A stretch of DNA of 64,000 bases from Candidatus Uhrbacteria bacterium CG10_big_fil_rev_8_21_14_0_10_48_11 (lineage in GTDB: Bacteria > Patescibacteriota > Patescibacteriia > GWA2-46-9): contig PFET01000001.1 of the NCBI GenBank assembly GCA_002793855.1, positions 19,520-83,519 of the forward strand, given 5' to 3'. Positions 1-64,000 of the stretch are shown here, one piece after another. Position 1 is the stretch's first letter; each line of letters starts with the position of its first letter. Both the position numbers and the translations under genes were made by a program. The notes under the pieces were generated by a model, which was given only the letters and a program-made list of their open reading frames with translations, searched no databases and was not told where the DNA came from.

Positions 1-1
1 C

Positions 2-589
2 ATTCAACAAGCTGGTAATTGTAATTGGCAAAGTCCAGTTCGTGAAGCGACAAACTTTACCCCAGGGCAAGCGTGTCCTGATGGCTCAGTGGACCCAATT
101 GGTGGAAGTCCAGATTCATGCATAGATAGTCGGACTGGTAACCAAGTGTGTTGCTGCACGGGCTTAAAAATAAGTAACGGTGGTGATGATTTACACTTTC
201 AACAAAATATTGAACGTCAGATGGAAGATGCAAAACCGGAACTTGCGGAACTCATCAATTGTATGCAAAAACTGGTACCCCTAACTATCAATAGTATTTC
301 AGATAGTAATATTGCAGCCGGCACGTGTCGACCGTGGGAATGCCGAGCCTATGGATCTTCAATAGGTTGTCAGCATACATGTTCATCAACAAGTATTTCC
401 GCTCACTACGGAGGCATTGAGCATACTGCACAATCAAAACATCAGCGCGGTTTCTCTTGTGCGGTAGATATCGACAATACCGTACCCTACGATCAATTAA
501 AAAATGCTGCCCTTTCCTGTGGCACTCGTTATATTCTAAACGAAGGGAATCACTATCACGTCAGCGTAGTTGGATGCGGTGCAAATTAA
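2..589 (+). CDS. 5'-truncated Cys-rich exported protein with a C-terminal peptidase M15/LAS-like zinc domain
   Basis: Frame is open from position 2; many Cys; S-A-H-Y-G-G...A-V-D-I and E-G-N-H-Y-H-V resemble the H..D..HxH zinc ligands of M15-type peptidases. Confidence 0.55.
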   Translation: MQQAGNCNWQSPVREATNFTPGQACPDGSVDPIGGSPDSCIDSRTGNQVCCCTGLKISNGGDDLHFQQNIERQMEDAKPELAELINCMQKLVPLTINSISDSNIAAGTCRPWECRAYGSSIGCQHTCSSTSISAHYGGIEHTAQSKHQRGFSCAVDIDNTVPYDQLKNAALSCGTRYILNEGNHYHVSVVGCGAN

Positions 590-594
590 ATAAG

Positions 595-1953
595 ATGGCT
601 CAACCTAAAAAGGTATTCCGTTGCAAAAAGTGTGACGCGCAGTACCCGCGCTGGGAAGGACGATGCAGAGAATGCGGTGCGTGGGATAATCTAGAGGAAT
701 CAATCAATGTAGCAAAAAAGCAACCAACCAACGCAAAAGGCGTCGTCGTTTCATTTCAATCGCTCGGTTCAACAACCAATAGTACTCCTAGGCTACAAAC
801 CGGCAGTCAAGAACTTGACCGAGTACTTGGTGGCGGCATAGTCACCGGTGCGTTACTTTTACTTGGCGGCAATCCTGGTATCGGGAAATCGACACTGCTT
901 CTACAGGTAGCCAGCTTAATGGCAAACAGTAATAAGACGCGACCAGTACTTTACGTTTCGGGGGAAGAATCAGGTGAACAGGTTCGCCTACGACTTGATA
1001 GGTTAAGGGCAAACCCCGACAACCTCCAATTTCTCGGCGAATCTATGTTGCCAACAATTATGCAGGCGGTTAACGAACAGAGGCCGCAGCTAGTCATTAT
1101 CGATTCGCTGCAGACGATACGCAGTGAAACCGGCGCGGCAGCGGGACGTCCCGGTGAGCTACGCGACGCAATGGAGGCACTGATGGAACTTGCCAAAACA
1201 ACAGCTACGCCAATCATCATCGTTGGCCACGTTACCAAGAGAGGTGACGTAGCGGGGCCAAAAGTGCTTGAACATCTGGTAGATGCCGTACTCTACTTTG
1301 AGGCATCGGAAGACAGTCAACATCGACTGCTCTATACAACCAAAAACCGTTTTGGAGGAAGCAACGAGGTTGGCGTTTGGAAAATGGAAGAGTCGGGTCT
1401 TACTGAAATCGCGAATCCAGCCGGTGTTTTCTTAAACACCCATAGACCAACGGCACCCGGAGCGACGGTACTGCCGGTACTAAAGGGTTCACGAGTATTC
1501 TTGGTTGAAGTACAGGCGCTCGTTACCAAAACGCGCTTTGCTCATCCGCAAAGACGAAGCACGGGTTTTGATCTTAATCGACTGCAACTTCTTATTGCCG
1601 TACTGTCTAAACATCTACACCTCCCCCTCGCCTACCACGATGTTCACCTCAATATTGTTGGCGGACTAAAAGTTACCGAACCTGCCGCAGATGTTGCCGT
1701 CGCACTTGCCATTGCTTCCGCCGCTAAAAATGTTGCGCTACCAAAAGACTTAGCCGCTTGTGGCGAGGTAGGTCTTCACGCAGAAGTAAGAGCTATACCA
1801 GAACTAATGCGAAGGGTAGAAACCGCAGCCCGCGTTGGTCTGCGGCAACTTATCGCGCCCGAACAATCAACTGCTGAGCAGCAAAAAAATAGCCTCACTG
1901 TATACAAAGCTGCCACGCTAGCTTCAGCAATCGAAATAGCCTTCCCCCATTAA
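595..1953 (+). CDS. radA: DNA repair protein RadA/Sms
   Basis: ATG at 595 (MAQPKKVFRCKKC..C..C zinc finger), Walker A GNPGIGKST, KNRFG motif, Lon-like C-terminus. Confidence 0.97.
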   Translation: MAQPKKVFRCKKCDAQYPRWEGRCRECGAWDNLEESINVAKKQPTNAKGVVVSFQSLGSTTNSTPRLQTGSQELDRVLGGGIVTGALLLLGGNPGIGKSTLLLQVASLMANSNKTRPVLYVSGEESGEQVRLRLDRLRANPDNLQFLGESMLPTIMQAVNEQRPQLVIIDSLQTIRSETGAAAGRPGELRDAMEALMELAKTTATPIIIVGHVTKRGDVAGPKVLEHLVDAVLYFEASEDSQHRLLYTTKNRFGGSNEVGVWKMEESGLTEIANPAGVFLNTHRPTAPGATVLPVLKGSRVFLVEVQALVTKTRFAHPQRRSTGFDLNRLQLLIAVLSKHLHLPLAYHDVHLNIVGGLKVTEPAADVAVALAIASAAKNVALPKDLAACGEVGLHAEVRAIPELMRRVETAARVGLRQLIAPEQSTAEQQKNSLTVYKAATLASAIEIAFPH

Positions 1954-1958
1954 TACTG

Positions 1959-4046
1959 CTAAGAAGGCAAAGCAATTACGCTCACGAGGTCTCGAACTCT
2001 AGCGCGCAGTATAGGATAGCGTGCTAATTTTTTATCTTTTTTAAATAAATAGTTCGCTGCTTCTTCAGCTTTTTCTCTTAGTGACTGGTCAGCCAAAACG
2101 ACCGCTGAAATGCCGTGACCGGATTGAGCGGTACCAAGCCACTCTCCCGGCCCGCGCTCAGCAAGATCGTACTCTGCTAGTGCAAAAGCGCTTGCGGTCT
2201 TAGCAAAGTAGCGCAATCGACCTAAAACTCGCTCATCCATTTTTTCGGTAAAAAGGAGGCAATAAGCTTCCGCACCAGAACGCCCAATGCGACCGCGCAA
2301 CTGGTGAAGCTGCGCGAGGCCAAAACGGTCTGCCCCTTCAATTAGCATGATGCTCGCCTGCTTCACGTCTACACCAACCTCAACTATAGACGTAGTAACG
2401 AGTATGCGAACGGCTCCCTTTCGAAAATCTTCAAGCGCTTTTACTTTTTCTTCGGCTTTCATTTTTCCATCAAGGTACCCAACCGTTACATCTGGGAAAA
2501 CTTCTGTTGCTAGTCGCTTATACTCAGCTTTTGCTGCACGTGCTTCCAGTTTACTTGAAGGATCAATAAGCGGACACACAACGTACGCCTGCTCGCCAGC
2601 TAACACGCGCTTTCTGAGTCGCCGTTCTACTTCGCTCCGCTCTTTTGGTCGCACGACAATAGTATGCACTTTTCTGTTGCCTCGCGGCATTTCTTGAAGC
2701 GTAGAAATAGCAAGATCACCATAGGCAACAAGCTGCAGGGTTCTAGGAATGGGTGTTGCTGTCATCGAAAGAAGATGCGGAATCATTGCTTTGCCTTTCT
2801 GCTGTGCCGAGAATCGCTGCAGGACACCAAACCGATGCTGCTCGTCTACCACAACAAGGGAGAGCTTTGAAAATTTAACCTTTGCATTAAAAAGCGACTG
2901 CGTTCCTACAATAACCTGAACCATACCACTGCCAAGTAGCTCTTCAACTTGTTTCTTGCTGACTATTTCACCATTGATAAACGATTGCTTGGCCGTCAGC
3001 AAAGCCACAATTATTTTTTTCTTTTGAAACCATCCGGAGAGGACCTCATACTGCTGGCGGGCAAGAATTTCCGTGGGCGCAAGGTATAAAACTTGACCAC
3101 CGCTGCTAACCACCATGAGAGCTGCTATAGCCGCAACGGCGGTTTTTCCACTACCTACCTCCCCTGCCAAAAGTCGTTGCATGGGATACTGCTTTGCCAC
3201 GTCAGATCGAATAGCCGCCACGGCAAGCTGTTGCTCGTTAGTTAACGAAAAGGGCAGTAGTTGCTCTAAGGTTTTTATCTCTTTGTCGTCAACAAGAATC
3301 TTTGGCGCACGGTACTCTCGCCGCTCACTTGCTCGGACGAATCCGGCGAGAAGACAGACCAGTAGGTCGTCAAACAATAGCCGCACGCGAGCACGTTCCG
3401 CCTCTGCTCTGCTTCTTGGCCGATGAATGGACTGCAAGGCGGCGCCGCATGAAGGTAGGGCGTACTTTACTAGCAAATCTGATGGCACGTCATCGCTGAC
3501 CTCTTCGCTAAGTGGTACGACACCCGCAATCCAACGCCGAAGCTGCCACTCGTGCAGACCTTTGGTGAGCGGATAAATGGGGAGCAAGTATTTTGTAAAA
3601 AAAGGCCTTTTCGCGGCTACCTCCCATAGCGGATTTACTAGCTGCCGTTTTCCGCGCGCCAAGGTAACCGTTCCGGCGATAATCACCGTTTCTGTTTTAG
3701 GTAATCGTGCTGCCGGATAGTAACTGAACCACACAACGGATAGAGCCCCCGTCGCGTCCTGAAAGAGCCCCTCGTTTACCACAAGCCCCCTGTTCGTCCT
3801 GCTCTTCCTTGTGGTCAGATTGGTAACTTTTCCTTCTAATGACACCGGCGACCCGAGAGGAGCGGCCCGGACGGTGACTGTTTTTGTATAATCCTCGTAA
3901 TCGGTAGGCAGGTGGTAAAGAAGATCTTGAATCCTTCTAATGCCCAACTTAGCGAGCAAACGGGCCGCAGCAGGACCAATGCCAGGAAGTTCAGTAACCG
4001 AACGCTCTAGCTCTACGGTCTTTTTACCGTTTGTTGATAGGTGCAT
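1959..4046 (-). CDS. recG: ATP-dependent DNA helicase RecG
   Basis: GEVGSGKT, DEQHRFG, MTATPIPRT and QLHQLRGRIGR motifs; N-terminal wedge/OB domain. Confidence 0.97.
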   Translation of the reverse strand: MHLSTNGKKTVELERSVTELPGIGPAAARLLAKLGIRRIQDLLYHLPTDYEDYTKTVTVRAAPLGSPVSLEGKVTNLTTRKSRTNRGLVVNEGLFQDATGALSVVWFSYYPAARLPKTETVIIAGTVTLARGKRQLVNPLWEVAAKRPFFTKYLLPIYPLTKGLHEWQLRRWIAGVVPLSEEVSDDVPSDLLVKYALPSCGAALQSIHRPRSRAEAERARVRLLFDDLLVCLLAGFVRASERREYRAPKILVDDKEIKTLEQLLPFSLTNEQQLAVAAIRSDVAKQYPMQRLLAGEVGSGKTAVAAIAALMVVSSGGQVLYLAPTEILARQQYEVLSGWFQKKKIIVALLTAKQSFINGEIVSKKQVEELLGSGMVQVIVGTQSLFNAKVKFSKLSLVVVDEQHRFGVLQRFSAQQKGKAMIPHLLSMTATPIPRTLQLVAYGDLAISTLQEMPRGNRKVHTIVVRPKERSEVERRLRKRVLAGEQAYVVCPLIDPSSKLEARAAKAEYKRLATEVFPDVTVGYLDGKMKAEEKVKALEDFRKGAVRILVTTSIVEVGVDVKQASIMLIEGADRFGLAQLHQLRGRIGRSGAEAYCLLFTEKMDERVLGRLRYFAKTASAFALAEYDLAERGPGEWLGTAQSGHGISAVVLADQSLREKAEEAANYLFKKDKKLARYPILRARVRDLVSVIALPS

Positions 4047-4072
4047 GGTAAGCGGTGATGTATCTTTTTCTC

Positions 4073-4149
4073 TGGTGTCCCCAGGAGGAATCGAACCTCC
4101 AACCTCCAGCTCCGCAAGCTGACGCTCTATCCAGTTGAGCTATGGGGAC
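4073..4149 (-). tRNA. tRNA-Arg(GCG)
   Basis: GTCCCCATAGCTCAACTGGATAGAGCG...TCAGC TTGCGGA GCTGG...GGTTCGATTCC...GGGGACACCA; CCA encoded. Confidence 0.95.
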
Positions 4150-4265
4150 AGACAGAGAAAAAAATGCATCGCCTTTACCCTGCCGCGACATATACAGTAC
4201 AAGGAAATCTATCTGAAAAAGAAAAAAAGCGCAATCCTGCGCTTGCCGCACGCACTGCCGGCTAC

Positions 4266-4772
4266 TTACAGCCGCAGCAATCGAGAAAGGGCATCGCTGA
4301 TTGGTTCGCTTTCTCGGCTCAAGTCTTCTTCTAAATACTTCAGCAACAAATCGCGGACATCAAACGGATCTGCCTCGCCAAGAGGTATCGGCAACCGCGG
4401 TTTCCAATCACTCTGAAAATCGAAGTACAACGTTTTCGTGTGCGGTGGTTCGAAAATAATCCAGAAGCTCTTCATTTGACTATAGGAGTAGAGCTTCTCT
4501 CCAACTTTAATGCCGTCTCCTCTCAGTGAAATCGCAAGCCGAGGTGCTGTCTCAAGATGGCGTGCTACGACAATGACTGCAGTAAGTAGCACCAGTATTG
4601 CCCCCAGAAAATTACCATACCAAACCGCAAGACCGAGCAACAAAATAGCAACAATGCTTGCCACAATGTACCACTGCCGGTCTCGTGCATACTCGGGGTA
4701 CTCTGAAATCACCCAAGTATAGTATGCCGGTACTTCTACGTCTTCGATGTCTTCCTTTTCGTTTATAGCCAT
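4266..4772 (-). CDS. Hypothetical membrane protein (2 TM plus soluble C-terminal domain)
   Basis: 168-aa ORF with two hydrophobic helices. Confidence 0.75.
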   Translation of the reverse strand: MAINEKEDIEDVEVPAYYTWVISEYPEYARDRQWYIVASIVAILLLGLAVWYGNFLGAILVLLTAVIVVARHLETAPRLAISLRGDGIKVGEKLYSYSQMKSFWIIFEPPHTKTLYFDFQSDWKPRLPIPLGEADPFDVRDLLLKYLEEDLSRESEPISDALSRLLRL

Positions 4773-4819
4773 AGCTTATATATTATACGATACTCTAGGG
4801 TAAACTACAACGAGCATCG

Positions 4820-4848
4820 TTGACGTATTTATCACTAATCGGTACACT
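4820..4848 (+). promoter_or_regulatory. sigma70-type promoter for the tRNA-Ser pair
   Basis: TTGACG-17 bp-TACACT upstream of the tRNA at 4886. Confidence 0.6.
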
Positions 4849-4885
4849 TGCAGCCACTGGTTTACGTTCTATCGTTTGTAATTCG

Positions 4886-4979
4886 GGAAGGGTGGCTGAG
4901 TGGTCTAAGGCGACGGTTTGCTAAACCGTTGTATGGTGTTTACGCCGTACCGAGGGTTCGAATCCCTCCCCTTCCGCCA
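4886..4979 (+). tRNA. tRNA-Ser(GCT)
   Basis: GGAAGGGTGGCTGAGTGG...ACGGT TTGCTAA ACCGT, long variable arm, GGTTCGAATCC, ends GCCA. Confidence 0.96.
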
Positions 4980-5054
4980 GAAAAAAGTATCCTGAAGTAC
5001 TTCTAAAAACAGCATAAAAAAGCACGCCGCACAGAAAGCGCTACAATTTTTTAT

Positions 5055-5343
5055 GGTGGGGTGGCCGAGTGGTCGATGGCGACAGTCTAGTCCGCCTTCA
5101 CTTACAAAATGCACCAGAGCGGAGGGGTGGCCGAGTGGTCGATGGCGACAGTCTTGAAAACTGTTAGACCCGAAAAGGTCTCGTGGGTTCGAATCCCACC
5201 CCCTCCGCCCTGGTGCGTTCTCATTACGGACGATCCGCAGAAGTTTGACCAAAGAAAAACGGAGGCGGAAAAACGGTTAGCCCCAAAAGGTCTCATGGGT
5301 GCGGGCTTGTGGTGAGTCCTACGAACTAATCCCACCCTCTCCG
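5055..5343 (+). pseudogene. Degenerate split tRNA-Ser(TGA) copy enclosing the intact tRNA-Ser(TGA)
   Basis: 5055-5088 matches the first 34 nt of the intact tRNA with 1 mismatch; 5268-5300 and 5328-5343 match its 3' half. Confidence 0.8.
5121..5207 (+). tRNA. tRNA-Ser(TGA)
   Basis: GGAGGGGTGGCCGAGTGG...ACAGT CTTGAAA ACTGT...GGTTCGAATCCC...CCCTCCG; followed by CCC, so CCA is not encoded. Confidence 0.93.
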
Positions 5344-5430
5344 AAGAAAAAATTGCTGCCCTATAACCAGCATTTTTTCTTATGGTAACATTGATAAACT
5401 ACCTTTTAATAAATATAGAGATTTGAAGAT

Positions 5431-5767
5431 ATGTCCCACGTTTTTCATCATTTGGAAAAGAGAAAACTTGCAACAAAAAAAGCTAGAACCCTATCCTCGT
5501 CATAATCAAGTATATAGATTTGTTGATCGTTTTATCTATGTTGCTGGCATGCTAGGCCCTATTATGACTATTCCTCAAGTAGCAGCCATCTGGATATCAA
5601 AACAGGCAGCGGGCGTGTCAGCACTTTCTTAGGCAACCTACGGCATTATATCAATCTTTTGGTTACTATATGGCATTTTGCATAAAGAAAAACCAATCAC
5701 TATTATTTACAGCATTTAGATTGCTCTCTATCTCATCATTGTGGTAGGTGTGCTGCGTTATGGTTAA
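5431..5767 (+). pseudogene. PQ-loop/SemiSWEET-like small transporter pseudogene
   Basis: GPIMTIPQV...AAGVSALS*ATY..FWLLYGILHKEKPI..SI*; N-terminal frameshift and two TAG at probable Trp positions. Confidence 0.7.
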
Positions 5768-5782
5768 ATAGTTACCTCCTTA

Positions 5783-6499
5783 TTACCGCTGCTGCGAATC
5801 ACTTCTTGCAATCACAACCGCCCAAACGCTTAAAGCTCCAGCTTCAAATAGAACTCGTCCTGCTTCTTTTGGCGTAGAACCTGTAGTAACAATGTCATCA
5901 ACCAAAACACAATGTCTTCCTTGCACTTCTGCCGGGCGGCTACAGACAAACGCATTTCGTACATTATGAGCACGCTCTGCGGTGCGTAATCCGTATTGAG
6001 GAGCGGTATGCCGATCGCGCCGGAGTGCCGAACAGAGCGAAACACTATATTGCGCGCCAAGCTTCTTTGTCAGAGCTTCAGCTTGATTAAATCACCGCTT
6101 ACGAAAGCGACACCGGCTTAGCGGTATAGGAACCAGTACCGAACTTTCTTTTGCAAAAAATATTGGCAGCTCGGTGTTAGCGAAGCATTTCCCAAGGTAT
6201 TGACCCAGCTCCTCGGCTGGTCCGTACTTCCATGTGCGAATGAGATTACGCCATAACCATTCATCGTAAGTTGCTCTAACGAACAGGCCATTAAGCCGAC
6301 GCGGCTTTTGGCATTGATCGCAGGTTTTGCCGTAGGCACTTGGCAATAGGCAGTAGGCACAGCGTTGGATAGGTTCTACTGGTCGCTTTGAAGAGCATAA
6401 TGGGCATACCCATTCACCCTCGATACCGCAACCGATACAGAACACAGGAAAGAGCACTCTCGTTAATTCTTCAACCGCGCGTGACAGCAACGTACGCAC
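5783..6499 (-). pseudogene. comF: ComF family competence protein with one in-frame TGA
   Basis: Double zinc ribbon, LVPIPL, KR*FNQ (RGFNQ motif, TGA at 6092-6094), LVDDIVTTGST PRTase motif in the same frame. Confidence 0.9.
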
Positions 6500-6510
6500 G
6501 GAACGTTACG

Positions 6511-7104
6511 CTACTTGGTTTCGTCGAAAAAACCGTCCACCAACCAGTTGTCACCCTGGCGAACCAGATCAACCCTTACGGTAGCATTCTCTACTTTTGC
6601 TGCATCACTACCAACAACGATGGTACGCTGAATACTTAACCGAACCGTTGCCTTGTTATCCCCTTCTTGCACAAGATGCGCACTGAGAACACGAGTGATT
6701 TCTGACGCAAAACCGTCTTTATACGTAGTGCGTAGTTGTGGTAAATAAGTACCCGTTGCCCATGACGAAAAACTATCTGTAAGTAGAGGTGCTAGTTCTA
6801 CAATTCCGGCGAAACCTTCATCGGTAGAGAACGTCCCAAATCGTTCTGTAAACAGACGCGCTAACCGCGTTGCGCTTGTTTCTGCGGTAACCGTAACTGG
6901 CGCCACAGGCGTTACTGTCCCGTCCGCTGCGTCACCCTGCTGGTTACTGTTGGTGTTTCCGATATTGGCAGCTGGTTTACTGCCACCAGATTGACCGCCA
7001 TACCACCACAACCCACCACCAACTGCTGCTATCAGCACAACTACAAGAACGGTGATAGCGATAATTTTTTTTCTATCCATAAAAATCGCGTTAATTAACA
7101 TCAT
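6511..7104 (-). CDS. Single-TM membrane protein, possibly VirB8/NTF2-like
   Basis: N-terminal TM, low-complexity linker, C-terminal alpha/beta domain ending VDLVRQGDNWLVD; directly downstream of virB4; fold is inferred. Confidence 0.55.
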   Translation of the reverse strand: MMLINAIFMDRKKIIAITVLVVVLIAAVGGGLWWYGGQSGGSKPAANIGNTNSNQQGDAADGTVTPVAPVTVTAETSATRLARLFTERFGTFSTDEGFAGIVELAPLLTDSFSSWATGTYLPQLRTTYKDGFASEITRVLSAHLVQEGDNKATVRLSIQRTIVVGSDAAKVENATVRVDLVRQGDNWLVDGFFDETK

Positions 7105-8965
7105 CTAAACCTTGCACCGCCGCCGTATCATCGCCACCGACTTGCTCCTTTGCCGCTTCCATTTCAAGTAGCTGACGCGGATCGGTGGTTATTAGTTGAT
7201 CTTCGGTGTAGGAAGCCACCACCTTAATGGCAGCGTGCTTTGGACCGGCAAAGAAAATACCCTCGCCAACGCTTCCCTCGAGTAGCAGGTACTTCTCACC
7301 TTCGGTCAAAAGGAAAGTTTTTTGGATAAGGTCGATAGCGGCCGGTGATTGCTTTAAGAGAAGTTGCATTGCCGAGTTGTTGACGACCGCTTGACCGTAA
7401 GGTGAGCCAAGAAAGTCGTTAACGTCCTGAGAAATAGTAGTAAGTCCGAGATAGTACTTCCGTGCACGTTTAGCAAGCGCAAAAATGAACTTAGCGCTGT
7501 CTTCGTGCTGCATCATAATCCATGCCTCCTCAATAATGAGGATGCGCTTCTTGCGTTCGCTTCTGACCAAATTCCAAATATTATTGATGATGGTGTACAT
7601 GGCAATCGGCCGGAGTTCATCCTCAAGATCGCGAATTGAAAACACGACCAACTGGCTGTCAGTAATGACGTTGGTTGGGCTATTGAGAAGTCCGGCAAAC
7701 GTACCGCGGGTGTATTTCTGTAGTCGTGCAACCAAATCTTTTGTCCCCTGCATACCCTCAAGCACATCCTCGAGATCAGCTAACACCGGCGGCTCGACGT
7801 TTATTAAGTCAGCGTCTGCGGTGATATCTTTCTTGGCGTACGTTTCAAGTAATGCCCGGTCAAGCAGAGAGTCTTCTTCGCTAGTAAGCCGCCCAAGCAT
7901 AATGCGCAGTAACCCTTTTAAGGTAATAACGGCGCTTCTAATAATGTCCCCCGTTTGCACATCTTCACCGATGCCTTTGGGTAAATCAAAAGGATTAACT
8001 TTGCTTTCGCTCGAAAGCGATATGTTGAGGTACGTACCGCCAACGGCTTCTGAGAGGTGCTCGTATTCTTTCTCGGGGTCAATGACGATAATGTCCACGC
8101 CCATCATAAGGGACCGCAAGACCTCGAGCTTTACGGTATAGCTCTTACCAGCACCAGAAGTGGCGAACACCACCGTGTTGGCATTCTGTAGTGAAAACCG
8201 ATCGAAGAGAATCAAGCTATTATTGTGCCGGTTGATGCCGTACAAAATACCATTGTCGCTCGTCAGCTCTGAGGATACAAAAGGAAAAGCGGACGAGATG
8301 GGTGACGAATTCATGTTAAACGTAATCTGTAGCTCATCTACGCCGAGCGGCACGGTAGAAATGAAACCCTGCTCCGCCTGGTAGAGTACCTTGCGCGCAT
8401 AGACCAGTTTGGTTCCCAGCAGCTGAATGATGTCATCCGTTGCGGTATTGAGATGCTCTAGCGAATCTGCGTAGATGGTAATGTAAAGCCCGAACTGGAA
8501 AAACTTTTCCACTCCCTGTGTCAAATCGTCACGTAATCGCTCAATGTCATGAAGCGCCGTTTCTTTAATCGGATCGCGTGGTGCTCCCTTCTCGTGGTCG
8601 GCAACAATCTCTGCCTCAAGCGCACCAACCTTATTTTTTAGCTGCTTTAAAATAACCGCCGCGTCTACTGGGTAGACGTAGAGCGAGAGGTCAATGGTGC
8701 CGCTAATGTTAATAAGGGGCGCAAACCAACCGACAGAAATATAACGAGGATAATCGGTAACAAAGATAGTTCTAACAAATTGGTCGTTCAGTTTTATATA
8801 CGAGGCCTCAATTTCAAGAGCCGACGGCGCGACAAGATCACGCAACTTAATGGTACCGGCTCGATACGCTTCAGCGGCGGCAAGTACTTCCTTCCCCTCT
8901 TTAGGGCTTAATGCTTTTTCCTCGACCGTTTTGGGTTGCTTCTTTTTTTTGTTAAAGCCAATCAT
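7091..8965 (-). CDS. virB4: VirB4/TraC-like type IV secretion ATPase
   Basis: Walker A ATSGAGKS, IDPEKEY, IIEEAW Walker B, KRARKY, ISQDVNDF. Confidence 0.9.
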   Translation of the reverse strand: MIGFNKKKKQPKTVEEKALSPKEGKEVLAAAEAYRAGTIKLRDLVAPSALEIEASYIKLNDQFVRTIFVTDYPRYISVGWFAPLINISGTIDLSLYVYPVDAAVILKQLKNKVGALEAEIVADHEKGAPRDPIKETALHDIERLRDDLTQGVEKFFQFGLYITIYADSLEHLNTATDDIIQLLGTKLVYARKVLYQAEQGFISTVPLGVDELQITFNMNSSPISSAFPFVSSELTSDNGILYGINRHNNSLILFDRFSLQNANTVVFATSGAGKSYTVKLEVLRSLMMGVDIIVIDPEKEYEHLSEAVGGTYLNISLSSESKVNPFDLPKGIGEDVQTGDIIRSAVITLKGLLRIMLGRLTSEEDSLLDRALLETYAKKDITADADLINVEPPVLADLEDVLEGMQGTKDLVARLQKYTRGTFAGLLNSPTNVITDSQLVVFSIRDLEDELRPIAMYTIINNIWNLVRSERKKRILIIEEAWIMMQHEDSAKFIFALAKRARKYYLGLTTISQDVNDFLGSPYGQAVVNNSAMQLLLKQSPAAIDLIQKTFLLTEGEKYLLLEGSVGEGIFFAGPKHAAIKVVASYTEDQLITTDPRQLLEMEAAKEQVGGDDTAAVQGLDDVN

Positions 8966-9660
8966 TGCATTGATGAAGTTATGCCGGCACTGTCAATTTG
9001 CAGCAGTTTAAGGTCGACTAGCGGCGCCAGTTTTGCCAGCTCGGGGTTATAGGTTGCGTAGTACAGTTCAACCAAAGACTGCGTGTCCAAAAGTGCGATT
9101 TCCAGACTGAGCGAATTAAGACCGCTCGCGACATGATCGGCGCGCTGCATCAGTTCATGACGATTTCGACGAAAACGATCTTGGCTCAGGTGAATGAGCG
9201 CGTCAGGATGAAGCACTTCGCGCATGCGTTGGAAAAAAGTTTTCTTCCTATCCGCGCCCGGGTTGTAAGGTACAACGACATAGAATCGTTTGTTCATAAT
9301 TTCACCCAGCTCAACCAGTTCACGAATGAACTGCCGGTACTGCGTCGTTTGAATACGCAATAGCTCATTGGTCTGCTGCTTCTCAATATCTGCCAAGTGA
9401 TCAAGATAGCCGGCTATATTCAGTCGACGAGACTGCACCACAATCTGTAGAGGAAAATCAATAGAGTTCAAAAAACTCATGTAGCCCTGAATAATTGCTT
9501 GCTGCTCGTCATCAGATTTTAGGGCAAAGTTGATAGACGAAACCAGCATGACGGCTCGCAGAGTCCCATCTTTCAACACAGCAACATCCTCTCGGATTTC
9601 TGAAATTTCCAAGAGGTGCTGGGTACTTATGGTTGTTTTGTTCGCTTTTCTTTTTGCCAC
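8962..9660 (-). CDS. VirB4-associated T4SS accessory protein
   Basis: SSINFALKS..EQ..II..Y..FLNS motif; ATGA overlap with virB4. Confidence 0.7.
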   Translation of the reverse strand: MAKRKANKTTISTQHLLEISEIREDVAVLKDGTLRAVMLVSSINFALKSDDEQQAIIQGYMSFLNSIDFPLQIVVQSRRLNIAGYLDHLADIEKQQTNELLRIQTTQYRQFIRELVELGEIMNKRFYVVVPYNPGADRKKTFFQRMREVLHPDALIHLSQDRFRRNRHELMQRADHVASGLNSLSLEIALLDTQSLVELYYATYNPELAKLAPLVDLKLLQIDSAGITSSMQ

Positions 9661-9669
9661 AAAAGCCCG

Positions 9670-10116
9670 TTAGCTGTTCCCTTTTTCTGCGTTGTCACCA
9701 TGGTAAATACCACCAGTATCAACAACGAGAGAAAGCTCAGCGAGTCGCGAGATAGTTGGTGGAGGGCGGCGAGTGGTAACTTTTGAAACACTTGCATCAT
9801 TAATGATCTCGGGAGCCATTTGATCTTGCTTGCCGTATTCTTTTCTCCACACACGTAATCGCGGACGCTGTAAGGTTTGTATTAAATTTAACAGAAAATA
9901 GTGAAAGGGTCGACCATTGATGCGTACAAAAGCGAGTACGATGCCCGATACTACAAATAAGATGGTCAAAATAATGAATAATGAAGTGTCGGCTAGTCGA
10001 TAGCTTAAAAAGACCAAAAAACCAACAACAAGCATAATCAAAAATTGCCGCACTGCAATTGGGCCCAAAATGTGGGACTCTTCGTCAATAAACTGCGGGA
10101 CGACAAATTGCTGCAT
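9670..10116 (-). CDS. PrgI family (VirB3-like) membrane protein
   Basis: QFVVPQFIDEE..ILGP...RQF, two TM helices, NGRPF. Confidence 0.85.
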   Translation of the reverse strand: MQQFVVPQFIDEESHILGPIAVRQFLIMLVVGFLVFLSYRLADTSLFIILTILFVVSGIVLAFVRINGRPFHYFLLNLIQTLQRPRLRVWRKEYGKQDQMAPEIINDASVSKVTTRRPPPTISRLAELSLVVDTGGIYHGDNAEKGNS

Positions 10117-10117
10117 A

Positions 10118-10828
10118 CTATGCCCTTATGGTGCGATTAAAATTTATTAAGGCGAGAAACTCTTCCTTGGTAAATGCCTTTGTCTCTTGTAGCACCGCCT
10201 CAATAGATTTCCCGGTATTCAGAGCGGCGACAATAGTCGTGAGGTGTGCTTGGTACAGTGGGCTCTGCCGCCAAGCACGCAGCGCCGAGGCTGACTGATC
10301 GAAAGATTCTTCACTTAACACCTGAAATTTTTGAGTAAGGCGATCAATCGCTTTTTCAGTAGTTGCGCCAAGATGATGAAATTCGTCTATCGATAAAAAA
10401 CGTAGCTCATCAAGCGGGCCGGATACCACTGGGCGCTGAACATCCACCATATGCCGAACCGCAGGCAAGGTAAACTTACTAGAAACATCCATTATGTTCT
10501 CTGTTATATTTTTTTTGAGCTGTGCGCTTGTTTCCACTTCTGTAGGTACTGACTTTGGAGCGACGGCCTGAGTAAAAGCAAGTGCTCGATCTTTACCGTG
10601 CTCTTGCTCAACTAAACCAGAAGCTGTCTTGTGGTCCTCCAACCGCTGATGAGGGCGATCCTTGCTAACTTGCTCTACTGCTTTTTCTGCTGGTTTATTA
10701 TTTGCCGGTACGTTCTTTTTTGTTTGTACGTATGGCTGCCAAGTATTATCTCGCCAGACTTGCCATTCACCATCTTTTCGACGAACAAGAGTGTCGTTTT
10801 GTAGGCTCATAGCGTTGTATCCATCCAT
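10118..10828 (-). CDS. Hypothetical protein in T4SS-like operon
   Basis: 236-aa ORF tightly packed with neighbours. Confidence 0.75.
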   Translation of the reverse strand: MDGYNAMSLQNDTLVRRKDGEWQVWRDNTWQPYVQTKKNVPANNKPAEKAVEQVSKDRPHQRLEDHKTASGLVEQEHGKDRALAFTQAVAPKSVPTEVETSAQLKKNITENIMDVSSKFTLPAVRHMVDVQRPVVSGPLDELRFLSIDEFHHLGATTEKAIDRLTQKFQVLSEESFDQSASALRAWRQSPLYQAHLTTIVAALNTGKSIEAVLQETKAFTKEEFLALINFNRTIRA

Positions 10829-12264
10829 TGGTATGACTGCGTAGCTTCATCGAAATAGGCAAGGTAGGGAGTAGCGCTATCTTTTTTTCTAGCAAGTGCA
10901 GTTAATTCTGCTGCGAGGTGGGCGGCTTCGGAAATTTGCATATGCATATGATCCTCAAGCAGCATACGCAGAAAATTACGAAGGTGTTCAGGATAATTTA
11001 AGCCCTCCTGTAATTGTCTCAACATGGTCGCTTTTTCAAGTTTACGATAGCGTGCCGCCAAAAGATTTTTAAACCTTTGATCAGCAAAGATAAAGCTTTC
11101 TAGCTTACCCTGCTCTGCTAATGCATACAATACAGCAGCAACAGGGGCTTGCCGTGACACGTTAAAAGCTGTAAGCAAAGTATCATACAGCTGTTTTGTA
11201 TTGATTTGATTGTTCCGTATTCTTCTTATCTCTTTCCGTACCTCCGCACTTTCAAATAGTGAAGATGTCGCTTTCTCTTCCGCGGCAAGTGCACTCCTCT
11301 CTTTTTGGTGCAACGTACTCTGTTTAAGAACCGTTGAAGTACGTGCGTGTACGTGTTCCGTATCAATCTTATTCTCTTCTTGACCTGCAACCTCACTGCC
11401 TAAGGGAGCTTTACGTAAATCGACCCATTCGTCATTCTCGTCATTTGGCCCACTAGGCGGTTGCTCATCTTCTGGCGTAATTAGTCCAATTTTTTTAAAT
11501 TGGTTAATAAGCCGCTCGACTCGAGGATCAACTTGCTGCACCTGTCCATCCTTAACGGTTACCTCTTTGCCGTCTATGTTTGTGCTAAGTGGTTCCTCCA
11601 GGCCATCCACACTAAACGTGGAACGCTTAAGTCGTTCATATAGATGCAAAAGAAAATGTAATTTTTCTTTTTCTTGCGCAGATATTTTTTTTGTATTGAT
11701 AGAAGAAGATAAATACTCAATTTGCTTAATTGATTCAGCTGGCTGGGCATCCACGTGGCGAACATAGTCACGCAACCAATTCGCAACTGTGGGTAAAACC
11801 TCTTTCTCTTGGATTATCAGTTTATTGCTAGTAATAGTTTCTTGATTCTCCTCAAGAGCATATCTAAGTTTTGCTTTAAACGCGTCTCGTTCGTCATGGG
11901 GATAACGAATAATTAAAATCGCGCGCAGCTGCTCCCACACGTCCAAGTTGGCTGACATGTCCAGAGCAAAAGAAAAATAGGTAGCAAAGAGCCGAATAAT
12001 TTCTTCTTCGGATAACGAACTTAAGGCAAGCCAACTAGCACGTGTAACCAACTCTTTATAGCCATCAATCAATGCGAGAGGCAACAAGTTATTTATCCCT
12101 TTTTCTTCTAGCGCTGGTTTTATATTTTTTATTAACCACTGCGCTTCCTCTACTGCATTAAATTTAAGCACGTCACTAACAAAATGACCCTGCATCTTCC
12201 TGAGTAAGCTTGGATCGTTTAACCAACGGTAGTCAGTATTTACTTGTTTTTTTTCATTAGTCAT
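10807..12264 (-). CDS. Hypothetical helical protein in T4SS-like operon
   Basis: 485-aa ORF, co-oriented, overlapping the next gene. Confidence 0.8.
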   Translation of the reverse strand: MTNEKKQVNTDYRWLNDPSLLRKMQGHFVSDVLKFNAVEEAQWLIKNIKPALEEKGINNLLPLALIDGYKELVTRASWLALSSLSEEEIIRLFATYFSFALDMSANLDVWEQLRAILIIRYPHDERDAFKAKLRYALEENQETITSNKLIIQEKEVLPTVANWLRDYVRHVDAQPAESIKQIEYLSSSINTKKISAQEKEKLHFLLHLYERLKRSTFSVDGLEEPLSTNIDGKEVTVKDGQVQQVDPRVERLINQFKKIGLITPEDEQPPSGPNDENDEWVDLRKAPLGSEVAGQEENKIDTEHVHARTSTVLKQSTLHQKERSALAAEEKATSSLFESAEVRKEIRRIRNNQINTKQLYDTLLTAFNVSRQAPVAAVLYALAEQGKLESFIFADQRFKNLLAARYRKLEKATMLRQLQEGLNYPEHLRNFLRMLLEDHMHMQISEAAHLAAELTALARKKDSATPYLAYFDEATQSYQWMDTTL

Positions 12265-12267
12265 ACC

Positions 12268-15200
12268 CTACATTAGAGCGATTGCCTGTGCCTGAAGTCC
12301 TGAGTAGCTTGTTCCAACACCGCGTTTCCTGTAAAACCTCCCCATACGATCAATTGCTTCAGCTAAAGTTTCTCCCGTATCTAGGCTGGCCGTTAACATT
12401 CCTCTCCGTTGCATGTCAAATAGTGCCTCTATATCTTCCGACAGCTTCATAATCAAGCTTGGGTTGACTTCTGCCCTACCCAGACGATAAGCAAAATCAT
12501 CCTGAAACCCAGCAAGAGTTAGTTTACCTGATAAATCAAGGTGGAAGTTACCCCGCGCATCCTCATAACCGTAACCAAGACGGTTATGGTTCTGAATAAA
12601 CTTCCTAGAATCTTGTTTTAGGTTTTCAGTTGCAGCAGCTGCAGCCTGCTCTTCTCTTGTTCGATAGTAGTATCGTCCATTCTTCATACCATACATACGT
12701 GACACGTTGTTATGGTTGTGCGCTTCATTAATGTAGGACATCTCGCTCATCAGTTGCATTGAACCCTGTTTGCCAAAAATTTTCTCTAGCCGATCCTTGC
12801 GGAATTTTTCAGCACCCTCAGGACCACTCGGAAGACCGTTGTCTTTATAAATTTCGTTATCATTATAATCTTCCGCCGCTTTTTTCATGAAGGTACTCAC
12901 TTGAAGCATGTTGCCCTCTTGAATGGCACGCTCCAGAAGGTCGCCCAACTCTTCCCACTCCATAGATTCTCTTGGTAGCTTAGATAGTTCTTGCTGCTCA
13001 AGTGCCCGATATACACGGTCGGCATAAAATGTCTGGGGAACGGGTTCGCTTCTTGCAAGATTCTTATCAGAAAATCTTTTTGCTTGCGCTTTTAGCTGTT
13101 TCCTAATCTTTTCAATATCTTCCTCACTATTATCTTGTTGCGCGTAACCTTTTAGTTCGGCTATTCTAAATCTAGCCTCTTTAATTGCATTTTTATTAAG
13201 GTCTCTGTTTGCATCAATTTCTTTCTGCTCCGCCGGCAACTCCTTAGTAGCAATTATTTTCTCTTTCTTTTTTTGTTCTTCCAAATTATTTAAAAGTGAG
13301 CGCTTTAGGCTTTTCAGTTTGCTGGTTTCGTCGGGATCTCCTGCCGCTTCCTCGATGCGCTTATCGACAGCAACGAGCTTGCGTAACAAATCTTCAATGC
13401 GGGCATCGACTTGTTTCTTTTGATCCTCTGTATAACCACCACGCTGTAAATAGGTGAGTTCTTCTTCTTTTTTGGTCTGTTCTTTTTTGTACTCCTCCTT
13501 TGCTAAAGCTTTCAATTTTTCTTTCTCTTCTAGAGTTTCTTTTCCTGTTTCCCCGTAACCCATTGCTTTCATCTGCTCCGCAACCAAATCTTGAAACACT
13601 GGACTATTGCTAACCAAACTATGCCCTTTTTCTTTAGCGATAGACTCAATAAAGCTTTCAGTCTGCTTCTTGTAATCTTCACGCTCGGGACCACTTATGT
13701 TAGCAACTTTTGCTGGTATTAAAATGCCTCTTTCTGCCATTTGGTCCATTACACTTACCGTCCTCCCAGTCTTATCTCCCTTTGCATCACGCTCCTCTTC
13801 GTAAAGAACAGACTTTAACTCGTCTTGCGTCAAATCGTGCCTTTCGGCAACTTCAGCCAGAGAATGCGTCAATTCATTTTCGATAGTCTTACGACGTGTA
13901 CCGAGTTTGGCGCGGCGCTCCTTGGTAGCTTCTTTAACTTCTTTCTCTTCCATGCCACCCGCACGCATACGTGCTTCAAGAGCGCCAAGTCTATTCGCTC
14001 GCTTCTCAAGTGCCTGCGTTGCCTTAGTAATGGCTTGTTCTTCTTTTGCTATTGCTTGCTGAATCTCGTCCTCATCTTTACCTTCCTTCTTCATCTCTAC
14101 CTTCTTCGCCTGCAAACGTTCAACCCGTTCATTGAGTGTGCTGCGATCTTCGGTGAGGCTCGCTCGTTGATCCTGTGTCAAACTCTGAATGATTTCCTCT
14201 TCGGTGCCACCGCCCAGCAAATCAGCTTCAATGGCTGCAATATCTTTTTCTTCCTCGGTAGCATTTTTCATGTCCTCCTGATATGTCTCCATCGCCGGTA
14301 AAACCTCTGGAAGCGCTGCTTGGACGCCCTTAATTTTTCCCTCAGTAAGTTTTTCTGTAGCCGCTCTAGCCGCAAACACGCGGGCTTCTGCTATAAGTTC
14401 TGGTTCACTCCTTATGGCCTCTGCCTCTTTTACTAGCTCCATCGAACGAATTTTGTCTTCCTCCCCTTCTTTGTATGCTTCTTCACTGTATCGTCCTGGA
14501 TCCCGCAGAGTTCTTCCAAAGCGTTGCCTACCAACTTTACCTTTCATGAAAATTTGCAGGAAATCCTCAGTTGCTCCTAATGCCAGTAGCGCCATACCCA
14601 GTCTTCCGCTTTTCGCTTCCATATACTCTTTATAGTTTGCTGTTGCTTTCCGTTGCCCGATAACCTCGTTCTCTCCCCGTCTTCTTGCAAAATACCCTTT
14701 GGTACCACGAATAAGCCGGCGCGGATCAAGACCCCAACCTTTATTTGCGTATAACGTTGACTCGGCAAAAGAGGCTAGGTCTCCAAGTGCATTGAATGGA
14801 GCAAACGCTGTTTTGACACCGGCGCTCGATAGTTTGCCATAGACGGCACCTGCAATTTTGCCAACTGCGCCGCCGGTTTCCATGGCAAAATACAGCGACA
14901 CCATCAGCATAGCGATTGCCATAATAAAACCAGTTAGGTTTGACTGTGCACCCGCCTCTGTTATACCGATATCGGGGAGTAACGGAGACGTTGGCACTCC
15001 ATCAGCAGTCTCGTCAACACTTACATTCTGAACAAAGCCCTTATCCGTAGAAAGCAAGCTTGGCAGCGTCGCAAGTGACAACCATAGAAAAAAGGCCATC
15101 AACGGGCCAACAATGACATACTTTGAAAACATATCCCACCACTGACTGGCATACTTTTGGCCGATAGGTAAAACAGAAAGTACATAAACCATTGGTGAAA

Positions 15201-16014
15201 AAATAATAAGTAGCCACAAAAAAACGATTCGTACGGCTAGGATGGCCGCAAAGGCGCCTACTACAACTATCGCAACAATGAGATAGACAAGCGCTAGCAA
15301 GTAACCACCCGCTATCGTCCATCCGGCGATCTGCACACCTTCAGTGATACCTGCATCGGAATTAATGCTTAGAATGGATTGTAATTTTAGTGCGCTGGCA
15401 AAATTGCCTGCACCTGCTAACTGATATGCGTTTGCAAACGTCAACATCACAATCTGGGCAAAATCAATGAACAACCCAGCGATAGTTTTGCTGAAATTCA
15501 CAAGGAGGGCCATCAGTAAAACTTTTGGCAGCAGACGTTTTAACTGATACTGTTCGAGGCCAAGAATCGTACCAAAAGAAATCAACAACAAAATCAAAAC
15601 GAAAAACATGTTACCGATATCCCGTACAACGCTCCAGCCCATGCCGACCGCCGGTGATTCGATAAAACCATTATAGGTACCAAGGGTTGTTATGGTCAGT
15701 CCTACCAAAAAGCTTAAAATTTTTCCAAGCAGCGATATAATAATGGCTGCAAGGGCAGAAATAATGAACGGCAACCAGCAAGTCGGATCAAGCCAGCCGC
15801 AGCTTGCTTTCACTTTTTGAGTGCCTGGATCAATAGTGGTAGGTGTTACGGTCGTAATGGTAGCGCTGTCATTCCCCGCAAAAACGGTAGGTGCAAAAAA
15901 TTGAGGCGGCACCGCTTGCTGCAATGTTGGAACTGGTATGCTGGTGACAACAGCAAGCGTAACGAAACCAATAAGTATTTTTTTTATAGAGATGCTATGG
16001 AGCAACATACCCAC
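12268..16014 (-). CDS. VirB6/TrbL-like polytopic membrane protein with a long coiled-coil C-terminal extension
   Basis: GWSVVRDIGN, LLVNFS and RIVFLWLLIIFSP..LP..WW motifs in a multi-TM N-terminal part; long charged tail. Confidence 0.75.
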   Translation of the reverse strand: MGMLLHSISIKKILIGFVTLAVVTSIPVPTLQQAVPPQFFAPTVFAGNDSATITTVTPTTIDPGTQKVKASCGWLDPTCWLPFIISALAAIIISLLGKILSFLVGLTITTLGTYNGFIESPAVGMGWSVVRDIGNMFFVLILLLISFGTILGLEQYQLKRLLPKVLLMALLVNFSKTIAGLFIDFAQIVMLTFANAYQLAGAGNFASALKLQSILSINSDAGITEGVQIAGWTIAGGYLLALVYLIVAIVVVGAFAAILAVRIVFLWLLIIFSPMVYVLSVLPIGQKYASQWWDMFSKYVIVGPLMAFFLWLSLATLPSLLSTDKGFVQNVSVDETADGVPTSPLLPDIGITEAGAQSNLTGFIMAIAMLMVSLYFAMETGGAVGKIAGAVYGKLSSAGVKTAFAPFNALGDLASFAESTLYANKGWGLDPRRLIRGTKGYFARRRGENEVIGQRKATANYKEYMEAKSGRLGMALLALGATEDFLQIFMKGKVGRQRFGRTLRDPGRYSEEAYKEGEEDKIRSMELVKEAEAIRSEPELIAEARVFAARAATEKLTEGKIKGVQAALPEVLPAMETYQEDMKNATEEEKDIAAIEADLLGGGTEEEIIQSLTQDQRASLTEDRSTLNERVERLQAKKVEMKKEGKDEDEIQQAIAKEEQAITKATQALEKRANRLGALEARMRAGGMEEKEVKEATKERRAKLGTRRKTIENELTHSLAEVAERHDLTQDELKSVLYEEERDAKGDKTGRTVSVMDQMAERGILIPAKVANISGPEREDYKKQTESFIESIAKEKGHSLVSNSPVFQDLVAEQMKAMGYGETGKETLEEKEKLKALAKEEYKKEQTKKEEELTYLQRGGYTEDQKKQVDARIEDLLRKLVAVDKRIEEAAGDPDETSKLKSLKRSLLNNLEEQKKKEKIIATKELPAEQKEIDANRDLNKNAIKEARFRIAELKGYAQQDNSEEDIEKIRKQLKAQAKRFSDKNLARSEPVPQTFYADRVYRALEQQELSKLPRESMEWEELGDLLERAIQEGNMLQVSTFMKKAAEDYNDNEIYKDNGLPSGPEGAEKFRKDRLEKIFGKQGSMQLMSEMSYINEAHNHNNVSRMYGMKNGRYYYRTREEQAAAAATENLKQDSRKFIQNHNRLGYGYEDARGNFHLDLSGKLTLAGFQDDFAYRLGRAEVNPSLIMKLSEDIEALFDMQRRGMLTASLDTGETLAEAIDRMGRFYRKRGVGTSYSGLQAQAIALM

Positions 16015-16398
16015 TCAGCTTTTAAGGAGACTTAAGGAGGTATTGATAAAGTCCGATCCTACAGCTGTCGCGACAATAATTACCAATAAAAGAAGCAAAA
16101 ATGGCCAACCAATGGTACTCATAAATGCGGTGACACCTGCTACAATTTCAAGTAATAAAGAAACAACAATCCGTTTCCTGAATTTTTTTTTAATCTGCTC
16201 TTCTACTCCAGAGGTCGCTTTCTTCATACCCTTTCTTGCTCCCTGACCTTTGTCTATGTCTTGTTTGTGATTAGACTCTTGCATTCTGGCGCTTTGCTTG
16301 CTCATACGAAAACGCGCCGCTGACGCTTCTTGTTTGCGGACTTCCTCTTGCTTGCGCGAGAATAAAAGGTTGTCAACGTTTTGTGAAAGCTGTGCCAT
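16015..16398 (-). CDS. Small membrane protein (C-terminal TM helices)
   Basis: 127-aa ORF abutting both neighbours. Confidence 0.7.
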   Translation of the reverse strand: MAQLSQNVDNLLFSRKQEEVRKQEASAARFRMSKQSARMQESNHKQDIDKGQGARKGMKKATSGVEEQIKKKFRKRIVVSLLLEIVAGVTAFMSTIGWPFLLLLLVIIVATAVGSDFINTSLSLLKS

Positions 16399-16404
16399 AG
16401 GTGT

Positions 16405-19400
16405 CTACTGACTAATCGTTATAGCGTCACCGGAAGACTGCCAAGCGGCTGCGTGACTCGCGCTGCAGTCTCCCCTGCCGTCAGTATTTAACTCGTTGTA
16501 GCCAGTTTGCCCAAAGAGAGGATTGCTGTTACCGGTTGACGCGTAAGCGCCATTGCACCATCCCCAGTTATCCAAAATTTGTACGCGTGGTGTCACTTGA
16601 TAGATACCATTCACTATTGTCGTGGTCTTGGCACAGCTTCCCTCTTTGACGCAGCGAGCCACATCATCGTACGAATAACTATGCACGAGCGAGATGGGGT
16701 TTTGGTCCGAAGGGTGGCTCGCAAACTTTAGACCGGTTTGCACCGTTCGTGACCCGTCTCCCCAATCAACAATGTAGCGCACAATTGGTTCCTGTTCAGG
16801 ATTGGCAATGGCCGTAAAACTGAGGGTTACTGACCCCACTTTTGTAATGGTATTGGCCGCTCCTGAAAGTTCTACAACTGGGATAGCCGGTACAACCCCG
16901 CAAATCTCAGATCCAACACGAACATTCAGCGTTGGACCTGAACCACATTGTTCCGTTGGTACTATTAATTCTTTACTGCCGGTTTCGACATACCGATACC
17001 CGTCGGGTGTTGACTGCCACTCCCACACACCATAGCTCTGAACAAAAAGCTGTTGCAATACCTTAACTGCCTTAGTTAAACCATCAGCATAGGTCGACTC
17101 TTGAATCTCATTCAGCATGGCACCACTACTCGAACACTGTGAGCTAAATAATGGCTTATAGGTGCCTATTAATAAGCTGTTAATAGGGTGACAAGAATAT
17201 GGACCACCTGCACGCGCCTGACTTGTGCTGGTTGAAGAAGCTGATGGCTCTGCAAAAAGTGGTTGCACGCCGACAAATGTTGTTGAGTCCCAAGCAAGCG
17301 GATCGTCAGCAGGAAATGGCGGAACAACACTACCGAATGGGGGCGAATCTGTTGTAACCTTATATTCATAATTATCCTCTGCAGACGATTCATAACTAGT
17401 GCCTCTGCCCACCTTTATAGATGCTTGACTACCAGGGGTAACCCGAGATGCATAGGCACGGTTCTGCCCTGCTGAACCGACTGTTTGCATGACTGCGTTA
17501 CAGCTAAACGAAGGTCGCGCCCACAAACCGAGCGGCGTAATGTAGTCATCAGAAGACAATGACTCGATTATCAGGTAGCGGAATGGTCCCGGAATCCGAT
17601 TACCATTACTGTCGACTGCCCAGGCAACGTCAGCCCACATCTCCGCCCAACCATTGTTTGCTTGATCAGGCGAAGGACGATTGCCGAGGGATGGCGGACA
17701 AGCGGCCGATTCACACCATTCATTAATATAGTAGAGGCTACTAAGATCCTTGCTGACGTATATTTTGTATTTGTCATCACCGTCACCACCCTTGTTATTT
17801 TCCATCCAAACGCGAATTTCGCACCCGGCATGAATAAGAGGGGTAGCAGAATCTACCGCGTGGTAGTTTGCGTCGCACTTGCCGGGTTTATCAACAAGAC
17901 CACCTACCGCATATCCTTCAGTTGTTGAGTCCGCATTGCGATAAAGATCAAACACTACTTTTTCGGTTTTGTCTATTTTTCCGCCGTTATATTCAGTTTG
18001 TTGGCCATGTTTGTCTATCTTAAAGTGACTGAAAGTATCAGTTGGAACCGCCGGGCTCTTCTTACCACCCGTGTAATCAGGAACAGTCGAAGCACCAACA
18101 GAAGAATGCAATAAGGTTGCCCAGCCATCAACAACATCTAGACACTGATACAAGGGTATCGGACCTTGGTAACCAACATGGTCCTGTTCCGTATCTTCTC
18201 CAATGATGTTGTCGACCGGCCACCACTGCAAACAGTTGCTACTGTTCTGTGGATCGGGTGTTAAACAATACCCCAATTTCCCGCGATGACGGAGGCCGTT
18301 GTCATCATTGTATTGACAAGAGAGTGACGTCTCTTCTGGGTACAGGCGGCAGGACTGTGATGCATAGCTGTAGTCGAGCGTCTCGATGCCATTTTCGTAA
18401 TCTACGTTCGGAAAATCTGGATCTACATGAAGGATGTCACAAGTATTTCCAGCACCACAATCGTCATCGACTTGGCATAACTTTGTTACATTGTTAGAAC
18501 AATAACGGTATTCATTGCGACGATACTCAAGTGCGGGCTGGAGCTTAATATCGTCTACGTACCAATTACCGGAGCTATTTTCCGTACTGCCTCCTTTGGC
18601 AAACCAGCCGAATTGAAGGCGGATATAACGAGTATCCTCATCAGTAGTGAATTTATCCACTTTTGTGGTCCAGTCAAAACCTGCACCTGTATCGAGAAGA
18701 GCTAAGAATTTACAGGTACCGGCGGTATTACAGGGTACGAGATCACCATTTGTTTTGTACTGAAAGACTCTGATGCCAGCGCTCTTACCCGAGAAATGCA
18801 CCGTGTTGACATCAGCAGACAAAATATAATCTGCTTCGCCAGCGACATTAATTGTTCCGCTATAATTAGCGAGATTGGGTGCTAAACTGTCATCAATAAA
18901 CTGCGGAACATCAGGTACCTTATGGTTAGCATTCACTTCTAAAAACGCCCTGCCTTCTCGTGGGTACAGTATGCCAACAGACTGAGCGCTTACCGGATTA
19001 TTGATGACTCTAAAATTCTGTCCATTACCCCAGCCAACCCAACTCACCGCATTACCTTGTGTGCTTGGTATTTCAAAGTTTGCATTCACGAGTAGCGCTA
19101 ACTGGCCAACTTGCTCCATATAACCCGGACTAATGTAACCCTGAAGTAGCCTTGGTGTGCATTTCCCTGAACCACAATCGGCATCAGTAGTGCAACTCGT
19201 TGACGAATTGTTAGAACAGACATTACCCCAATTAAAACCAACGCTCGAATAACCAGAGCGGTCTTTTAATTGATCGACGGTAGAAGCGGCGTACGTAAGG
19301 TCTTTGTCTGGCTCATCAAGAGTCGTACGTATACATTGACCTTTATCATCGAGCTGTTCGCATCCCTCGACAGCAAGACAGATATTTCGCCTTACACTAT

Positions 19401-22400
19401 TGCGTGTTACCGTACGGGCTGTCTTACAAGCGAGCCAACTACCACACTCTCGGCTCGGTTGTACCTTGACCAGCAAATTAGAATCGCGCTGAAACTGACA
19501 ATCGCTATCAGCGGTACATGAAAGGCCAACCGTACCTCGACAAATGCCAGAAGTTCCCGTGGCTTGATCGGCACCAACGCAAGAATATTCTGTTCTAGTC
19601 GTACCATTAGGAGTCTTTGTATCCCCTAACGGGCTCATATCAGCGTCGTAGGTATTGACGATAGGCGACTTGTAACTCGTTTGGAAACTAGCAAGGACGC
19701 AGTTGGCATTATTGACCGTACCGGCACAACTTGCAGTATCAAGCTGATCCACAAGTTCGTAATGAATACTGGCCTCGCGAAGCGACACATTTCTTGTCTT
19801 TACTGCGCCAGTTGCAAATTCACCGCTCACGTTAGATGGCAATAAATCATGAGCTTGTCCGACGCGGACGCTACAATTTTCTACGTCATCAGTATTTTTT
19901 ACGTAGAAGCTTACACTAAACCGATCGAACGAATCTTTCTTTGTAGGTTCAATAAAAGTATACGGCGACCCTTGAATGGATAGTGACGAACCAGGACACT
20001 GGATACCGAGATAAGCATTTGCGGCAAGCGAACCGCTGACAGCTTCCGCTTCTGCTGAAAGTACATAAAGCGTACGCTTGCGCAAAGTTACGTTTGACTG
20101 TTCAAACCCGCCACTGCTAATAGTTAAGGTATTCAGGTTTTGGTTGTAATGATAGGTTGTTGACGGTGAAGCAATCGACGTCCATGATCTTGGTGTTGTG
20201 CCATCAGAAGCAATAAACGAACCATTAATCAGTAGATCCCGAGTACCGTCTGAGCGAGGGTCAACTATTTCTTTGCAACTATTCTGCTGCACGGGGCAAG
20301 TACCAACGTAGCCAGCTATTGGCTCCTGGGCGGTCGAACCAGCAATTTGTACACGAGGTACGGTTGTATTGGTAATAGTACGATTACAGTCAGGACTTGT
20401 CGCGGATGAATCTTTCTTATACCAACCGGAAACTGGACGGTCGGTGTGGTATTCACAGGTTTGATCTCCCGGATCTCTAAAGTAGTAAACACTTCCGGCG
20501 GCATCCTTAAAGGCAGAACACTGCAACTGATCAAGCTTGCAGAGAATAACCCCATAATCATCGGGATTATTTTTAAGGTAAACACTTGACCACGGTGTTG
20601 CGCTATCGCCAAGAGCATCACGAAGAATACGCTGAGCATCACTCGCCGCTAATGTACCTGCGTCAAACTTTGCAACCAGCGAATTATAACCGGCAGCCAA
20701 AAGCTTGCTTCGCAAATCAGGCAAACACGATCCCCCTGCTGCGCACTTCAATGTCTCTAGTGCAAGTGCAGTGTTGGCTTTGATTGACCGGTCAACTTTA
20801 CCCAACGCCTGACAACCCTGCGCTTCTGTCTTGCAAGTTTTTGTCGGATCGTTAACAAGGTAGTCAACCGAATCGGCCGGTACGGTAATAAGGCTATTGT
20901 CTTCAGCGTCATTAAATGACCTCGCAAAAGGCGCGTCACCTCCAACCGTAGTGTTCTGCGTGTCGATGACCGCTTCACAGCCAACAACCTTAGCGTGACA
21001 GGCGGCGCCAAACTGCCAAACGTCTTTGCTTGAGCCGTCACTTACCTGATACTGCTGACAACCAAGGAACGGCTGACGAGCGGCATCGTTAGAGTAACAG
21101 GAAAGCGGTGTACGCCAACTATTCTTGACGAGATAATGAGTGTCGGTAGTTGTTTTGAGCTCTATGTTGTCAATAAATACCTTGCCGGTACCGGATGGCG
21201 TTATTGCTAATGTCGTCACCGCATCGCTAGCACTGACAGCAATACTCACTGGATCACTTTTGATTTGTCGCCATTCACTAGTTAACAACGCATCCGTTAC
21301 CAAGGTACCATTGGTTACCCCGTTACCACTGATGGCGGCGCTGATCGCCGCTGTTGCCGTACCGGTTTGTGTACGTGCCCAGAAAGTAACGACATAAGTT
21401 GCCGGGGCAATTGTACCGGAGGTACCACTGGTGCTGCTACCAGCATTAACGGTAACCGCTTTCTCGGCAACCGCCTCGGTAATCTCGTACGAGTGTCCGC
21501 CAACAACACTAGAAACAGCGCTCAACTGTCCGCCAGACCACTCTGCAGTACCTTTCTCGAACGTATCATTCAATACTGTTCGGTAGCTAGCCGACGTTCC
21601 TCCGCGATACTCACGACAACCAGCAACCGCAGCGCTACACTGTCTACCACCATTTGGTACGGCCTGATAAATACATACTTGAATGCTGGTATTCCACCAA
21701 CCGTTCGAATTAGCACAGTCTTGTTGGTTAGAATCTGTCTTTCGCAACGGATGGCAAGAATCGGTAACGCTCACCGTTTTTGAAAGCAACCGGTAAGAGA
21801 TTTGACCTGTTTCGTTATAGAACTGTCGACAATCGGGGTTTGACTGATAAGTATTCTCGTTACAGGTTCGCCACGCTGTATCGCCTGCGTTACTGGTATC
21901 GCTGCATGAAGCGCTTATCCCATCGCTACTCCAATTGATGTGCGTGCAGGGAGCCGCCAAGTCGTTACCGGTGCTGCCTGCAGTCGTGCTGAATCCGGAA
22001 GGATTCGTCGCCTCTGTTTTCTTCAGTTGGAATACGCGCAACTGGAAGCCAGTTTCGTCAGACCCTTCCCATGTGTAGAACGTACCACTGTCAGTTCCTC
22101 CTGGCTTTTGGCAAAACTGTACCTGCTGATAGTACTCACGCGCCTCACCGCCGGATGTTTCCTTGTCGAGATTTGTAAACTCATCACAACCCACCGCAGC
22201 CGCAGGACAACTTTGACCTGTTGCAGGAATGAGATCGACAAACTTTGGTTTCTCGAAAAAGGTTGCCGTCTGAGTATAAGTATCAAAACCTACACACTCT
22301 GTCGGACAACTCTGTCCGCTTACAGCCGTTACTGTTGCTGTCCCGTTTGCAGGGGTGTAGCTCCGGCAACCAACCTCCGCCGGTAAACAATATCGCGCAT

Positions 22401-25140
22401 ACGGCGTACAAGCCGCTTGATCGGCATTTGCATCGGGCGCATCTGTTGCCAAACCGTTTGGACGACAACTGCCAACATCGCCGGTCAAGGATTGATAACT
22501 AGCATCTGTTTTTGAACGATAATCAGGTGCCCGTTTTAAACGGGTCAACGAGGCACCATACGTTGTAAAAGTTGTTGGTGTTTGCCCGACGGTCAGCTCA
22601 ACAGCATCAAAGTCAACACCGGCAGATAACTGTAAGGTAAGGTTGAGACTGTCGGGTAAGGTTGTATCGTTCGCCGCAAAAGTCTTCGTTACTGAGTAGC
22701 GCGTCCAAGTATCAATAAGCGGCTGATCCAGACTGGTAAATGAGGGAGAGGCGTCGCTTCCGACCAAGCTGTACGCAATACGTCCATCGCCACTAAGGGA
22801 TTGCTTGGCGTAAAAACTAAAACCAATGGTTTGCCCAGCAAGTGGTCCGGTAAGCACCGCCTTTTGTGTAAGACTTGCGTTGTCCACATTGCTATGCAAG
22901 TAGCGCGTGCCATTAAACGGAGTGTCGGTTCCTATCCCAACCGCTGTACTATCATAGAGCCACCCTTTTGCCGAGCTGTCAGCTTCTGAAACAACCGTCT
23001 CAAAACTGGGGTTACGCAATAGGTTACTCTGTGGAGCAGTTGCTACCTTGTTACTCGTTCTGATAAAGGCACGGCAACCGTCATCTTTTTGGTCACACCC
23101 TTTCACCTGACCATTCAGATACAGCACGTCCGCATCCGCGGTACTCCACTTATTGTTACCAAGATCTTTTGTACTATAGAGTTTGCAACCAACCGAACCG
23201 GCATCGCAGCCGTTGAAATCAACAGTATTTAATAAATAAGAAACAGTAGCGCCAGATTCGGTATTGGAAAGCGTGGTACAACTGGAAAACTGAGGCTGAC
23301 ATTGCGCCTTACCAAAATCCCATACGCGCTTCTCTTCTGTGCAATAGCCATAGAACTGACAGTTGCCATTTGCATCGCGCTGTACGCAGGTTTGTTCATC
23401 TGCGCAGTAGTTTGCATCACGCGTAACCACAACCGCTGGCGGCACATCACCCGGCGAAACATACTGACCATCGCCGTCGATGTCAGTACCCTTCGTTACA
23501 GTTTGCGATATAACTTTTGGACCGGGTCCTTGTAACTTACAAAAGGCATCCGGCGGCACCAACGTCCAATTTGGATCGACAAGGTGGTAGAAAGGGTTTG
23601 GTTTTTCTGTGGTCGGAACCGTATCGTAAGCGGTCACCAACTGACGAAGCGTAATTCGTTCTTGACCAAAATATTGAATGTACCGCGCGGCAAGCTCCCA
23701 TCCAACCGGTACGATACGATACTTTCTCAAGATCAAGATAGATCGGTACGGAACACCGTCAATGTAACTCGGCTCAATTGGCTGTGGGTTCCAACCGACA
23801 AAACCAAAAGGCGCGTCGCCGTTGATGAGTCCTTGGTCAATCGCCTCTTTAACGGTTAGCCGTTGAGAAATTGCAGTCCGGAAATTGTCATTAATGACAC
23901 AATCTGTCGGTCCTGGGTTGGTATCATTGTCGCAACTAACCAGTTTCGAAAGAATATCGTACCGACCGGGGGTGCTAAAATTCGGTCGAATGTCTTGCGC
24001 TAATCGAGCGCGCGCACCTAATACTCCTTCACCTTGTGCCTGCGCCTCGTAATTACTTAGATTGGCATTACTGTGCCCACCACTACTGCCACCGGTGAAG
24101 CCTTGGGACAGCAAATTTCTAAGCAGTCCGCCGGCAAGCGCCTTAGTAAAGGTATCAACGGCATCAGCAATAACATTGCCAGTAAACGATAGCTCCCCTT
24201 GCTGTGTTGTGCCAAAAACTTCTTGCCATACCACGCGTACCGCTGTACCAGGCAACGTGATGATATCGCTTGTCCCCTTGGTAACATTTGAAAATCCGCC
24301 ATTCGTTAGTCGGTCTAGCATTGCGTTCTGTTTCGCTTCCGCTTTTCGCGACAATAAATTTGTTTGTAAGGTTAGCGCAACGCTAAGATCACTCTCTCCT
24401 GGATTAAATGACTCGCTAAAAGTAGGAAGGAAACTCTTGCTGGTAATAAACTGCTCCCAATTATTTTTTAGCGTACTAAAGGTACACTTTGGACGTGATT
24501 GAAAAGTATCGGTAAGTCCCAAATTAATGGCAATTTGAATAGAGGCACTGGGCGCACATAAATTAAGACCTTCCAGAATGCCTCCTGATCCGGCAAGGCC
24601 TGTCGTACCCCCTTGCCACGTACAACCCCCAGCGGGCACATTTGAACCTTGCACACAGGCTTCCAAAGTGTTGACCCCAGGTCGAGATACGAGTGCGCCA
24701 TTACCATTTCGACATTCACAGGTACCCCCTTGTCCGCTGATCATTCCGTCCAAAAAAACACCGGCGGCTTGATCAATGCTATTGGCAAGATATGCTCCCC
24801 ATCCTTCGGTCACAAAAAGGGGCTTTTGCCCGTGACCGCCGCTGGCAATCCATGTTGCGGTATCTTGCGCAATTTGATTGAGTAAAAATTTAACCCCTTG
24901 TCGAAAAGAAAGTGCCGCTGACTCTTTCAAACTTGCGACTAACTTATTCCAACTAAAATCTTCTAAGTGACTTTTTTGATCTTGTATATATGCCTTAATA
25001 TCGTAGGTTGGCACAGAATCAAGAAGCGGTGCTTGTGCTAAGACTTGCTGTATCTGTAAGCCAAAAACAAAAGATAATGCCAACAGCACTGACAAGATAT
25101 ACCGTTTCTTTATTTTTTTTATTTTGGTGTTCTCGCTCAT
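16405..25140 (-). CDS. Giant (2911 aa) Cys-rich secreted/surface protein with carbohydrate-binding-like and PKD-like modules
   Basis: Signal peptide; repeated C..D.DC motifs; NLLRNPSFE, LLINGSF and LVNANFE (CBM4/9-like starts); C-terminal VDWGDG. Confidence 0.85.
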   Translation of the reverse strand: MSENTKIKKIKKRYILSVLLALSFVFGLQIQQVLAQAPLLDSVPTYDIKAYIQDQKSHLEDFSWNKLVASLKESAALSFRQGVKFLLNQIAQDTATWIASGGHGQKPLFVTEGWGAYLANSIDQAAGVFLDGMISGQGGTCECRNGNGALVSRPGVNTLEACVQGSNVPAGGCTWQGGTTGLAGSGGILEGLNLCAPSASIQIAINLGLTDTFQSRPKCTFSTLKNNWEQFITSKSFLPTFSESFNPGESDLSVALTLQTNLLSRKAEAKQNAMLDRLTNGGFSNVTKGTSDIITLPGTAVRVVWQEVFGTTQQGELSFTGNVIADAVDTFTKALAGGLLRNLLSQGFTGGSSGGHSNANLSNYEAQAQGEGVLGARARLAQDIRPNFSTPGRYDILSKLVSCDNDTNPGPTDCVINDNFRTAISQRLTVKEAIDQGLINGDAPFGFVGWNPQPIEPSYIDGVPYRSILILRKYRIVPVGWELAARYIQYFGQERITLRQLVTAYDTVPTTEKPNPFYHLVDPNWTLVPPDAFCKLQGPGPKVISQTVTKGTDIDGDGQYVSPGDVPPAVVVTRDANYCADEQTCVQRDANGNCQFYGYCTEEKRVWDFGKAQCQPQFSSCTTLSNTESGATVSYLLNTVDFNGCDAGSVGCKLYSTKDLGNNKWSTADADVLYLNGQVKGCDQKDDGCRAFIRTSNKVATAPQSNLLRNPSFETVVSEADSSAKGWLYDSTAVGIGTDTPFNGTRYLHSNVDNASLTQKAVLTGPLAGQTIGFSFYAKQSLSGDGRIAYSLVGSDASPSFTSLDQPLIDTWTRYSVTKTFAANDTTLPDSLNLTLQLSAGVDFDAVELTVGQTPTTFTTYGASLTRLKRAPDYRSKTDASYQSLTGDVGSCRPNGLATDAPDANADQAACTPYARYCLPAEVGCRSYTPANGTATVTAVSGQSCPTECVGFDTYTQTATFFEKPKFVDLIPATGQSCPAAAVGCDEFTNLDKETSGGEAREYYQQVQFCQKPGGTDSGTFYTWEGSDETGFQLRVFQLKKTEATNPSGFSTTAGSTGNDLAAPCTHINWSSDGISASCSDTSNAGDTAWRTCNENTYQSNPDCRQFYNETGQISYRLLSKTVSVTDSCHPLRKTDSNQQDCANSNGWWNTSIQVCIYQAVPNGGRQCSAAVAGCREYRGGTSASYRTVLNDTFEKGTAEWSGGQLSAVSSVVGGHSYEITEAVAEKAVTVNAGSSTSGTSGTIAPATYVVTFWARTQTGTATAAISAAISGNGVTNGTLVTDALLTSEWRQIKSDPVSIAVSASDAVTTLAITPSGTGKVFIDNIELKTTTDTHYLVKNSWRTPLSCYSNDAARQPFLGCQQYQVSDGSSKDVWQFGAACHAKVVGCEAVIDTQNTTVGGDAPFARSFNDAEDNSLITVPADSVDYLVNDPTKTCKTEAQGCQALGKVDRSIKANTALALETLKCAAGGSCLPDLRSKLLAAGYNSLVAKFDAGTLAASDAQRILRDALGDSATPWSSVYLKNNPDDYGVILCKLDQLQCSAFKDAAGSVYYFRDPGDQTCEYHTDRPVSGWYKKDSSATSPDCNRTITNTTVPRVQIAGSTAQEPIAGYVGTCPVQQNSCKEIVDPRSDGTRDLLINGSFIASDGTTPRSWTSIASPSTTYHYNQNLNTLTISSGGFEQSNVTLRKRTLYVLSAEAEAVSGSLAANAYLGIQCPGSSLSIQGSPYTFIEPTKKDSFDRFSVSFYVKNTDDVENCSVRVGQAHDLLPSNVSGEFATGAVKTRNVSLREASIHYELVDQLDTASCAGTVNNANCVLASFQTSYKSPIVNTYDADMSPLGDTKTPNGTTRTEYSCVGADQATGTSGICRGTVGLSCTADSDCQFQRDSNLLVKVQPSRECGSWLACKTARTVTRNSVRRNICLAVEGCEQLDDKGQCIRTTLDEPDKDLTYAASTVDQLKDRSGYSSVGFNWGNVCSNNSSTSCTTDADCGSGKCTPRLLQGYISPGYMEQVGQLALLVNANFEIPSTQGNAVSWVGWGNGQNFRVINNPVSAQSVGILYPREGRAFLEVNANHKVPDVPQFIDDSLAPNLANYSGTINVAGEADYILSADVNTVHFSGKSAGIRVFQYKTNGDLVPCNTAGTCKFLALLDTGAGFDWTTKVDKFTTDEDTRYIRLQFGWFAKGGSTENSSGNWYVDDIKLQPALEYRRNEYRYCSNNVTKLCQVDDDCGAGNTCDILHVDPDFPNVDYENGIETLDYSYASQSCRLYPEETSLSCQYNDDNGLRHRGKLGYCLTPDPQNSSNCLQWWPVDNIIGEDTEQDHVGYQGPIPLYQCLDVVDGWATLLHSSVGASTVPDYTGGKKSPAVPTDTFSHFKIDKHGQQTEYNGGKIDKTEKVVFDLYRNADSTTEGYAVGGLVDKPGKCDANYHAVDSATPLIHAGCEIRVWMENNKGGDGDDKYKIYVSKDLSSLYYINEWCESAACPPSLGNRPSPDQANNGWAEMWADVAWAVDSNGNRIPGPFRYLIIESLSSDDYITPLGLWARPSFSCNAVMQTVGSAGQNRAYASRVTPGSQASIKVGRGTSYESSAEDNYEYKVTTDSPPFGSVVPPFPADDPLAWDSTTFVGVQPLFAEPSASSTSTSQARAGGPYSCHPINSLLIGTYKPLFSSQCSSSGAMLNEIQESTYADGLTKAVKVLQQLFVQSYGVWEWQSTPDGYRYVETGSKELIVPTEQCGSGPTLNVRVGSEICGVVPAIPVVELSGAANTITKVGSVTLSFTAIANPEQEPIVRYIVDWGDGSRTVQTGLKFASHPSDQNPISLVHSYSYDDVARCVKEGSCAKTTTIVNGIYQVTPRVQILDNWGWCNGAYASTGNSNPLFGQTGYNELNTDGRGDCSASHAAAWQSSGDAITISQ

Positions 25141-25146
25141 AATTGC

Positions 25147-25887
25147 CTATTGCTGGGCGTTAAGCTGATCGAGCGTCTGCTGATAGAGCTTTAACAAGTC
25201 AGCGTCTGAGAGCTTACTAAGCGTTGCTTCGTCGACACCGTTTTGTCGCAAGAGATCTCGAATTTGACTTGGTGAAAGATTTTGTAACTCTTTTGGTGTC
25301 TGGGTAGAGCCTGAAGCTGCCGTCCCACTTTGTGCAGCCAAGGCCTGTTGGTAGCTAGCGACAATTTGCTCATCGGTTAAACCTGCAATTTCTTGTTCGG
25401 ACGCACCTGCCTGACGTAGCGCTGTCCGAAGTTCGTCTGGAGTTGGCGTTGCGGTGGTGCCGGGAATTGATGGTAGCGACGGTGCTGTTGTAGTTTGATT
25501 GGTTCCAGCGGTGTCTGTCGAACCGATAAGCGAGCAATTTTGACCAGTTGGGCAATTAGGATCCGTCCCATTGGCAATTTCTTGCCCGTCACTTATCCCG
25601 TCAGAGTCAGAATCGGCCAAATAGGGGCTGGTGTGATAAATGTTTATTTCGTCACTGTCATAGAGACCGTCTCCGTCAGTGTCTACTTTGGCAACAGCGG
25701 AATTGTCGTTAGAAGCAAAAAGATCAGTCGCTGTAGTTTTGACCGCGTAAGGTCCATAAACTGTCCGGCGGAGACTAATGCCTCCTAAAACAATCGCACT
25801 TGCGCCTATAATAAAAACAGTCGCCAAAAGAAGGCCTCTGGTACGCCCTGAAATTTGACCGGTAGTAGTACTCTTAAAATCAAACAT
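25147..25887 (-). CDS. Membrane-anchored protein with DxDxDG Ca-binding repeats
   Basis: N-terminal TM; DTDGDGLYDSDE and DSDSDGISDGQE; two C-terminal helical repeats. Confidence 0.8.
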   Translation of the reverse strand: MFDFKSTTTGQISGRTRGLLLATVFIIGASAIVLGGISLRRTVYGPYAVKTTATDLFASNDNSAVAKVDTDGDGLYDSDEINIYHTSPYLADSDSDGISDGQEIANGTDPNCPTGQNCSLIGSTDTAGTNQTTTAPSLPSIPGTTATPTPDELRTALRQAGASEQEIAGLTDEQIVASYQQALAAQSGTAASGSTQTPKELQNLSPSQIRDLLRQNGVDEATLSKLSDADLLKLYQQTLDQLNAQQ

Positions 25888-25932
25888 TGGAGACTAGATA
25901 ATCTCGCGTGTGATAGGTTCTAAAGTTTGTTA

Positions 25933-25962
25933 ATTATAGCAGAGAACGACACGCAAAGTCAA
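25933..25962 (-). promoter_or_regulatory. sigma70-type promoter heading the T4SS-like operon
   Basis: Minus strand TTGACT-18 bp-TATAAT with extended -10 TG. Confidence 0.65.
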
Positions 25963-26030
25963 AGAGAATGGCACTAAACCGTTCTCTTTGTATTTTTAAC
26001 CTCTATCGTTCTAAAAATATCTACAAAAAA

Positions 26031-26408
26031 CTAGTACGCCCACCACTTTGTTGCCTGAAATGCCGAACCGGGAACACCAAAACCAATAATCCAACCACCT
26101 GGACGTGGTGTCGGAAGACCGCCGGCTTTTGTTAAAGGGTCGACGGCAACAAAATTCTGCGAACCAAGACCAGAAGTTACTTGGTATGGGGATACATATC
26201 CCCAAGGGGTACAAGGATTGGCTGGCGGTTCAGTACACGTTACAATGGCGTCAACGCGCTGATAAAAAGGGACACCATACGCTTGACCGTTCGCCACCTT
26301 TACCCCAACCGCAACAACCACAACGAGCACAATGAGTGCCCCGACCGATACCCGGTTTAACTTTTGCTCCCATTTTTTAGTCAAAATATTCATATTAAAA
26401 TGATACAA
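26031..26408 (-). CDS. Hypothetical exported protein
   Basis: 125-aa ORF with N-terminal hydrophobic helix. Confidence 0.6.
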   Translation of the reverse strand: MYHFNMNILTKKWEQKLNRVSVGALIVLVVVVAVGVKVANGQAYGVPFYQRVDAIVTCTEPPANPCTPWGYVSPYQVTSGLGSQNFVAVDPLTKAGGLPTPRPGGWIIGFGVPGSAFQATKWWAY

Positions 26409-26420
26409 CAGAATAAACCC

Positions 26421-27257
26421 TTAAGCAATACGACCGAAGTTAAGCGCTAGTTGATGCCATGCTTCAATCGACAGCTCTTGGGCGCGTGCTTTTTCATTGA
26501 TACCTATCTTTTTAAAGAGTGCTACCATCTCTGCTTGCGGTAACGGAAATGCGGCGGCTAAATTATTGCGCAGCTGTTTTCGTTTTTGCGCAAACCCAAC
26601 CTTAACCACGCGCCAAAAAAACTTCTCTTCTACATCACCAAAAGGAAACAGATGCACGTTGTCAATTTGCAGTAGCACACTATCAACCGCTGGAGCCGGC
26701 AAAAAAGAGAGACGAGATACAATGCGAACAATGCGCGGCTCGGCGTAGAGTTGAACACTAATACCGAGCATACTCAGGTCCCCAGGTTTGGCAACAATGC
26801 GCTCCCCCACTTCTCGCTGCACGAGAAGCGTCATAGTAGCTGGCGAAAGGTCGTCGACAAGAAATTTTCTTAAAATTGATGCGGTGATGTGATAGGGAAT
26901 ATTTGCAACAACAACATAGGGCAAAACAATGCCAAACTTTGTTACCGGACCCGCCAAGACATCCGCATGGACAACCTGAACATTGCTAGCAGTGTCAAAT
27001 CTTTTTCGTAGTACCCCAACAAGCGCATCGTCAATTTCTATGGTCACCACTTGCCCCGCCGCTACCGCCAAACGTTCGGTCAAGGTACCAAGTCCTGCGC
27101 CAACTTCTAGTACTGTTGTACTGGTCGTCAGCTGCGCAACTTCGACAATATCATCGTACACTTGGTCGTCAATAAGAAAATTCTGACTGCGACGAGCGTT
27201 TGCACTAAGCTGATACTCTTTTAAAAGAGCGGTGATGGTCGTTTGGCTTTTTGACAT
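26421..27257 (-). CDS. rsmA: 16S rRNA m6,2A dimethyltransferase KsgA/RsmA
   Basis: QNFLID, EVGAGLG, VANIPYHIT, QKRKQLRN; ATG at 27257. Confidence 0.95.
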   Translation of the reverse strand: MSKSQTTITALLKEYQLSANARRSQNFLIDDQVYDDIVEVAQLTTSTTVLEVGAGLGTLTERLAVAAGQVVTIEIDDALVGVLRKRFDTASNVQVVHADVLAGPVTKFGIVLPYVVVANIPYHITASILRKFLVDDLSPATMTLLVQREVGERIVAKPGDLSMLGISVQLYAEPRIVRIVSRLSFLPAPAVDSVLLQIDNVHLFPFGDVEEKFFWRVVKVGFAQKRKQLRNNLAAAFPLPQAEMVALFKKIGINEKARAQELSIEAWHQLALNFGRIA

Positions 27258-27268
27258 ATACTCTACCC

Positions 27269-27874
27269 TCAAAGCAAAGAAGACAAAATGCGAACCGAAC
27301 CCTGACGAAGCACTGTGCAAGTAGTATCTAGGACGCGAACAATGGTCGACGGAAGTACCCGCGGCAGTGTGCCTGATTCTAGAAAAAAAATAGTTTCATC
27401 TAGTGGCGCAAATGCCTCAACAACAGCGCGCTCGGTGTAGCTATCTTTGCCACTACTTATATTGGCACTAGTTGCGGTAATGACACCTCCTGCCAATGCG
27501 GCAATAGTTGTTGCCTGCTTACCAGAAGACACTCTAATGGCAAGCGAACCGTCACGAGAGCCTAACCGACCAGCAGTACGTTTACTTTTTGCTGGCAAAA
27601 TAAGGGTAAGCGGTCCCGGCCAATACTTTTTTGCAATGGTAAGTGCCTTAGGTGAAAAACGGACGTAGCGCTCAGCGTCAGCAAACGAGGCGGCAATGAG
27701 GGACAGCGGCTTTGCTTTTGCTCTCCCTTTTATGCTAAACACTTTTTCGACCGCTTTTTTGGTTGTTGGGTCAGCACCAAGACCATAACTGGTTTCTGTT
27801 GGGTAGGCCACGAGATCCCCCGCACGAAGATGCTGGGCGGCACTTTGAACAGAACGAACAGCAACAACCGACAT
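27269..27874 (-). CDS. tsaC: Threonylcarbamoyl-AMP synthase TsaC/YrdC
   Basis: YPTETSYGL, KGR, WPGPLT, TSANISS; ATG at 27874 right after the leuS stop. Confidence 0.93.
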   Translation of the reverse strand: MSVVAVRSVQSAAQHLRAGDLVAYPTETSYGLGADPTTKKAVEKVFSIKGRAKAKPLSLIAASFADAERYVRFSPKALTIAKKYWPGPLTLILPAKSKRTAGRLGSRDGSLAIRVSSGKQATTIAALAGGVITATSANISSGKDSYTERAVVEAFAPLDETIFFLESGTLPRVLPSTIVRVLDTTCTVLRQGSVRILSSLL

Positions 27875-27875
27875 A

Positions 27876-30404
27876 CTATTCTTCGACAACAAAGTTGATG
27901 AGCTTCCCTTTTCTGACAATTGTTTTACGAATCGTTTTACCCTCTAGCCAGCGGGCGACGTTACTATTTTCTCGGGCGGCAATACGGTACGCTTCTTCGG
28001 AAACATTGGTAGCCATAGTAACCGTACCGCGTAATTTTCCATTTACCTGTACGGCGACTACCGCACTTGCATCCTCAAGGTCTGCCTCATTGTACGTCGG
28101 CCATGGCATATCCCAAATCAAAGTTTTGTCGTCGGCTAATTGCTGCCACAACTCGGCAGTAAGGTGGGGGGCGAATGGCCGCAAGAGAAGCAAAAAAGTT
28201 TTTAGCGTAGGCAAGTCGACGGGTGTTTTTGTTGCTTCTTGTTCATACGCATAGTTTATAAACTCCATCATTGCGGCTACCGCAGTATTAAACCGGAAGA
28301 GTTCGATATCTTCTCCGACTTTTTTGACAAGCTTAGCGAGGCGACGATTTGTTTCAGTTGATGCTACGCCACGGTTTGGCTCTTCGGTGTACGCACCAAA
28401 GGCATACCATACGCGATCAAGAAAACGTCGGACGCCGCTAATGCCTTGCGTATTCCACGGGACAGTATCCGCAAATGGGCCAATAAATAGTTCATAGGTT
28501 CGCATAGTATCTGCGCCATAGGTGGCAACAACCTCATCGGGGTTTACCACGTTACCGCGCGACTTAGACATCTTCTGACCGTCTTCTGCTAAAATCATGC
28601 CGTGGGAGGTGCGCTTGGCATAAGGTTCCGCAGTTGGTACAACGCCAATATCAAACAAAAACTTGTGCCAAAAACGTGAATAGAGAAGATGCAGGGTTGT
28701 GTGCTCCATGCCGCCGTTATACCAATCAACCCCACCGTCGCACGTTGTGCGTTGGGAGGGCGAGCCGGCTTGGCATAGCCAGTAACGTAATTTCTTCATC
28801 GAGGCTAGTTCCTTCTCGTTCTTTGGATCGGCGTAACGCAAGTAGTACCAAGAACTCCCCGCCCAGTTGGGCATGGTATCAGTTTCTCTTTCTGCCGCAC
28901 CGCCACAGCTAGGGCAGGTCGTCTCTACCCACTCACGAATAGCAGCTAGTGGTGATTCGCCAGTATCGGTTGGCTGGTAGCGTTCAACCTCTGGCAGTGT
29001 CACGGGTAATGCTTCCTCAGAAACCGGCACCCAGTCACACTTTTGACAATGCACCATTGGAATGGGCTCGCCCCAATACCGCTGACGCGAGAATACCCAA
29101 TCGCGAAGTTTATACTGCACCTTCTCCTTAGCGCCAATCGCCTCGGCTATTTTTTTTCTCGCTTCACTGGTTGATAGTGAATCAAAATCTTTAGAATTAA
29201 TAAGAAACCCTTCGCCGGCATAAACAGCTGGACTATGATCTGAAAGCTCAAGTGTTTGCAACTCCCCGTCGGTAACTCCTCTAAGTTGCCCTAAACTTGG
29301 TACAACCACATCAATAATCGGTAGTTTATATTTTTCGGCAAATGCCCTGTCGCGCTCGTCATGCGCCGGCACGGCCATGATGGCACCGGTTCCGTAACTG
29401 CCGAGCACGTAGTCGGCAACCCAAACCGGTAACTCCTCGTCGGTGAGTGGATGTACAGCTTTCAGTCCGGTATCGACACCGGTTTTTTCCGCTGTTTCGG
29501 TTCGTTCAAGTTCACGTTTTCTAAGGCTGTCCACGATATAATTGCGAACATCATCCCCCGCCTGCCAGCCGATGTCCATCCAAAACTTTGCCGTTTCCGG
29601 AGACACGACAATAAAGGTAGCTCCGTAGATGGTATCGAGGCGCGTCGTAAAGACACGCACCTCATGCTTATCATTTTCTTGACCAGGAATGCCGCGCAAT
29701 TTAAAAGCAAACTCTGCGCCCTCGCTTTTGCCTATCCAATTTTCTTGCTGGGTACGAATGCGCGGTGCGTAGTCGACCGTTTCGAGATCGTCAAGCAAAC
29801 GCTCGGCGTAGGCCGTGATTTTGAGCATCCACTGCTCTTTCTCTCGCTGCTCTACCGCAGTACCGCACCGTTCGCACTTGCCATCAACTACCTCTTCGTG
29901 TGCCAAACCAATTTTACAAGAAGGGCACCAGTTAATGGTTGCCTTAGCTTTGTAGGCAAGGTCATGCTTCACTAGTTGCAAAAAAATCCATTGCGTCCAC
30001 TTGTAATAGCTTGGGTCGCTCGTGATAACCTCGCGAGACCAATCAAAAGCATAGCCTAAGCTTTTCAGCTGACGCCGAAAATTTTCTATATTCTTTTTGG
30101 TAATCACCGAAGGATGCTGACCGGTTTTGATGGCATAATTTTCCGCAGGCAGCCCAAAGGCGTCAAACCCCATTGGGAACAGTACGTTCTCTCCGTCGGC
30201 GCGGCGTTTGCGAGCAAGCACATCCATCGCCGTGTACGAGCGAGGATGTCCGACGTGCAACCCTTCGCCCGAGGGATACGGAAACTCAACCAAGAGGTAC
30301 GTTTTTTTCTTTTGTTCGTCCTCGGTTACTTGAAAGGTATTGGTTCTTTCCCAGTACTCTTGCCACTTTGAATCAATTGCTTTGTGGTCAAACGGTATTG
30401 GCAT
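27876..30404 (-). CDS. leuS: Leucine--tRNA ligase
   Basis: FPYPSG, HVGH, KMSKS, editing domain GTGAIMAVPAHD. Confidence 0.98.
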   Translation of the reverse strand: MPIPFDHKAIDSKWQEYWERTNTFQVTEDEQKKKTYLLVEFPYPSGEGLHVGHPRSYTAMDVLARKRRADGENVLFPMGFDAFGLPAENYAIKTGQHPSVITKKNIENFRRQLKSLGYAFDWSREVITSDPSYYKWTQWIFLQLVKHDLAYKAKATINWCPSCKIGLAHEEVVDGKCERCGTAVEQREKEQWMLKITAYAERLLDDLETVDYAPRIRTQQENWIGKSEGAEFAFKLRGIPGQENDKHEVRVFTTRLDTIYGATFIVVSPETAKFWMDIGWQAGDDVRNYIVDSLRKRELERTETAEKTGVDTGLKAVHPLTDEELPVWVADYVLGSYGTGAIMAVPAHDERDRAFAEKYKLPIIDVVVPSLGQLRGVTDGELQTLELSDHSPAVYAGEGFLINSKDFDSLSTSEARKKIAEAIGAKEKVQYKLRDWVFSRQRYWGEPIPMVHCQKCDWVPVSEEALPVTLPEVERYQPTDTGESPLAAIREWVETTCPSCGGAAERETDTMPNWAGSSWYYLRYADPKNEKELASMKKLRYWLCQAGSPSQRTTCDGGVDWYNGGMEHTTLHLLYSRFWHKFLFDIGVVPTAEPYAKRTSHGMILAEDGQKMSKSRGNVVNPDEVVATYGADTMRTYELFIGPFADTVPWNTQGISGVRRFLDRVWYAFGAYTEEPNRGVASTETNRRLAKLVKKVGEDIELFRFNTAVAAMMEFINYAYEQEATKTPVDLPTLKTFLLLLRPFAPHLTAELWQQLADDKTLIWDMPWPTYNEADLEDASAVVAVQVNGKLRGTVTMATNVSEEAYRIAARENSNVARWLEGKTIRKTIVRKGKLINFVVEE

Positions 30405-30405
30405 A

Positions 30406-33210
30406 CTAGAATAGTTTTTTTAGAAACTGTCCGGTGTACGACTGCTTCACCTTGGCAACATCCTTTGGTGTACCTGCCGCCACTACTTCACCGCCACCAA
30501 CGCCACCCTCTGGTCCAAGATCGATGAGCCAATCGGCAGATTTGATAACGTCAAGATTGTGCTCAATAACCAAAATTGAATTACCCTTATCAACCAAACG
30601 CTGCAACACCGTCAGTAGGTGGCGCACATCTTCAAAATGCAGTCCGGTTGTCGGCTCATCGAGAATGTAGAGTGTCTTGCCGGTTGCACGACGCGAGAGC
30701 TCTGTTGCCAGTTTTACCCGTTGCGCTTCCCCGCCGGAAAGCGTAGTCGCTGGCTGACCAAGATGGATGTAGCCGAGCCCAACATCATAAAGCGTATCAA
30801 GTTTGCTCTTAATCGAAGGGATGTTCTGGAAAAAATCTTTTGCCTCTTCAACGGTCATATTGAGCACCTCAGCAATATTTTTTCCTCGATAATGAATTTC
30901 TAACGCTGAAGCATTGTAGCGCGTACCATGACATTCATCACAATCAACGTAAACGTCAGCCAAAAACTGCATCTCGATTGCCACCTGACCTTCCCCTTGG
31001 CATGCCTCGCAGCGACCACCCTTTACGTTAAAACTAAACCGCCCCGGCTTGTACCCCCGAATGTTTGATTCAGGAAGTCCGGCGAATAAGTCTCGAATCG
31101 GCGTAAAAAGACCGGTATAGGTCGCCGGGTTGGATCGCGGCGTGCGGCCGATTGGTGACTGGTCAATGGTAATAACTTTATCAAGATGCTCTAACCCGCG
31201 AATGGCTCGATGTTTGCCGGGATTATCTTTAGCGCGATAAAACTTTTGTGCCAACGCTTTGGATAAAATCTCGGTAACCAGCGTTGACTTGCCGGACCCA
31301 GAAACACCGGACACCACAACCAACTCCCCTAGCGGAATGGTAACGTCAATATTTTTTAAGTTGAACTCGGCTGCGCCAAGAATGGTAAGCTCTTTCCCGT
31401 TACCTTTGCGGTAACTCTTTGGCGCGGCAATAGAACGCTTACCAGAAAGATACTGGCCGGTAAGTGATTTTTCGTTCTTAGCAACAGCACTTGGAGAACC
31501 CTGGGCAACAACCCGACCACCGTGCTTCCCGGCACCGGGACCGATGTCGATAAGTTCATCGGCCGCGCGCATGGTATCTTCATCGTGCTCAACAACGATA
31601 ACGGTGTTTCCAAGATCACGAAGGGACTTTAGGGTAGCGATGAGCCGTGCATTGTCGCGCTGATGCAGTCCAATTGATGGTTCATCCAAAATGTAGATGA
31701 CGCCGACAAGGCTTGAGCCGATTTGCGTAGCCAAACGGATACGCTGCGCCTCACCGCCAGAAAGGGTGGTCGCCGAACGGTCTAGCGTTAGGTAATCAAG
31801 ACCGACGTTGTGCAAAAAATCGAGACGTGCTCGTATCTCTTTTAAAATCTGCTTAGCGATTTCCTGTTCTTTTTTATTGAGTGGGGTTTCTTTACTATCA
31901 AGACTTGCGAAAAAATCGATTGACCGATCAATACTGAGCATCGTGACGTCGGCAATAGAACGATTTCCGACCGTAACACCAAGCACCTCTGCTTTTAATC
32001 GCTTACCGCCGCAGCTCGGGCAGATCGACACCCGCATATACCCCTCAATCTCGTTTCGGAAATAATCAGAATCCGTGTCCTGATATCTACGCTCTAGGAA
32101 AGGGATGACTCCCTCAAAATCATTCTCCGTATCACCGTAGAGCACATATTGGAGGTCACTTTTCTTCATAGTACCAACCGGCACCGTCAGAGAAAACTTT
32201 CGTTTCTTTGCCACGGTTTCCAGTTTCGACATATGCCAATACTGACTGGCGGCTGAACGCGACCATGGTCTGATGGCACCCTCGGCAATAGACAGCCGCG
32301 GGTTGGGCATAACAAACTCTGGATCAATTTCTTGTTTCGTTCCGAGCCCGGTACATTTGGGACACGCACCGTGGGGACTGTTAAATGAAAAGTTGCGAGG
32401 TTCAAGTTCCGGCAAATCAATACCGCAGGCCGCACATGCCAAATGTTCACTCATTAAGTGATCGGTCTCGTTTGTAGTCTCGTGAACAACAACGAGGCCA
32501 TTACCTAAATCAAGCGACTGTTCAACCGCTTCGCGAAGTCGTGTCGCCACGTCACTCCCGACTGGTTTGCCTGCGAGTGGCAAGGCTACGCGATCAATGA
32601 CCACGTCAAGACTATGCTTTTTTTGTTTGTCGACCGGTAAGGCGTCTGCTTCTGACAGGGTATAAAAAAAGCCATCAAAACGAACTCGAGCGTAGCCGGC
32701 TTTTTCCAACTCTTTTAAGATTTTTTTGTGCTCCCCTTTTTGATCACGAACAACGGGCGCCATAACCATCACTTGCTCAGTATTCAGCTTAAGAATGCGG
32801 GCAACAATTTGTGCGACGGTTTGTCGAGAAATTTCTTCACCGCAATTCGGACAGTGTGGATGTCCGGTGCGAGCAAAAAGAAGCCGAAGGTAATCATAAA
32901 TTTCTGTGACCGTACCCACCGTAGAGCGAGGATTGTGCGAAACGGACTTTTGATCAATTGAAATCGCCGGAGAAAGTCCGTCTATTTGATCAACGTCCGG
33001 CTTATCCATAAGCCCCAAGAACTGTCGTGCGTAGGCAGACAGTGATTCAACGTAACGACGTTGCCCCTCGGCATAAATGGTGTCGAACGCCAACGACGAC
33101 TTACCGGAACCCGACAAACCGGTCAACACGACCAGCTTGTCGCGGGGGATCGTGACATCAATGTTCTGTAAATTGTGGACGCGGGCACCGCGAATGACTA
33201 TTGGCATCAA
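30406..33210 (-). CDS. uvrA: Excinuclease ABC subunit A
   Basis: Two ABC ATPase domains ([24 protein letters not shown] twice) and zinc fingers. Confidence 0.98.
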
Positions 33211-33224
33211 AATTTTCTCTTCCC

Positions 33225-34004
33225 TTATGGAGTACAGCTACTACACTCTGGAATAGTGTTCCCGCTGAAAGCACTTACCGCCTCTTCGCATGAATCAAAA
33301 TCTGGAGGGTGTAGATACGCAGTTGTTCCCTCAGGACAGGTCTCTCCGTCCTGTGGCACGATTAACGCTTCAACGTTAAAGCAAATACCATAACCAGGGC
33401 AGGCTGGATTTGTGGTTTGACGCACGCAACAAGTAAAAGTTCCCGGCAGCGGTCGCTCGCAATAACAATTGGTGCCCGCTACTTCTCCACCGCAATATTG
33501 ATCAGCGTCAACTGGGCCATCGTAAAAAAAGAATGGGGTATCCGCCGGACGTTCTTGGTAATTATTACAACCCTGTACGACAGCCGTACGTGGTTCCCTG
33601 ACAACTGTCGGTATTCTCAATTCGTTAAATCTGACTAAATTAGGATTGATCGTATTCAAAAGCACCCACGAGAGCAGTAAAAGAACGTAACCAGAAAGCG
33701 CACCGCCGATATGGGTCTTTGCTTGCTCAATTCTTGACGTATTACCGGCAGCGGTCAGCCACAAGAAACCACCAATCATTAGCACAATGGCGGAAAGTAC
33801 CCCGCCAGCGTAGACTGAAAAAGTATAGACGGCGATAATATACGACCCTATGGAATCATTATCAATAAAGATTGTTTGGTTTGCCGCTCCGAAACCCGGC
33901 AGACCTATCTGCAGTTGCAACGGTATCGCGGCCCAGGCTTGCAGACCAAAGAAAACGCCGAGAGCAACCAGACTAGCAATGAAAAGATAGGTTTGTTTCC
34001 TCAT
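33225..34004 (-). CDS. TrbC/VirB2-like pilin domain protein with Cys-rich C-terminus
   Basis: [20 protein letters not shown]...LLLSW.LL.TINP.L motif of the CPR pilin-like family. Confidence 0.75.
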
Positions 34005-34006
34005 AC

Positions 34007-34756
34007 CTACTGCGTAGTAATGAACACCTCAATAATTTTCCGAAAGAGGTCGGCAGGAATTGCTCCTTCTATTTTGTGACCGTTAATAAACCAGGTCGGC
34101 GTACCCCGAACCCCAAGTGCCGTACCGTCGACGACATCTCGAGCAACCGCACTCTGCTGCTGATGATTCGTAAGACAGGTGTTAAACGTTTGGCTGTTCA
34201 TACCAACCTGCACGGCATAACGTTCGAGACTCGTTTGGTCTAACGCCGACTGGTTTAGAAATAACTTATCATGATAAATTAAAAACATATCTTGAGCAGC
34301 TGCACAGAGCGATGCCTCGGCAGCTAAGGGTGCGTCAGGGTGAAGGGAGACGACCGGAAACTGACGATAAACAAAACGCAACTTCCCTTCGTAGATTGAC
34401 ATCAACGACCGAATGACAGGAAATGACTCCTCGCAAAATGGGCACTGGAAATCAGCAAACTCTACAATGGTCACCGGCGCATCGCTTGGTCCGACTACTG
34501 GACTGTCCTCACGAATCAGCTTGTCTGCGTCAGCCGAACTAATGGCTGGCGGTAAACTACTTACACTTAGTGCGCCGCTATTTTGGTCTGCGGGAATGGT
34601 AGTTGCCAATCGGCTATAAATCCGCGGCCCGAGAGCCATCACCAACAAAAAGAAAACTACCGCAAGTAAAAGTAGGACGATGCCCCACCACCGTCGCCAC
34701 CATGGCGTGGCAGCGGGTGTGATAAATTCGGATGGTTCGGTTGAAAAATCGCTCAC
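34007..34756 (-). CDS. DsbA-family thioredoxin-fold oxidoreductase
   Basis: EFADFQCPFC, GTPTWFING, N-terminal TM. Confidence 0.9.
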   Translation of the reverse strand: MSDFSTEPSEFITPAATPWWRRWWGIVLLLLAVVFFLLVMALGPRIYSRLATTIPADQNSGALSVSSLPPAISSADADKLIREDSPVVGPSDAPVTIVEFADFQCPFCEESFPVIRSLMSIYEGKLRFVYRQFPVVSLHPDAPLAAEASLCAAAQDMFLIYHDKLFLNQSALDQTSLERYAVQVGMNSQTFNTCLTNHQQQSAVARDVVDGTALGVRGTPTWFINGHKIEGAIPADLFRKIIEVFITTQ

Positions 34757-34887
34757 AGTTGCGAAGTACTAGATAAAATAGGTACACTATAAACACACGG
34801 TAGTATAACCGTATCATTCTTTTAGAAAATCAGAAATGAAACGGCGGTATGCAAGTCTACCATATAGTGAGGCTGCTGTCTATTGTT

Positions 34888-35049
34888 ATGCGAGGACAAA
34901 AACAAACCGACGAAGAAGTTAGTATTCCGGCAGCTAGAAGTGCTCGCTGGAAACGACGCGATCGCCAGGCAAACCCAAAGATGAAAGTAAGTGGACGAGG
35001 AACAAGAACACTCGCCGCGCGGCTACAAAATCAGAAAAAGCGAGGTTGA
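34888..35049 (+). CDS. Small basic hypothetical protein (53 aa)
   Basis: ATG-initiated Arg/Lys-rich ORF filling the gap upstream of secG. Confidence 0.45.
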   Translation: MRGQKQTDEEVSIPAARSARWKRRDRQANPKMKVSGRGTRTLAARLQNQKKRG

Positions 35050-35074
35050 CAGCACAAACACATTATGCTACAGT
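35046..35074 (+). promoter_or_regulatory. sigma70-type promoter of secG
   Basis: TTGACA-17 bp-TACAGT with TG extension. Confidence 0.55.
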
Positions 35075-35132
35075 CATCATTCAGTAACTGGTAATTATTC
35101 AAGCACGGCCTGCGGGCTTTTCTTTTTTATCT

Positions 35133-35360
35133 ATGGATCAGCTAAAAACAATTCTCCCAATAGTTCAGATTGTCATATCAATACTCCTCATTATTACCGT
35201 TCTTCTACAGCAACGAGGTAGTGAGGTCGGTGGCGCATTTGGTGGTGGTGGCGGCGCGGTCTACCGAACGAAACGTGGTATCGAAAAAACTCTTTTCCGT
35301 GCAACTATTGCTCTCGGCATATTGTTCGCAGGCGCATCACTTTTGCGACTGCTCATCTAG
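35133..35360 (+). CDS. secG: Preprotein translocase subunit SecG
   Basis: VLLQQRGSEVGGAFGG...RG.EK.L, two TM helices. Confidence 0.93.
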   Translation: MDQLKTILPIVQIVISILLIITVLLQQRGSEVGGAFGGGGGAVYRTKRGIEKTLFRATIALGILFAGASLLRLLI

Positions 35361-35407
35361 TTCGTCGCGAGCCGGCGCGGTAGCACACGTCCGGCACCAT
35401 TTTTTAT

Positions 35408-37219
35408 ATGGAACAACCGCATCATTCTGAGGCTGAACGTACTGAATCAAGATCGTCCGTTACTCACGGCGTACGCAAATTGTTGCCGAAAAATTTTCTT
35501 CTACGTCTACAAAAAACTGGACAAGTACTACCCTCAGCGAGACAGCTTGTACACGCAGCAAATATTTTTTCAAAGCGTGAACGACAAATTCTTGCAACCT
35601 GTTTCGCCCTCATTACGGCATCGGTCATCTGGCTTGGTGTTAACCAAGTAAGTGCTCATCTTACGGCTGACCCCGCAACTGGTGGCACGTATCAAGAGGC
35701 ACTTGTCGGGCAGCCAAGATTTTTGAACCCAGTGTTTGCTGGTGCGCAGGCGGTAGATGTTGACCTTACGCGTCTCATCTTCTCCGGACTTTTCCGTTAC
35801 GACAAAAACTTAAAACCCGTACCCGATTTAACCGCCTCCTACTCAATTAGCGATGATGGTCGTTCGTATACGGTTGTGCTGCGTGACGATGTGCTGTGGC
35901 ACGACAACGAACCGCTTACCATTGACGACGTCGTCTTCACTTACGAAAGCCTGACTGACCCTGACCTTAGGAGCCCGCTTGGGGCAACCTTCCGCGGAGT
36001 AGTCATTGAACGCGTTGACGACCACACCATCCGTTTCACTCTCAAAGAACCCTACACGGGTTTTCTGGATGCCTTGACGGTGGGCATTATTCCGCAACAC
36101 ATTTGGGGAAGCATCCCTACTACGCAATGGCGCCTTGCCGATTTCAACATTCGACCGGTAGGAAGCGGGCCGTGGCAGTTCGCCAGTCTTAACCAAGACA
36201 GAGACGGTTTCATTAAAAGCTACTCACTAACTCAAGCAGACAGCTTGCCAAACACCGGCTACCTCGACCGATTGGTCTTTAAATTTTTTGCCGATGAACC
36301 TTCAGCCATTCAAGCTCTTAAAAATCATAGCGTTGACGGCTTTGCTCTACTCTCTTCTGACGGCCTCAAAGAGCTTAGTCATGGCGAAGGCGGATTCACT
36401 CACTACGATCTCCGTTTGCCGGCGGTGAGTGCCGTCTTCTTTAACCTAGGGCAATCCGGACCACTGACCACACTGGCTATCCGCCAAGCGTTAGACATGG
36501 CAATCGATCGCCGAGCATTGGTTCTTGACGCCCTACTGGGAGAAGCAACTGTTAGCACCGGACCGCTACCGGCAACTTTAATAAATAACGACATAAAGGA
36601 TAGTCCTCATTTTGATAAAGCAGCGGCTGAAAAATTGCTTGACCAATCAGGATGGAAGCGAGACGGTGACGTGCGAAAAAATAAAAAAGGAGAACCGCTG
36701 AACGTAACGTTGACCGTTATTGACCGAGACCCAGACCGCACTGCTGGTCAGTTCATCCAAGCTGCCTGGCAGGCTATTGGCGTCAGTACAAAAATTGATC
36801 TCATCTCGCCAGCCACGCCAACGAATGTACAGCGTAGCGTTCTCCGCCCTCGTGCCTACCAAGCACTCCTCTATACCATCGTCTACGGCGCTTGGACCGA
36901 CCCCTACCCCTTCTGGCACTCCTCGCAACGTGTTGACCCCGGACTCAACCTTTCGCTCTTCAGTAATGATGCCGCGGACAAAGCCATAGAAACAATCCGC
37001 CGTGCACAGGATGATGCTACTGCCAGCAAAAGTTACGAGGCATTACGCAACGCCATCGATGACACTGTACCTGCCGCATTTCTCTACACGCCAGTTCGAC
37101 AGTACATTATTTCTGATGACGTCCGTGGCATTATGGTAACGAAGGTAGCGAGCCTCGCTGATCGTTTTAATGACATTGCTTCTTGGTACACCAAAACAAA
37201 TCAACGACTTACCTGGTAA
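35408..37219 (+). CDS. ABC transporter substrate-binding protein, family 5
   Basis: LIFSGL, PDL, WHD..P.T.DDV.FT, PVGSGP, IRQAL..AIDR. Confidence 0.9.
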   Translation: MEQPHHSEAERTESRSSVTHGVRKLLPKNFLLRLQKTGQVLPSARQLVHAANIFSKRERQILATCFALITASVIWLGVNQVSAHLTADPATGGTYQEALVGQPRFLNPVFAGAQAVDVDLTRLIFSGLFRYDKNLKPVPDLTASYSISDDGRSYTVVLRDDVLWHDNEPLTIDDVVFTYESLTDPDLRSPLGATFRGVVIERVDDHTIRFTLKEPYTGFLDALTVGIIPQHIWGSIPTTQWRLADFNIRPVGSGPWQFASLNQDRDGFIKSYSLTQADSLPNTGYLDRLVFKFFADEPSAIQALKNHSVDGFALLSSDGLKELSHGEGGFTHYDLRLPAVSAVFFNLGQSGPLTTLAIRQALDMAIDRRALVLDALLGEATVSTGPLPATLINNDIKDSPHFDKAAAEKLLDQSGWKRDGDVRKNKKGEPLNVTLTVIDRDPDRTAGQFIQAAWQAIGVSTKIDLISPATPTNVQRSVLRPRAYQALLYTIVYGAWTDPYPFWHSSQRVDPGLNLSLFSNDAADKAIETIRRAQDDATASKSYEALRNAIDDTVPAAFLYTPVRQYIISDDVRGIMVTKVASLADRFNDIASWYTKTNQRLTW

Positions 37220-37304
37220 CAAGACAGTGCATGATGTTCATGCTATCGTAGGCAGAACATAGTTCCTCGTTTCGGTTTCGTTCTTTTCAGTTTAAGCACC
37301 CTCT

Positions 37305-37391
37305 GCAGGCGTGGCGGAATTGGTATACGCGTACGCTTCAGGAGCGTATGAGAGCAATCTCGTGAGGGTTCGAGTCCCTCCGCCTGCACCA
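37305..37391 (+). tRNA. tRNA-Leu(CAG)
   Basis: GCAGGCGTGGCGGAATTGG...TACGC TTCAGGA GCGTA...GCCTGCACCA. Confidence 0.96.
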
Positions 37392-37435
37392 ATAACGTTG
37401 GTTACGACTTTGTCGTAACCTATAAGAGGTTTCTA

Positions 37436-37557
37436 GTCCCGCGAGCACGCGGGGCACCAGGTACGTTTGTCCCGCGAGTGCTCCGTGCACCATTCTTCGT
37501 TCTCCGAGCTACGAATGGCACGCCATCCATTCGTTTCAGCTTCGGATGGCGCGGCCA
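37436..37557 (+). repeat. tRNA-3'-associated repeats: two GTCCCGCGAG...GCACCA units and two CCATYC..TTCG..AGCTWCGRATGG hairpin units
   Basis: Direct comparison within the region and with 43239-43276. Confidence 0.7.
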
Positions 37558-37732
37558 GTTAAGAGCAAAGACCAAAAAGTCCCTCAAGGCTGCGGTAGGC
37601 AGATTTTCTTATTGCACGACACGGTAAAACTTTTCCTTTTAGATTTTCCGTTTCTTTATTCATTTTTATTAATCTTATTTTTTGGTGACACGTTTCCCGT
37701 TAGGATTTGTGCGCCACTACAATGACATACGT

Positions 37733-39547
37733 ATGACAGAACAAAACACGTTCAAAAGCCGGCCCTCTCGCGGGCAGGGCCGCTACCGATATCGGGGCGC
37801 AAAAGCTGCTACTGGCGGCAAGCGAGAACGAACAGAAACCACTCAACGCTCGACTCCATCAATGGCGAGCGGTGCTACCCCCAAGGGAACGCTTCGGGTC
37901 ATCCCCATAGGTGGGCTGGAAGAAATTGGTCGCAACTGTACCATCTTCGAGTACGGTGAGGATATCATCGTGGTCGATATGGGCATCCAATTCCCGGAAG
38001 AAGACATGCCGGGGATTGATTTCATTATTCCGAATCTTGCCTATCTCAAGGGTAAAGAAAAACGGATCCGCGGTGTCTTTATTACCCATGGACACATGGA
38101 CCACCTTGGTGCCATCCCCTACCTGATGCAGCAAATCGGCAACCCGCCAATTTACGCCGCACCGCTGACGCTAGGCATTATTCAACGTCGACAGGAAGAA
38201 TTTCCGCGGGCACCAAAACTGCATCTCATAAAAATAGACTCAACAAAGCGTGTTCCGGTTGGCAAGCACTTCGTTATCGAGCCTTTCCACGTTAATCACA
38301 ACATTACCGACGCCTTCGGACTTCTCATTCACACACCGGTCGGCACCATTGCGACTACTGGCGACTTTAAGTTTGACTACACACCAGTAGACGAAAAACC
38401 AGCGGAAATCGCACGCCTCGCAGAAGTCGGCAGCAAAGGAATACTCGCGCTAATGGCGGACAGCACCAACGCAAACTCGCCGGGACATCAAATTTCAGAA
38501 AAAGATGTTGGCGAAAATCTTGAACAGCTCATCAGAAAAGCCGATGGTCGTATTATTATCGGTGCTTTTGCTTCTCTCTTAACAAGGCACCAGCAGGTTA
38601 TTGATATTGCCGAAAAAGTGGAACGTAAAGTATTGCTGCTGGGTCGAAGCATCCACAACTACGTTGAAATTGCCCAGCGCCTTAAATACTTCAAAGTCCC
38701 TAAAGGCATTCTCATTGAAGAAGCTGATTTTAATAAATTGCCTGACAATAAAGTACTTGTCATCTGCACGGGGGCCATGGGACAGAAGAACTCCGCCTTA
38801 ATGCGCATCGCCAGTAACGAACACCGCTTAATCACGCTCAAAAAAGGCGACACTATTCTCTTCTCGTCGTCAGTCATTCCGGGTAACGAACGAACGGTAG
38901 AGCGACTGCAAGACTCGCTGGTTCGCAAAGGGGCAACCGTCTACAACAACGCAATGATGGACATTCACACTGGGGGTCACGCCAAACAAGAAGATCTCAA
39001 GTTGCTCCATCGACTTATTCGACCGAAGTATTTCATCCCTATCCACGGTAACCACTTCCGGCTCAAGGTACATGGTAATTTAGCGATTGAAACGGGCGTT
39101 GACCCAAAAAATGTTTTCATCGCGGACAACGGACAGATTATAGAGTTTACTAAAACAGGCGGCACGCTCACTAAAAAGCACGTCCCCGCTGATCACGTTT
39201 TTGTCGACGGTCTTGGTGTTGGCGATGTTTCAAATGTCGTCCTGCGAGAACGGCAAGCAATGGCCGAGGAAGGTATGTTCGTTATCATTGTAACGATAGA
39301 TGGCAAAACTGGACGAGCCATTGGCGAGCCAGATATTATCTCTCGCGGATTCATCTATATGAAAGAAAACGCGCGCTTAATTGGTAAGGTGCATGATAAG
39401 GTGAAAAAAATTCTTGACGAACCAAAAAAGGACACGCCTGCTTTTGACGCCTTCATCAGAGAGAAAATTAGAAACGAGATTGGTCAACTACTCTATGCCA
39501 ACACCCGTCGCCGACCAATGGTGTTGCCGGTTGTGAACGAAGTGTAG
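37733..39547 (+). CDS. rnj: Ribonuclease J
   Basis: GGLEEIGRN, THGHMDHLG, TGDFK, DSTN, IHTGGHA, RRPMVLP. Confidence 0.96.
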   Translation: MTEQNTFKSRPSRGQGRYRYRGAKAATGGKRERTETTQRSTPSMASGATPKGTLRVIPIGGLEEIGRNCTIFEYGEDIIVVDMGIQFPEEDMPGIDFIIPNLAYLKGKEKRIRGVFITHGHMDHLGAIPYLMQQIGNPPIYAAPLTLGIIQRRQEEFPRAPKLHLIKIDSTKRVPVGKHFVIEPFHVNHNITDAFGLLIHTPVGTIATTGDFKFDYTPVDEKPAEIARLAEVGSKGILALMADSTNANSPGHQISEKDVGENLEQLIRKADGRIIIGAFASLLTRHQQVIDIAEKVERKVLLLGRSIHNYVEIAQRLKYFKVPKGILIEEADFNKLPDNKVLVICTGAMGQKNSALMRIASNEHRLITLKKGDTILFSSSVIPGNERTVERLQDSLVRKGATVYNNAMMDIHTGGHAKQEDLKLLHRLIRPKYFIPIHGNHFRLKVHGNLAIETGVDPKNVFIADNGQIIEFTKTGGTLTKKHVPADHVFVDGLGVGDVSNVVLRERQAMAEEGMFVIIVTIDGKTGRAIGEPDIISRGFIYMKENARLIGKVHDKVKKILDEPKKDTPAFDAFIREKIRNEIGQLLYANTRRRPMVLPVVNEV

Positions 39548-39566
39548 AGACCGCGTCGACCTTTCT

Positions 39567-39602
39567 AAAATACCGCCGCGTTTTACGCGGCGGTATTTTT
39601 TT
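39567..39602 (+). terminator. Intrinsic terminator after rnj
   Basis: AAAATACCGCCGCG-TTTTA-CGCGGCGGTATTTTTTT. Confidence 0.9.
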
Positions 39603-39609
39603 ATTGTCG

Positions 39610-40734
39610 ATAGGGTACCAAGGCGTGATTTTCCACTCTGTATAAAACAAATTCGGTACATTATCACCCGCACTAGCATACAACACTTGTCCACCGGTGC
39701 CTTCGTATGACTTCATGGCTACTAAACCATAACGTATGCATTCTCCTGTTACCATGACACACTGTCGCGCAATACCACCAATAATTTCAAACGCGTCGAA
39801 TGCTCGCGCAACGTAACTATGCTGGGGTTGAACCTCAGTGCCAGCCACCTCTTTATACCGTGTGGCAAATGACGATGTGGCGCCGGTCGCTACCCTGTCG
39901 GGATAACGTGGCGCGTCGACAACCAAAACGCCTTCCGTACTATCGTTAACTGCGGCGAAGAACTGATCGCTTAAAATGGCCCTCGTCGTTAAGAATTGCA
40001 CGTGTAGACCTAACTCTTTTGCTTGGCGAAGAATAAGCGGACCTTCATCCGTATAACTGGCCAACTAGACTACTTCTATTTTTTTACTCTTCGGCTTCGT
40101 AAGCTGAGTGCGAAAATCAGTATCGCCTGCGTTAAGTGATTCTTTATCAATGACGCTACCTCCCGCACGCTCTAGAGCATCGGTAACAGCACTCAAAATG
40201 CCAACGCCGTAATCGTTTGCAATGGACATGATGGCAATATTTTTTGTTGCAAGGTATGTAGCAACACATCGGCTACATACTTGCCCTCGGCCACCGCCGA
40301 AGGGTAGTTTTAAAAGGTAAAATCATTTTCCGTCGTATACGCGGAGTGGATGTGGCCAAACCCGTTTGCACAATCTCATCTTCGTTCACAGGTGTGAGCG
40401 CTAAACCTACACCCGAACCCCATGTAAAAACAGCTGGAAAGGTGTCGCGAAGTTTTAAATTTTGATACGCGCTTATTGCCACCGAAGCGTTACCACCCTG
40501 ACTATCTTCAAAGACGAAGCGGATCGGACGACCGCTGCGGTGATTCGTTTCGTCGGCTGCTAACGTAAGGCCATGCCGTACCCACTCCCCTTGTTCCGCA
40601 CTGTTACCGGTCAGTGGTAAAATGGCTGCAAAAACAATATCGGAAGATCAGCGAGATTCCATTGTTTGCCAAAAAATAACACCAACAAGAGAAGCAACTA
40701 GCAAAATAAGTACAGAAATTTTTATTCTATTCAC
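39610..40734 (-). pseudogene. LivJ/LivK-like branched-chain amino acid ABC substrate-binding protein pseudogene
   Basis: ILPLTG..A..G, FEDSQG, ANDYG, DFRTQLTK and ARAFDA fragments interrupted by stops and frameshifts. Confidence 0.8.
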
Positions 40735-41524
40735 CATCTTCTCTGCCTAAAATTTTCTTCACCACGCGTTGTAATTCTTCTTCGCTATAGAAATGAATAG
40801 TGAGTTCCCCGGTACCATCTTTGTCGTCTATTTCAACTTTGGTTGCAAGTTCCCCCTCTAGTAACCCTCGATAATGGTCAAGAATATCGTCTTCGTCGTC
40901 CGCAGCGCCATTAGCAGCCGCCTGATTCTTTTGGCGCAACTTACGAACAGCTCGCTCGGTTTCGCGAACAGAAAAATTACCTTGTAGCAAGCGCTCAAAA
41001 AATTTCAACTGAGACGCCTCCGGAAGTCCGGCAATGACCTTAGCGTGTCCCTCGCTTAATTGACCCGCCCGAATGGCGTCCTGAATCTTCTGCGGCATAT
41101 CCAGTAACCGCAACGCGTTTGCAATGGATGGCCTGGTCTTCCCTACCTTCTCGGCAACCTGTGCCTGCGTCAGTTTAAATTCTTCCATCAATCGTTTGAA
41201 TGCTTCCGCGCGTTCAATGGGATTTAGGTCTTTACGTTGAATGTTTTCGATAAGCGCGAGAGAAAGCCGCTCTTGTTCATCTGCCTGGCGAACAATGACA
41301 AACACCTTGGTTAGGCCTGCCTGCTTTGCCGCACGAAAACGACGCTCACCGGCAATAAGCTGATAACGACCGCTCGGCTGCTCAGTAACGACCAGTGGCT
41401 GCAGGATGCCATGTTCTTTAATTGACTGAGCAAGCCCATCTAGCTCTTCCGCGCCAAATTCTTGACGTGGCTGCCAAGGATTCGCGTCAATAGAGGAAAG
41501 GGAAACGGATCGCATTTCGATCAT
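40727..41524 (-). CDS. parB: ParB/Spo0J partition protein
   Basis: NPWQPR, GILQPLVV, LIAGERRFRA, ENIQR.DL, HTH; ATG at 41524 preferred because the upstream TTG lies in a tRNA promoter. Confidence 0.93.
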   Translation of the reverse strand: MIEMRSVSLSSIDANPWQPRQEFGAEELDGLAQSIKEHGILQPLVVTEQPSGRYQLIAGERRFRAAKQAGLTKVFVIVRQADEQERLSLALIENIQRKDLNPIERAEAFKRLMEEFKLTQAQVAEKVGKTRPSIANALRLLDMPQKIQDAIRAGQLSEGHAKVIAGLPEASQLKFFERLLQGNFSVRETERAVRKLRQKNQAAANGAADDEDDILDHYRGLLEGELATKVEIDDKDGTGELTIHFYSEEELQRVVKKILGREDGE

Positions 41525-41577
41525 AGGAAGGGGTTCAAAAGTAAGTCCCTGCTTAGTATATCGGTTTCTGTAGGGCT

Positions 41578-41606
41578 TTGACAACGGGCGCGTTCATCAA
41601 TAGAAT
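41578..41606 (+). promoter_or_regulatory. sigma70-type promoter of tRNA-Leu(CAA)
   Basis: TTGACA-17 bp-TAGAAT. Confidence 0.7.
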
Positions 41607-41643
41607 AATTGAACCGTTGTATTCTCAATAGTTGGTGCCAAAT

Positions 41644-41730
41644 GCCGCGGTGGCGGAACTGGTATACGCGCGGGACTCAAAATCCCGTGGGGGCAACCTC
41701 GTGAGGGTTCGATTCCCTCCCGCGGCACCA
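41644..41730 (+). tRNA. tRNA-Leu(CAA)
   Basis: GCCGCGGTGGCGGAACTGG...CGGGA CTCAAAA TCCCG...CGCGGCACCA. Confidence 0.96.
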
Positions 41731-42069
41731 GAACAGAACTCAACGGCTTTTTCAAAGCCAGAAGATGGGACGCGCGAAGCGCATGGCACATCATTTGTTT
41801 TGAAAGTAGGTTCGAGCTTGGTACAATAAACACACCAAAAAGGTTTCTGACCTGTTTTAGGGCAGAAACCTTTTTATGTACGGTCAAAGAAAATTAATAT
41901 AGAAATGGACAAACAAAAAAACTGGCATAACGCCAGCTTGTTTATATTTTTTGGGTTGAAGTACTGTGACTTCTGTCTTCGTGCTTTCACGGCAAACCTC
42001 GACGGATAAACAAATCGGAATTTTCATCTCTTTCACCCTGCACTAAAATAATGAACTAAGGATGTATTT

Positions 42070-42146
42070 TGGTCGGGCTGGCGAGACTCGAACTCGCGAC
42101 CTTCTGCTCCCAAAGCAGACGCGCTAGCCAACTGCGCTACAGCCCG
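42070..42146 (-). tRNA. tRNA-Pro(TGG)
   Basis: CGGGCTGTAGCGCAG...TCTGC TTTGGGA GCAGA...CAGCCCGACCA. Confidence 0.96.
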
Positions 42147-42189
42147 ATTAAACTTCCTCTATTAAAAGAACAACACAACTAACATTCCT

Positions 42190-42264
42190 TGGTGCCGAGG
42201 GTCAGAATCGAACTGACGACACGTGGTTCTTCAGACCACTGCTCTACCACTGAGCTACCTCGGC
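42190..42264 (-). tRNA. tRNA-Phe(GAA)
   Basis: GCCGAGGTAGCTCAG...GTGGT CTGAAGA ACCAC...CTCGGCACCA. Confidence 0.96.
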
Positions 42265-42372
42265 ATGAAGCAGAAAAAAAGTGAGTGAAAAATCAGCAAC
42301 CTCAACACTGACGTAAACAAAAGAATACGATATTTATTCTCAAAAATCAAGTATGGACGAGGGCCAGAACAT

Positions 42373-42906
42373 CTAAGTGTTCTGGCCCCAAAATGCTGTC
42401 TGTTGTTTGTTTTGTCCCCGTTCTTCAGCATCCTCCTTGTTTGTCCAATAGCTTCTGGACATCCTCTGCCGCTTCTTTTGAAGCTGCAGTGTTGGTTCTA
42501 CTTGGTACTCGCTTGGCAGCCACTCCGCTATTACGACAGTAATGGCAGTAAAGCCATCAGCATCGTAACCAAACAGTAAATTCCAATCGGACTTTAACCT
42601 TTGGTTTCGACCTAAAGGTAAACCTCGCTTATAGATAGCGGCTACGCTCGACGGCTGGTCAAGCTTCATCTGAACGCCATGCATGAGAAGATGACGCGTC
42701 TCTTTCGACAATGCTGTCAGCCCGATGCCATACGCGCCTCTAATGAGGCTAATTACCTCATGTGGCACCATGTTGGCAAATAGTCTATGCCAAGCCTTAT
42801 GACGCTTCTGCGAAACCCTCCGAATATTATCGCTATCTCGCTTCCGCTCTGGACACCGGCTGCGGGGCAGCAGATGATGATTCGCTACATTGCCCGAGTT
42901 GCTCAC
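42373..42906 (-). CDS. Hypothetical protein with N-terminal HNH-like motif
   Basis: NHHLLPRSR...N...V...RHKAWHRLF. Confidence 0.55.
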   Translation of the reverse strand: MSNSGNVANHHLLPRSRCPERKRDSDNIRRVSQKRHKAWHRLFANMVPHEVISLIRGAYGIGLTALSKETRHLLMHGVQMKLDQPSSVAAIYKRGLPLGRNQRLKSDWNLLFGYDADGFTAITVVIAEWLPSEYQVEPTLQLQKKRQRMSRSYWTNKEDAEERGQNKQQTAFWGQNT

Positions 42907-43164
42907 CGGATTTCCTCCTTTATCCTTGCAGGAAAGAGGTAACTTTTCCTCATTCTTACCCTACAACCTACTGGCTGTTTAATCAAATAACAAAGCCACA
43001 AAACCAGATGGGGTAATGAAATTGTCTAAGTATGCAGGGTTTACACTTACCCCTCCTCTTGCTATAGTGCTCGCACGCAAAATGACGGCGCGTAGCCACG
43101 ACGCTTCGGTCGGGATTCCGACATAAGGAGCATCATCGGCGCTTCCTTAACAACGATCCATTAC

Positions 43165-43241
43165 GGGCGCGTAGCTCAGCTGGTTAGAGCACTTCACTGA
43201 TAATGAAGAGGTCGATGGTTCGAGTCCATCCGCGCCCACCA
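43165..43241 (+). tRNA. tRNA-Ile(GAT)
   Basis: GGGCGCGTAGCTCAG...CTTCA CTGATAA TGAAG...CGCGCCCACCA. Confidence 0.96.
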
Positions 43242-43420
43242 TCCTTCACTCTCCGAGCTTCGGATGGCACAGCCATCCTAAAAAAAGTAAAGTATGCCGA
43301 GCGAACGCAATGTATCGAGGGACAAACTCCTGCAGTGTTCCATCGAAGATTCTGGTGTTAAGGTTTAATGAAAAATAAATTTAAATAAAAACTACCTAGC
43401 TTTTCGCTAGGATTTTTTAT

Positions 43421-44269
43421 TTACCACCACATCAGATGAATGACTTCGACAAGCCCCCAAAGCGCAATGCCGATAAAAGCGATAGATCCAAAAAGTGCTA
43501 TGATAGCATTTTGCACAGTCCTAATGGTGCGCTCAGGTGAAAGGTAGACAAAAATATTGAGGAGCATATGACCGACAAAAACGCCAATGGCAAAACCAAA
43601 CACATTTACAATATTAAACAAGGTAACGTAGCCAGCAAAATCATCGAGGCCAAGAATAAACGGTACCGTAAAGGCAAGTACAAAAACTGCCCACAAGGTT
43701 TTACGCTTCGTTTCCTTCACTTTTACGTCAGGCAAGATAAAGCGAACAATTTGCAAAACCAAATTATTGACCGGACGAAGAACGCCGCTGATAGACCGAG
43801 CAATTTTTTGCGTAAACAAACTGGTGCCGCTCTTATTTTGCAACGTATGCTCTAAACTGTCTTCGGCAAGACGCAACAAAACGAATGACGCGATAGTGAC
43901 CATAAACGCCAAGAGCCATCGTACCTCTTTAAAAAATGCCCAGACAATTAAAATAGCGAAAGTACCAATGCCGTTCCCAAGCGCCGTGCCAATTTCAATC
44001 GCCACTCTGTTTTTCCAGCCGCGGTGCTTTGCCATCAAGTGCCCCATATAGATGGCAAAATCAACCGCGGTCTTAAGGTAAATCGTGAGACCCACAACAA
44101 TATCCCACCAACGAAGTTCGAGGTGTATTGGTGTTGCAATAAATCGATTGAGCGTCAAAATTTCTATAAAAAGAACACCCACAAGAACAGCACAAACTAC
44201 AGCGGTAAGTATCAAAGGGACAACTTGCGCCTCCAAAAATGTTTCTCTTTTTTGTGCTAATAGTTTCAT
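43421..44269 (-). CDS. Polytopic membrane protein, possibly CadD/LysE-superfamily transporter
   Basis: About 7 TM helices in two halves with AVDFA and GLDDFAGY motifs. Confidence 0.55.
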   Translation of the reverse strand: MKLLAQKRETFLEAQVVPLILTAVVCAVLVGVLFIEILTLNRFIATPIHLELRWWDIVVGLTIYLKTAVDFAIYMGHLMAKHRGWKNRVAIEIGTALGNGIGTFAILIVWAFFKEVRWLLAFMVTIASFVLLRLAEDSLEHTLQNKSGTSLFTQKIARSISGVLRPVNNLVLQIVRFILPDVKVKETKRKTLWAVFVLAFTVPFILGLDDFAGYVTLFNIVNVFGFAIGVFVGHMLLNIFVYLSPERTIRTVQNAIIALFGSIAFIGIALWGLVEVIHLMWW

Positions 44270-44390
44270 GGTCTACCCGTCAGTCTACACTAAATAAGAA
44301 TACCTCGAACAGGCATCTCTAAGGCACTTCACGTCCTCACTTCAAGCAATCAAGTTAAGCGCAATTCGCAAACCTTAAACTTGTACAACA

Positions 44391-44419
44391 AAAACCCTCG
44401 GTTAGACCCGAGGGTTTTT
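44391..44419 (-). terminator. Terminator of the 16S rRNA transcript
   Basis: ACCCTCGG/CCGAGGGT hairpin flanked by A/T runs. Confidence 0.7.
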
Positions 44420-44548
44420 GGTTTACAACTGCAAAGTGGTAAGAAAATCTCCGTTTAGTTTATTGCCACCCCTTGCGGGGATCCGATACAAAGTATCAGA
44501 GTCGACTAGCTGTGTACCGACGTGAGATTGGTACACGTAAATCTCCTT

Positions 44549-46169
<1,621 letters not shown>

Positions 46170-47018
46170 ATCATCCTTGCTCCCACCCGAAAGTGAAGAG
46201 TAGGTATGATGTAACCCTCTCTACTCAATAAAGCAGAGAGGGGTGGTTACGATATAGACACACCGTCTATATCCAGAACCAAGAAATGTTACGGAGATTT
46301 CTTACCACTTTGCAATTGTCAACGAGCGATAGCTTTCCTCGTTTCTGAGGAAAGAAAAAGAGAGAAACCAAAGTTTCGCCCTTTTTCCTACCTCCGAACA
46401 TATGTTCAGGGATACTCCTAAATTGCTAAAAAAGGTATAAGCCGATAGATTGTGAACTAGTGAATGAGCTAGATAATAATAAAACCCCTCGCGGGGGTTG
46501 TCAAGGGTCTAATTTGCCGAGTCCAGGAGGGAGACAAGCCACGAACTTGGTGTCGTGCTTGCTCCCTCCGAGGGCTCGGGTTGTGGGCCGCCTTAGCGCG
46601 CCCGCGAAAAAAAGATCGGACGAGTGGTGGTACGAAAGCTCCATACCACCAGTGCTACGGACTTGCCAAACGCAGTGGCAATCAGCCACCACATAAAGAT
46701 CATCTGCGCGATTTGCTGGTCCATTCTGCCTCCTCTCAGGTTGTTGAGAAAAATACTACGCCCGTATGTAAAAATCGTCAAGAGGTATTGGAGCCCGGAG
46801 GAGACGCGGCAGCGCCTCCTCAAGCTCGTCGGTGATGTTGTCGAACCACCGACCAAACGCTTCACTGGACGTCAGCGGGTACGACGCGTTGCGCAACCAA
46901 ATAACTCCTGCCACGAACGCTACCATGCCGCTGATGCCGAAATCCACTCCAATGCATAGCGCGTACCTCCTTGGTCGGTCTGACCTTATTGCAATCCTAC
47001 GAGCCGAAACAAGCAAGG

Positions 47019-47720
47019 TCAAGTTTTCTTTTTCCTTTTACTCTTCCGCCACAGTTCAATTTTTTTATGATCCCCCGTCAGCAATAGCTTTGGCACACGA
47101 TACTTCTTGCCTTTCCATTTCAGTACTTCGGGTCGCGTATAGTGCGGGTACTCAAGCTCCCCATTGTCTTCCGCCTCTTCTTTAACCAAGGCATCCCAGT
47201 GTGATTCTTCGGCAAGCGAGGCAAGACGAATAACCCCCGGTACCAGTCGAGCAACAGCAGAAATAAGTACCATGGCGGCGACGTCCCCATCGGTCGTCAC
47301 ATAAGGACCAATGGAGACCTCTTCTGCTTTCAGCGCGGTCTTCACTCGTTCGTCAATCCCCTCGTAACGACTGGAGATGAGTATAAGCTGGTCGTACTGC
47401 TTCGCCCAACGGTAGGCGGTCTTTTGGGTAAAGGGTTTTCCTTTGGCAGACAAGATGACAACCTTACGTTTTGCTTTCTTTACGTCACTTCCTTTGGTGA
47501 TGCTTGCTACGGTCTTTAAAATTGGCTCGGCTATCATCACCATTCCTGCTCCGCCGCCATATGGGCGATCGTCAGCCGTATGATGTTTGTCTGTGGCCTC
47601 GTCACGAATGTTGTGAGTGTGAATACTAACTAATTTTTTTTCTTGAGCGCGTTTCAAAATGGACTCGTTGAGATACGAATCAAAAATGTGCGGGAAGAGA
47701 GTGAGGATATCAATACACAT
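47019..47720 (-). CDS. trmD: tRNA (guanine37-N1)-methyltransferase
   Basis: ILTLFP, DDRPYGGGAGMV, RYEGIDER, EYPHYTRP, LLTGDH. Confidence 0.96.
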   Translation of the reverse strand: MCIDILTLFPHIFDSYLNESILKRAQEKKLVSIHTHNIRDEATDKHHTADDRPYGGGAGMVMIAEPILKTVASITKGSDVKKAKRKVVILSAKGKPFTQKTAYRWAKQYDQLILISSRYEGIDERVKTALKAEEVSIGPYVTTDGDVAAMVLISAVARLVPGVIRLASLAEESHWDALVKEEAEDNGELEYPHYTRPEVLKWKGKKYRVPKLLLTGDHKKIELWRKSKRKKKT

Positions 47721-47762
47721 ACTTCGATGCTAGCAGTAATAAGGCACACTGCCTAGATAGCA

Positions 47763-47788
47763 AAACGGGCGACCTAAATCGCCCGTTT
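47763..47788. terminator. Hairpin between khpA and trmD
   Basis: AAACGGGCGA-CCTAAA-TCGCCCGTTT. Confidence 0.6.
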
Positions 47789-47808
47789 TATTTTTGCTTT
47801 ACGTTGCG

Positions 47809-48192
47809 CTAGATGCGCAGGTCGTCAACGGCGCTCGTGTCGATGTCTTCCATTTCATCTTTCGGAGCGGCAGTCTGACGAGGAGCTGAGTGAGGGGCTG
47901 AAGAGCCACCCGCAGCTTCTCGCTGTTCTTGCCGTGCACGACGCAACTCTTCCGGTTCGTAAATTTTGAGGTTTACGCGAGCGTTGTTCTTAGCGCCGAC
48001 AATGCGGAGCAAGGTGCGAAGTGAACGGGCAGTCTGGCCGCTGCGGCCAATGATGTAGCCCATGTCTTCCTTGTCGACGTGCAGGGTAATGAGTACCCCC
48101 ATTTCATCAACGGTGCGTTCGGCCTTCACGGCTTCCGGCTTGTTGACGAGTGCTTTGACAACGTACTCAACAAATTCCTGATCTTTTTCCAT
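47809..48192 (-). CDS. khpA: KH domain RNA-binding protein KhpA
   Basis: DMGYIIGRSGQTA GxxG loop; rpsP-khpA-trmD synteny. Confidence 0.9.
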   Translation of the reverse strand: MEKDQEFVEYVVKALVNKPEAVKAERTVDEMGVLITLHVDKEDMGYIIGRSGQTARSLRTLLRIVGAKNNARVNLKIYEPEELRRARQEQREAAGGSSAPHSAPRQTAAPKDEMEDIDTSAVDDLRI

Positions 48193-48387
48193 GGTGTTCG
48201 TTTCTAATCTTAACAGATAAGACGTCCAGTACTGTCGACCTATTTTTTATGATCTGGCCAAAGCCGATCCATCCAGTCTGGTGAGAAAGAAGATAGCATT
48301 ATATGTGTTTAATGTCAATTCAACATTTAATAAACCTGGCCACTAACGTGGCCGTAGATTGTCTATTTCTTTATTCGGGCAAAGAAA

Positions 48388-48654
48388 CGATGGTGGAAAG
48401 TCCGCCGAAGACCGATCCGCCTCTGGCGGAAAACCCCGCCCTACGCCGACACTTACAATCAGTGGACATTCCTATGACTCACCGACGACGGTGAACTCAC
48501 CAGCTCTTTCCTGAAATACGGCAGGACTGAAAGGGCTGGGTCAAACAGCACCATCGTTACTCAACTCGTCAGTCGTCCGCCCATTCTCCTCGGTCGTCGA
48601 AGGGGTCGTGAAAAGGAAAAACGCCACGCCGGAACGCTAAAGGGGTAGGCACGT
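48388..48654 (+). ncRNA. Candidate structured RNA of unknown class
   Basis: ACGATGGTG/CACCATCGT long-range helix, CCAGCTCTTTC/GAAAGGGCTGG with U.G, nested hairpins; no credible ORF. Confidence 0.4.
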
Positions 48655-48660
48655 AAAGAA

Positions 48661-48692
48661 AAAGAATTACATAATTAATTATGTAATTCTTT
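48661..48692. repeat. Perfect 32-bp AT-rich palindrome
   Basis: AAAGAATTACATAATT|AATTATGTAATTCTTT. Confidence 0.95.
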
Positions 48693-48720
48693 CTTGTAGC
48701 TTTTTGAGCGAAAATCCCAT

Positions 48721-48847
48721 CGTACCGGCTGTGAGCGCGGGAAGGAACGAGTGGTAGCTAGATACGAACAAGCTGTCTGACGAAGCGGGAGACGAGGAGT
48801 GCTTGTTCGTCACCACTCGTCCTGAAGCGCGCCGTCAGCCGGGTACG
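48721..48847. repeat. ~127-nt rod-like inverted repeat (MITE-like or small RNA)
   Basis: CGTACCGGCTG/CAGCCGGGTACG, ACGAGTGGT/ACCACTCGT, ACGAACAAGC/GCTTGTTCGT. Confidence 0.7.
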
Positions 48848-49060
48848 TAGGGGGTCATTTTCTGATTACTTTATTCGGCCTCGACGCTTATTTAATATTG
48901 TAAGGAATCGGAGTCCCGACTGATCGTCGGGAGCGAGCAAGAAATGAGGCAACCTACAGTCCCGACGTTACGTTGGGACAAGATTCACAAATAAAAACCA
49001 ATCATTACTAAAAACAAAAAGCCCCTTGCGGGGCTCTTCTTAAAATCTTAATTTTATCCT

Positions 49061-49591
49061 TTACTCTGTCTTTGCTTCTTCCTTGTCCGCCGTAGCCTCG
49101 GCGGAGGTGGAGGTCGATGCTTCCGCTTTTGACTCTTCTTTTGTCTCTTCGGGTTTTGCCTCTTCCTTTACCTCTTCAGGCTTTGCTTTAGCTTCTTCTT
49201 TGTTCTCCGTCTTGTCCGTCGTAGCCTCGGCGGAGGCGGAAGCTTTAGCGGAGGCAGAAGCCGCTTCTTCCGCATCATTCTTCTTTGTCGCTTCCTCGGC
49301 AATTGCCGCCTGCTTCTTTCGACTTACCTTCACAATCCGAGCCTTCTCACCTTCGATAATCTTCTGGTCAATCAAAATATTGCGCACTGTATCTGAAGTA
49401 GTCGCCCCCTCACTGAGCCAGTACTTGATACGGTCTTCCTTTAGCACATAGGCACGCGGGTTTGAACGCGGGTTAAAAGAACCCACAATTTCAATATGCG
49501 AACCCCACGGATCGCGTCCTTTTTCCTGGACGACAAACCGATAGGTCGGCTGCTTTCGTTTTCCAACACGGCTCAATCGAATAGTTACCAT
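49061..49591 (-). CDS. rpsP: 30S ribosomal protein S16 with long acidic C-terminal tail
   Basis: MVTIRLSRVGKRKQPTYR..., WLSEGA..SDTV. Confidence 0.96.
   Translation of the reverse strand: MVTIRLSRVGKRKQPTYRFVVQEKGRDPWGSHIEIVGSFNPRSNPRAYVLKEDRIKYWLSEGATTSDTVRNILIDQKIIEGEKARIVKVSRKKQAAIAEEATKKNDAEEAASASAKASASAEATTDKTENKEEAKAKPEEVKEEAKPEETKEESKAEASTSTSAEATADKEEAKTE
49082..49255. repeat. Two in-frame 30-bp palindromic elements within rpsP
   Basis: CTTGTCCGYCGTAGCCTCGGCGGAGGYGGA at 49082-49111 and 49211-49240. Confidence 0.85.
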
Positions 49592-50052
49592 AAATTGCTT
49601 ACGTTACAGGTTCCCGCACTATAGATGAAAAATAAAATCTCGTCAAGGATTTGCTCAATAACCGTAAACCCTTTTGCCCGAGCCCTCTCTGCTGTTGCCC
49701 TGTCGGCATTTGACAGCACAACTTCGCCAGTAGGTCGCACGTGCCAGCGATTGAAGCCCCCTTCCCCATACATTGTTGCTGAGTGGGCCCTTCCGATGTG
49801 CTGTTCTCGTTCTTTCGGGTCTTCAATAGTTGCAAGTTCTGTTCGAATACGTTTAGTCCCATCACCCTGCAAATAGTTCGTTGCTTGATTGATTCCGTTT
49901 CTACCTCCTGCTCAGGATGCCACGAAGGCGTCAACGGTGATGCCTTCAATTTCTGCCATAGCTTGTAACGTGCCCTTATCATCAGTCAGGAGATGCCGAC
50001 CCAAAACAACTTTCTCTTCATTGCGTTCGGGTTTCGATAGCTGCTCGGTCAT
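49585..50052 (-). pseudogene. Hypothetical protein gene (156 codons) with one in-frame TGA
   Basis: ATG at 50052 MTEQLSKPE...FVAS*AGG... continues in frame into the 95-aa ORF; TGA at 49912-49914. Confidence 0.55.
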
Positions 50053-50093
50053 ACTAAGGATTTTGAGAACAACAAAAACATGGTTACCTCTTT

Positions 50094-50578
50094 TTACTTA
50101 CTCTTTTCGAACGCTCCGGTTTTACGGTTTTTTCGACAATTGTCATAAGGTAAAACACGGCCATTCATTGCAACGTAAACACCGTGCGGCAATGTTTGGG
50201 CAAAGGCGAGAGCGGCGCCAAGGTTAAAGAGACCATCAGAACTGCCAAATTTATACGGAATAATCGCCCCGACTAGTACAACCGTCTTGTCGTGAATGGT
50301 TGCAGCAATCGCTTTTGCCGTTTTCACCATCGTGTCCGTTCCATGAGTTACTATCACCCGATCTGCCGTTGATCGTTTTATACTACGGATGATTCTTTGA
50401 CGGTCGTCGTTAGTCATAGCCAAGCTATCGCTCATCATCAATGTTTTCGCGTCTACGTTTACCCGGTTGCGACCTCACTTTAACGTTTTAGAAACGTGCG
50501 TCTTCTTAAAAAACAGAGTCCCCACTACCTCGTTGTACTCTTTGCCAAACGTACCGCCGGTTACAAATATTTGCCATA
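50094..50578 (-). pseudogene. Short-form asparaginase pseudogene
   Basis: IFVTGGTF...(frameshift, TGA)...VTHGTDTM...LVGA.IP..SDG.FN. Confidence 0.85.
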
Positions 50579-50581
50579 TGA

Positions 50582-52813
50582 TTACTCCTTCTGAACATCC
50601 TCTAGCTTCAAGGACAGCACCTTCGAGGCGCCATCATCACCCATAGTGATACCGTAGAGAATGTTCGCCTGCTGCATACTGGCGCGATTGTGGGTAATAA
50701 CAATAAACTGCGTGCGATGAGAAAGCTGATCGATAATTTCGGCGAAGCGAACCGAGTTTGCTTCGTCCAATGCGGCGTCTACTTCGTCCAACACCACAAA
50801 AGGCGACGGATTCGAAGAAATAATGGCGCAGATAAGGGCAAGCGAGGTCAGCGCGCGCTCTCCACCAGAAAGCATACTGATATTTTTTAATCGCTTACTG
50901 GGCGGGGTCGCCTGAATGTCGATGCCAACTCGCTCCGGCGCGTTGCGATTTACCGTCTCTTCTTCCTCGGCGACGTCCTCCTCGTCCTCGTCGTCAGTAA
51001 CTGCAGCGCTAATGGTCGGCAATGCAACGCGAACCAATTTTGCCGTGCCGCCATTAAACAAAATTTTGAAGAAACGCTCGAAGTCGATACTGATGCGGTG
51101 AAACGATTCGTTAAACTGACGGGTAATAGTTTCGTCAAGTTCCTTAATAATTTTTCTGAGATCGACAATGGCTTTGCGTAAATCTTCTGCCTCGCCGGTC
51201 AAAAAATCGTACCGAGATTTTGTCTCCTCGTACTCTTTGGCGGTCTCTTCGTCGATGGTACCAATCTCTGCCAGGCGACGTTTCAAACTTTCGATGCGCT
51301 GCCGCATAGCCATTTTTTCCGGCACCGAATACACGGTGCGATCAGGCGCTGGAACCTGTCCTTCGAGTTCTTCTTCAAGCTCACGATCAAGCGCTTCTTT
51401 CTCGGTCTGTAGACGTGCCAATGCAACTTTATACTCATTCTCTTTTTCAACCAGTACGCTTAGGGCTTCCCGTGTCTGGCGAATGTTTCGCTCCAGTTCG
51501 AAGACCGCCTTATTTTTCTGCTGCTCGTCTTCGTGAAACCGCTTCATTGCCTCCCCAACTGCTGCCAACTTTTCAGCAACCTTTTGCTCCTCCTCCTGCA
51601 GTTGACGAACAGTTTCTTTGAGTGCTTGACGGGCGGTTTCGTTTTCTGTTTCTGCGCCAAAAATTTGACTCTTCAACTGCTGAATGTGCGTCTGCAATCT
51701 GGTAAGCGAGCCACGCAGCGCGAGGTGAGCTGCTTCCGCCGATTGCTCGGCGGCGGCGGTGAGTTCCGCTATGGCCGCCTCAAGGTCGTAATAGATACCG
51801 GCCAACGCTTCTGATGATTGCTCGCCGCGCCGATTGCGGTTAGCTTCACTGGCAAGCGCAGTGCGCGCCTCAACCAATTTTTCACGAAGCGCCGTGCGGG
51901 CATCCCACAAACGCTGATGATTGGCTTCTAGCTGCTGGAAGCGTTCGTTAACTGAGGTTGCCTGTTCTAACTTGGCAAAAGCTTCTTCTAGCTGTGCCAA
52001 CGCAGCTGCAGTTGCTTCTCTATCTGCCTGTGCTTTCTCCTTGGCGTTTGTCGTCTGACGCAACGCTTCGCTATTTTCGTAACAAATCGAACCGTAATAC
52101 TGCGTTCGCACCGCGGCAAGTTCTTGCATCACCTCTTCGCGGCGTTCTAGTCGATGTACTTGGCGCGTGAGCGAGCGCAATCGTGGTGTAATTTCGTTTA
52201 CCAAAACCTCCCCTTGGCGCAGGTTATCTTCGGTCAGTGTCAGCTTGTGCTCCGCATCTTCACGCTTAAGCTGCAGCGGCCGCGTACCGGAGGCTTCATC
52301 AAAATAACTCTTGCGCTCTAAAGGGCTAGCCATTAAAAAAGCGTCAACCATACCCTGACCGATGATGCTGTACGTTTTCTGCCCAAAACTGGCCTCTGCC
52401 AAAAGCATGGTAACGTCTTGCAGACGTACCTTCTTCTTGTTTAATAAATACTCCGATTCACCGCTTCGAAAAAGCCGACGTGTAATAACCACCTGACTGT
52501 AGTCAATGGGCGCCTGTTTGTCTTCGTTGTTAAGGTAAAGTGAAACCTCTGCCATACCGACGCGCGCAAGCTTTTCGGTACCCGAAAAAATAAGGTCTTC
52601 CGATTTTTTTCCACGAATCGATTTGAGGCTTTGTTCCCCCATTACCCAGCGAAGCGCATCGGCAAAGTTTGATTTCCCTGAGCCGTTTGGCCCCACAATG
52701 GCCGCAACTCCCCGCTGTTCGCTGCCGCGAGGCTGCGGAAAATGCAAAACGGTTTTATGGACAAAAGTTTTAAATCCTTGTAGCTCTAGTTTTTCTAAAT
52801 GCACAGCCGCCAA
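50582..52813 (-). CDS. smc: SMC-family chromosome segregation ATPase (short form)
   Basis: GFKTF, GPNGSGKSN, LSGGE, VLDEVDAALD, ITH; coiled-coil middle. Confidence 0.93.
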   Translation of the reverse strand: MAAVHLEKLELQGFKTFVHKTVLHFPQPRGSEQRGVAAIVGPNGSGKSNFADALRWVMGEQSLKSIRGKKSEDLIFSGTEKLARVGMAEVSLYLNNEDKQAPIDYSQVVITRRLFRSGESEYLLNKKKVRLQDVTMLLAEASFGQKTYSIIGQGMVDAFLMASPLERKSYFDEASGTRPLQLKREDAEHKLTLTEDNLRQGEVLVNEITPRLRSLTRQVHRLERREEVMQELAAVRTQYYGSICYENSEALRQTTNAKEKAQADREATAAALAQLEEAFAKLEQATSVNERFQQLEANHQRLWDARTALREKLVEARTALASEANRNRRGEQSSEALAGIYYDLEAAIAELTAAAEQSAEAAHLALRGSLTRLQTHIQQLKSQIFGAETENETARQALKETVRQLQEEEQKVAEKLAAVGEAMKRFHEDEQQKNKAVFELERNIRQTREALSVLVEKENEYKVALARLQTEKEALDRELEEELEGQVPAPDRTVYSVPEKMAMRQRIESLKRRLAEIGTIDEETAKEYEETKSRYDFLTGEAEDLRKAIVDLRKIIKELDETITRQFNESFHRISIDFERFFKILFNGGTAKLVRVALPTISAAVTDDEDEEDVAEEEETVNRNAPERVGIDIQATPPSKRLKNISMLSGGERALTSLALICAIISSNPSPFVVLDEVDAALDEANSVRFAEIIDQLSHRTQFIVITHNRASMQQANILYGITMGDDGASKVLSLKLEDVQKE

Positions 52814-52944
52814 GATAAATTAACAAAACGACATACCCACAATGAGTATCTCAATGACGTCTATACCAGTATACGTGAAAATGTATGCTGTCGTCGAGAG
52901 ATGACAAACCTGCCAAAACGGCGGTCGTGTGATACAATAATGCT

Positions 52945-53712
52945 ATGGCACTGTCGATTTTAAGCATTGGCATTTTAGTAAATGCGTTCATTAGCGCCAC
53001 CGTTGCTGGCGCCGCCTTCGCGTTGACCTACGCGCTCTTTCGCCGTCGTCGGCAGCAAACACCGACAACCGAGGCCTATACTTGGTTCTGGTGGTTTACC
53101 GCTTTGGTGTGGTCATTCTCGGCGTTACGCTATATTGCCGTCAGCTTCGGTTATGTTGGTGTCTGGGTTGGCTACAGCGACATTTTGGTGCAGGCCTCGG
53201 TGTTTTTGGGTGGACCACCGCTTTTCTACTATTTGCTCACGCGTGTCTTTGCCAACAGACGACTGGCCGCTTTTGGTAGTCTTCTGTCCCTTATAGCTAG
53301 CCTTGTGGCACTTGGGTTTGCGCTTCGACAAGGTGGCATTCCTCTGGATGACGTCACTCCCTTTTCTGCAGAAGCAACCATCAACGTCCGCTCCTTTACT
53401 ATCTTCGGTGCCGAAATTGCTCTCATTGTCCCCATCGCTATTTTTGATATTGTTCACCGACTGCGAAACTGGATAAAAAAAAGAAACCAGACTGTCCTCT
53501 ATGATGCGCTACAGACCGTACCGCTGCTACTCTACGTACTTCTTGGTACCATCGACGAGTCAAAAGTGATTACCTCGTGGCCGCTAGTGGTATTTCGTAT
53601 TCTTTATGTTGCCGGCTTCCTCTTTGTCTACATTATCATCACTCAAGAAGAGGCTGAACAGACCGACTATTTTGTTACCAAATCTGAAACGACTACAACC
53701 TATGCCCAATGA
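52945..53712 (+). CDS. 7-TM membrane protein, probable sensor partner of the downstream kinase
   Basis: About 7 hydrophobic helices; overlaps the kinase start. Confidence 0.7.
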   Translation: MALSILSIGILVNAFISATVAGAAFALTYALFRRRRQQTPTTEAYTWFWWFTALVWSFSALRYIAVSFGYVGVWVGYSDILVQASVFLGGPPLFYYLLTRVFANRRLAAFGSLLSLIASLVALGFALRQGGIPLDDVTPFSAEATINVRSFTIFGAEIALIVPIAIFDIVHRLRNWIKKRNQTVLYDALQTVPLLLYVLLGTIDESKVITSWPLVVFRILYVAGFLFVYIIITQEEAEQTDYFVTKSETTTTYAQ

Positions 53713-54967
53713 ACCTGAAATAAAAGAGAAGGCTCCGATCGTTCAGCCACTGCCACAAAACCCGTTTACAGTTGCGGTAACAACGCCAGCGCGTACCCCA
53801 GAACCGACGCTGGTACAGGAAGGCGGTCGCCGTTCTGTCTTTCTGCGAATCCTCGGCACCTTCTTTTTGTTGTCGGTGACACCTATCGCCATCTCGGCAG
53901 GACTTACCGCAACCGTTTACCAGAGTTCTATTCGACAATTTTTACCAGCCACCAGCGTCACCCAAGTTGAGCAGGTTTTACTGGCGCAGAACATTCTCAT
54001 TCTGGTGCTGGTTGTTATTATGGTTATTTTCGCGGGCAGCCTTATCTCAGCTTCACTCATTCGGCCGCTAACACGCTTAGTGAAGCTTACGCACCTCGTC
54101 GGCGAAGGCGAACTTCGTTATCGACTCAAGACCAACTCTCGAGATGAAATTTCAGAACTGACCAAAGCCTTCAACATTATGATTGATCGCCTAGAAGAAC
54201 AACGGCGGCGGGAACGGCTTATCAGTCAAATGAAGTCAGAGTTCATCTCTATTGCAGCACACCAACTGCGTACGCCGCTTTCTGCGGTGAAGTGGACACT
54301 AAAAATGCTTGAAGAGGGTGACATTGGCACACTAACACAAGAACAACGAGAGTTTATAGAGCGCGGCTACCGAGTTAACGAGCGTATGGTTCGACTGGTT
54401 GGTGACCTTTTGAACGTTGCGCGTATTGAAGAGGGGCGTTTTGGCTACCAGCGCGTTCCGACCGATTTCTTGGCCTATTTGTCGCAAACCGTAGAACGCT
54501 TTCGTGTCGAAGCGGCTGCACAGGGCGCCAGTTTGTCCTACGACAAACCAAACTTTACCTTGCCAAAATTGTTCATCGATACCTCAAAAATGGACTTGGC
54601 AATACAGAACATTATTGAAAATGCTATCAAGTATTCTAAACCAGGTGGGCTCATCGACGTTACTGCTAATCGCCTACCGGAAAGCGTTGAGGTGAGTATT
54701 CAAGATCACGGGGTCGGTATTCCTGCCCATCAGATCCATCGACTTTTCACCAAATTTTTCCGCGCGGACAACGTTGTTCGTATGCAAACCGAGGGATCTG
54801 GTCTCGGACTTTTCATTGTAAAAAACATTATCAAAAACCATGGTGGCGATATTCATGCCGAATCGGAAGAAGGCAAAGGAACAAAAATGATCTTTACGCT
54901 TCCGCTCTCTGAAGCGGCCGTACCAAAACAGGAAACCGCCTTTGAAGAATTTGTCGGGGGGCTCTAA
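53702..54967 (+). CDS. Sensor histidine kinase (2 TM, HAMP, HisKA, HATPase)
   Basis: AHQLRTPL, ENAIKYS, DHGVGI, FTKFFR, GSGLGL; ATG at 53702. Confidence 0.95.
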   Translation: MPNEPEIKEKAPIVQPLPQNPFTVAVTTPARTPEPTLVQEGGRRSVFLRILGTFFLLSVTPIAISAGLTATVYQSSIRQFLPATSVTQVEQVLLAQNILILVLVVIMVIFAGSLISASLIRPLTRLVKLTHLVGEGELRYRLKTNSRDEISELTKAFNIMIDRLEEQRRRERLISQMKSEFISIAAHQLRTPLSAVKWTLKMLEEGDIGTLTQEQREFIERGYRVNERMVRLVGDLLNVARIEEGRFGYQRVPTDFLAYLSQTVERFRVEAAAQGASLSYDKPNFTLPKLFIDTSKMDLAIQNIIENAIKYSKPGGLIDVTANRLPESVEVSIQDHGVGIPAHQIHRLFTKFFRADNVVRMQTEGSGLGLFIVKNIIKNHGGDIHAESEEGKGTKMIFTLPLSEAAVPKQETAFEEFVGGL

Positions 54968-57624
54968 GCAAGGCTCGGTGCGGGGGAACGATGTTGCGAA
55001 TCAGTAAGGTGTGCACTCATACGCTTTACTACTTCAATGGTCGTGACATCAAAAGTAGCAACACCCAAAATGATAAGCAGGTGCACCGCCTTAAGCGGTA
55101 CGGTACCTAAAAAGTAGTTGAAAAACGGTAAATACATCGTAGAGAGGGCGAGCGCGATACTCCCAATACTGGTAAAGAGGAGGAAACGGTTACCTTTGAT
55201 GCCCGTAACCCAAAGTGGTCGTCCAAGCGAGCGCAACGAAAAAATGTACAGAAGCGGGTTAATGGAAATGATACCAAAAATAATTGTTCTAACGTAAGCG
55301 AGATCGAGTTGTTGTACTTGTGTAAAATATATAAAGCCAGAGAGCAGCAACAAATCCCTAACAATTGACGTACCAAAAACGATGACCTTCCCCTGCGCTG
55401 TCAGTATTGCTGCACTGCGCGAAACTGGTGGTCGATGCATAACGTTTGGTTCTTCGGGCTCAAAAGCAAGTGAAAACGTAGGTAAACCATCTTGTATAAC
55501 GTTTGCCCATAAAATCATCACTGGTGTTAAGGGAAGTGGTGTATTAAACAGAAGTGTACCGACAATAAGAATGAGCTCGGTAAACGACGCAGAAAAAAGA
55601 AAAAGTGTAACTTTGCGGATATTGTCAAAAGTAATACGACCCTCTTTGACCGCAGAGGCAATGGTACCAAGTCCATCGTCAAGAAGCACAAGATCGGCCG
55701 CTTCTTTGGTAACGTCGGTTGCGGCTACTGTAGCAATACCGATGTCAGCCGCCCGCAGTGCCGGCGCATCGTTAATACCGTCACCCGTCATAGCAACAGA
55801 CTCTCCGTTTGCGATAAGCGCGCGAACGATACGCAGCTTATGCTCTGGCGTTACTCGACAGTAAACAGAAGCACGCTTCACGGTATCCTTCAAAAGTGCA
55901 TCAGAAAGTGCATCGAGAACCGAGCCGTTCACCACGCGCCCCTCACCCAAGGGAAAACCAAGTTCTCGACCAATGGCGCTTGCGGTCAGTTCGTGGTCTC
56001 CTGTTACCATTAATACTCTAATACCGGCCTTCCGTGTTACCTCCAGTGTATCGTTTACATCACGACGAATTGGGTCACGCAACGCAACGATACCGTGAAA
56101 GGTAAGCTCTCTAATGTGTCCACGTAGCGCCTCGTCGTCATCAAATGCCGCGTTCTTTGAAAGCACCCGGTCAGCAACACCAATAAGCCGGTACCCTTCA
56201 GAGGCAAGCTTCTTTTGTAAAGCGAGTAAACGTATTCGGTCGTCTGTGGTTATCGTTTTGCCGTCGCCAAGGACGGTAGCGGCATCGAGTAATATTTCCG
56301 GGGCGCCGCTAACCAAGCAATGGACATTTTCAGAAGACTCCCCCTCTACGAAAGTAGCGATGTACTTGCTTCGTGAACTGAACGGTAAAAAAGCAATCGA
56401 AGAAAAACGGCTACGCTCTTTGATAAGTGACGGCCTCTTATTAAGCACAAACTCAAGCTTAGCCTGATCAGTCGTATCACCACGAAAGACATACGAATCT
56501 CCACTCTCTTCAATGACTGCCTCATTGGCAAGCGCCAACGCCAAGAATGCGGGCAGCGCATCGCCTTCAAGAAAAGCGTGCTCAACTTTCATGGCACCTT
56601 CGGTGAGGGTTCCTGTTTTGTCGGCACAAATGACGGTCGTAGAACCTAATGTCTCTGCCGCAATTGGTTTGCGGACCAAACCTTTTCGTTTCAAAATGCG
56701 CGTTGTTGAAACAGCCAGCACAACCGAGAGCGCGGCAACGAGTCCTTCAGGAATTGCCGCAACGGCAACCGCAACGGCGGTTTCGAACGACTGCACAAAA
56801 TCGAGCCCCTCTAAAGCCCCTACGGCAAGAATGAGCAGCCCGGCAGCGACAACGGCAATACTAATCATATTGGCCAACCGCTGCAGCCGTAGCTGCAAAG
56901 GCGTCAGGTGGCTGCTCGCTGATTTGGTAAGAAGCGCGATGCGACCAAGTTCGGTTTTGGTTCCGGTCGCCACCACAACAGCCTGTCCGCTCCCTCGCTC
57001 TATGGTCGTTCCCATCCATACCATACTTGAACGGTCGCCCAACGCCGCAACGGTTTCTGCCGGCGCCGGATGTTTTTTTACCGCTGCTGATTCTCCGGTC
57101 AGTATCGCTTCGTTTATGGCAAGATCGCGCGCTGAAAAAATGCGAGCATCAGCAGCAATTTTTGCGCCGGCGCGCAGCTCAATAATATCACCGGGTACCA
57201 ACTCTGCCGCATCTACTCTATGAAGCTGCCCGTTTCGTTTCACAATTGCCAAGACCCGAACAATCCTGCGCAACGAGACAAGCGTCTGTTCTGACCGATA
57301 CTCTTGGTAAAATCCGATTGCTGTATTCAAAGTAACGACCACCAAAATAACTATGGTATCAACGTACTCGTGAAGCCAAAAGGTAAGCCCAGCGGCAATG
57401 AGCAGTACATAGATGAGGGGACTTGAGAGCTGACGAAAAAGAAGCCGCCACCAACCTATACCACCTTCAACCGGCAATTCGTTTGTGCCCGACGTTTCAC
57501 GCCGAGTCGCAACCTCCGAGTCAGTAAGACCACGTTCGGGCTCTACCCCAAGCGAACGCAACGCGTCCTCAAACGGAAGCGCGTGCCATAGCGTCTCGTG
57601 TATTGTTGTTGCTAATTCCGCCAT
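54964..57624 (-). CDS. Cation-transporting P-type ATPase (type II)
   Basis: TGES, AIPEGL, DKTGTLT, TGDH, TGDGINDAP. Confidence 0.96.
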   Translation of the reverse strand: MAELATTIHETLWHALPFEDALRSLGVEPERGLTDSEVATRRETSGTNELPVEGGIGWWRLLFRQLSSPLIYVLLIAAGLTFWLHEYVDTIVILVVVTLNTAIGFYQEYRSEQTLVSLRRIVRVLAIVKRNGQLHRVDAAELVPGDIIELRAGAKIAADARIFSARDLAINEAILTGESAAVKKHPAPAETVAALGDRSSMVWMGTTIERGSGQAVVVATGTKTELGRIALLTKSASSHLTPLQLRLQRLANMISIAVVAAGLLILAVGALEGLDFVQSFETAVAVAVAAIPEGLVAALSVVLAVSTTRILKRKGLVRKPIAAETLGSTTVICADKTGTLTEGAMKVEHAFLEGDALPAFLALALANEAVIEESGDSYVFRGDTTDQAKLEFVLNKRPSLIKERSRFSSIAFLPFSSRSKYIATFVEGESSENVHCLVSGAPEILLDAATVLGDGKTITTDDRIRLLALQKKLASEGYRLIGVADRVLSKNAAFDDDEALRGHIRELTFHGIVALRDPIRRDVNDTLEVTRKAGIRVLMVTGDHELTASAIGRELGFPLGEGRVVNGSVLDALSDALLKDTVKRASVYCRVTPEHKLRIVRALIANGESVAMTGDGINDAPALRAADIGIATVAATDVTKEAADLVLLDDGLGTIASAVKEGRITFDNIRKVTLFLFSASFTELILIVGTLLFNTPLPLTPVMILWANVIQDGLPTFSLAFEPEEPNVMHRPPVSRSAAILTAQGKVIVFGTSIVRDLLLLSGFIYFTQVQQLDLAYVRTIIFGIISINPLLYIFSLRSLGRPLWVTGIKGNRFLLFTSIGSIALALSTMYLPFFNYFLGTVPLKAVHLLIILGVATFDVTTIEVVKRMSAHLTDSQHRSPAPSLA

Positions 57625-57829
57625 AACTATCGCAAAGTATAGCACGATGAAGACAGAAAGCCGTACGTTATACGCCGTACGCTCTACGCTAAAAAATAAA
57701 ACTCAAAATGCAAAAAGTATAACTGAAACTGAAAAATCAAAAATGAGACACAAAACCACTAGCCGTACGCGAGAGGGAAAACGTGCCCGCCATAGCTTTA
57801 GCGTCGGCGGGAGTTATTTGAGAAAATCC

Positions 57830-57875
57830 CACAGGGACTTCCTTCGGTCGTCCGCACAGGGACTTCCTTCGGTCG
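57830..57875. repeat. 21-bp direct repeat pair
   Basis: CACAGGGACTTCCTTCGGTCG at 57830 and 57855. Confidence 0.9.
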
Positions 57876-57937
57876 CCGGTTTACCCCGCTTTATAGAACT
57901 TCGCGGGACTCGCGTTTGAGAATTAAAAAAGCGCCAC

Positions 57938-58013
57938 TGGGGCGGCCAGAGGGAGTTGAACCCTCGCCGAGAGGTCCACAACCTCTTGTGCTAACCGTTA
58001 CACCATGGCCGCC
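57938..58013 (-). tRNA. tRNA-His(GTG)
   Basis: G-1 GCGGCCA...AGAGG TTGTGGA CCTCT...TGGCCGC C CCA. Confidence 0.95.
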
Positions 58014-58078
58014 CCACTAGTGCCTTTAATTGAGCTCATCATACAAGCGAGACTTCTCTCTGTCAAAATATATACCTT

Positions 58079-58880
58079 TTATAAAGTACTAATCGGCCGA
58101 GACTGGGTAATATAAAACTTATTCTTAACCAACGCCCATTCTATGTCTTGTGGATGTTTATCATGTTTTTCAATACCAGAACAAATCTTAGCTAACTCAA
58201 CTATTTGTTTACCAGTAAGCTTTTGCCTGCCACCAACTTTAGCACTTAATTTTTTTTCTATGTTTCCTTTTAATGCTTTAACAATAGCTATTTTTTGCTC
58301 AGAAACATTTACATCCAACAAAGAATAATCTTTTTTCAAAATAATATAAGTGCCGAGTGTTACTTGGCCGGAAACAAGGGCTTCACCTAAACCTAAACCA
58401 GCCTCAATTACCATTTGGTCGTAATCGTTCGTTACTGGATGCACGGTAAAAGTAATACCTGATACTTCAGATTGCACCATTTGCTGAACTACCACCGCCA
58501 CGGAAACTGGTTTTTTGTGTAATTTTTTTTCAAAACGATAAAAGATAGCGCGTGAAGTAAACAAAGAAGACCAACATTTAATTACTGATGGAATTAAATT
58601 TTTTTGCGAAACATTCAAATAAGTTTCTAACTCCCCCGCCCAGGAAGCTACTTTTGAATCTTCAGCTGTAGCCGATGAGCGTACAGCCACCAAAATATTC
58701 TTACCTTTGCTTCATTTTTTATATTCCTCCTTTATTTCCTTCTGTCAATCAAGTGGCATTTTTTCGCGATGAATAATATCGCGCCTTTCTTCCGGCGCTT
58801 TTTCCACCGAATTAATATTGTTTGATTTTACACTATGCAAAACGTTTTCCAGCTCAACATTAATATCTGTCTCAATCATA
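58079..58880 (-). pseudogene. PEP/pyruvate-binding (PEP synthase N-terminal, ATP-grasp) domain gene, degraded at 5' end
   Basis: VAVRSSATAED..ASWAG, VVVQQMV, GLGEALVSG, QDIEWA, QSRPI; upstream part frameshifted. Confidence 0.8.
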
Positions 58881-58917
58881 TTTAAAGGTCCCAACAAACA
58901 TAAACAATAACTAATCT

Positions 58918-59802
58918 TTACTTTTTACGTTTTTCTTCTTGCATTTTTCTATAAAGGTCTTGTAACTCATCAAGGCGATTCATATCTACACCATATTCTT
59001 CTCCTCGGAATTTTATCTTTAAACTCACTTCACCGTCGCTGTCTCGGTTAATGTCAAAAACAACTCCTTCACCGGCATTAAAAGCGCCACCTATTTCCTC
59101 AAGTTTTTCAAACCCACGAGTTCCGTCCTTTTGAAGCATTATTTCGCTCAATAAGGCATCCGGCTTTGGACCGTGGGTTAAATTTTCGATACGAAGGTCT
59201 GTATCTTCGTATAAACGGTCAGACATTTTTACTCCAATACTAAGTCGATGGGCAAGTTCAGCCGCCACTTCTTCTGATGTTAAGGTACCAGCCGCTTTGG
59301 CTTTATCTGGATTATCTATCCAAAATTGAATTACTTCTGTTACATCTTTTGCACCGGCTTCCTTAGATTGTTTCATAACCGTCGCAAAATTTTTTACCGG
59401 GTCAAGATCCCCCGAGCGATAAATAACTACGTCCCCCGGTGGCATTTTTCCATGACCAGCTTTTTCTTGTGCCTCGGCGCTCATTTCTTTATTTACCAAA
59501 GCGGCAGCACCGGCTTCATCTCTAAAACTTCCTGCAATATGACCACCCGTCTCTCTCCCTCTCTTTACCCTTTTACTACCAGTAACCATTAAATAAGTTG
59601 CTTCATCTGCTAAATCTCCACCAGTTTTTTGGGCATTAGCAATTCCTTGTTCGGTTATAAAATCAGCTGACATCCCGTCGGGTAACTTACCAGGATTCTC
59701 GTGACGTCTCAAAACAAACTGTACAGAAACATTTTTCCCTTTTTCTCTACCCGCATCTTTGGCTTCTCTATGCGCCTCAGAAAATGACTTTTCTCTAAAC
59801 AC
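58918..59802 (-). CDS. Hypothetical protein, possibly histidine-phosphatase-like
   Basis: FVLRRHE, R..ET and LTHG resemble histidine phosphatase superfamily motifs. Confidence 0.5.
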   Translation of the reverse strand: MFREKSFSEAHREAKDAGREKGKNVSVQFVLRRHENPGKLPDGMSADFITEQGIANAQKTGGDLADEATYLMVTGSKRVKRGRETGGHIAGSFRDEAGAAALVNKEMSAEAQEKAGHGKMPPGDVVIYRSGDLDPVKNFATVMKQSKEAGAKDVTEVIQFWIDNPDKAKAAGTLTSEEVAAELAHRLSIGVKMSDRLYEDTDLRIENLTHGPKPDALLSEIMLQKDGTRGFEKLEEIGGAFNAGEGVVFDINRDSDGEVSLKIKFRGEEYGVDMNRLDELQDLYRKMQEEKRKK

Positions 59803-59917
59803 AATAATGATATATTAATTTACTAACTTTTATAAGTATACACTTTTATTGGCGATTTGTCAAATTAAACGTAATGGTTCAATGCCTTTGCTTCACCCTA
59901 GGGTAAACTATGGGGAT

Positions 59918-60823
59918 ATGGCATATACAATAAATACTCATATAGCAAAGGTCAGCATGGAAGGTATTAAGTTATATAGACAACAAGAGTGGGGTACTAG
60001 AATGGTGGCTAAACCTCTTGGAGTAAACCAAAGTACAGTTGTACGTTGGTTGGCCAAAGCTCCTCAGTATGGCTGGTGTCACATCCCTTCGGAAAGTAGT
60101 AGACCTAAGATTTCTCCAAGAAGAATGGACAAAGCTATTGAAGACAGAATTGTTGAACTGCGACCGAAGAGAGGTAGATGCTCTGAAGTGCTTCAGGCCG
60201 AGTTAGCCAGAGAAGGAACAATAGTGAGTTTGAGTACGGTGCAAAGAGTATTGAAAAGAAGGTATCTAATAAAAGAACGTAGTCCGTGGAAAAAGTATCA
60301 CCTTTCAGGTGATAGACCGGTGGCAGAAAAGCCAGAAATATTAGTTCAAATGGATAATATTCATATTATGAAAACTAGAATAGAACGTATGTATGTAACA
60401 ACTTTGATTGATGTATGTTCTAGAGGGGCTGATGCCAAGGCCAGTACCAGAATCAACACTAGGAGAAGTATAGAAGTGGCCCAAACGGCTGAAAGTTTAG
60501 CCCCTTTTCCCTTCTCTTGTATTCAAACTGACCATGGATCAGAGTTTAGTACTCATTTCACTTGTAGACTGAAAGCTAAAGGTATTCGTCATAGACATAG
60601 TCGAATAAGGCAGCCCAATGACAATGCTCACGTTGAAAGATTTAATCGCACTATCCAAGATGATCTTAGAACTGAGATAAAAAGATACAAACATCACCCA
60701 CCCACCTTAAACAAACATATTAAGCTCTGATTAGACTACTACAACAATGAACGACGTCATCTTGGTTTGGGGATTCAAACCCCAGTTGAAGCGATGCGAA
60801 GGTCTTGGTCTCTATGCGATTAA
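59918..60823 (+). mobile_element. IS481-family transposase (HTH + rve), interrupted by one TGA near the C-terminus
   Basis: QMD, IDVCSR, QTDHGSEF, NAHVERFNRT; YYNNERRHLGL...TP continues in frame after the TGA at 60728-60730. Confidence 0.8.
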
Positions 60824-60930
60824 TACTACTTTATTCTACGAACTATCCCTTTATTCGCATCTACCCCAGTACTACAACACCGCTACGCATGTTGAGTATG
60901 GGGCAAGCCTCTGCTGACGTACTAAGCAAC

Positions 60931-62314
60931 TCATACTTTAATTAGAGTTACTACTCCTCTATTCGCATCTACCTCTACAAGGTCGCCATCTTTGAAAGCC
61001 AAAGTGGCAACTTTTGTGCCAATTACACAAGGAACATTTAATTATCGAGAAACAATAGCGGCATGTGAGGTAATATCACCTACGTTCGTTACAATAGCTC
61101 CGGCTTTACGCATAGCGCTCACAATATCCGGCGTGGTGGCAATAGAAACAAGAATATCTCCTTGCTTCGTCTTTTTACCGTCAGTAAAAGGATTAGTAAT
61201 TATTTTTACCCGCCCTTCAATATGACCAGAACCCTTACTCACCACTAAACCTTTTATGATTTTGGTGTTTTGATAAACTTTGGGGTTATATATCTTAAAT
61301 ACCACTTCGGCTCTTTGACCATAAAATTCAGCAATTTTCTCCTTCCCCGACACCCAAACATAAGCTTTTTGCAAGAAACTATTTTGTTACAATTAAGTTT
61401 TTTGCCCTCGGCTAATTGCAATACTTCCGACGGCCAACACCATAGCCAGTCATTAAACTTCCAATTATTACGACGACCGATTTCTTTGACTATTAAATCT
61501 TCATAATATTGCATACGCCAAATATAACCCTTGCGTAAATCTTACGCCACCAAATTGTATGACTAAGTTGGTCTACGGCTAGTTGAATATCTCGAGGAAG
61601 CTTTAATTTTTTAACTAAATTCTTTTTCTTTTTTTTAGTTTCAGTAATTTGTTGAACAATTTGTTTTTTTAATGTCGGCGTTATTTTGAATAATAAATTT
61701 TTTAGTTGTCTATAAAAATATTTTTCATTTAAAATCCTGTTACCGCCATAACTGTTTAATAGCCAATGATATTTTTGAGTGTGTTCGGCAAGGGCTATTT
61801 TGAATAATTTGTTGTTTTTTATAGAGGCCAAGTTCAACAAATCTAGCTCCTCTTGTTGAAAAAATGAACACTTAACAGGGGCTAATAATATTTCTAAATA
61901 TTCTTCAGCTTTACCAATGTTAATTTTTTTTAATCTACGTAAAAGCCACGGCTCACCTCCATAATTGGCAATTTCCGGCACATGGACAATATTACAAAAA
62001 AAATCTATAAATTGATGAAAATTTTTATAGAGAGTTGATAATGCTTTATCGGAAAGTTCTTTGAAATTAATCGCCTCTAAAACTTTTGCCATCTTATAAT
62101 ATTGTTTAACCAAATCTTCCCACAGATTCCAAAGAGTTTTGTATTTATTTTTATTAAATAAATAAGACACAAAATATTTTTTGCCAATTTCTTCTAGATC
62201 GGAGCGATAACCATTATAAGTGACTTTATTGTCTTTAAAAACCAATATGGCTTTGGGCCATGGCCAAGGACAGTATTTTTTACTAACTCTCATGACCCCT
62301 AATAATATTTCCAC
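60931..62314 (-). pseudogene. PEP-utilising enzyme (C-terminal His mobile domain) pseudogene
   Basis: Frameshifted pieces ending TTPD...GAIVT..G.ITSHAAIVSR*LNVPCVIGTK.AT...DGDLVEVDANRG. Confidence 0.85.
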
Positions 62315-62524
62315 CCAGACGCCTATATAAAGAGGTCAACCATCAATAGGACATCATTTGAATAACTTTTTTGTGGAATCAATACGATAAAATAGGCTAT
62401 ATATTTCTATGTATGTCCCTACAAAAACTCTATTGTACGTAAAAATCAGCAAAGAATCGAGTGGGGTAAAAATGCTTATTTTACAGTTTTTCCTAATGAA
62501 AATGCGACGTTTTGACGCTAGGTC

Positions 62525-62553
62525 TTGACAGATTTGAAGGGGTGCGCTATATT
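62525..62553 (+). promoter_or_regulatory. sigma70-type promoter of the large structured RNA
   Basis: TTGACA-17 bp-TATATT. Confidence 0.75.
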
Positions 62554-62558
62554 GTTTA

Positions 62559-63984
62559 GTTCCTTAAATGGAACACCCTGCTCTTTAGATATTAAACAGC
62601 TCAGAGGAGAGAGACTCTGTAGCACCACCCTCGGGTTCACGCCCGGCGTGGCGCTGCGCAAAAAGACGTAGCTCTCCAAAATAGTTGCGTCTTTTTGTTT
62701 GCTGGCAAGGTGTGCGGCAACTTCTGGGGCTAGACCTGTTTTCGGTAACACGAATCAGGGCGGCTCGCGGTAAGACTGGGTTGGTCTTGACTAACCTGCT
62801 CCTACTTCAAAGCCCTTAACTTGGGTGGTCTTCGGACCAAAACTCAAGTCCTAGCCCGGAGGTTGGTGGACATCTTACGATGACGCCTTTGTGGTGGTCC
62901 CGTTATCGGGGCACCCACCGACGTGGAGGGTCAGACTCGTTCCGCTTAACGTGGACGAGGGTTCCGGCGGAAGGCTGGTTCTGGTATCTACTAGAACTTC
63001 CCTTCTCAAAGAACATACCAGCACGCACCTTCGGGTAGTGTGTTGCCCTAACCCCCAGATCGGTGGGTTATTCTATAACTCACAAACATTGAAGTAGAGA
63101 TGTCCCTCGTGCCGCAACGGCACATCATCTCTGCTTACAACTCGCGTGGCATGAGAGTTCCTGCCCATCGGGGGACGAGGCAGGACCAGAAAAGGAAACC
63201 GAGGGAAATTCCGCCCTCACCTTTTCGCTCGTATTGCTGCGCCGGCGGAGTGGTTGTGGTTGCGCGTATCCCTGCACCCACCCTCCGCCGAATTTTGACC
63301 GAATGGCCTTAGGTTAGATTTTGTCTAACCTCCACCTCGGTTACTGGCGCCGACGAACAATAAAAGTCCTCTCTAAGAGGGGGCCAACACTCGATATTGT
63401 ACTCGTCCGCGCTGTTCAGGGGGCTTGGCTTGTCTGTACTCGCCAACGCCCCCTTCCTCTTTACGCGATAGAGAAACGCGCCCATTGCGATGAACGGCAT
63501 GAACCGTTAATCTCAATGGGCGCCTTAGGCCTCCTTCGGCGCAAACCGGCACCGGCGGCGAATCGGGCAAATGAGCCGCCGGTGCCACCAAATTTTCCGA
63601 GGAGGTACGATCCTCCACTCCTCGGGATCGGAGGGAGTCAGTAAAGGGTGAGACGTTTCCCAAAATGCTCACCCCAAGCTGTACTCCCTCCAACTATCCA
63701 CTGGGTCACCGCCCCCGACCTAGTGGACTAGGGAGAAGAGTGTGCGTGTTAGGTAAGTCGCCCCACAAATGACTAACCTTTACCGCACTCTTCTCCCTCC
63801 CTTTCTCTGTGCTATCCTACTAATGAGCAACTGTTCATTTCCTCTCGTGGGGCAAGTAGCTCTCAAACACAAACGTCTCTCAAACGAGAAACGTATGTCG
63901 CGAGAAAATCTCTCTCCTCCTACTTGCCCCGCGAGAGGATACGCAAACTAAAATCCCATTCAAAAGTATGGGATTTTAGTTTTG
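62559..63984 (+). ncRNA. Candidate giant (~1.4 kb) structured non-coding RNA of unknown class
   Basis: Promoter and terminator bracket a GC-rich tract of consecutive hairpins with G.U pairs and UUCG loops; no credible ORF. Confidence 0.75.
63945..63984 (+). terminator. Terminator hairpin closing the large RNA
   Basis: AAACTAAAATCCCA-loop-TGGGATTTTAGTTTTG. Confidence 0.75.
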
Positions 63985-64000
63985 TAAATAATAGTAATAA

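Follow-up and report, generated by a model that had tools for sequence, protein, structure and literature searches.

In Firmicutes, RNAIII and RsaE/RoxS act independently of Hfq through a pyrimidine seed that is displayed in a loop and is complementary to Shine-Dalgarno (SD)-like purine tracts. Attenuation in the pT181 and pIP501 systems acts by blocking an antiterminator. As far as the accessible parts of the published accounts go, the RNA of these two systems pairs with the nascent leader and induces attenuation (PMC5415839; PMC3753616), a diffusible RNA decides between terminator and antiterminator in the many leaders of the T-box regulon (PMC10877136), and OLE, ROOL and GOLLD are large, ornate, non-coding and covarying RNAs (10.1101/2024.12.08.627333; PMC9723947). 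Gene regulation in the reduced bacteria considered here is little known. Within the window, the whole 64,000-nucleotide stretch of DNA that was analysed (G000:C3:19520-83519, from the 891-kb genome G000), we find a 1.4-kb RNA that, judged by its sequence, belongs to an uncatalogued family of regulatory RNAs in ultra-small bacteria, of which it is the long form. We envision the locus as the gene of a trans-acting attenuation RNA that stands behind its own attenuator.

That the locus is a genuine RNA gene appears almost certain from its signals and folding. From the plus strand it would yield three modules: a leader of ~140 nt, a hairpin body of 1.14 kb and a 3' stem that displays a guide. The sigma70-type promoter named in the original prediction, TTGACA-17-TATATT, is indeed found at 62525-62553 and recurs as TTGACA-(16-17)-TATGCT in the family genomes G001, G002 and G003; at the start site of the 1.4-kb RNA, as inferred from promoter spacing, lies a 5' terminal hairpin (62559-62574) that is kept in 4/4 family RNAs. 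It is followed by the purine box GAGGAGAGAG (62604-62613), which would serve both as the 5' strand of an antiterminator and as the target of the guide, by a variable leader hairpin inside the antiterminator (62618-62658), present with differing sequence in all four family leaders, and by a putative conditional intrinsic terminator, or attenuator, with a U tract (62659-62700) and an element complementary to the box (62670-62677). Next come the ORF-free multi-hairpin body (62701-63839), whose 5' 385 nt are conserved with compensatory changes, and the guide domain (63840-63939), composed of a 20-bp stem, an inner hairpin (63873-63894) and a single-stranded loop bearing the invariant guide AAAUCUCUCUCCUC (63906-63919). 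Box and guide are mutually complementary (62604-62613 and 63910-63919), a relation that the original prediction had overlooked. The unit closes with a final terminator (63945-63984), a perfect 15-bp inverted repeat (63945-63982) followed by T, as had been proposed; it is probably common to the convergent rny-ymdB transcript beyond the window.

The locus had been described as a single giant, almost continuously folded non-coding RNA. All 13 listed helices (11 two-arm helices and both UUCG hairpins) were located where expected, and the minimum free energy (MFE) structure pairs 10 of the two-arm helices completely and one over 15/16. The 1430-nt RNA folds with -677 kcal/mol, compared with -475 +/- 12 for 12 dinucleotide shuffles (z = -17); 200-nt windows score z of -2.3 to -13 from 62600 onward, as against -1.2 to +2.0 in 10 upstream windows. 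The plus strand, favoured from the outset, folds better than the minus strand (-677 versus -640), and the promoter lies on it in all four family members. A protein-coding or decayed gene was rejected over 62700-63085, the region covered by the codon-position and gap test: G000/G001 substitutions fall 27/33/32 over the three codon positions, revealing no codon periodicity, and 8/9 gaps are not multiples of three and shift the frame. No Rfam 15 family reached the gathering score between 60000 and 64000, nor did this search bring out a catalytic signature, and the homologue search returned relatives of 1.15-2.7 kb with compensatory changes in 3/4 family members. The large, conserved, structured, non-coding and uncatalogued unit of the prediction thus stands. 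To read it as a single giant scaffold, sponge or ribozyme fits less well, as the first hairpin (62659-62700), whose terminator role had been missed, is by its sequence a conditional terminator, and the class-wide conserved part is the 3' guide domain only. Since that hairpin would terminate conditionally, the 1.4-kb form would be a read-through product.

Known RNA classes fit the locus poorly. Expanded RNase P RNA and expanded tmRNA were rejected because G000 has a canonical RNase P RNA on contig C11 and a tmRNA on C8, SRP RNA because neither it nor the Ffh M-domain was found in 5/5 family genomes (G000-G004, 88-100% complete, four of them >= 92%), and a CsrB/RsmY-type or Hfq-dependent RNA because CsrA and Hfq were not found in 5/5 genomes searched. 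A relaxed scan for tmRNA produced noise alone. A T-box was dismissed as Rfam gave no match to it at E up to 10 (window positions 60000-64000), and 6S RNA on account of the one-sided 14-nt loop and of an accessory hairpin that lies on either side or is absent (57 members). In G000 and G001 the P1 strand of RNase P RNA also matches the guide, but G003 lacks this match, which was put down to chance. Similarly, a 12-nt stretch of the guide-domain loop (63861-63872) that also stands just before the tmRNA resume codon (G000:C8) is not found in G003 and is probably a chance match.

Among 60 relatives searched, the RNA was matched in 3/4 same-family genomes and in 0/56 others. The G001 and G003 versions measure 1.15-1.2 kb, the G002 version measures 2.7 kb with three SD-led ORFs inside, and all family copies are convergent to rny-ymdB; just downstream of the window the unit faces ymdB and rny. 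Conserved in the family are the promoter, the 5' hairpin, the GGAGAGAG box, an A-run/U-run hairpin, part of the body and the 3' domain. Two-sided changes affect 32/126 predicted pairs at 62700-63085 (three sequences) and 11/35 pairs in the guide domain (six sequences), the sequences being few and related in both cases, and whole hairpins have been gained and lost between relatives in the 3' part of the body. The search of G004 (88% complete) yielded REP-like repeats only; a REP-like palindromic repeat is also inserted in the G002 body (L009:5455-5505) and is matched 19 times in G004 and at 6 other places in G002. Two metagenome contigs (L040, L041) carry the guide domain at the rny-ymdB position with an IS1595-like element between promoter and domain and no box in cis, a short form within this neighbourhood. 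Upstream of the unit (58079-62314), the genes of G000 are in pieces, comprising fragments of a PEP-utilising enzyme and an IS481-like transposase (59849-60730), where G001 and G003 have intact ORFs of ~500 aa.

How widespread is the guide domain? A covariance model built from it returned weak matches in other families, 3/4 of which are real compact relatives; match L031, a plain palindrome, was rejected. The common loop AAAHCUCUCUCCUY occurs in 93/401 class genomes (reversed control 14), and this is not the full count because variant members retain CUCUCUCCU alone. Of ~88 loop sites examined, 57 were judged to be RNA genes, a manual decision by which about a third of exact matches are chance; the remainder lie inside reading frames or lack a stem. 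Members form rods of 110-200 nt that often possess a TTGACA promoter and a terminator of their own, and the domain either stands alone at that length or closes operons of up to 7 kb. Across the 57 members, the 14-nt guide has a mean probability of being unpaired of about 0.9, with helices on both flanks, and a fixed filter (guide unpaired on a long stem) passes 52 of them compared with 2/95 viral 14-mer sites among the matches listed. An extra small hairpin lies 5' of the guide in 27 members, 3' in 20, on both sides in 2 and on neither in 8; given this variable placement, display of the guide is the sole conserved feature. Neighbouring genes differ by lineage (murJ is commonest; ftsK, rpoB, rpoC, greA and ftsW also occur), and no fixed protein partner was found next to the gene across lineages.

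Outside the class, the 14-mer occurs in 20/282 genomes (control 10), and 9/24 sites, in 7 genomes, resemble the guide RNA. One out-of-class genome, G585, has three guide genes (L245, L259, L261), one of which ends a 1.1-kb ORF-free unit with four boxes. At the gathering score, Rfam recognised the flanking tRNA alone in 20 homologous loci and nothing in 8 further loci. Phage origin or use found no backing in a blastn search of 50,697 phage records, which gave no match, or in IMG/VR, which gave none to the family pattern. The mostly open-access literature searched does not describe the RNA family, which could stand unnamed in motif-discovery supplements. As far as the Rfam and literature searches reach, the family thus appears to be undescribed.

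Which transcripts might such a guide read? The box GAGGAGAGAG, the complement of the loop, lies 15-75 nt downstream of promoters, and a promoter followed by GGAGAGAR is found in 112/401 class genomes. A reversed-pattern control (0 matches) is unfair because the promoter is reversed too; the same-composition control used instead gave 18 of the first 201 genomes, compared with 55 for the actual pattern. The promoter-plus-box count is inflated because ordinary SD sites are included: 18/31 sites in the first 30 loci are ordinary SD-plus-ATG. As such sites are common and start codons show no enrichment of AGA behind AGGAG (6/147), they were discarded from the leader set, and the notion of the box as a special SD was rejected. 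The box leaders that remain are untranslated; typically they run into a terminator-like hairpin, beyond which lie ORFs with a canonical SD. Operons under them consist mostly of genes of no known function and are accessory across the class; 47/53 first cargo proteins (the 53 chosen from 77 candidates) lack a Pfam family, and many have signal-peptide-like ends, as judged by eye. Of the 93 genomes with the guide, 41 also have a promoter-proximal box, compared with 71/308 of the others, with up to 5 promoter-box matches per genome. In G000, only the RNA's own leader fits the full pattern of box, element and U tract behind a promoter, so that its regulon is small. Box-led units that close in a guide domain were found at at least 28 loci and span 56 to 7232 nt; some contain ORFs and others do not, and an inner promoter is likewise present in some and missing from others. 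The window RNA is one ORF-free example of such a unit. The idea that G010, G126 and G078 encode a 5' piece separately was rejected: of 30 RAGGAGAGAG sites, only the cis box of G078 is promoter-led. Three box-led operons (L195, L220, L166) open with a related P-loop protein, fused in one case to a Csx3 domain and in another to a PRPP-synthetase N-terminal domain.

G000 holds a second large structured RNA or leader rich in boxes (G000:C12:895-1, minus strand, L165; z = -11). It contains 5 AGGAGAG boxes compared with 0.04 expected, their duplexes with the guide range from -14.6 to -23.2, and it has no Rfam match. Its homologue in G001 (L166) continues into SD-led ORFs. The C12 RNA is likely a target or sponge of the guide, and box-rich RNAs of this kind may titrate it. 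It runs into a repeat that is also present at the end of contig C4.

A pointer to function is the overlap of the box with termination signals. The sequence allows the box to base-pair with the 5' arm and loop of the terminator that follows, at a point when the 3' arm is yet to be transcribed. A box-complementary element lies inside the first terminator of 22/33 box leaders, compared with 186/2602 other terminator-like hairpins and 87/937 strong long control hairpins; a terminator was detected in only 33/64 box leaders, and the element is absent from 11 of those 33. CUCUYY followed by a U tract occurs in 28/63 box leaders versus 9/113 boxless promoters, and in 0/16 non-SD box sites of viral contigs among the matches listed. 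Terminator frequency alone differs little (34/63 versus 43/113, p = 0.057) by a first detector that missed visible terminators, including that of G000. Box-leader duplexes are stronger than shuffled ones (mean -12.4 versus -8.5, n = 34), and an SD-consensus query in place of the box yields no such excess of terminator complementarity. All these p-values and statistics overstate the case because the leaders include close, non-independent kin. Within the family, the partners covary: the G002 box ending in GAGUC goes with GACUCUCUCC, and the G003 box ending in GAGACU with AGUCUCUUUC.

When the nascent RNA is folded at growing length, the box:element helix forms first in 4/4 family leaders, and in G000 the antiterminator and terminator states lie within about 1 kcal/mol of each other at the moment when the 3' arm emerges. 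With the box blocked, the equilibrium structure flips in 1/4 family leaders, that of G002, where the terminator probability rises from 0.07 to 1.00; in G000, G001 and G003 the terminator prevails at equilibrium whether the box is available or not (P 0.99-1.00), so that the switch must be kinetic there. The guide:box duplex of G000 is predicted at -21.6 kcal/mol compared with -15.5 for the antiterminator; since the element binds the box less tightly than the guide, pairing of the guide can tip the balance only towards termination. Across the 28 units, guides pair as well with the boxes of others (-19.7 kcal/mol) as with their own (-19.5; permutation p = 0.68). A co-evolved cis clasp was thus rejected as a class-wide rule, and the lack of own-box preference is as expected of a shared trans guide rather than a private clasp.

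We envision a scenario whereby, by default, as long as no guide RNA is present, the box sequesters the terminator arm and polymerase continues past the leader. The guide would capture the box as it emerges, the terminator would fold, a ~140-nt RNA would be released and the operon would be off. The window gene would be both target and source of the guide: read-through yields more guide, and the gene would thus repress itself. Guide and box quite probably pair in vivo, and on the folding model the outcome of that pairing is rather likely attenuation; for the whole scheme, a self-regulating trans-acting regulon in which transcripts terminate because the guide seizes the box of the nascent RNA and so keeps the antiterminator from forming, we put the probability at roughly 60%. 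Conceivably, the full-length RNA pairs its own box with its own guide in a pseudoknot and is stored inactive until cut or refolded, and the 1.14-kb body, which fills the position taken by cargo genes in relatives, might serve as a structured spacer, as a delay or as a stabiliser. The attenuation model does not explain the structural selection on the body or the invariant AAAU.

It is this selection that keeps alive a different view, in which the locus encodes a large RNA that is functional as such or as an RNP scaffold, like OLE, ROOL or GOLLD, the box-guide pairing being a long-range 5'-3' pseudoknot and multi-box RNAs serving multivalent assembly. The compensatory changes and the z of -17 fit such a scaffold, as do the boxes of the C12 RNA, ORF-free long forms in other families (L112-L116, L119, L135, L261) and a family clasp lengthened by covarying flanks (CUC/GAG in G000, CUCGC/GCGAG in G003, UCCAU/AUGGA in G002). 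We nevertheless consider it unlikely, because the guide shows no preference for its own box, many guide genes stand under a promoter of their own and lack a cis box, the body is not found by nhmmer beyond three genomes among the matches listed and its hairpins come and go, and the overlap with the terminator is left unexplained.

An RNA displaying pyrimidines might alternatively act after transcription as an anti-SD sRNA, blocking translation or directing cleavage of SD-led accessory mRNAs, in cells where an SD is rare among core genes. The box does contain the SD core, an SD-like motif precedes only 26/490 long ORFs in G000, CUCC occurs 13 times in the 1.4-kb RNA compared with 3.3 expected, and rny adjoins the locus in the family. 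Moreover, one G000 gene (G000:C8:86555, minus strand), which by eye resembles anthranilate phosphoribosyltransferase, has the entire box for its ribosome-binding site, 35 nt downstream of a promoter-like sequence, and offers the best guide complement among 490 start regions (duplex -19.4). However, the lack of AGA enrichment after AGGAG speaks against this reading, most leader boxes pair with terminators and have no following start codon, and the rny neighbourhood is family-specific, the gene elsewhere preceding murJ, ftsK, rpoB or ftsW; we regard an anti-SD sRNA as improbable, somewhat more so than the scaffold. Very improbable, in our estimate, is a third proposal, by which the domain either supplies the 6S-like decoy of RNA polymerase that these genomes seem to lack or imitates the 16S 3' tail and so binds a ribosomal protein, with box pairing of secondary importance. 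A single-copy rod of 110-200 nt that contains a single-stranded stretch would suit a decoy, as would the position of several members beside rpoB, rpoC or greA and the five family genomes (5/5) in which 6S RNA was not found; a mimic has a precedent in the SD/anti-SD mimic of OLE RNA that is bound by bS21, according to the accessible part of that report (PMC12054373). Yet the rods have no two-sided bubble and no constant upstream helix, their accessory hairpin switches sides or is absent, no 6S match emerged from 20 loci at E up to 5, the guide fits the box (over 10 nt) and not the 16S tail examined, and neither proposal explains the overlap of box and terminator. The 16S rRNA gene itself (G000:C3:65500-65620) carries a long A/U-rich insertion near its 5' end, and the 16S RNA keeps the full anti-SD tail although SD use is about 5%.

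What would attenuation by a shared guide mean for these organisms? Quite speculatively, Patescibacteria may possess a protein-free global switch: dozens of nascent transcripts would bear a 10-nt tag that is recognised by one RNA guide, which would determine whether they terminate, and the regulator would stand behind its own attenuator and a kilobase-long RNA delay line, with multi-box RNAs as sponges; such a switch might toggle a programme of surface and secreted proteins, for instance between free and host-attached life. The gain at hand is a class-wide RNA family absent from Rfam, a defined target tag and a list of candidate regulated operons. The proposed mechanism is testable in vitro, which makes culture of the organism unnecessary, and a naturally occurring attenuator that acts in trans on many targets by way of a 10-nt guide would, if true, be a compact part for synthetic RNA circuits.

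How, then, does the locus compare with described systems? To OLE, ROOL and GOLLD, as portrayed in the accessible parts of their descriptions, the window RNA is similar in being large, ornate, non-coding and covarying; it differs in having no Rfam match, a length of 0.11-7 kb across relatives, a conserved core of only ~100 nt, an internal conditional terminator and, in many relatives, cargo ORFs. With RNAIII and RsaE/RoxS it shares an Hfq-independent pyrimidine seed shown in a loop, but its predicted target is an antiterminator strand in untranslated leaders, not a ribosome-binding site, and its seed is invariant over a bacterial class. The likeness to the T-box, within the accessible account, lies in the choice between terminator and antiterminator by a diffusible RNA across many leaders, whereas here the ligand would be a dedicated non-coding RNA, not a tRNA, and binding is predicted to terminate, not to antiterminate. 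Closest are pT181 and pIP501, for which the accessible sources describe what is predicted here, RNA pairing with a nascent leader to induce attenuation; mutually exclusive antiterminator and terminator structures, as in pT181-type leaders, are found by computation in the target leader. The RNA of those systems is, however, cis-encoded and fully complementary, has one target and starts by loop-loop kissing, whereas the guide RNA is chromosomal and would address several leaders per genome through an invariant guide of 9-10 nt. Unlike the pT181 antisense RNA, the guide lies on the same strand 1300 nt downstream of the box, or at another locus, and, unlike in pT181 or pIP501, it occupies the 3' end of its own attenuated transcript. 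If the model holds, the mechanism would be new as a variant of RNA-induced attenuation and would not belong to the pT181 group, as it is not cis-encoded and has many targets.
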